This document shows, piece after piece, positions 1 through 27,237 of a stretch of 27,237 nt of DNA (positions are counted from its first letter, which is position 1; every line of letters begins with the position of its first letter). This DNA is from Phycisphaerales bacterium (GTDB taxonomy: Bacteria > Planctomycetota > Phycisphaerae > Phycisphaerales > SM1A02). Under the pieces are notes generated by a model. That model saw only the letters and a program-made list of their open reading frames with translations, made no database searches and had not been told where the DNA came from. The translations under genes were made by a program, and so were the position numbers. Where the stretch lies: the NCBI GenBank assembly GCA_044369805.1, contig JBILWQ010000001.1, positions 1 through 27,237 of the forward strand, written 5' to 3'.

Positions 1-412
<412 letters not shown>

Positions 413-564
413 CAGGATCTGTAGACGGTGGGTCGAGGGAGACCTCGATCGCCGAAGATCCGTTCACACATCTCTCGCCCGACACCGCTTGGTGAACGCC
501 AGGCAACGTCGGATAGTCCAGCGGCAACGCTGGGCGAAGGCCTCCAACTGTTCCTTGATCGTTC

Positions 565-604
565 CACAGGGCCCCGTCGTTTTCGGCGGGGCCCTGTGCT
601 TTTT
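565..604 (+). terminator. Intrinsic (Rho-independent) terminator ending the 16S transcript
   Basis: 15-bp stem CACAGGGCCCCGTCG (565-579) / CGGCGGGGCCCTGTG (584-598), one G-U pair, TTTT loop, followed by CTTTTT. Confidence 0.85.
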
Positions 605-626
605 CCTGTGCGGGTACAACCCCCGC

Positions 627-1943
627 ATGGGCACAGGTCCCGACGCTCCTGCCGCTTCGCGAACCCCCTGGCTGGCGGTGCTGGTGGCCTCGCTGGGCTA
701 CTTCGTCGATCTGTACGACCTGGTCATCTTCAGCGTGGTTCGGGTGCCGAGCCTTGGCGTGAAGGGTCTTGGGCTTCCAGAGGCGAGCGACGCCGCCGCC
801 GTGGGTTTCTGGGATGGCGTGGTGCGCTCGTTCGGGATCCTGCTGGGTCGGGTGCAAGGTGACGTGACCAGCGCCGGCGCCGCCATACTCGATGTGCAAC
901 TGACGGGCATGGTGATCGGCGGCTTCCTGTGGGGCATCCTGGGCGACCGAAGGGGTCGATTGACCACGCTGTTCGGATCGATCGCGCTGTATTCGACGGC
1001 GAACCTGCTGAACGCGTTCGTGCAGACCGTGCCCCAGTATGCGGCGCTCCGCTTCGTGGCGGGTATCGGGCTGGCGGGCGAACTTGGCGCCGGCGTGACG
1101 CTGGTGAGCGAGCTGATGAACCGTCATCATCGCGGTTGGGGCACCATGGTGGTGGCCTTCGCGGGCATGTTCGGCCCGGTGGCCGCCAGTCTGGTGGGCG
1201 GCTGGGTGGACTGGCGCCATGCCTACATGATCGGAGGCGGCATGGGCTTCGCACTGCTGGCGCTCCGCATCGGCCTGGTGGAGAGCGGGATGTTCCGACG
1301 CAGCGAGCGGGAGCATGGGCGTCGGGGCGACCTTCGCATGCTCTTCGGATCGTGGGACCGGCTGCGGCGGCTGGCGTGCGTGGTGGGACTGGGGTCGCCC
1401 ATCTGGTTCGTGGGCGGCGTGGTCTTCGTGTTTGGCCCTGAACTGGCCCGCGCGGTGGGCTGCCAGGGGTCCGTGAAGGCGGCGACCGTGGTGCTCTGCG
1501 GCTATCTGGGCGCGGCGGCGGGGGACCTGATGTCCGGGGCCGCAAGCCAGTGGCTTCGAAGCCGGCGGGCCGCGATCGCTGGCGCGATCCTGACGCTGGC
1601 GTGCGGGCTGACGGCCTTGCTGATGCTCGGAGGTCGCGGGCCAGCCTGGTTCTACGCGTGCACCGCGATCGCGGGCTTCGCCACCGGCTACTGGGCAGTG
1701 TTCGTGACCGTGGCGGGCGAGACTTTTGGCACCAACCTGCGGGCGACCGTGGCCACCAGTGCCCCCAATCTGGTTCGATGGTCGGCGGTCATCTGGGTGA
1801 ATGCCTGGGGTGCATTGAAGGGGCCCATGGGTGCGGGCCGTGCGGCGGCCTGCGTGGCCGCGGTGGCGATCCTGGTGGGGCTGCTGAGCGTGTGGCGGTT
1901 GCCAGAACCCTTTGGACGCGACCTGGACTGGGAAGAGACCTGA
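627..1943 (+). CDS. Major facilitator superfamily transporter
   Basis: YFVDLYDL first helix, motif A GILGDRRGRLTTL, LRFVAGIGLAGELG, GETFGTNLRAT, about 12 hydrophobic segments. The start is moved from 489 to ATG 627 because 489-626 is the rRNA trailer and terminator. Confidence 0.9.
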   Translation: MGTGPDAPAASRTPWLAVLVASLGYFVDLYDLVIFSVVRVPSLGVKGLGLPEASDAAAVGFWDGVVRSFGILLGRVQGDVTSAGAAILDVQLTGMVIGGFLWGILGDRRGRLTTLFGSIALYSTANLLNAFVQTVPQYAALRFVAGIGLAGELGAGVTLVSELMNRHHRGWGTMVVAFAGMFGPVAASLVGGWVDWRHAYMIGGGMGFALLALRIGLVESGMFRRSEREHGRRGDLRMLFGSWDRLRRLACVVGLGSPIWFVGGVVFVFGPELARAVGCQGSVKAATVVLCGYLGAAAGDLMSGAASQWLRSRRAAIAGAILTLACGLTALLMLGGRGPAWFYACTAIAGFATGYWAVFVTVAGETFGTNLRATVATSAPNLVRWSAVIWVNAWGALKGPMGAGRAAACVAAVAILVGLLSVWRLPEPFGRDLDWEET

Positions 1944-1989
1944 GGGCGGCCGTTGCGGCATGCGGGGCAGCCATGCCGATGAAGAGCGC

Positions 1990-2706
1990 ATGGCTGAAAC
2001 GCCCACCCATCCGCATCGGACACGCCGTCACGAGATTGAGGCGCTGACGAGCCCCATCCGCTGGCTTCGCAACCGTTCCATGCCCGTGCTGGCGCTGACG
2101 ATCCTGGTGCTGGTCGTGCAGCCGTTCTTCAACGAGCCCGGAAAGCCATCGCCGCAATTCATGGCCTATGCATTCGCCTTCATCCCGGTCTTCGGACTGG
2201 TCATGCTGGGTCGGAGGCCGGGCCTGATCATCGCGCTCACGGCAGCCTCGATCGGCGCGTTCACGCTTGGCGTGGTCGAGTCGCGGAGCATGGAGACGCT
2301 CCTGATCGGCTGGATCGGGCTGCTGAACATCGGGCTGTATCTGGGCGTGATCGCGCTGCTCGCGAAGATCGTCTTCCAGTCCTCCTCGCTGGTGGACGAC
2401 CGGGTGTACGGCGGCGTGGCCGTGTACCTGCTGGTGGCGATCGTGTTCAGCTTCATCCACCACCGGATCGGCCTCACCTCGTCCTCGGCGTACCTGAACA
2501 CCGTGGATCGGGCGGCGCCGCCGATGAACTGGTCCGACTACCTCTACTTCAGCTTCACGGCATTCACCACGAGCGGATTCGGCGACATCGTGCCGGCGAA
2601 CCCGTTCGCCAAGGCGGCCACCTCGATCGAGAGCGTGCTGGGCGTGCTGTTCCCCGCGGTGCTGATCGCGCGGCTGATCAACCGGGACTTCGTGCCCCGG
2701 GCATGA
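1990..2706 (+). CDS. Potassium channel family protein (Ion_trans_2-like pore domain with extra N-terminal TM helices)
   Basis: Pore helix and filter WSDYLYFSFTAFTTSGFGDIVP followed by a TM helix (IESVLGVLFPAVLIARLI). Start uncertain; ATG 1990 avoids overlap with the MFS gene. Confidence 0.8.
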   Translation: MAETPTHPHRTRRHEIEALTSPIRWLRNRSMPVLALTILVLVVQPFFNEPGKPSPQFMAYAFAFIPVFGLVMLGRRPGLIIALTAASIGAFTLGVVESRSMETLLIGWIGLLNIGLYLGVIALLAKIVFQSSSLVDDRVYGGVAVYLLVAIVFSFIHHRIGLTSSSAYLNTVDRAAPPMNWSDYLYFSFTAFTTSGFGDIVPANPFAKAATSIESVLGVLFPAVLIARLINRDFVPRA

Positions 2707-2724
2707 AGGCGGGATGCGTGCAGG

Positions 2725-3456
2725 TCAGTCGTTGAAGCCGGAGATGTAGCCGTTGCCACCCATGGCGAAGGGGTTCCAGTCGCCGACGGCGCTGCCGTAG
2801 CTCCAGGCCTGGCCGCCCACATCGCCGCCCATGCCGCCGCCCATGAGTTCCGGGTTGGGGGCAGGACCGCTCCAGACGGCGGGGTTGACGCTGTTCTGGT
2901 ACTCGCCCGCGAGCGTGTTCATGGGGGCCGGATTGCCTGGACCCACCGGCGCCGTCATCCAGCGATTGCCGGTTCCGCCGCGGGTGGCCGGATTCACGTA
3001 CTGCGGCGTGGCGTACCCCGGGGCGCCGGAGGCCGTGAAGGCTCCGGTGCCGTAGTAGTGATAGTGATAGTGCACGCCCTGGTTGGCCTGCGCCTGCATC
3101 GCCGCGGGGTCGACCATGCCGCCGGGATTGTTGTAGCCCGCGTTGGGGGCCACGGGCATGGGCTGAGGCGGCGTCTGGCCGATGGGCACCTGCACGTCCG
3201 AACCCGTGGTGTCGCCTGAACCCTGCGCCGAGTTGATGGGGACCTGGTAATCGCGGCTGAGGGAAGCCGCGTCCTCGGCCCGGCCTTCGGCAGAGGGAGG
3301 CATCTGCGGCATCTGTCGCGGACGCCGGGCACCCTGCGAAGCGGGCGGGTTCTGTGGGGCGGCCTGCGGTGCGGCTCCCTGAGCGAGCGCGAGCGATCCC
3401 CAGAGGGCACAGCCGGCGGCGAGCATGGAGAAGGTGTGGCGGGTGTCGAGGCTCAT
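2725..3456 (-). CDS. Hypothetical secreted, low-complexity (G/P/Q/N/Y-rich) protein
   Basis: N-terminal signal-like segment (MLAAGCALWGSLALAQ). Fills the gap between convergent and divergent neighbours. TAGACT box 6 nt upstream of the ATG. Confidence 0.7.
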   Translation of the reverse strand: MSLDTRHTFSMLAAGCALWGSLALAQGAAPQAAPQNPPASQGARRPRQMPQMPPSAEGRAEDAASLSRDYQVPINSAQGSGDTTGSDVQVPIGQTPPQPMPVAPNAGYNNPGGMVDPAAMQAQANQGVHYHYHYYGTGAFTASGAPGYATPQYVNPATRGGTGNRWMTAPVGPGNPAPMNTLAGEYQNSVNPAVWSGPAPNPELMGGGMGGDVGGQAWSYGSAVGDWNPFAMGGNGYISGFND

Positions 3457-3462
3457 GAGGGA

Positions 3463-3501
3463 AGTCTACGCGGATCCCGGCAGCATCCTCGCCGGTAGGA
3501 T
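3463..3501. promoter_or_regulatory. Divergent -10 boxes: TAGACT (minus strand, 3463-3468) for the 3456 gene and TAGGAT (plus strand, 3496-3501) for tkt
   Basis: TANNNT hexamers 6 and 9 nt upstream of the respective ATGs, with no SD sequence. Confidence 0.55.
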
Positions 3502-3510
3502 CCATTTTCC

Positions 3511-5652
3511 ATGACCACCGCCACCGCCGCCGTCGACGTGAAGAGCGCCTTCCCCCATCTGGACGCGGGCACGCCCGGGGATGTTCCGGGCATCGACGCC
3601 CTGGCCATCAACACCATCCGCACGCTCTCGATGGATGGCGTGCAGGCCGCCAACAGCGGACATCCGGGCACGCCCATGGCGCTGGCTCCGGTGGCGTACG
3701 CCCTGTGGCAGCGGGTGCTGAACTTCGATCCCGCGGATCCGCGGTGGCCCGGTCGCGACCGTTTCGTGCTCAGCAACGGGCACGCCAGCATGCTGCTCTA
3801 TTCCATGCTGCACCTCTCGGGCACGCAGGCGATCGATCGCGAACTGAAGCCCACGGGCAAGCCCGCGGTCTCACTGGATGACCTGAAGGGATTCCGCCAG
3901 ATGCACACCCGGTGCCCGGGTCACCCCGAGCATGGATGGACCGCCGGCGTGGAGACCACCACCGGGCCTCTGGGGCAGGGCCTGGCGAATTCGGTCGGCA
4001 TGGCCATGGCGGAGCGGTGGCTGGCGGCCACCTACAACCGTCCGGGCTTCGAGCTCTTCGACTACCGCGTGTACGCGATCTGCGGTGACGGATGCATGAT
4101 GGAGGGAATCAGCGGCGAGGCCGGGAGCCTGGCGGGTCATCTGAAGCTCGACAACCTGGTGTGGATCTACGACAACAACCACATCACCATCGAGGGCAAG
4201 ACCGACCTGGCGTACAACGACGATGCGGCGGTGCGGTACCTGGGCTACGGATGGAACGTGCTTCGCGTGGGTGACGCCAATGACCTCGATGCCATGGAGC
4301 GAGCCCTTCGCACCGCCGAGGCCACCAAGGGTCGCCCGACCCTGATCATCGTGGACAGCCACATCGGCTGGGGATCGCCTGGTCGCCAGGACACCAAGGA
4401 GGCGCACGGCGAGCCGCTGGGTGACGAGGAGATCCGCAGGACGAAGCGCATCTACGGCTGGCCCGAGGACGCGAAGTTCCTGGTGCCTGAGGGGGTTCGG
4501 GAGCGGTTCGCGCGGGGCGTGGGCGACCGCGGGGCGCAGGCCAGCGCCGCGTGGCGGAAGCTCTTCGAGGGGTATGTGGCCGCATTCCCGAAGGAGGCCG
4601 CGGAACTTCGATGCATCTTCGCGGGCACGCTGCCCGTGGGTTGGGACAAGGCCCTCTCGGCGTTCCCCACCGATGCCAAGGGCATGGGCAGTCGCGTCTC
4701 TGGTGGCAAGGTGCTCAACGCGATCGCGCAGGGCGTGCCCTGGATGGTTGGCGGCAGCGCGGACCTTGCCCCGAGCACGAAGACCCTGCTCACCTTCGAT
4801 GGGGCCAAGGAGAGTTTCCAGCACGCCACGCCGGGGGGCCGAAACCTTCACTTCGGCATCCGTGAGCATGCCATGGGCGCCATCTGCAATGGCCTGACCC
4901 TCAGCGGCCTGCGGGCGTATGGCAGCGGCTTCCTGATCTTCAGCGACTACATGCGAGGATCCATGCGGCTGAGCAGCATCATGGAACTTCCGGTGCTCTT
5001 CATCTTCACGCACGACTCGATCGGCGTGGGGGAGGATGGACCCACCCACCAGCCCATCGAGCAGGTGCCGGGCCTTCGTGCCATTCCGGGTGTGTGCGTG
5101 TTCCGGCCGGGCGACGCGAACGAGGTGGCGGAGTGCTACCGATCGGCCATGCAGTTCCATGGACCGAGCATCATGGCGCTGTCAAGGCAGGACCTGCCCA
5201 CGCTGGACCGCACGAAGTTCGGCGCCGCCTCGGGGTGTGCCCGCGGTGCCTATGTGCTGAGCGAGTCCGAGGGAGGGTCGCCTCAGGCGATCGTGATCGC
5301 CACCGGCAGCGAGATCCACCTGGCGCTGGCCGCTCAGACGCAACTGGCCCAGGAGGGCGTGCGGGTGCGTGTGGTGAGCATGCCGTGCTGGGAACTCTTC
5401 GAGCGGCAGGATGAGGCGTACCGCGACCAGGTGCTGCCGCCCACCGTGCGCGCGCGCACCGCGGTGGAGATGGCCGCCGACTTCGGCTGGGGCCGATGGG
5501 TGGGTCTTGAGGGGACCACGGTCTGCATGCGGAGTTTCGGGGCCAGCGCCCCCGCGAAGCAGGTGATCGAGCACTTCGGCTTCACGCCCGCAAAGGTGGT
5601 GGAGGCGGTGAAGGCGTCCATGGCCCGCGTGGCCAGGGCGGGTGGCCGGTGA
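3511..5652 (+). CDS. tkt: Transketolase
   Basis: [39 protein letters not shown], ThDP motif [35 protein letters not shown]. Confidence 0.98.
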
Positions 5653-6104
5653 AGGTCGCGATCGCCTCGGACCACGCGGGATTGTCCCTGAAGCGGGCGA
5701 TCCATCCGCTCGTGGCGCAGCTGGGTCACGAGGTGCTCGACCTAGGGGCGCATGCCGACGACCCCAACGACGACTACCCGGACTTTGCGCTGGCGCTCGG
5801 ACGTGCCGTGGCCAGCGGCCGCGCGGAGCGAGGCCTGCTCCTCTGCGGAAGCGGCATTGGCGCCAGCGTGGCGGTCAACAAGGTGGACGGCATCCGTGCC
5901 GGCAACTGCATGGACCACTACTCGGCTCACCAGGGGGTGGAGCACGACGACATGAACGTGCTGGTGCTCGGTGGCCGCGTGGTGGGTGCCGCGGTGGCGG
6001 AGGAGATGGTCCGCGCCTTCCTGGCCGCCCGATTCACCGGCGAGCCCCGTCACCAACGGCGGCTGCAGAAAGTGCTGGCCATCGAGAAGGCCCGCGGGGC
6101 CTGA
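5649..6104 (+). CDS. rpiB: Ribose-5-phosphate isomerase B
   Basis: [47 protein letters not shown] overlap with the tkt stop. Confidence 0.96.
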
Positions 6105-6162
6105 GACTTCCCGGGCACGGGCGGGGTAGGATCCGTGCTTCGCACTTTCCACGGAGAGAAAC

Positions 6163-7098
6163 ATGCCGCGCCACCTGATTGCAACGACCCTGCTGATTGC
6201 CGCCTCCGCGTTCGCCTCGCCGCCGCCGGAAGGCGACTACGCCACGCTGCCGCCTGATCCAGTGGAGATGGAGTCGGTGCTGGGTGGCCTGAAGGTGGAC
6301 ATGGCTGCCGCGGCCGCGATTGCCGAGAAGGCGGGGGGCAAGGTCAGCGCGATCCGTCTGGTCGACGAGGGTGGCCGGAAGGCCTACGAGGTGATCGTGG
6401 TCGACGGCGGGATGTCCAAGCGTGCCACCGTGGACGCAGAGACCGGCGCCCTGAGCATGGCGAGGCTGGGTGCCGCCGAGGCGTCGGCTGCGGCCCTGGC
6501 GAAGGTGCCGGGCAAGGTGGGACTGCTGGCGCTCGATGCCAACGGCGAGACCCCGAACTGGCGCGTGATGGTGTTCGCGCAGGGCAAGGCGCACCAGGTG
6601 GTGGTGAACGCCGTCGATGGGTCGATCGTCTCCGACACGCTGCAACCCCGCTTCCCCGGCGAGTCCACGGAGTCCGCGATGCAGGGCACGCCGGGCGGAC
6701 TTCGCTGGATCGTGATGCAGGAGGGCACCGGCGCCCAGCCCAAGGGCGCCGACTCGCGGGTGAAGGTGAACTATGCCGGCTACCTGGTCGACGGCACCCT
6801 GTTCGACAGCAATGCCAAGACCGGCAAGCCCATCGAGTTTCCGCTCAACCGCGTGATCAAGGGATGGTCCGAAGGCGTGGCGGCCATGAAGGTGGGTGAG
6901 AAGCGGAAGTTGATCATTCCGTGGGCCCTGGCCTACGGCGAGATGGGACGACCGCCTCAGATCCCGCCCAAGGCCACGCTCATCTTCGACGTGGAGCTGG
7001 TGGATGCGGACATGCCACCGCCGGGTGCGCCCCCTGCGAATGTCCCCTCCGGCTCGCAGCCTGTGCAGGGCGAGGCCGTGCCGAAGCCGGGTTGCTGA
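6163..7098 (+). CDS. Secreted FKBP-type peptidyl-prolyl isomerase with two N-terminal PepSY-like domains
   Basis: Signal peptide. Two repeats of the pattern A..A...GKV..I.L......YEV......V.VDA.TG. FKBP motifs [63 protein letters not shown]. Confidence 0.88.
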
Positions 7099-7099
7099 C

Positions 7100-7342
7100 A
7101 TGGCCGCTCGTCGGGCGATTGTCGCGATGATCCTGAGCGTGCTTGGGGCCTGCGAGGAGTCTGCGCCGCAGCCGAACGGTCAGGCCCCATCGGGCCGTCG
7201 CACGAGCACCTATGGCAAGGCCATGGACCGTGCCGAGGACCTGCAGAAGGAAGTGGCGGAGTACAACCGGCAGATCGAGCGGACCATCGAGCAGGGCTCC
7301 GCGGCGGAACCTTCGAAGCCGCCCGCGCCGAAGCGGCCCTGA
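7100..7342 (+). CDS. Small predicted lipoprotein (80 aa)
   Basis: Basic N-terminus, hydrophobic stretch, lipobox LGA-C, then a coiled-coil-like segment. The ATG lies 1 nt after the FKBP stop. Confidence 0.6.
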   Translation: MAARRAIVAMILSVLGACEESAPQPNGQAPSGRRTSTYGKAMDRAEDLQKEVAEYNRQIERTIEQGSAAEPSKPPAPKRP

Positions 7343-7348
7343 GCGGCG

Positions 7349-8479
7349 CTACAGCGCGCCGAGCCGGTCGGGGTTCAGGCCCTCGAGGTCCTTCACCGTG
7401 AACAGGCCATCGCGCCGGATCACCTCGCCGTCGAAGGCGATGGTGCCGCCGCCGTGTTCGGGCCGCTGGATGCAGACCAGATCCCAGTGGATCTCGCTGC
7501 GGTTGCCGTTCTCGGTCTCCTCGTAGCAGCGACCGGGCGTGAAGTGGAAGCTGCCGGCGATCTTCTCGTCGAAGAGGATGTCCTTCATGGCCTCTCGGAT
7601 GTGCGGGTGGAAGCCGATGGCGAACTCGCCGATGTAGCGGGCACCCTCGTCGGTGTCGAAGATGCTCTCGAGCAGCTTGCGGTCGCCACCCGCGCAGTCG
7701 CACTTCACCACCTTGCCCTTGCGGAACTCCAGGCGGATGTCGCTGAACGAGTTGCCGTTGTGCAGGGTGGGGGTGTTGTACTGCAGGACGCCCTCGACGC
7801 TGTCGCGCACGGGCGCCGTGAAGACCTCGCCATCGGGGATGTTGCGGTCGCCGCAGCAGGGCACCACGCCGATGCCCTTGATGCTGAAGCGGAGATCGGT
7901 GGGGCCGGGGCCCTTGATGTGCACCTGGTCGGTGCGCTTCATGCGATCGACCAGGGGCTGGGCGGCCGCGTTCATGCGGGCGTAGTCGAGCGTGCAGACA
8001 CGGAAGTAGAAGTCCTCGAACTCCTCGGTGCTGCGCTGGGCCAGCTGGGCCATGCTGGCGCTGGGCCACCGCAGCACGCACCATCGGGTGTGGTTCACGC
8101 GCTGGTCGAAGTGCACGGGCTTGGCGTAGAGGCGGCCCCAGGCCTTCATCTGCGCGTCCGGGACGCCCGACATCTCGCTGGCGTTGTCGGCGCCCCGGAT
8201 GCCGATGTAGCACTGCATGCGCTTCATGCGCTCCAGGTCATAAGCCCCCCAGGTGCGCAGGGCCTCCTCGCCGCCGAGGTTCAGGGCCCGCATGACGCGC
8301 ATGCTGCGTTGGGCGACGTGCGCGTGTCCGCCGGCCTTCTGGACCTGCTCCACGAGCGCGGCAGCCACGAAATCGGGGCAGTCGAAGGTCTCGATGAGGA
8401 CATGGTCGCCTGCGCCGGTGCGGACGGAGTGGTTCACGAGCAGTTCCGCGAGCTTGCGGACGCGTGGGTCGGTGAGCAT
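7349..8479 (-). CDS. Aminopeptidase, peptidase family M29 (AmpS/PepS/AmpT type)
   Basis: NIPDGEVFTAP, ARYIGEFAIG, ILFDEKIAGSFHFTPG, NRSEIHWDLV, FDGEVIRRDG: the M29 metal-ligand motifs are intact. Confidence 0.93.
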   Translation of the reverse strand: MLTDPRVRKLAELLVNHSVRTGAGDHVLIETFDCPDFVAAALVEQVQKAGGHAHVAQRSMRVMRALNLGGEEALRTWGAYDLERMKRMQCYIGIRGADNASEMSGVPDAQMKAWGRLYAKPVHFDQRVNHTRWCVLRWPSASMAQLAQRSTEEFEDFYFRVCTLDYARMNAAAQPLVDRMKRTDQVHIKGPGPTDLRFSIKGIGVVPCCGDRNIPDGEVFTAPVRDSVEGVLQYNTPTLHNGNSFSDIRLEFRKGKVVKCDCAGGDRKLLESIFDTDEGARYIGEFAIGFHPHIREAMKDILFDEKIAGSFHFTPGRCYEETENGNRSEIHWDLVCIQRPEHGGGTIAFDGEVIRRDGLFTVKDLEGLNPDRLGAL

Positions 8480-8513
8480 GGCGAGAGGCTACGGCCTTCG
8501 CGGGCCCGCGTCC

Positions 8514-11378
8514 TCAGGAGAAGAGGATCAGCAGGGAGCCGATGTCGCCGGCGTCCACCTCGCCGCTGCCATCGAGATCGCCCGGGCAGGGGTCGCCGGG
8601 CGTGCAGGGCCCGAAGAGGATCAGCAGGGATCCGATGTCGCCGGCGTCAACGCTGCCGCTGCCGTCGAGGTCACCCGGGATGGCCGGTGCCGAGAAGTCC
8701 GTGGCGATGAGGTCGACCGAGTCGCTGAACACCGCTGGCATGGCCACGGTGATGAGCGAGCCTCGGCCATCGCGCGCCAGACCGATCACCGGTCGGCCGG
8801 ACACGATGGGCAACGAGCGGCCAAGCGCCAGGCCACCTTCCGTCCGCCGGTCCCGGATCGGGAAGATGCTTGCACCGCCACTCGCGGCACCCTGCCAGGA
8901 CACCGCGATGTCGGGCTTGCCATCCACGTCGGCGTCGACCACGCGGACGCCAACGCCCACCGCGGACGGATCGCCCGGATCGAGCGGCGTGGGGGGCCGA
9001 AGTCCCGAGGGCGCACCGCGCAGCAGTGCCGCCGAGGGCCGAGCGCCCACGGGGAAGGAGGCGCCAGCCGGGAAGTTGTCGCAGGCCACGAGCACGTCGG
9101 CCAGGCCGTCGGCATCGAGGTCGGCCACATCCATGTCCACCGGCACGCCCACGGTGGACGCCGCCGTGGTGGCCTGCAACTGGCCACCCTGATTGCGAAG
9201 CACCTGAACGAAGCCATTGGTGACCAGGGTGGACTTGGTCAGGCTTGAAGCGGTCGAGGAGCCGCCGGCCACCACATCGACATCATCGTCGTCGTCGATA
9301 TCGGTGCCCCGGATGGTCCGGGCGGAGCCTGCGAGGGTGTTGTCGGACTCGAAGGAGCCCGAGTTGGCCTCGACGACCTCGACCGACTCGCCATCCGAGG
9401 AGGACTTGCCCACGGCCACGGAAGCGCCTGCCGGCCGCTTGCTTCCTGCCTTGGCGCCGGAGGTCGCCAGGACCGCCACGCAGTTCAGCTGGGTGCCCTG
9501 GATGTAGTTGTCGCGGGTCCAGTAGGTCTGGAACGATCCTCCCACCAGACGGTGGGTGACCAGCATCGGTGGATCGTTGTGACAGGTGACCACGTCGAGC
9601 GTGCCGTCGCCATCGAGATCTCCGACATCCATGTCGCGGGCATTCGCGGGGATGGGGGTCTGGGTCACCGGGGCATAGGAACCGTCGACCTGGCGGTCCA
9701 GCACAACCAGCTTTCCCGGTCGGCCCGGGACTTCACTGCCGATGAGATTGATGATCTCGCTGCCTGAGCCCGAGGGCACCTCGAACGCGCAGGTCTTCAG
9801 GGGGGTGAGACCAAACGACGCGCCCGCCTGGACGCTCGGGCTGATGATCGATCCCCGGTTGACCGTGAGTTTCAGGTCCGTGCCGCCATCCCAGGCCACG
9901 CTCACGAAGAAGTCCGTGGGCAGCACCTCCGGCCAGACACGGACCACATCGAAGTTCCTTCCAAGGCCTGCCCACGTGCCGTGGTTGCGAAGGATGGTGA
10001 AGGTGTAGTCCGGCATGGGCGGTGCCAGGGTGTTCAGCGACCACTCGAGGCCGAGGAGTCCACCGATGTCGGCCGAGGCGTTCGCCTCGAGCGCGACACG
10101 AGGGCCGGTCGTGCTGCGGCCAGAGAGGTCCACCTGCCAACGCATGTTCGCGTCGGGACCCGCCGGATAGACCAGATGCGTGGCCGCCAGCGAGCCCACG
10201 CCGTCGGCGCAGTCGCCGTCGAGGCAATGCAGAACGCCGTCGAGCGAACCGGCCAGTTCGACCCTGCCCTGCACCGCCAGGGCGCCCCGGAGCGACGTGG
10301 AGGAGGGTCGCCACTCGCCGTCACCGCCGCTGAGGGCGAGCGTGCCCGCCGGATGCAGCAGGATGCGGCTCTCGGACGTCGACGGGTCCGCGCCGATGGG
10401 CGTCTCGACGATGAGATCGAGGTACGAGGGGATGGTCAGGTCGGCGAAACCGCCGGAGAGATCGACGTCGGCCTCGACCAGGGTCAGGCGCGTCTCGGTG
10501 TTCTCCTCGCGGCGCTTGGGGTCGAGCTGGAACGAGATGCCCTGGAGTGCGAGGTCACTCTGCGAAAGCACCAGCGACCAGCGATCCGGTCGATCGGGCG
10601 TCTCCGTCAGGATGAGCCCCGTGGCCTCGAACTGAACGCCATCGAGCGTGAACTGGTAGAGATCGTCGATGGCGAGCTGCGTCCACGCACGACTCAGGTT
10701 CCGGACGGTGCCATGCGCGATCTCGGCACGCTGCGTCCGGGTGGAACCGTCGCCGGCGAAGCGGAGATGCTGCGGAACCTGGTAACTGCCGGCGACCACG
10801 AGCGTGTGGTTCCCCAGCTCCAGGCGGAAGTCGCGGATCTGTCCTGCCGAAGCCACCGACGTGAACGAGAGGGTGCCCACCGCGTTGTCGCACCCGGCCT
10901 GCAATTCCAGCGAGTCGTAGGGATACTCCGGATAGAAGGGCATGAGCACCGAGCTGTTGGAAAGCGTGCCCGGACGCCCGAGGGACCAGTTCGCGGCGGT
11001 CTCGAAGACACGCGTGCCGAAGTCGGCGCCGACCCACGGGTTGGCACCGAAGGGTCCCAGTCGCTCGATGTCGGGTGCGCCGTCGCCATCGCAGTCGGTG
11101 GGGTCCAGCGGCACGGCGGAGCACACGTCCGGTTCACCGTTGTCGTTGGCGTCCATGCAGTAGAGCAGCGGTGCCGCACAGGCGGTGTTCGCCATGTCCA
11201 CGCAGGTGGCATCCCACTGGATGGTGCAGCAGAAGTCGTCGATGGCGCAGACCGCATCCTGGCAGGAGACATCCGCGCAGCCCGCACCAGTCTGCGGGGC
11301 ACAGCAGCAGCCCTGGCCCGACGAAGGGGCGGCCGTGGCCAGCGCGGCAAGCAGTGGGACGAGAATGATGGACCTCAC
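8514..11378 (-). CDS. Large secreted protein (954 aa): Cys-rich N-terminal module, beta-rich passenger-like middle, FG-GAP/VCBS repeats, C-terminal dockerin-like pair
   Basis: GTG start at 11378 with GGAG RBS and signal peptide MRSIILVPLLAALATA. FG-GAP-like motifs DVGDLDGDGTLDVV, DVADLDADGLADVL, DADVDGKPDIAV. Two GDLDGSGxVDAGDIGSLLILF repeats. Confidence 0.85.
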   Translation of the reverse strand: MRSIILVPLLAALATAAPSSGQGCCCAPQTGAGCADVSCQDAVCAIDDFCCTIQWDATCVDMANTACAAPLLYCMDANDNGEPDVCSAVPLDPTDCDGDGAPDIERLGPFGANPWVGADFGTRVFETAANWSLGRPGTLSNSSVLMPFYPEYPYDSLELQAGCDNAVGTLSFTSVASAGQIRDFRLELGNHTLVVAGSYQVPQHLRFAGDGSTRTQRAEIAHGTVRNLSRAWTQLAIDDLYQFTLDGVQFEATGLILTETPDRPDRWSLVLSQSDLALQGISFQLDPKRREENTETRLTLVEADVDLSGGFADLTIPSYLDLIVETPIGADPSTSESRILLHPAGTLALSGGDGEWRPSSTSLRGALAVQGRVELAGSLDGVLHCLDGDCADGVGSLAATHLVYPAGPDANMRWQVDLSGRSTTGPRVALEANASADIGGLLGLEWSLNTLAPPMPDYTFTILRNHGTWAGLGRNFDVVRVWPEVLPTDFFVSVAWDGGTDLKLTVNRGSIISPSVQAGASFGLTPLKTCAFEVPSGSGSEIINLIGSEVPGRPGKLVVLDRQVDGSYAPVTQTPIPANARDMDVGDLDGDGTLDVVTCHNDPPMLVTHRLVGGSFQTYWTRDNYIQGTQLNCVAVLATSGAKAGSKRPAGASVAVGKSSSDGESVEVVEANSGSFESDNTLAGSARTIRGTDIDDDDDVDVVAGGSSTASSLTKSTLVTNGFVQVLRNQGGQLQATTAASTVGVPVDMDVADLDADGLADVLVACDNFPAGASFPVGARPSAALLRGAPSGLRPPTPLDPGDPSAVGVGVRVVDADVDGKPDIAVSWQGAASGGASIFPIRDRRTEGGLALGRSLPIVSGRPVIGLARDGRGSLITVAMPAVFSDSVDLIATDFSAPAIPGDLDGSGSVDAGDIGSLLILFGPCTPGDPCPGDLDGSGEVDAGDIGSLLILFS
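8520..8679. repeat. Intragenic direct repeat, 2 x 67 bp with a 93-bp period, encoding the dockerin-like duplicated EF-hand motif
   Basis: 8520-8586 and 8613-8679 are near-identical (GAAGAGGATCAGCAGGGA...CCCGGG). Confidence 0.85.
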
Positions 11379-11487
11379 GGGAACTCCTGCAGGGCCCTCG
11401 ATTGTGTCGCCAACCCGCGCTGGAACAAGCGGGGAATCCCCATAATTGGAAGGCAATCTTGCGTTCCGTCCGAGAACCCGTTCCAGG

Positions 11488-12528
11488 TCAGGCCTGCATC
11501 GCTGCCCGCACTGCCTCGCCGGCGCGCTCGATGTCGGCGGGCCCGATGTCCAGGTGGGTGACCAGCCGCAGCCGCGTGGGGTCCAGGGCAAGCGTCAGCA
11601 CGCCGGCCCGCTCAAGCCGGGCCTGCAGTTCGAGCGCCCCGAGTCGGCGTGCATCGACATGCAGGAAGACCATGTTGGTGGGGATGGCCTCCGCTGGACA
11701 GGGCAGTTGGATGCCCGGCACGGTGGCGGCGAGCGACGCCAGCCTGCGCGCGTGGGCGTGATCCTGTTCGAGGCGATCGATGTGGTGGCTGAGCGCGTGC
11801 AGCGCCGCCGCCGCGAGCATGCCGCTCTGGCGCATGCCGCCGCCGAGCATCTTGCGGAAGCGACGGGCACGCGCGACGAGATCCTCCGAACCGGCCAGCG
11901 CACTGCCCACGGGACAGCCCAGACCCTTGGAGAAGCACACGCTCACGCTGTCGGCATGCGCCGCGAACTCGGCCGGCGCATGGCCCGAGGCCACGCACGC
12001 GTTCCAGAGCCTGGCGCCATCGATGTGCACCGCCAGGCCATCCTCGTGGGCGGCCTGCGCGACCTCGCGCAGCGTCTGCAGCGGCCAGAGGGTGCCGCCA
12101 CCTCGATTGTGCGTGTTCTCCACGACCAGCAGTCGCGGGTGGGGCGAGTGGATGTCGCGGTGGCGTCGGGCCGAACGCACGGCCGCCGCATCGAACAGCC
12201 CACCCGGCCCCTCGAGCGGCCGGATCATGCAGCCCGAGATGGCGGCGGGAGCACCGGTCTCGTAGTGGATGATGTGGCTCTCCCGGTGGGCCACGATCTC
12301 GTCGCCGGGCTGGCAATGGCAGCGGATGGCGAGCTGGTTGGCCATGGTGCCGCTGGGCACGAAGAGCGCGGCGGCCTTGCCCAGTCGCCTGGCCACCTCG
12401 GCTTCCAGGCGCGCCACCGTGGGTTCATCCCCGAGCACGTCATCGCCCAGCGGGGCGTGCCGCATGGCCTCCCACATGGCTTGCGTGGGGCGTGTGACGG
12501 TGTCCGATCGCAGGTCGATGACCGACAT
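11488..12528 (-). CDS. ltaE: Low-specificity L-threonine aldolase (PLP-dependent)
   Basis: IDLRSDTVTRPT, GDDVLGEDPT-like motif, FVPSGTMANQLA, ENTHNRGGG, HIDGARLWNA, SVCFSKGLGCPVGS (PLP lysine), RKMLGGGMRQSG. Confidence 0.95.
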   Translation of the reverse strand: MSVIDLRSDTVTRPTQAMWEAMRHAPLGDDVLGDEPTVARLEAEVARRLGKAAALFVPSGTMANQLAIRCHCQPGDEIVAHRESHIIHYETGAPAAISGCMIRPLEGPGGLFDAAAVRSARRHRDIHSPHPRLLVVENTHNRGGGTLWPLQTLREVAQAAHEDGLAVHIDGARLWNACVASGHAPAEFAAHADSVSVCFSKGLGCPVGSALAGSEDLVARARRFRKMLGGGMRQSGMLAAAALHALSHHIDRLEQDHAHARRLASLAATVPGIQLPCPAEAIPTNMVFLHVDARRLGALELQARLERAGVLTLALDPTRLRLVTHLDIGPADIERAGEAVRAAMQA

Positions 12529-12548
12529 GACGCCAAGGTAGCCGCGGG

Positions 12549-13280
12549 TCAGGGCGCGGGTCGAAGCGTCAGTCCGCCGGAACTCTCCAGTTCCACGTCG
12601 AAGCGCTGGCCGGGCACGGTCGGCTTGTAGACCGCTTCGCCCTGCGCCACGCGCACGCCCATGGCTTCGACGGCCTGAGGATCCGTGGCCAGTCGCCAGA
12701 AACGTTTCCAGAGCGCCTGCTCGAAGCGGGCGCCGTCACTGGCCGCATAGCCATCGGGCACGCTGCCGGGCGTGTCGATGGGCACGCCCTGGGCCGGTGG
12801 CATGCGATCGGAATAGATCCGGCGAAGCAGGGCCACGGTTCGGCCGCGCATCGGGTCGTCCTCGATCACGCGGTCCTGCGGGAACCGGACGGTCCATGCG
12901 TCGAGGAAGACCACCCGACCGGGGAGCTGGGCTCGGCGACTGCCCACCTGGCGGCCCCGGTCATCGAGCTCGATGAACTCCACCGTGGTGATGATCTCGC
13001 TGTCCGCCAGCTCGCCCGCGGAGGCCGGTGAGAGGGGCGTGGCGGCGGGATCGCCAGACCGATGCTGCTGGATCACGTGCAGCGAGCCGAGGCGCCGTGT
13101 GCGGCCGAGTCGGTCGGCCATGGTCCTGCGCAGTTCCTCCTGACGGCGCACCTCCTCTTCCAGGCGGACCACCTGCCGCTGCAGGTGCGCGGCCTGCGCG
13201 AGCGCCACGGCCAGCCATCCGCCGCCGACGAGCAGGAGCAGGCAGACGATGGCCACCAGCACGCGGACCACGGATCGCAT
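12549..13280 (-). CDS. Hypothetical protein with N-terminal membrane anchor and coiled coil
   Basis: TM segment VLVAIVCLLLLVGGGWLAVAL, heptad-like QRQVVRLEEEVRRQEE, then a globular domain. Fits cleanly between neighbours. Confidence 0.75.
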   Translation of the reverse strand: MRSVVRVLVAIVCLLLLVGGGWLAVALAQAAHLQRQVVRLEEEVRRQEELRRTMADRLGRTRRLGSLHVIQQHRSGDPAATPLSPASAGELADSEIITTVEFIELDDRGRQVGSRRAQLPGRVVFLDAWTVRFPQDRVIEDDPMRGRTVALLRRIYSDRMPPAQGVPIDTPGSVPDGYAASDGARFEQALWKRFWRLATDPQAVEAMGVRVAQGEAVYKPTVPGQRFDVELESSGGLTLRPAP

Positions 13281-13313
13281 GCCGGGAAGATCGGCCTCCC
13301 GAGGCGGGGCGGA

Positions 13314-13874
13314 TCAGAAGATGCCCGGGCGGGGCTGCGATCCGGCCAGGCGATCGAAGGAGACGGCTTCCACCCTCCAGGTGCCGTCGGCCTGGCGGCG
13401 CACGCGGAAGCTCCACGTGGTCAGCACCGGCATCTGGCTCGACTGCGTGCGCGTGAGGCAGCCGGCATCGACCTCCGCGAGGTCGGCCTCGAGCGTCCGC
13501 CCGCGGAGCAGCAGCGTGGTGTGCTGCTCGACTCGATGCCGTTCCTCGAGCGAACGAAGATCGCGATCGATCTCGCGGCGCGGCATGGCGGGCTGATCGA
13601 AGCCGCCGAAGTGGATGACCGCATCCGGCTGGAACCACGATCCGGCACCGATGGCATCGCCCGCCACAGCCCGGTCGATCAGCGAGGCCACGGTGCGCTC
13701 GCCTGACTCCGCCGGCGTGTCGATGGACCAGCCGCAGACGGCCAGCACGATGCCCGGAACCAGCAGCACCGCCGAGGCCAGGCGGGCGCGCGATCCGCCG
13801 AACCAGGCCAGGGGCAGCGCCGGCAGCATGACGAGCAGCAGCACCGACAGGGGATGGGCGAGGATCCAGTCCAT
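13314..13874 (-). CDS. Hypothetical membrane protein, 2 TM helices plus a possible NTF2/SnoaL-like domain
   Basis: Two hydrophobic helices, then an alpha-alpha-beta pattern ending in TTWSFRVRRQADGTWRVEAV, typical of NTF2-like folds. ATG 13874 chosen because upstream sequence belongs to the divergent gene. Confidence 0.65.
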   Translation of the reverse strand: MDWILAHPLSVLLLVMLPALPLAWFGGSRARLASAVLLVPGIVLAVCGWSIDTPAESGERTVASLIDRAVAGDAIGAGSWFQPDAVIHFGGFDQPAMPRREIDRDLRSLEERHRVEQHTTLLLRGRTLEADLAEVDAGCLTRTQSSQMPVLTTWSFRVRRQADGTWRVEAVSFDRLAGSQPRPGIF

Positions 13875-13887
13875 GCGGGCGGATGCA

Positions 13888-13897
13888 GGTATACGCT
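13888..13897. promoter_or_regulatory. Putative -10 box TACGCT (13892-13897) overlapping the GTATAC palindrome in the short divergent intergenic region
   Basis: Only AT-containing island between the head-to-head genes; 6 nt upstream of in-frame GTG 13904. Confidence 0.5.
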
Positions 13898-13903
13898 GCC
13901 CGC

Positions 13904-16402
13904 GTGAGCGCCGATCCGCACACCGAGCTGGCGGCACACCGCGTGGCCATGTGGCAATCGTTGCTGGCGAGTCCGCTGGCGGCCGCGTGGGATCGGCTCG
14001 CCGAGGGGTGCCTGGGTGTGCTGGTCTCCGCCGGCCCCAGTCTTTCGCGCAACGGCCGCGTGCTTGCGGAGGAGCGATGGACGGGTCGTCGGCTCGTGGT
14101 GGCCACCATCGATGCCATGGGACCATTGGGGAGGCTTGGCGCAAGGCCGGATGTGGTGGTCGCCTGCGAGCGCCCGCGCACGCTCGATGCCGAGGCTGCG
14201 GCGGACTCTGGCGCGGTGCTGGTGGCGTGGGGCGAGGCGGCCGAGGACCCCACGCTTCCGCCGGGCACCTGGTGCGTGCGGGGGCAGGCGGGTGATGGTG
14301 ACGAGACCTTCGCCGCGCACCTGCTGCTGCGACACCTGGGGTGCGGCACCGTGGTTCTGGCGGGCGTCGATCTGGCCTTCGTGGATGGCGTGGCACATGC
14401 GCCGGGTCACGCCCTGGATCGGGCATGGGCCCTCGAGAGCCATCCCTTCAGGTCGTGGGACTGGATGCACGCGCGACGAATCTCCATGCGGAAGGGGGGC
14501 CTGTTCCGCGAACCCGATCGCGGAGGCCGCACGGTGCTCATGGACACCATGCTGCGACGCGAGCGAACCGTGCTCGAGGCGGCCTTCGACGAGGACCGTC
14601 GGGCCGGTCGCATGGTCATCGACGCGACGGAGGGTGGCTGCACCAAGCGGCACACGGACCAGATGCCGCTGGAGGAGGCGATGCAGCGGCACGCCTCGCG
14701 GCGGGTGCCTGAACTGCAGGCGGCCCCGTCAACCGCGGCGAGTACCGTCACGCCGACCCCCGGCGTTCAGGCGATGCGCTCGCCGGTGCGAGCCATCGCC
14801 GTCGTGCCGGTGGATCCCGATCGGGGTGGCACCGGCGTGGAACGCAGCCTGGCGTCGGGATTGGGCGAACGAACCGTGCTCCGCTGCACGCTGGAGCGAC
14901 TGCTCAAGGCCAGGGAACTGGAGCAGGTGGTGCTGGTGGTGCCCGAGGGATGGGATGCCTCGATGGCGCTCGATGGTCTTCCCGTTCAGGGCCGGTTGCG
15001 GCTCATGACGCGCCGCGGGCATGCGAGCCCGCTGCAGCGGAGGAGTCGCTGGGCCGCGCGGGCATGGTGTGATGCGTGCTGGCGCGGCGGACTCGGAGGC
15101 CGCAGCGTGTTCGACGAGGTCCTGGATGCAGCCAGCGTGCAGATGGCTCTCGAGGCGACGGATGCCTCGCATGCCTTCCTCTGCGGACCGGACTGGCCCG
15201 TGGTCGCCGTGCGCGAGGCGTGGGGTGCCGATGGCATGGTCCGTGCCGCCCGGGTCTCGCCGCAACCGCGGTGGATGCACTTCGCGCCGGGTGCCGCGGG
15301 GGCCAGCGGATGCCTGCTCTCGCGAGAGGCCGTGGCGTCGCTGGTCTCAGGCGAGGTGCCGAGCATCGGTGCGTGGCTGGAGCGTCGCGTGGACTGGTCC
15401 AGACAGCCGGAGCGGATGCGGCCTCCCACCGGCGTCGCGACGCTGCGCGAGCGGCTGATCATGGACACGCCTCGGGCGATCCTTCGCCTGCGCCGTGCGG
15501 TGGAGCCGCTCCTGCTCAGGCACTCCGATCCCGATCAGGAGATGGTGGTGGAGGCCGTGTCCCGGGTGGCCGAGGCGGCACCGACGCTGCCTCCGCAGCA
15601 GCTCATCGTGGAACTCAACACCGGTCGACGCGGATGCGGCCTCAGCAGTCCGCACCGGTTCGGTTCCCTGCAGCGGCCGCCCATGACGCTGCGGCGGATG
15701 GATCGCATGACCGCCCGTCTGGCCGAGGCGAAGGATGTGGTGGTCACGCTGGGTGGCGCCGGGGACCCGCTGATCCACCCCGACGTGGCGGACATGGTCC
15801 GCCTGCTGCGGGCCGCGGGTGCGCTGGCCATCGAGTTGCGCACGGAGCTGCTCTCGCCGACGGCGGTGGAGCGGGTGCGCGACCTCGACGTGGAGGTGAT
15901 CTCGGTGGATCTGCATGCGGTCGATGCCCCGGGCTACCGCGTGATGATGGGGCCGGGGGATTTCGGAGGGGCCTGTGCGGCGCTGCACGACCTGCTGCTG
16001 CAGCGGCAGGGAGCGCGGACCGATCCCTTCCCTTGGCTGCTGCCGCGCGTGGAGCGCCTCCGCGCTTCCGTGGCGTGGGTGCCGATGTTCGTGGAGGTCT
16101 GGACGCGGGATGGCGATGGCGCGATCGTGGATCCACCGCCCCAGGCGGATCCATGGGGCGCGCCCCTGCCGCATGCCCCGATGGCGGCCACGGGTGACGA
16201 GGCCTGGGCCCACGCGGACACGCTCCGCCGCATGACGGTGCTCTCGGATGGCCGGGTGCCGGTGGTGGATGGCGACCTGCTCGGGAGTCTCTCCGTGGGC
16301 TCCGTGGACACCGAGGATCTGGTCGCCCTGCACCGGTCGCTGGTCTCGATGCGGCGGGACCGCGGGGGCCGCGCCGGATTGGCCCTTTCCCGAATGGCCT
16401 GA
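13904..16402 (+). CDS. Multidomain protein: Maf/MptE-like (MAF_flag10/DUF115) domain, cytidylyltransferase-like domain, degenerate radical SAM domain, degenerate SPASM domain
   Basis: Maf motifs VSAGPSLSRN, GARPDVVV, LGCGTVVLAGVDLAF, VIDATEGG. GT-A nucleotidyltransferase-like VLRCTLERLLKARELEQVVLVV. rSAM-like PQQLIVELNT, TLGGAGDPLIHPD, ISVDLHA. SPASM-like MTVLSDGRVPVVDGD...VGSV. GTG 13904 preferred over ATG 13883 because TACGCT lies 6 nt upstream. Confidence 0.75.
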   Translation: MSADPHTELAAHRVAMWQSLLASPLAAAWDRLAEGCLGVLVSAGPSLSRNGRVLAEERWTGRRLVVATIDAMGPLGRLGARPDVVVACERPRTLDAEAAADSGAVLVAWGEAAEDPTLPPGTWCVRGQAGDGDETFAAHLLLRHLGCGTVVLAGVDLAFVDGVAHAPGHALDRAWALESHPFRSWDWMHARRISMRKGGLFREPDRGGRTVLMDTMLRRERTVLEAAFDEDRRAGRMVIDATEGGCTKRHTDQMPLEEAMQRHASRRVPELQAAPSTAASTVTPTPGVQAMRSPVRAIAVVPVDPDRGGTGVERSLASGLGERTVLRCTLERLLKARELEQVVLVVPEGWDASMALDGLPVQGRLRLMTRRGHASPLQRRSRWAARAWCDACWRGGLGGRSVFDEVLDAASVQMALEATDASHAFLCGPDWPVVAVREAWGADGMVRAARVSPQPRWMHFAPGAAGASGCLLSREAVASLVSGEVPSIGAWLERRVDWSRQPERMRPPTGVATLRERLIMDTPRAILRLRRAVEPLLLRHSDPDQEMVVEAVSRVAEAAPTLPPQQLIVELNTGRRGCGLSSPHRFGSLQRPPMTLRRMDRMTARLAEAKDVVVTLGGAGDPLIHPDVADMVRLLRAAGALAIELRTELLSPTAVERVRDLDVEVISVDLHAVDAPGYRVMMGPGDFGGACAALHDLLLQRQGARTDPFPWLLPRVERLRASVAWVPMFVEVWTRDGDGAIVDPPPQADPWGAPLPHAPMAATGDEAWAHADTLRRMTVLSDGRVPVVDGDLLGSLSVGSVDTEDLVALHRSLVSMRRDRGGRAGLALSRMA

Positions 16403-16430
16403 GTCCACGGCCGGCCTAGCATCGGCCCTG

Positions 16431-17153
16431 ATGGCCGACTCGATCGTGGTGGATTTCCGGAGACCCGTGCCCCTCTTCCCGCTGGGGGAGACGGTGCTGC
16501 TGCCCCACGCGGTGCAGGGGCTGCACGTCTTCGAGCCTCGCTACCGGCAGATGGTGGAGGCCTGCCTGGCCGAGACCGGTGGCGGTTCCGTGCTCTCCGC
16601 GAGGCCGATCGCCTTGGCCACGGTGGATTCGACGGTTCGAGGCCGCCGACCTTCGCTGCCGGAACTGCGGCCCGCGGTCTGCGTGGGCCAGATCATCCGC
16701 CATGAGCGACTGGCCGATGGCCGCCACAACATCGTGCTGCATGGCGTGTGTCGGGCCAGGATCGTGGAGATGGTCGAGCCTGGAGGGCAGCGACTCTACC
16801 GCGAGGCGGTGCTGCGGCCCCTGGAGCCACCCGGCCGCGCGGCACCGCACATGCCGCAGACGCGGCGCATGCTGCGGGAGATGCTTCAGCGACCGAGCGT
16901 CCGAAGGCTGGCGAGCGTGAAGGCGGTGACCGCGTGGGCCGAGCGGGGCGACCTCCCGACGCACGCGGTGATCGAGGTGATCGGCGCCGCCCTGGTGCAG
17001 GACGAGGCCTCGCGCTACGCCCTGCTTGCGTGCGATGATCCGTGGGCCCGGGCCCGGCTGGTGGCCGAGGCGATTCACCGGCTCGAACGCGTGGTCACCG
17101 GCGCGGAGCGGCAGAAGCCCGGGACCTGGCCCAAGGGGCTGAGCTGGAACTGA
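16431..17153 (+). CDS. Stand-alone Lon protease N-terminal (substrate-binding) domain protein
   Basis: VPLFPLGETVLLPHAVQGLHVFEPRYRQMVEACL, VCVGQIIRHERLADGRHNIVLHGVCRARI. No AAA+ or protease domain. Confidence 0.9.
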   Translation: MADSIVVDFRRPVPLFPLGETVLLPHAVQGLHVFEPRYRQMVEACLAETGGGSVLSARPIALATVDSTVRGRRPSLPELRPAVCVGQIIRHERLADGRHNIVLHGVCRARIVEMVEPGGQRLYREAVLRPLEPPGRAAPHMPQTRRMLREMLQRPSVRRLASVKAVTAWAERGDLPTHAVIEVIGAALVQDEASRYALLACDDPWARARLVAEAIHRLERVVTGAERQKPGTWPKGLSWN

Positions 17154-17156
17154 GCC

Positions 17157-17627
17157 ATGCGGCACTGGCTGCTCAAGACCGAACCCGACGTCTACTCGAT
17201 CGACGACCTTCGCGCCGATGGTCGCACGGACTGGGACCGCATCCGCAACCATCAGGTGAAGCTCTTTCTTCGCGACGCGATGGCCCAGGGTGACCGCTGC
17301 CTCATCTACCACTCGAATGCGGAGCCCACGGGCGTGGTGGGCACGGCCGTGGTGTGCGGCGAGGCCGTGCCCGATGCCACCCAGTTCCGCAAGGCCGACG
17401 AGGGCTTCGAGCCCCGCGCCACGCGAGAGGCGCCCGTCTGGTGGGCCCGTCCGATCCGCTTCGAGAGCCGCTTCGAGCGATGCGTGGAACTGGCCGAGCT
17501 CCGCGGGGAACCTCGGCTTCGCGGCCTGGCCACGCTCAAGCGAGGCAACCGCCTGAGCGTGACGCCCGTCACCGCCGCGGAGTTCGCCTGCATCGAAGCC
17601 ATGGGCGGCCGTGTCCGGCGCGGGTAG
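17157..17627 (+). CDS. EVE domain-containing protein
   Basis: HWLLKTEPDVYSIDDL, WDRIRNHQ, MAQGDRCLIYHSN, PDATQF, RGNRLSVTPV. Confidence 0.93.
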   Translation: MRHWLLKTEPDVYSIDDLRADGRTDWDRIRNHQVKLFLRDAMAQGDRCLIYHSNAEPTGVVGTAVVCGEAVPDATQFRKADEGFEPRATREAPVWWARPIRFESRFERCVELAELRGEPRLRGLATLKRGNRLSVTPVTAAEFACIEAMGGRVRRG

Positions 17628-17660
17628 GCTGTCGCCGCGCGGACGCGCAAGGAGGCTTCC

Positions 17661-18227
17661 ATGGGTGGCGTGCTCATCGTGGTGCTGATCGTGCTGGGGA
17701 TGATCGTGGTCGCCCTCCTGTGGGGCGTCGGCGTCTACAACAACCTGCAGCGGTCCCGCATCGGTGCGGAGGGCGCGTTCGCGGACATCGACGTGGAGCT
17801 GCGGCGTCGGCATGACCTGGTGCCCAATCTGGTGGAGACCGTGAAGGGCTACGCCGCGCACGAGCGTCAGACCCTGGAGTCCGTCATGCAGGCGAGGGCC
17901 GCGGCCATGAACGCGAAGGACCTGAACGGGCGCATCGAGGCCGAAGGGGCGCTGACCCGGGGCCTGGGCCGGCTGCTCGCGGTGGCCGAGGCCTATCCCA
18001 CGCTCAAGGCGGATGGCGGCTTCATGCGGCTCCAGGGCGAGCTCTCCGACACCGAGAACCGGATCGCGGGCCGACGCAACGGCTTCAACGCGGCCGCCGG
18101 CAGCTTCAACGAGACGCTGGCGGTGTTCCCCAACAACCTGGTGGGCGGTCTCTTCGGCTTTCGTCCGATCGACTTCCTGAAGGAGGCCGACGAGGCCGTT
18201 CGCACCGCGCCGAAGGTGTCGTTCTAG
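17661..18227 (+). CDS. lemA: LemA family protein
   Basis: N-terminal TM, YNNL, IDVELRRRHDLVPNLVETVKGYAAHE, VAEAYPTLKA, TENRIAGRRNGFN, FPNNLVG. RBS GGAGG. Confidence 0.95.
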   Translation: MGGVLIVVLIVLGMIVVALLWGVGVYNNLQRSRIGAEGAFADIDVELRRRHDLVPNLVETVKGYAAHERQTLESVMQARAAAMNAKDLNGRIEAEGALTRGLGRLLAVAEAYPTLKADGGFMRLQGELSDTENRIAGRRNGFNAAAGSFNETLAVFPNNLVGGLFGFRPIDFLKEADEAVRTAPKVSF

Positions 18228-18229
18228 GC

Positions 18230-19255
18230 ATGGCCCGCGAACGGCTGGTCTCTGCCGAGGAGCGTCCGGAGGAGAGCGAGGCCCTGGCTTCGCCCGCCCT
18301 GCGTCCGCAGCGGCTGGCCGATTACGTGGGGCAGCGTGAGCTGGTCGAGCGGGTTCGCATCGCGGTGCAGGCCGCTCGGGCGAGGCAGGAACCCGTGGAC
18401 CACGTGCTGCTGCACGGACCTCCTGGTCTGGGCAAGACCACGCTGGCGCACGTGATCGCGGCGGAGATGGGCACCCGCGCGGTGGTGACGAGCGGACCCG
18501 CGCTGACCAAGGCGGGGGACCTGGTTGGCACACTCACGCGGTTGGGCGCCGGTGACGTGCTCTTCATCGACGAGATTCACCGGTTGCCCGCGGCGGTCGA
18601 GGAGTACATCTACCCCGCCATGGAGGAGTACCGGGTGGATTTCACCGTGGATCAGGGCATGCACGCCCGCATGGTGACCCTGCCGCTCAAGCCGTTCACG
18701 CTCATCGGTGCCACCACTCGCGCCGGCCTGCTCACGCAGGCGCTCCGGAGCCGCTTCGGCCTGGCGCACCACCTGGACTTCTACGCCCAGGACGAGATCG
18801 AGCGCATCCTGGCGCGGGCGGCGGAGCGACTGGGCCTGAAGGCCGAGACCGCGGCGCTGGCCACGCTGGCCACGCGCAGCCGTGGCACGCCGCGCGTGGC
18901 CCTTCGGCTGCTTCGCCGCGTGCGTGACTGGTCGCAGGTGAGGAGCGCGGGCCGCATCGATGGTGCCGCCGTGGCCGCGGGTCTGGAGCTGGAGGGCGTG
19001 GACGCCTTCGGTCTGGACGAACTGGATCGCGCCTATCTTCGGACCCTGGCCCGCACCTACAAGGGTGGACCCGTGGGTCTGGAGACGCTGGCGGCCACGC
19101 TGGGCGAGGATGCCGACACGCTCGAGGATCTGGTGGAGCCCTTCCTGCTCCGCACGGGCCTGCTGGCCCGGACGCGGCAGGGGCGAAGGCTCACCGCCGC
19201 CGGCGCCGAGCGCGTGGGGGAGCGGCTCCCCGACGGCGCCCCCTTCGGCGAGTGA
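18230..19255 (+). CDS. ruvB: Holliday junction branch migration ATPase RuvB
   Basis: LRPQRLADYVGQ, Walker A GPPGLGKTT, Walker B LFIDEIHRL, FTLIGATTRAG, RSRGTPR, GGPVGLETLA, VEPFLL...RTRQGR. Confidence 0.97.
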   Translation: MARERLVSAEERPEESEALASPALRPQRLADYVGQRELVERVRIAVQAARARQEPVDHVLLHGPPGLGKTTLAHVIAAEMGTRAVVTSGPALTKAGDLVGTLTRLGAGDVLFIDEIHRLPAAVEEYIYPAMEEYRVDFTVDQGMHARMVTLPLKPFTLIGATTRAGLLTQALRSRFGLAHHLDFYAQDEIERILARAAERLGLKAETAALATLATRSRGTPRVALRLLRRVRDWSQVRSAGRIDGAAVAAGLELEGVDAFGLDELDRAYLRTLARTYKGGPVGLETLAATLGEDADTLEDLVEPFLLRTGLLARTRQGRRLTAAGAERVGERLPDGAPFGE

Positions 19256-19259
19256 GGAT

Positions 19260-22200
19260 TCAGAAGGCGTTGTTGAGTCCCGACCACGGGCCGCCCATGG
19301 CACCCTGGTCCGCGGCGTTCAGGTTGCCCGTGCCCAACCCCCGACCTCCGGCTGCGGGAATGGAGAACTGCAGGCCGAAGGAGTACTGATCCGTGATCAC
19401 GCTGTACCCCACGTTCGCCCCGAGATTGAAGTCGGGGAAGGTGCGCACCAGCGAGGCGCTCATGGCCCGAAGGTCGCCCTGCCCGAGATCGATCTGCGGG
19501 CTGGCCGAGAGCGAGTAGAGCTTGCCGATCTGGTAGGTCACGCCGGGCTGCAGCAGCTCGTCGTTGGGATAGATCGCGCTGTTGTAGAAGTTGTTGATCA
19601 TCCGGTACTCGCAGAAGAAGGCGACGTCCGGCGAGTGCTGCAGGTTCAGGCCGACCGAGCCGCGGGCGAAGTTGTCCTGTCCGGCGTTCTGCGCGGTGTT
19701 GCGGTCCTCGAAGAGCAGGGTGGTGCTGCCGTATGCCGTCAGGGTGCTGGAGAGTGCCCACGTGGAGCGTGCGTAGGCGTGGTTGCCCCACTGGGAGAGT
19801 TCGGGTCGCCACGTGAAGAACTGCGGGGTCGGGCTCTGGTAGTAGGCCACGTTGCCCAGGCCGTTGGCGGGCCGCTGGAAGTTCGCGTCGTCGTTGTTCA
19901 CCACCGCGCCGAAGTCGAGCATGATCCAGTCCACGCTGCGCCAGTTGCCGGGACCGCCCCGATAGGTCTGCCATCGTTGCGTGAGGCCCACCTGGGCCAC
20001 GGCTGCGCCGGTCTGGCCCTCCACATCCTGGTCGAAGATGGGGTACTGCCCGTTGTCGCCGGTGTCGTAGCCGCCCCAGAGCACCGCGTTGGGTTGCAGC
20101 ACCCACCGCAGCCGGTTCAGGTCGAGCGTGGAGCTCTGGACCTGCCCGAATTCCTGGCTGAACTCGGCGCTGGCCCGCGCACCGCCGCCGAAGACACCGC
20201 GGGCCACGCCACCCGGCCCGCCCGGCCCCACCGTGGCCGTGCGGTAGTCCTGGAAGTCGTTCAGCATGTAGCCGATCAGCGAACCCGAGGCGAAGGGTGT
20301 CACCTTCACCATGTCCCAGTCGAGCGGGGCGGCCAGCTCATGCCGCGTGTAGCCGCGGATGTAGGTCTCCTCGTTGTAGCCCTGCGAGGTGTACAGGTTG
20401 CCGATGCTCGAGTTGGCGTTGATGCCGGTCGCGAACGCATCCGCCTGCGCGGCCAGCGGATCGGTGAGCCCGTTGGGCGTGCCGCGCTCCAGCTGCATGG
20501 ACATGCCGTTGGCCGAGTACTCCTGGGTCCAGGTGAAGCTGCCGTCGAAGAGCGAATCCCCGTAGCGCCGGTAGGTGGCCTCGGGGTACTTCGCCACGCT
20601 GTAGGGCCGGCTGGCCAGCATCCAGCTGTTGATCACGTAGCGGTCCAGGTCGTACTTGACCAGCGTGTCGAACGCGGTGTGGTTGGACTGGAGCTTCACG
20701 AAGCCGCTGGTCTCGTACTCGCGGCGGTTCATGAAGTCGATGGGCTTGAACGTGCTCACGAACGCGCCGTCGCTGGTCCACGCCAGCTGCCCCTGAAGCA
20801 GCGAGGTGCGGTCGAGGGCCACCGTGGTCCCACCATCGATCAGGCCTCGCCATTCGAGCGGCGAGACGTATTCCACGCCGGAGGAACTCTGCTCGGTGTT
20901 CTGGAAGTCGTAGAAGCCGTAGAGGTTCAGGTCGCCCGGCGTGCCGGTGAGGCGAAGCCCCAGGCCGATGCCGTTCTTGGAATAGATGTCGTTCCCCAGT
21001 TCGGCACCCATGTCGAACGGGGGCTTCCACCCCACCAGCTGCCACAGATCCCAACGTGTGCCCACGGTGACGCCCTGGTACTCGTTGAAGCCCACCTGCA
21101 CCTGGGGCAGCAGCGGTCGATCCGCGTCGCCGCGGAGGTAGGGCCAGTAGAAGAAGGGCACGCTGCCAGCGCGCATGGTGATGTGCGAGGCCTCGAGCGT
21201 GGTCGTGGGATCGTCCGCCGGTCCCTTGGAGATGGTCACGCGGCTGGCGCCCACCGACAGGTGGGGTCGGTAGAACTCGCTGAGCGACACGCTGGCGTCG
21301 CGGGCCTCGAACTGGTCCTTGGCCACCTGCCGGACTTCCGCGGCGCGGGCGATCACGGGAATTCCGCTTCGCATGGAGGTCCGCAGCACCGCCTGCAGTG
21401 CGGCGGCGCGTCCGGTGGTGACGTCGTAGTACACCTGCCCGCCGCGCATGGCGTAGGCGCCATCCGTCGCTGTCACGTCGCCCTCAAGGTAGACGCCCTC
21501 CACCAGCCCCGCATCGAGCTGGCCCGCGCCTTCGCGGATGCCCCGGGCCGAGCCTGGCCGAAGGAAGATGACGGCGCGCTCCGCGGCCAGGCGCATCTCG
21601 CCCGACTTGAGCGATGGATCGCGGGCCATGATGTCCACCTGTGCGCCGCCAGTGACGGTGACAAGGTCCTGCTTCTCGTCCAGGTGCGTCTCCCGGCCTG
21701 CGAAGGTCACGACATCGCCCTTGCGGAACGCGGGGGTGCCGGAGGCGGGCAGTTGCACCGCCCCCGGTGTGGCCGGAGCCGCGGGGGTGGATGGGGCCGG
21801 GGCGGTCGAGGCCTGCTGCACCTGCAGGTCGGGCTCCTTCGGTGGAACGGGCCGATCGACCTGCGGCTGCACGCGCATCGAGGCGGGTCCCGCGGCGATC
21901 GATCGCAGGTGCTCCGCCAGACGGGCGTCGGCCGGACCGGTCACCACGGGGCCCGGCGAGCGGTCCTCCACCACGGGGGTGGCCAGCTTGACCTGTCCGC
22001 GGAACGAGGCCGTGACCAGCACGTTGCGCCCCTCGACGCCCAGGCCGGCGCCTCGCGTGGGCTCGGTCACCTCGGGGAACCACGCGGCCATCTGGGTGAT
22101 CACCCCTTCGGCCGAGGGGATGCGGTTGATCCACACCACGGCGCTGGCCGCGCCGAAGTTGTAGCCGCCGATCGTCATGCGGACATCGCCGTCGATCGCG

Positions 22201-22415
22201 AGCCGCTGGGTGTCATCCACCTTCCACCGGAAGGCCCGCGTGGCACGGATGGAAAGATCGCCCTTCACGGGCACGATGGGCAGCACGAAGCCGCTCAGTC
22301 GGTCTCCGGAGATCGGGGCGTCGCGCAGACCCGCCTGGCTCGGGGGCGGAGCAAGGTCCGGCGAACCCGCGGCCAGCAGCACCGGCAGGATCAGCGGCAG
22401 CAGTCGGCGCGTCAC
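19260..22415 (-). CDS. Large outer-membrane beta-barrel protein, LptD (LPS assembly)-like
   Basis: Signal peptide. OstA-like segment VYLEGDV...GGQVYYDVTTGRA, ITMRAGSVPFFYWPYL (LptD-type), long C-terminal alternating aromatic beta strands, terminal Phe. Assignment by pattern only. Confidence 0.7.
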   Translation of the reverse strand: MTRRLLPLILPVLLAAGSPDLAPPPSQAGLRDAPISGDRLSGFVLPIVPVKGDLSIRATRAFRWKVDDTQRLAIDGDVRMTIGGYNFGAASAVVWINRIPSAEGVITQMAAWFPEVTEPTRGAGLGVEGRNVLVTASFRGQVKLATPVVEDRSPGPVVTGPADARLAEHLRSIAAGPASMRVQPQVDRPVPPKEPDLQVQQASTAPAPSTPAAPATPGAVQLPASGTPAFRKGDVVTFAGRETHLDEKQDLVTVTGGAQVDIMARDPSLKSGEMRLAAERAVIFLRPGSARGIREGAGQLDAGLVEGVYLEGDVTATDGAYAMRGGQVYYDVTTGRAAALQAVLRTSMRSGIPVIARAAEVRQVAKDQFEARDASVSLSEFYRPHLSVGASRVTISKGPADDPTTTLEASHITMRAGSVPFFYWPYLRGDADRPLLPQVQVGFNEYQGVTVGTRWDLWQLVGWKPPFDMGAELGNDIYSKNGIGLGLRLTGTPGDLNLYGFYDFQNTEQSSSGVEYVSPLEWRGLIDGGTTVALDRTSLLQGQLAWTSDGAFVSTFKPIDFMNRREYETSGFVKLQSNHTAFDTLVKYDLDRYVINSWMLASRPYSVAKYPEATYRRYGDSLFDGSFTWTQEYSANGMSMQLERGTPNGLTDPLAAQADAFATGINANSSIGNLYTSQGYNEETYIRGYTRHELAAPLDWDMVKVTPFASGSLIGYMLNDFQDYRTATVGPGGPGGVARGVFGGGARASAEFSQEFGQVQSSTLDLNRLRWVLQPNAVLWGGYDTGDNGQYPIFDQDVEGQTGAAVAQVGLTQRWQTYRGGPGNWRSVDWIMLDFGAVVNNDDANFQRPANGLGNVAYYQSPTPQFFTWRPELSQWGNHAYARSTWALSSTLTAYGSTTLLFEDRNTAQNAGQDNFARGSVGLNLQHSPDVAFFCEYRMINNFYNSAIYPNDELLQPGVTYQIGKLYSLSASPQIDLGQGDLRAMSASLVRTFPDFNLGANVGYSVITDQYSFGLQFSIPAAGGRGLGTGNLNAADQGAMGGPWSGLNNAF

Positions 22416-22443
22416 GCGAGCATGCTACCGGCCGTGATCGGCT

Positions 22444-23412
22444 TCAGCCGCGCCAGGCCGGTGGGGCGGCAAGCATGGCGTGCACCTCGCGAGCCAGCGA
22501 GGCCAGCACCCAGCAGGCGACGGCAGTGCCGGCGAAGGCGGCGGCCGCGACCGGGTGATCCAGCGATGCGCACCACGCCGCCGCCGTGGCGGGAGGCGAT
22601 GCCACCAGCGCGCGATGCAGGAGCAGGGCGGCATCCTCGCGGGCCGGAGCCTGTGCCGCGGCCCGGAGCAGCCAGCCGAACCAGCCCAGTGCCAGCAGCG
22701 GCAGCAGGGCCAGCCAGGGCCGGTCCGCGGGTGGCCACGGATCTGCGCCGCGCCTCCACTGCAGCCAGAGGAGTCCCGCCACGCACGCCAGGGAGAGCAT
22801 GGCCAGCAGAAGGCTGCCTTGCGTGTCCAGGGGTGGACGCTTCCCCAGCCGACGGTGGGCAAGCGTTCCAGTCAGCGTGGCTTGCGCCAGCAGCAGGGCC
22901 GCGGGCATGGTGAAGGGCTGCCCTGGCCACGGGATGAACATGGCGCCGGCATGCGCCAGGCCCATCATGGGGATGCCGAGTGCCGGCAGGTGGCGCCCGA
23001 TCAGGTTCCACGCCACCAGGCCCGCCGCGGCCAGCAGCGCGACGCGGAGCGAGTCGTCGCCGAAGAGCGCAGCCGCCAGCAGCGCCGTGACGAGCGAGCC
23101 GAAGGTGATGAGCGTGGCATGCGAGGTGCGCATGCGGCCGGCGGGCAGCGGTCGGCCCGGATTGGTGGCCTGGTCGCGTCGCTGGTCCAGGAGGTCATTC
23201 ATGCCCGCGGCGAAACCAAGCATGCCGCCACCCACGAGCCCTGCCAGCAGCAGGGTGAGCCACAGGTCCAGCGTCGCCACGGGCCGGTCCGCTGCATCCG
23301 CGTTCCAGCGGGCCAGCAGCGACGCCAGCCACAGGTCGCTGCCCACGGCCAGGGCCAGGGGCAGTCGGACCAGCTGCAGCACCGAGAGCGCCTTGAGCAT
23401 CAGGGCCCGCAT
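22444..23412 (-). CDS. UbiA prenyltransferase family membrane protein
   Basis: Asp-rich motif GMNDLLDQRRDQATNPGRPLPAGRM and multiple TM helices. ATG 23412 (TAGCAT 7 nt upstream) or ATG 23421. Confidence 0.8.
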   Translation of the reverse strand: MRALMLKALSVLQLVRLPLALAVGSDLWLASLLARWNADAADRPVATLDLWLTLLLAGLVGGGMLGFAAGMNDLLDQRRDQATNPGRPLPAGRMRTSHATLITFGSLVTALLAAALFGDDSLRVALLAAAGLVAWNLIGRHLPALGIPMMGLAHAGAMFIPWPGQPFTMPAALLLAQATLTGTLAHRRLGKRPPLDTQGSLLLAMLSLACVAGLLWLQWRRGADPWPPADRPWLALLPLLALGWFGWLLRAAAQAPAREDAALLLHRALVASPPATAAAWCASLDHPVAAAAFAGTAVACWVLASLAREVHAMLAAPPAWRG

Positions 23413-23419
23413 CGCCGCC

Positions 23420-23461
23420 ATGCTAGGCGCTTTGCAGGAAGGGTCCGCCGCTTCCTACCAT
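23420..23461. promoter_or_regulatory. Divergent promoters for the ubiA-family gene (TAGCAT, minus strand, 23420-23425) and ribH-nusB-ftsY (TTGCAG 23432-23437, 18-nt spacer, TACCAT 23456-23461)
   Basis: Sigma70-like hexamers at leaderless-type spacing from both start codons. Confidence 0.55.
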
Positions 23462-23469
23462 CCCCCCTC

Positions 23470-23955
23470 ATGCGCCGCGCCGAAGAACCCCGTGCTGGAA
23501 ACCTGGCCGCAGGCGTGCGCGTGACGATCGTCGCGAGCGACTACCACCGCGAGATCCACGAACGGCTGCTGGCGGGCGCTTGTGCCGCCTTCGCGCAGGC
23601 GGGTGGGGCGCCGGCCGATCTCCGCATCGTGGTGGTGGACGGCGTGTACGACCTTCCGGCGCCCGTGGCCGAGGCCATCCGTCAGGGGGCGAATGCGGTG
23701 GTGACGCTGGGCTGCGTGGTCCGCGGCGAGACGCGCCACGATCGCCACATCGTGGATGCCGTCTTCACCACCCTGGCCGGGGTGGCCGCGGCGCACGCGG
23801 TGCCGGTGGCCGTGGGGATCCTCACCGTCGAGACGCTCAAGCAGGCGCGGCAGCGGGCCGGTGGCGAGAAGGGCGATGCAGGCGCCTTCGCCATGCGGGC
23901 GGCTCTCCGATCCGCCGCGGCGCTGCGCGACATGCGGAAGGACGGTGATGCGTGA
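23470..23955 (+). CDS. ribH: 6,7-dimethyl-8-ribityllumazine synthase
   Basis: TIVASDYH..I.ERLLAGA, LGCVVRGETRH, VAVGILTVET..QARQRAG. Classic ribH-nusB adjacency. The real gene is the last 161 codons of the 22480 ORF. Confidence 0.9.
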   Translation: MRRAEEPRAGNLAAGVRVTIVASDYHREIHERLLAGACAAFAQAGGAPADLRIVVVDGVYDLPAPVAEAIRQGANAVVTLGCVVRGETRHDRHIVDAVFTTLAGVAAAHAVPVAVGILTVETLKQARQRAGGEKGDAGAFAMRAALRSAAALRDMRKDGDA

Positions 23956-24365
23956 GGCAGGGGATCGAGATCCGTCGCTGTGCGCTGCAGGCCATGTACG
24001 AGCTGGATCAGGGCGGTTCCGAGGCCTCGCTCGCGGGGCACTTTGCCGACGAGTCCGAGGCCCCGCCGGATGGTCCGGTGCTGGAGCAGGGCCGCACACT
24101 GGCCGCCATGGCCTGGGAGTTCCGTGACGAGGCCGATCGCTCGCTTGCCGAGCTGGTCAGCGACTGGCCCGTGCACCGTCAGCCCGTGGTCGACCGCAAC
24201 GTGCTTCGGCTGGCCTTCTACGAGATGAACCGTGCCGGCGTGCCGCATGCCCTGGCGATCGACCAGGCGGTGGAACTGGCCCGCGAGTTCGGCGGCGAGC
24301 GGAGCCCGGCGTTCGTCAACGCCGTGCTCGACCGCTGGTGGAAGAGCCGCGGCGGGTCGGCCTGA
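23952..24365 (+). CDS. nusB: Transcription antitermination factor NusB
   Basis: ALQAMYE, VVDRNVLRLAFYEM, AIDQAVELAREFG...SPAFVNAVLD. GTGA overlap with ribH. Confidence 0.93.
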   Translation: MRQGIEIRRCALQAMYELDQGGSEASLAGHFADESEAPPDGPVLEQGRTLAAMAWEFRDEADRSLAELVSDWPVHRQPVVDRNVLRLAFYEMNRAGVPHALAIDQAVELAREFGGERSPAFVNAVLDRWWKSRGGSA

Positions 24366-25297
24366 TGTTTCGCAAGGCGATCGAGGCCCTGAAGCGGGGG
24401 GTGCAGCGAAGCGCGCAGGCCCTGGGCGGGGGCGTGCGGGCCCTGCTCATGGGGCGGAACCTGGACGAGGCGCTCATCGACCGGCTGGAGACGGCGCTGG
24501 TGTCCGCGGACGTGGGCGTGACCGTGGCCCGTGATCTGGTCGAGGAGGTGCGGCGGGAGTTCCGCGCGGGCCGCGTGACGCAGGGCGCGCAGGCGATCGA
24601 CATCCTGAAGTCGCGGCTCAAGGCGAGGCTGCGCGGCGGGGACCTGGCCCTCGCGAAGGCGCCCTCGGGTCCCACCGTGGTGCTGGTGGTGGGCGTGAAC
24701 GGTTCCGGCAAGACGACCAGCGTGGCGAAGATCGCCAAGGCGCTGCGCGATCAGGGTCGTTCGGTGCTCCTGGCGGCGGCGGACACGTTCCGCGCCGGCG
24801 CGGTGGCGCAGCTGGCCATCTGGGCCGATCGCCTGGGCGTGGACATCGTGAAGGGATCGCCCGGCGCGGATCCCGCAAGCGTGGCCTTCGATGCGGCCAC
24901 GGCCGCCCTCTCGCGCGGCGTGGACACGCTTCTGGTGGACACCGCCGGGCGCCTGCACACGCAGGAAGGTCTCATGCGCGAACTGGGCAAGATCCGCGCC
25001 GTGATCGCGAAGCGCATTCCCGGCGCGCCGCACGAGACGCTGCTGGTGCTCGACGCCACCACCGGGCAGAGTGCCATCGCGCAGGCCCGCATCTTCAAGG
25101 ACACGGCGCAGGTCACCGGGCTCTTCCTGGCGAAGCTCGATGGCACGGCCCGGGGCGGCTCGGTGGTGGCCATCCGCGAGGCCGTGGGTGTGCCGGTGAA
25201 GCTGGTCGGCGTCGGGGAGACGCCCGAGGACGTCCAGCCCTTCGATCCCGAGGCCTTCGTCGATGCCCTGTTCGAGGGCGAGATCGCGGCTGGGTGA
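24365..25297 (+). CDS. ftsY: Signal recognition particle receptor FtsY (NG domain only)
   Basis: GVNGSGKTT, AAADTFRAGA, DPASVAFDA, DTAGRLHT, LDATTGQ, KLDGTARGG, GVGETPEDVQPFD. TGATG overlap with nusB. Confidence 0.96.
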   Translation: MFRKAIEALKRGVQRSAQALGGGVRALLMGRNLDEALIDRLETALVSADVGVTVARDLVEEVRREFRAGRVTQGAQAIDILKSRLKARLRGGDLALAKAPSGPTVVLVVGVNGSGKTTSVAKIAKALRDQGRSVLLAAADTFRAGAVAQLAIWADRLGVDIVKGSPGADPASVAFDAATAALSRGVDTLLVDTAGRLHTQEGLMRELGKIRAVIAKRIPGAPHETLLVLDATTGQSAIAQARIFKDTAQVTGLFLAKLDGTARGGSVVAIREAVGVPVKLVGVGETPEDVQPFDPEAFVDALFEGEIAAG

Positions 25298-25325
25298 GTG
25301 GGCCCCGGGGACCTACCATGGTCAC

Positions 25326-25994
25326 GTGCGCCGCGGCTTCACCATCGTCGAACTCCTCGTGGTCATCGGCATCATCGGCCTTCTGGTGGGCCTGACGGCG
25401 CCGGCGCTGAGCATGATCCGCGCCGAGAGCCGCAACAGCGGATGCATGAGCAATCTCCGGCAGATCCACATTCCACTTCGGAGCTACTCGGACTCGATCG
25501 GCGGCCTGGTGCCCATCTGCAACATGCTGCCCGCGGTGGGAGAGCAGGGGCCCGAGGGCGGCTTGCCCCAGCTGCTGAAGGGTTACCTCGATCCGACCAG
25601 CGAGGTCTGGCTCTGTCCCGCCGACTTCGATCCGGAGAGCCGCGAGACGGGCACCAGCTACCTGTACGTGCCCGGACTGCTTCGCTACACCCCCGAGGTG
25701 CAGGTGCAGGTGGCCCGCACGGTGCTCAGCGAGCGCGACATCTCCGACAAGGCCCGGACCCGCATGCGGAACGAGCTGGAGGGGCGCATGCTCCGCACCT
25801 TCTACGAGGGTGTGGAGAAGGCGCCCGAGGGCGCCAAGGGTGGCACGGTGCGGGCATCCAAGTACGCGGTGGTGGTCGACTCCCAGGATCGCCATCCCGG
25901 CACGCGGCAGCCGCGCAACGCGCTCTTCTCCGATGGCGAGGTGCGCGAGAACACGCCCGCGGACGAGGAAGAGGAGGAGGGCACCGATGGTTGA
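25326..25994 (+). CDS. Prepilin-type N-terminal cleavage/methylation domain protein (planctomycete DUF1559-like)
   Basis: RRG|FTIVELLVVIGII, then ALSMIR...CMSNLRQI, LCPAD, SYLY, and C-terminal H....RNALFSDG (variant of the H-X9-DG motif). GTG 25326. Confidence 0.85.
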   Translation: MRRGFTIVELLVVIGIIGLLVGLTAPALSMIRAESRNSGCMSNLRQIHIPLRSYSDSIGGLVPICNMLPAVGEQGPEGGLPQLLKGYLDPTSEVWLCPADFDPESRETGTSYLYVPGLLRYTPEVQVQVARTVLSERDISDKARTRMRNELEGRMLRTFYEGVEKAPEGAKGGTVRASKYAVVVDSQDRHPGTRQPRNALFSDGEVRENTPADEEEEEGTDG

Positions 25995-26709
25995 GCCGCT
26001 CGGGCTGCAGTCGTGGCGATGGCGCCTGGAGCGGATCGACCCGCGCCGGGCGGCTTCCCTGGTGGCTGCGCTGCTGCTGGCGGTGCTGCTCGGTGGCGGC
26101 ACCTGGTGGTGGCTGGCGACCCGGTTCCGCCCGCCCCCGAGCATCTTCGACACGCCTGTGGACGGCGTGCTGGGCTACCTGGCGGTCAAGGATTTCTCGA
26201 AGCTCCCGCTTGAGGAGCGGATCCGCTTCATGACGGAGTTCGCCGACCGGTTCCGCGGCTTCGATCCCTCGGAGAGTGCCGCGGCCGCGGCCTTCCTGGC
26301 CGGTCTGAGCCAGCCGGCGCGCGAGCAGCTCCGGGAGAACGTGAAGGGCATGATGAAGGATGCACTCGCCCAGGGCGCCTCCGAGTACATGGGGCTGCCG
26401 CCCTCGAAGCGGGGCGAGTACATCGACCAGTGGCTGGTGAAGTGGCAGCGCATCCTGGAGCGCGGCGTGGGCGGCAAGGACAGCGGCAAGAGCGACCCGG
26501 AGCGCCTGGCGGACATGAAGCGCGAGGGCGAGCGCGGCGAGAGGCAGCGAGAGCGGTTCGCCCGGGGCAGCAGCGCCATGACCGACCGCGGCGTGACGCG
26601 CTTCATGGATGTCTGGGAGGGCGAGGTGCAGGCGTCGAGCACCCCGCGCGAGCAGGGGCAGATCACCCGATTCCTGGACGATGTCCGCACGCGGCTGCTG
26701 ACGAAGTGA
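25987..26709 (+). CDS. Hypothetical single-pass membrane protein, predicted all-alpha soluble domain
   Basis: TM AASLVAALLLAVLLGGGTWWWL. Start overlaps the pilin-like gene stop by 8 nt. Confidence 0.72.
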   Translation: MVEPLGLQSWRWRLERIDPRRAASLVAALLLAVLLGGGTWWWLATRFRPPPSIFDTPVDGVLGYLAVKDFSKLPLEERIRFMTEFADRFRGFDPSESAAAAAFLAGLSQPAREQLRENVKGMMKDALAQGASEYMGLPPSKRGEYIDQWLVKWQRILERGVGGKDSGKSDPERLADMKREGERGERQRERFARGSSAMTDRGVTRFMDVWEGEVQASSTPREQGQITRFLDDVRTRLLTK

Positions 26710-26713
26710 AGGC

Positions 26714-27237
26714 ATGAAGCGCACGGGCGAGGCCATGCTGCCGGTGCGCGAGCGTGCCGCGGAGATCGCGGATGCGCTGCGGCGTTCGGCCCGGCTCGTG
26801 CTCACGGCGGACACCGGATCGGGCAAGACCACCCAGGTGCCTCGGCTGGTGCTGGAGGCTGGTGTGCCGGGCCGGGTGCTTGTGCTCGAGCCGCGGCGAC
26901 TGGCGGCTCGCATGGTCGCGCGTCGCGTGGCCGCCGAGATGGGCACGCGGCCCGGCGATCGGGTGGGCTGGCGCACCCGATTCGACGCCGCCTGGAGCCC
27001 TGCCACGGAGATCGGATTCCTGACCGAGGGCGTGTTCCTGCGCATGCTCATGGAGGATGCCGCCCTGCAGGGCGTGGGCACGGTGGTGGTGGACGAGTTC
27101 CATGAGCGCAGCCTGCAGGCGGACCTGGCGGTGGCGGCCACGTGCAGGCTCCAGACCAGCGGCCGACCGGATCTGAAACTGGTGGTGATGAGCGCGACGC
27201 TGGACGCGGATCGGCTGGCGGCGCAGCTGGGCGCGGA
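26714..27237 (+). CDS. hrpB: ATP-dependent DEAH-box RNA helicase HrpB (HrpA/HrpB family), 5' part, runs off window
   Basis: My own translation from ATG 26714 (absent from the ORF track): LTADTGSGKTTQVP, LEPRRLAAR, FLTEGVFLR, VVVDEFHERSLQADL, LVVMSATLD. Confidence 0.9.
   Translation, partial: MKRTGEAMLPVRERAAEIADALRRSARLVLTADTGSGKTTQVPRLVLEAGVPGRVLVLEPRRLAARMVARRVAAEMGTRPGDRVGWRTRFDAAWSPATEIGFLTEGVFLRMLMEDAALQGVGTVVVDEFHERSLQADLAVAATCRLQTSGRPDLKLVVMSATLDADRLAAQLGA

Follow-up and report, generated by a model that had tools for sequence, protein, structure and literature searches.

A reduced Maf core fused to a cysteine-less radical-SAM-type module in a Phycisphaerales bacterium: a candidate Maf descendant without a flagellin client

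One gene in a 27,237-nucleotide stretch of Phycisphaerales DNA (the window) encodes a derived short form of a Maf fusion protein, from which the N-terminal domain of Maf, its helical bundle at the C-terminal end and several motifs conserved in long forms have gone. We propose, at a probability of about 0.55, that this protein is a selected, reduced descendant of a Maf-module unit, in which core and helper in one chain would still bind a CMP-activated ulosonic acid and would act on a non-flagellin client. The parent form joins a complete three-domain Maf, which is a CMP-nonulosonate:protein O-glycosyltransferase, to a helper module of ~550 aa, either by fusion or by translational coupling. The module is built from a degenerate fold of the cytidylyltransferase type, a radical-SAM barrel without [4Fe-4S] cysteines and a SPASM-type tail. 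Such a unit usually heads a neuA/neuB/neuC-type operon in flagellated cells. In the lineage of the window, the Maf was trimmed to its central domain, and the neu genes are gone from the locus.

Maf proteins (MAF_flag10/DUF115) transfer nonulosonic acids to flagellin from CMP-sugars that are made by cytidylyltransferases. To our knowledge, they are the only enzymes that attach sialic-acid-like sugars to bacterial proteins. Examples are the Magnetospirillum magneticum Maf (PDB 5MU5), Campylobacter PseD/PseE/Maf4, Aeromonas Maf1 and the Clostridium botulinum Maf. The Phycisphaerae module bears on how a Maf chooses its donor and acceptor. The short form adds a natural experiment, namely a Maf-derived unit under selection after filament and sugar genes were lost.

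The gene and its four folds

The open reading frame occupies positions 13883 to 16402 of the + strand, stop codon included, as a single unbroken frame of 839 aa. Possible starts are ATG 13883 (839 aa), GTG 13904 (832 aa, used in the original prediction) and ATG 13949 (817 aa), which corresponds to the gene-caller start of two close homologues. Homologues of 59-97% identity cover the protein over its full length. Divergent to it on the − strand (13314 to 13874) lies the gene for a 186-aa protein that is hydrophobic at its N-terminus and has no Pfam assignment, a conserved neighbour that adjoins long and short forms alike in the same bacterial family (BLASTP E 3e-23 to the long-form relative L006 and 2e-28 to L007). 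On the other side, a 28-nt spacer (16403 to 16430) precedes the next gene, which encodes a Lon N-terminal-domain protein (16431-17153). The Lon N-domain, EVE, LemA, RuvB, threonine aldolase-like and transketolase genes of the window form a conserved housekeeping synteny block, which offers no clue to the function of the fusion gene. A 705-aa ORF on the − strand (16416-18533) and other long antisense ORFs were rejected as high-GC artefacts, relatives having Pfam-supported + strand genes there.

In the AlphaFold2 model of the 839-aa protein (mean pLDDT 89.2, pTM 0.89), the central domain of Maf is followed by a cytidylyltransferase fold, a barrel of the radical-SAM kind and a SPASM-type tail, which confirms at the fold level the four-domain, single-ORF architecture that had been read from the sequence. 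In VIA-align comparisons of the predicted model with PDB structures, residues 30-~290 matched the Maf 5MU5 (Z 20.0; 218 residues aligned to positions 262-654 of the chain). Residues 301-573 matched a Leptospira cytidylyltransferase, 6OEW (Z 20.8), then KdsB (16.0), PseF (14.6) and NeuA (14.4), with IspD within Z 14-16. Residues 563-839 matched MoaA (17.6), BlsE (17.1), BtrN (16.7) and anSME (16.6), in alignments that reach residue 839.

Profile searches place the window protein at 29.2 bits for PF01973 (cut-off 34.6) and 20.7 bits for PF04055 (29.5), with no match to PF02348 at E <= 1 or to PF13186. A PDB sequence search with a profile of the module gave matches at E of at least 0.002, and the long-form Maf part found 5MU5 at E 0.0097; such matches are marginal, and the fold assignments therefore rest on predicted structures. 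The segments originally named are upheld by these structural matches and not by the profiles, since PF01973, PF04055 and TIGR04321 stay under their cut-offs and PF02348 and PF13186 give no match.

Along the chain, the reduced Maf core (MAF_flag10/MptE-like central domain only) spans residues 30-275 (13970 to 14707, +) and is followed by a disordered linker, residues 276-300 (14708 to 14782, +; pLDDT 51-56). The cytidylyltransferase-fold domain covers residues 301-520 (14783 to 15442, +). Its N-terminal loop reads PVDPDRGGTG, of which only a Gly is invariant across the family, and it carries the family-conserved motifs WRGG, (F/Y)DE and PDWP. Basic (Arg/Lys) residues, which we take to be typical of KdsB/NeuA-type N-terminal loops, are absent from this one, and nucleotide binding by the domain is putative. 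A helical connector with the motif MDTPR..R.RRA.EP, at which the TIGR04321 profile match begins (residues 521-565; 15443 to 15577, +), leads into the barrel and tail described below.

A planctomycete Maf-module family and its short form

In the order, 134 of 151 genomes have the module, whether as a split pair with Maf or within a long or short fusion, and throughout Planctomycetota it is either fused to a Maf or adjoins one. In the split form, the module gene directly follows a full three-domain Maf gene. NeuB was found in 131/151 genomes, and in at least 68, by a hand count of rows among the matches listed, neuB is no more than ~4 kb away from the module. In many genomes neuA/neuB/neuC-type genes are directly downstream, as in the operon Maf - module - PseF-like CT - NeuC of one complete genome and of the cultured Poriferisphaera sp. 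WC338, or in the order long fusion - neuA - neuB - neuC of L006. The expected recurrence of the fusion across Phycisphaerae and its co-occurrence with neu genes are thus borne out. From the fusion or adjacency to Maf and the proximity of neuB, the proposed tie to nonulosonate glycosylation stands for the family.

The fusion occurs three times within the window's genus, in one genome each, and is spread over 63 protein clusters when these are built at 90% identity and over 849 when built at 50%, a recurrence that rules out an assembly chimera. In a locus scan with a narrower alignment, every locus returned was from Planctomycetota. Literature searches on spiro-SPASM/TIGR04321, on Maf with radical SAM and on Maf in Planctomycetes turned up nothing about a Maf-module architecture. 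The parent Maf-module fusion is a widespread, unstudied planctomycete family.

Compared with this parent, the window protein is reduced in its Maf part. Its PF01973 match spans only profile positions 29-78 of 171, whereas in long and split relatives it extends over positions 2-170, with 112-131 bits. The N-terminal segment measures 32 aa in short forms versus 243 aa in long forms, and the post-core segment a median of 47 versus 182 aa, while the module segments have kept their length (216 versus 222 aa and 321 versus 329 aa). The predicted long-form model superposes through its Maf part on all three domains of 5MU5 (539 residues aligned, Z 23.3) and shows a helical bundle at residues 512-670. 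The linker of the window protein occupies the place of this C-terminal bundle (~135 extra residues in long forms). Of the three-domain Maf architecture (N-terminal Rossmann-like, central, C-terminal helical bundle), only the central domain is present.

Within that domain, AGPSL..N, G.DL.F.DG and IDATEGG..K are retained and are common to 46/46 aligned long and short forms. AGPSL is residues 50-54 (14030-14044) and IDATEGG begins at ~14618, which agrees with the positions first given. The motifs ALD..H.IS.RF.EG and TVAH, which 90% or more of the long forms conserve, are gone from the short forms in a motif comparison, and dPqaNP, conserved in most long forms, is gone from the window Maf core. 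With these three motifs lost, the short core may have lost sugar binding or transfer.

In a quick tree with a midpoint root, 14 of the 16 short forms make up one clade (SH-aLRT 86) that is nested among long fusions and subtended by a stem branch of 0.81. PF01973 includes archaeal pterin diphosphokinase (MptE type) as well as Maf, and HPPK 8SD5 matched the long form at Z 13.2. An archaeal MptE-type origin of the core was rejected in view of its 35-41% identity to Maf cores from long fusions and of its clade being nested among them.

Selection on the short form and the fate of its partners

Purifying selection acts on all four domains, with dN/dS between 0.04 and 0.28. The value is 0.12-0.22 for the whole protein, 0.04-0.12 for the Maf core, 0.12-0.28 for the cytidylyltransferase-fold domain and 0.10-0.22 for the radical-SAM-type barrel, and the linker, which evolves neutrally (0.5-2.4), serves as an internal control. 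That the unit has outlasted both flagellum and sugar pathway under such strong selection suggests a second job for a Maf-derived protein.

This job might require no catalysis at all. If all four domains were catalytically dead, the protein would be a scaffold, chaperone or regulator that neither binds nor transfers sugar, and the loss of the Fe-S cysteines, of a detectable cytidylyltransferase profile, of four conserved Maf-core motif blocks and of both accessory Maf domains is what such a pseudoenzyme would look like. The failure to find donor-pathway and acceptor genes in the genus, and a stem branch long enough to suggest functional change, point the same way. However, no part of the protein is more constrained than the Maf core, and the three motifs that this core shares with every aligned form hold residue types expected at a ligand site. 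We consider a pure pseudoenzyme unlikely, though it deserves serious weight.

A function other than flagellin glycosylation is also suggested by the genomes. Six-frame profile searches for NeuB, Flagellin_N, Flagellin_C, Flg_bb_rod, Flg_bbr_C and FliG_C found none in the three genus genomes G000, G424 and G488; the absence rests on G424 (98% complete) and G488 (96%), the window's own assembly being 76% complete. Identical searches gave matches in almost all other genomes of the order, and both Flg_bbr_C and FliG_C were detected in a flagellated control, G491. Nonulosonate synthase and flagellin occur together in the long and split relatives, and neither was found in these three genomes. At the locus itself, where in L006 the orthologues of the fusion and Lon-N-domain genes are separated by ~6.5 kb holding neuA-like, neuB-like and neuC genes and four others, the window has no neu genes. 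The trimmed Maf, the missing neu genes at the locus and the lack of flagellin, rod/hook, FliG and NeuB argue against flagellin sialylation, and the window protein probably does something else.

A candidate ligand for our preferred reduced core-plus-helper chain would be CMP-Kdo, the sole CMP-ulosonic acid for which a synthetase (KdsB) was found in the genus. KdsB is the only CTP_transf_3 gene in G424, and it was not found in the window's 76% complete assembly. The C. botulinum Maf can accept Kdo as a donor (PMC11339370).

As for the client, these bacteria retain a residual flagellar-type cluster composed of FliP, a FliR-like protein, FlhA, an FlhF-like GTPase and a sigma-70-family factor (possibly FliA-like). 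Among flagellin-less genera of the family, the short form is kept in 3/4 genera with FlhA versus 1/6 without it. Filament, rod/hook, rotor and nonulosonate genes would have been lost while the short form was retained with a flagellar-type export gate. The Maf core and its dead radical-SAM helper could then have been exapted to mark or escort a new non-flagellin substrate of this gate, possibly with Kdo, a specific version that we regard as a long shot.

The original prediction had instead envisaged one active chain as a nonulosonate glycosylation machine for flagellin or pilin, its sugar being made by genes located elsewhere. The parent family is indeed tied to neuA/neuB/neuC and present in flagellated genomes, and an assembly only 76% complete could hide such genes. 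However, NeuB, flagellin, rod/hook and FliG were not found in three genus genomes, two of them 96-98% complete, and with two of the three Maf domains and several core motifs deleted the protein is not a complete glycosylation machine. This reading is improbable.

The barrel and tail had been read as radical SAM-like and SPASM-like segments, but the sequences contradict a radical SAM enzyme. In the radical-SAM-type barrel (residues 566-745; 15578 to 16117, +), the position of CxxxCxxC reads ELNTGRRGCG (15611-15640), the triad occurs in 0/326 homologues, and the lone Cys near the site is Ser in some family members. The SPASM/twitch-type tail (residues 746-839; 16118 to 16399, +) keeps the hairpin motif VLSDGRVP..DLLG and has zero Cys. 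Without triad or auxiliary-cluster cysteines, a 5'-deoxyadenosyl radical could not be generated by the known mechanism, so that radical SAM chemistry appears excluded for the window protein on sequence grounds. A genuine enzyme with non-canonical cluster ligands, modifying a nucleotide sugar, would be consistent with the barrel fold (which also matches SuiB, at Z 16-17.8 with MoaA, BlsE and BtrN) and with the retained GGE-like motif GGAGDPLIHP (15752-15781), whose GGAGDPL aligns to GGEPLMH of BlsE. It could also draw on the 3-7 tail Cys of stand-alone relatives, on a Poriferisphaera copy at 33 bits for PF13186, above threshold, and on an Atlas feature search that points to CTP_transf_3 + Radical_SAM + SPASM proteins in another phylum. 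Fusions, however, mostly have 0-2 tail Cys, and in view of the missing triad we judge this very improbable. The module is rather a clean example of a radical-SAM fold maintained without any iron-sulfur site.

Finally, a decaying relic or pseudogene left after flagellum loss, or a chimera of assembly, might be suspected from the truncated Maf and the partner functions not found in the genus, but is hardly credible given a frame intact in all relatives, a low dN/dS beside a neutral linker, and the same architecture in many independent assemblies with conserved synteny.

Comparison with known systems

The window protein shares with Maf proteins the central MAF_flag10/MptE-like fold and the AGPSL and G.DL..DG motifs, and its long-form relatives align to the entire 5MU5 and adjoin neuA/neuB/neuC-type genes in flagellated genomes. 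It differs in having the central domain only, with fewer core motifs and a PF01973 score under the gathering threshold, in carrying ~540 extra residues (the cytidylyltransferase fold and the Cys-less radical-SAM/SPASM fold), and in coming from a genus in which no flagellin or NeuB gene was found.

With the CMP-ulosonate synthetases and their relatives (KdsB 1GQC, PseF 9FTC, NeuA 6IFD and 6OEW), the module shares a GT-A-like nucleotidyltransferase fold (Z 14-21), but it lacks a PF02348 match, and its N-terminal nucleotide loop is replaced by PVD...GG.G. Since genuine neuA/pseF-like genes adjoin the long and split forms, this fold is not the synthetase of the pathway. The partial TIM barrel with a hairpin/helix tail (Z 16.6-17.1) and the GGE-like motif are likewise shared with BtrN (4M7T), BlsE (7VOB), DesII (8HZV) and anSME (4K36), whereas the CxxxCxxC and auxiliary-cluster cysteines of the sugar-acting radical SAM/SPASM-twitch enzymes are not.

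TIGR04321, an uncharacterised 'spiro-SPASM protein' subfamily named for spirochaetes, is the best NCBIfam match. Stand-alone planctomycete modules match its positions 86-506 of 510, and in the Atlas feature search the nearest non-planctomycete cluster is a Spirochaetota spiro-SPASM cluster, in which SPASM is found in 93% of members and no Radical_SAM is listed. However, the window protein scores 33.5 bits and its relatives 17.8-146 against a cut-off of 250, the phylum is another one, and the module is fused to a Maf. Judged by profile score, the module is a distant spiro-SPASM relative and not a member; the three-part architecture first recognised holds at the fold level, and membership of the subfamily does not. 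A function for the module would provide the first functional lead for spiro-SPASM-like proteins.

A parallel in arrangement is offered by the acceptor-specificity element that Maf enzymes require, which is either a cis-encoded GlfM, a four-helix bundle for Maf-2, or a fused TPR domain, as in Maf-1 (Unay, Kint and Viollier, 10.1101/2023.12.03.569772). Like these, the planctomycete module is an accessory element in cis with Maf, as a separate gene or a fused domain. The folds are unrelated, and the module is an enzyme-derived unit of ~550 aa as opposed to a small helical bundle or TPR. From this analogy, together with the fusion or adjacency to Maf, the module in its parent form most likely serves Maf as a helper or specificity subunit that binds nucleotide sugars without radical chemistry. 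In Phycisphaerae, Maf is nearly always accompanied by this module, which would represent a new kind of Maf subunit, a question that can be addressed for the family in the cultured relatives Poriferisphaera, Mucisphaera and Phycisphaera.

Folds and iron-sulfur sites of the fusion protein

The fusion gene is a single open frame (13883-16402, +) of 839 aa from an ATG at 13883; the original prediction began at a GTG at 13904, giving 832 aa, and an ATG at 13949, the position chosen by gene callers in two close homologues, is a third option. Profile searches saw little in the protein: PF01973 (MptE-like/Maf) scored 29.2 bits (cut-off 34.6), over profile positions 29-78 only, PF04055 (Radical_SAM) scored 20.7 bits (cut-off 29.5), PF02348 and PF13186 gave no match, and the top NCBIfam match, TIGR04321 (spiro-SPASM), reached 33.5 bits (cut-off 250). 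An AlphaFold2 model built with 46 homologues as input (mean pLDDT 89.2, pTM 0.89) was assigned to domains with Foldseek and VIA-align. Residues 30 to about 290 resembled the Maf structure 5MU5 (Z 20.0), residues 301-573 resembled cytidylyltransferases (6OEW, Z 20.8; KdsB, 16.0; PseF, 14.6; NeuA, 14.4), and residues 563-839 resembled radical SAM/SPASM-twitch enzymes (MoaA, Z 17.6; BlsE, 17.1; BtrN, 16.7; anSME, 16.6). The four folds are thus clear in the predicted structure, and these matches therefore confirm the four segments originally proposed, together with their coordinates, even though the profiles fell below their cut-offs or failed to match.

The last two segments had been described as radical SAM-like and SPASM-like, which holds for the fold and fails for the enzyme. 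The CxxxCxxC site reads ELNTGRRGCG in the window protein, its lone cysteine being serine in some relatives, and a scripted motif scan of 327 proteins found the triad in 0 of 326 homologues, the one protein carrying it being an unrelated radical SAM protein. The SPASM-type tail of the window protein contains no cysteine. Preserved are the tail hairpin motif VLSDGRVP..DLLG and a GGE-like motif, GGAGDPLIHP, which aligns with GGEPLMH of BlsE. The window protein has lost its Fe-S sites, and its assignment as a radical SAM enzyme was rejected on the missing triad and the cysteine-less tail.

Tail cysteines number 3-7 in stand-alone relatives versus mostly 0-2 in fused forms. Stand-alone modules (P0163, P0175, P0205 and others) carry the tail motifs GCG, CRQ, LCDQDW and PLC..C..W without the radical SAM triad; across the family, Maf fusion and loss of auxiliary-cluster cysteines go together.

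Nei-Gojobori dN/dS was computed for the window gene against three relatives (75-88% identity) and for the relatives among themselves. Values were 0.12-0.22 for the whole gene, 0.04-0.12 for the Maf core, 0.12-0.28 for the cytidylyltransferase-like domain, 0.10-0.22 for the radical-SAM-like barrel and 0.11-0.19 for the SPASM-like tail, whereas the disordered linker (residues 276-300), at 0.5-2.4, evolves like neutral sequence and provides an internal control. All four domains are under strong purifying selection; the fusion gene is therefore functional, and the idea that it is a relic was rejected.

The Maf-module family and its short form

The module (about 550 aa) comprises the cytidylyltransferase-like, radical-SAM-like and SPASM-like domains, and its union with Maf recurs widely. 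We found 63 homologous clusters at 90% identity; when the 50%-identity representatives were searched exhaustively, 849 clusters came out at E <= 1e-3, the majority 1150-1300 aa in length. The family occurs in 134 of 151 genomes sampled from the window's order (123 of the 140 of high quality) and in 41 of 401 across the phylum; source names place it in Phycisphaerae (Phycisphaeraceae, Phycisphaerales, Tepidisphaeraceae, Poriferisphaera, Mucisphaera, Phycisphaera). AlphaFold DB lists the fusion solely as a 'DUF115 domain-containing protein', and our literature search found no paper on it.

Three architectures were seen: a Maf gene (650-750 aa) directly followed by a module gene (500-620 aa), a long fusion (about 1180-1470 aa) and a short fusion (810-1070 aa), which includes the window copy. 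For one long form, the first 678 residues gave a confident model (pLDDT 89.1) that aligned with 5MU5 over all three of its domains (539 residues aligned, Z 23.3). Stand-alone modules cover positions 86-506 of the 510 in TIGR04321 yet score 146 bits at most, below the cut-off of 250; membership of spiro-SPASM was thus rejected, and by sequence comparison the module is a sister of that family. As a lead only, an Atlas feature search gave two nearest non-planctomycete clusters, one a Spirochaetota 'spiro-SPASM protein' and the other from Thermodesulfobacteriota with genuine CTP_transf_3, Radical_SAM and SPASM domains.

Long and short forms differ mainly in their Maf part. Median lengths in long versus short forms are 243 and 32 aa for the N-terminus, 69 and 46 aa for the insert in the Maf core, and 182 and 47 aa between core and cytidylyltransferase-like domain, as against 222 and 216 aa for that domain and 329 and 321 aa for the radical-SAM/SPASM-like part. 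The window copy lacks two parts of Maf, the N-terminal Rossmann-like domain and the C-terminal helical bundle; the bundle is formed by helices 512-670 of the long-form model, and PMC11339370 describes for it a weak similarity to flagellin chaperones and flagellins. The short-form core has lost ALD..H.IS.RF.EG, TVAH and QT.LK, which at least 90% of long forms conserve, and dPqaNP, common to most of them; AGPSL..N, G.DL.F.DG and IDATEGG..K are retained. In a module-part tree (quick maximum likelihood, midpoint root), stand-alone modules form one clade and 14 of 16 short forms another (SH-aLRT 86), nested among long fusions, with the window's clade on a long stem (0.81). The window gene thus originated from a Maf-plus-module fusion, and its Maf was trimmed to the central domain.

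The locus is conserved in order: threonine aldolase-like gene, two small divergent genes, fusion gene, Lon N-domain, EVE, LemA and RuvB. The fusion and Lon N-domain genes lie 28 nt apart in the window and about 6.5 kb apart in L006, a long-form relative locus, with neu genes in that stretch. Divergent from the fusion gene is a 186-aa protein (13314-13874, -), hydrophobic at its N-terminus and matching no Pfam family; it is conserved at loci of long and short forms alike (E 3e-23 and 2e-28), shows marginal similarity (E 8e-4) to the gene that precedes Maf in another bacterial family, and may be a partner of the fusion protein. On either side of the region, two very large ORFs are conserved and syntenic in relatives, one of 1025 aa with FG-GAP repeats (8514-11591, -) and one of 1051 aa with no Pfam family (19260-22415, -). 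The EVE-domain gene (17157-17627, +; 142 bits), which has the Lon N-domain gene on one side and LemA on the other, occurs in the closest relatives, but the more distant syntenic loci L002 and L004 lack it. The ORF at 16416-18533 (-) and many other long antisense ORFs (up to 705 aa), which overlap the Pfam-supported Lon N-domain, EVE and LemA genes, were rejected as high-GC artefacts.

Nonulosonate genes, filament genes and the export gate

For the family, the original tie to nonulosonate glycosylation is supported. In L006 the stop codon of the long-form gene overlaps the next start, and the genes that follow encode a PseF-like cytidylyltransferase, a NeuB-like synthase and NeuC (279 bits, cut-off 236). 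The arrangement Maf, module, cytidylyltransferase, NeuC is shared by G001, a complete genome of the order, and by the cultured Poriferisphaera sp. WC338. Of the 151 sampled genomes, 131 have NeuB and 127 have flagellin; a hand count of the rows listed gave at least 68 genomes in which one contig carries NeuB and the module about 4 kb apart or less.

The expected co-occurrence with NeuB and flagellin holds in every long-form genus of the bacterial family and was not seen in the window's genus. NeuB, Flagellin_N, Flagellin_C, Flg_bb_rod, Flg_bbr_C and FliG_C had no match in the window's assembly (76% complete) or in the same-genus genomes G424 (98%) and G488 (96%), while the flagellated control G491, from the same bacterial family, was matched five times by Flg_bbr_C and once by FliG_C; neither filament genes nor a NeuB-type pathway were thus found in the genus. 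In short-form genera flagellin is mostly missing, and NeuB is either missing too or represented by a NeuB-family gene on another contig only. The sole exception for flagellin is G456 (short form, L021 6919-9966), whose complete chromosome has flagellin genes but lacks a NeuB-family gene; it could represent a state between the long-form and the filament-less ones.

Unexpectedly, FlhA is kept in filament-less genomes, scoring 606-716 bits versus 796-883 bits in flagellated relatives. In G424 (L019 7705-14114) it clusters with FliP, a FliR-like protein, an FlhF-like SRP54-type GTPase and a sigma-70-family factor; this flagellar-type export gate cluster is also in the window's own genome (contigs C138 and C303), and genera g1, g2, g301 and g298 keep the gate without detectable flagellin, rod/hook or FliG.

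Proposed role of the module

The complete glycosylation machine originally envisaged fits the long forms and not the window copy, whose Maf is trimmed and whose partners were not found. In the window's organism the unit would no longer modify flagellin and would remain a ligand-binding core-plus-helper acting on another client. Among CMP-ulosonates, a synthetase was found in the genus for CMP-Kdo only: KdsB is the only CTP_transf_3 gene of G424 (209 bits, cut-off 155) and was not found in the window's 76%-complete assembly. A C. botulinum Maf is described as taking Kdo as donor (PMC11339370). The main rival to a core-plus-helper sees the window protein as a scaffold devoid of any catalytic activity.

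In the parent family, the module would act as a Maf helper. Maf enzymes require an acceptor-specificity element, supplied by GlfM encoded in cis or by a TPR domain fused to the enzyme (10.1101/2023.12.03.569772). Taking the module as an analogous accessory element, we consider its most plausible role to be that of a Maf subunit that assists the enzyme or sets its specificity without radical chemistry.
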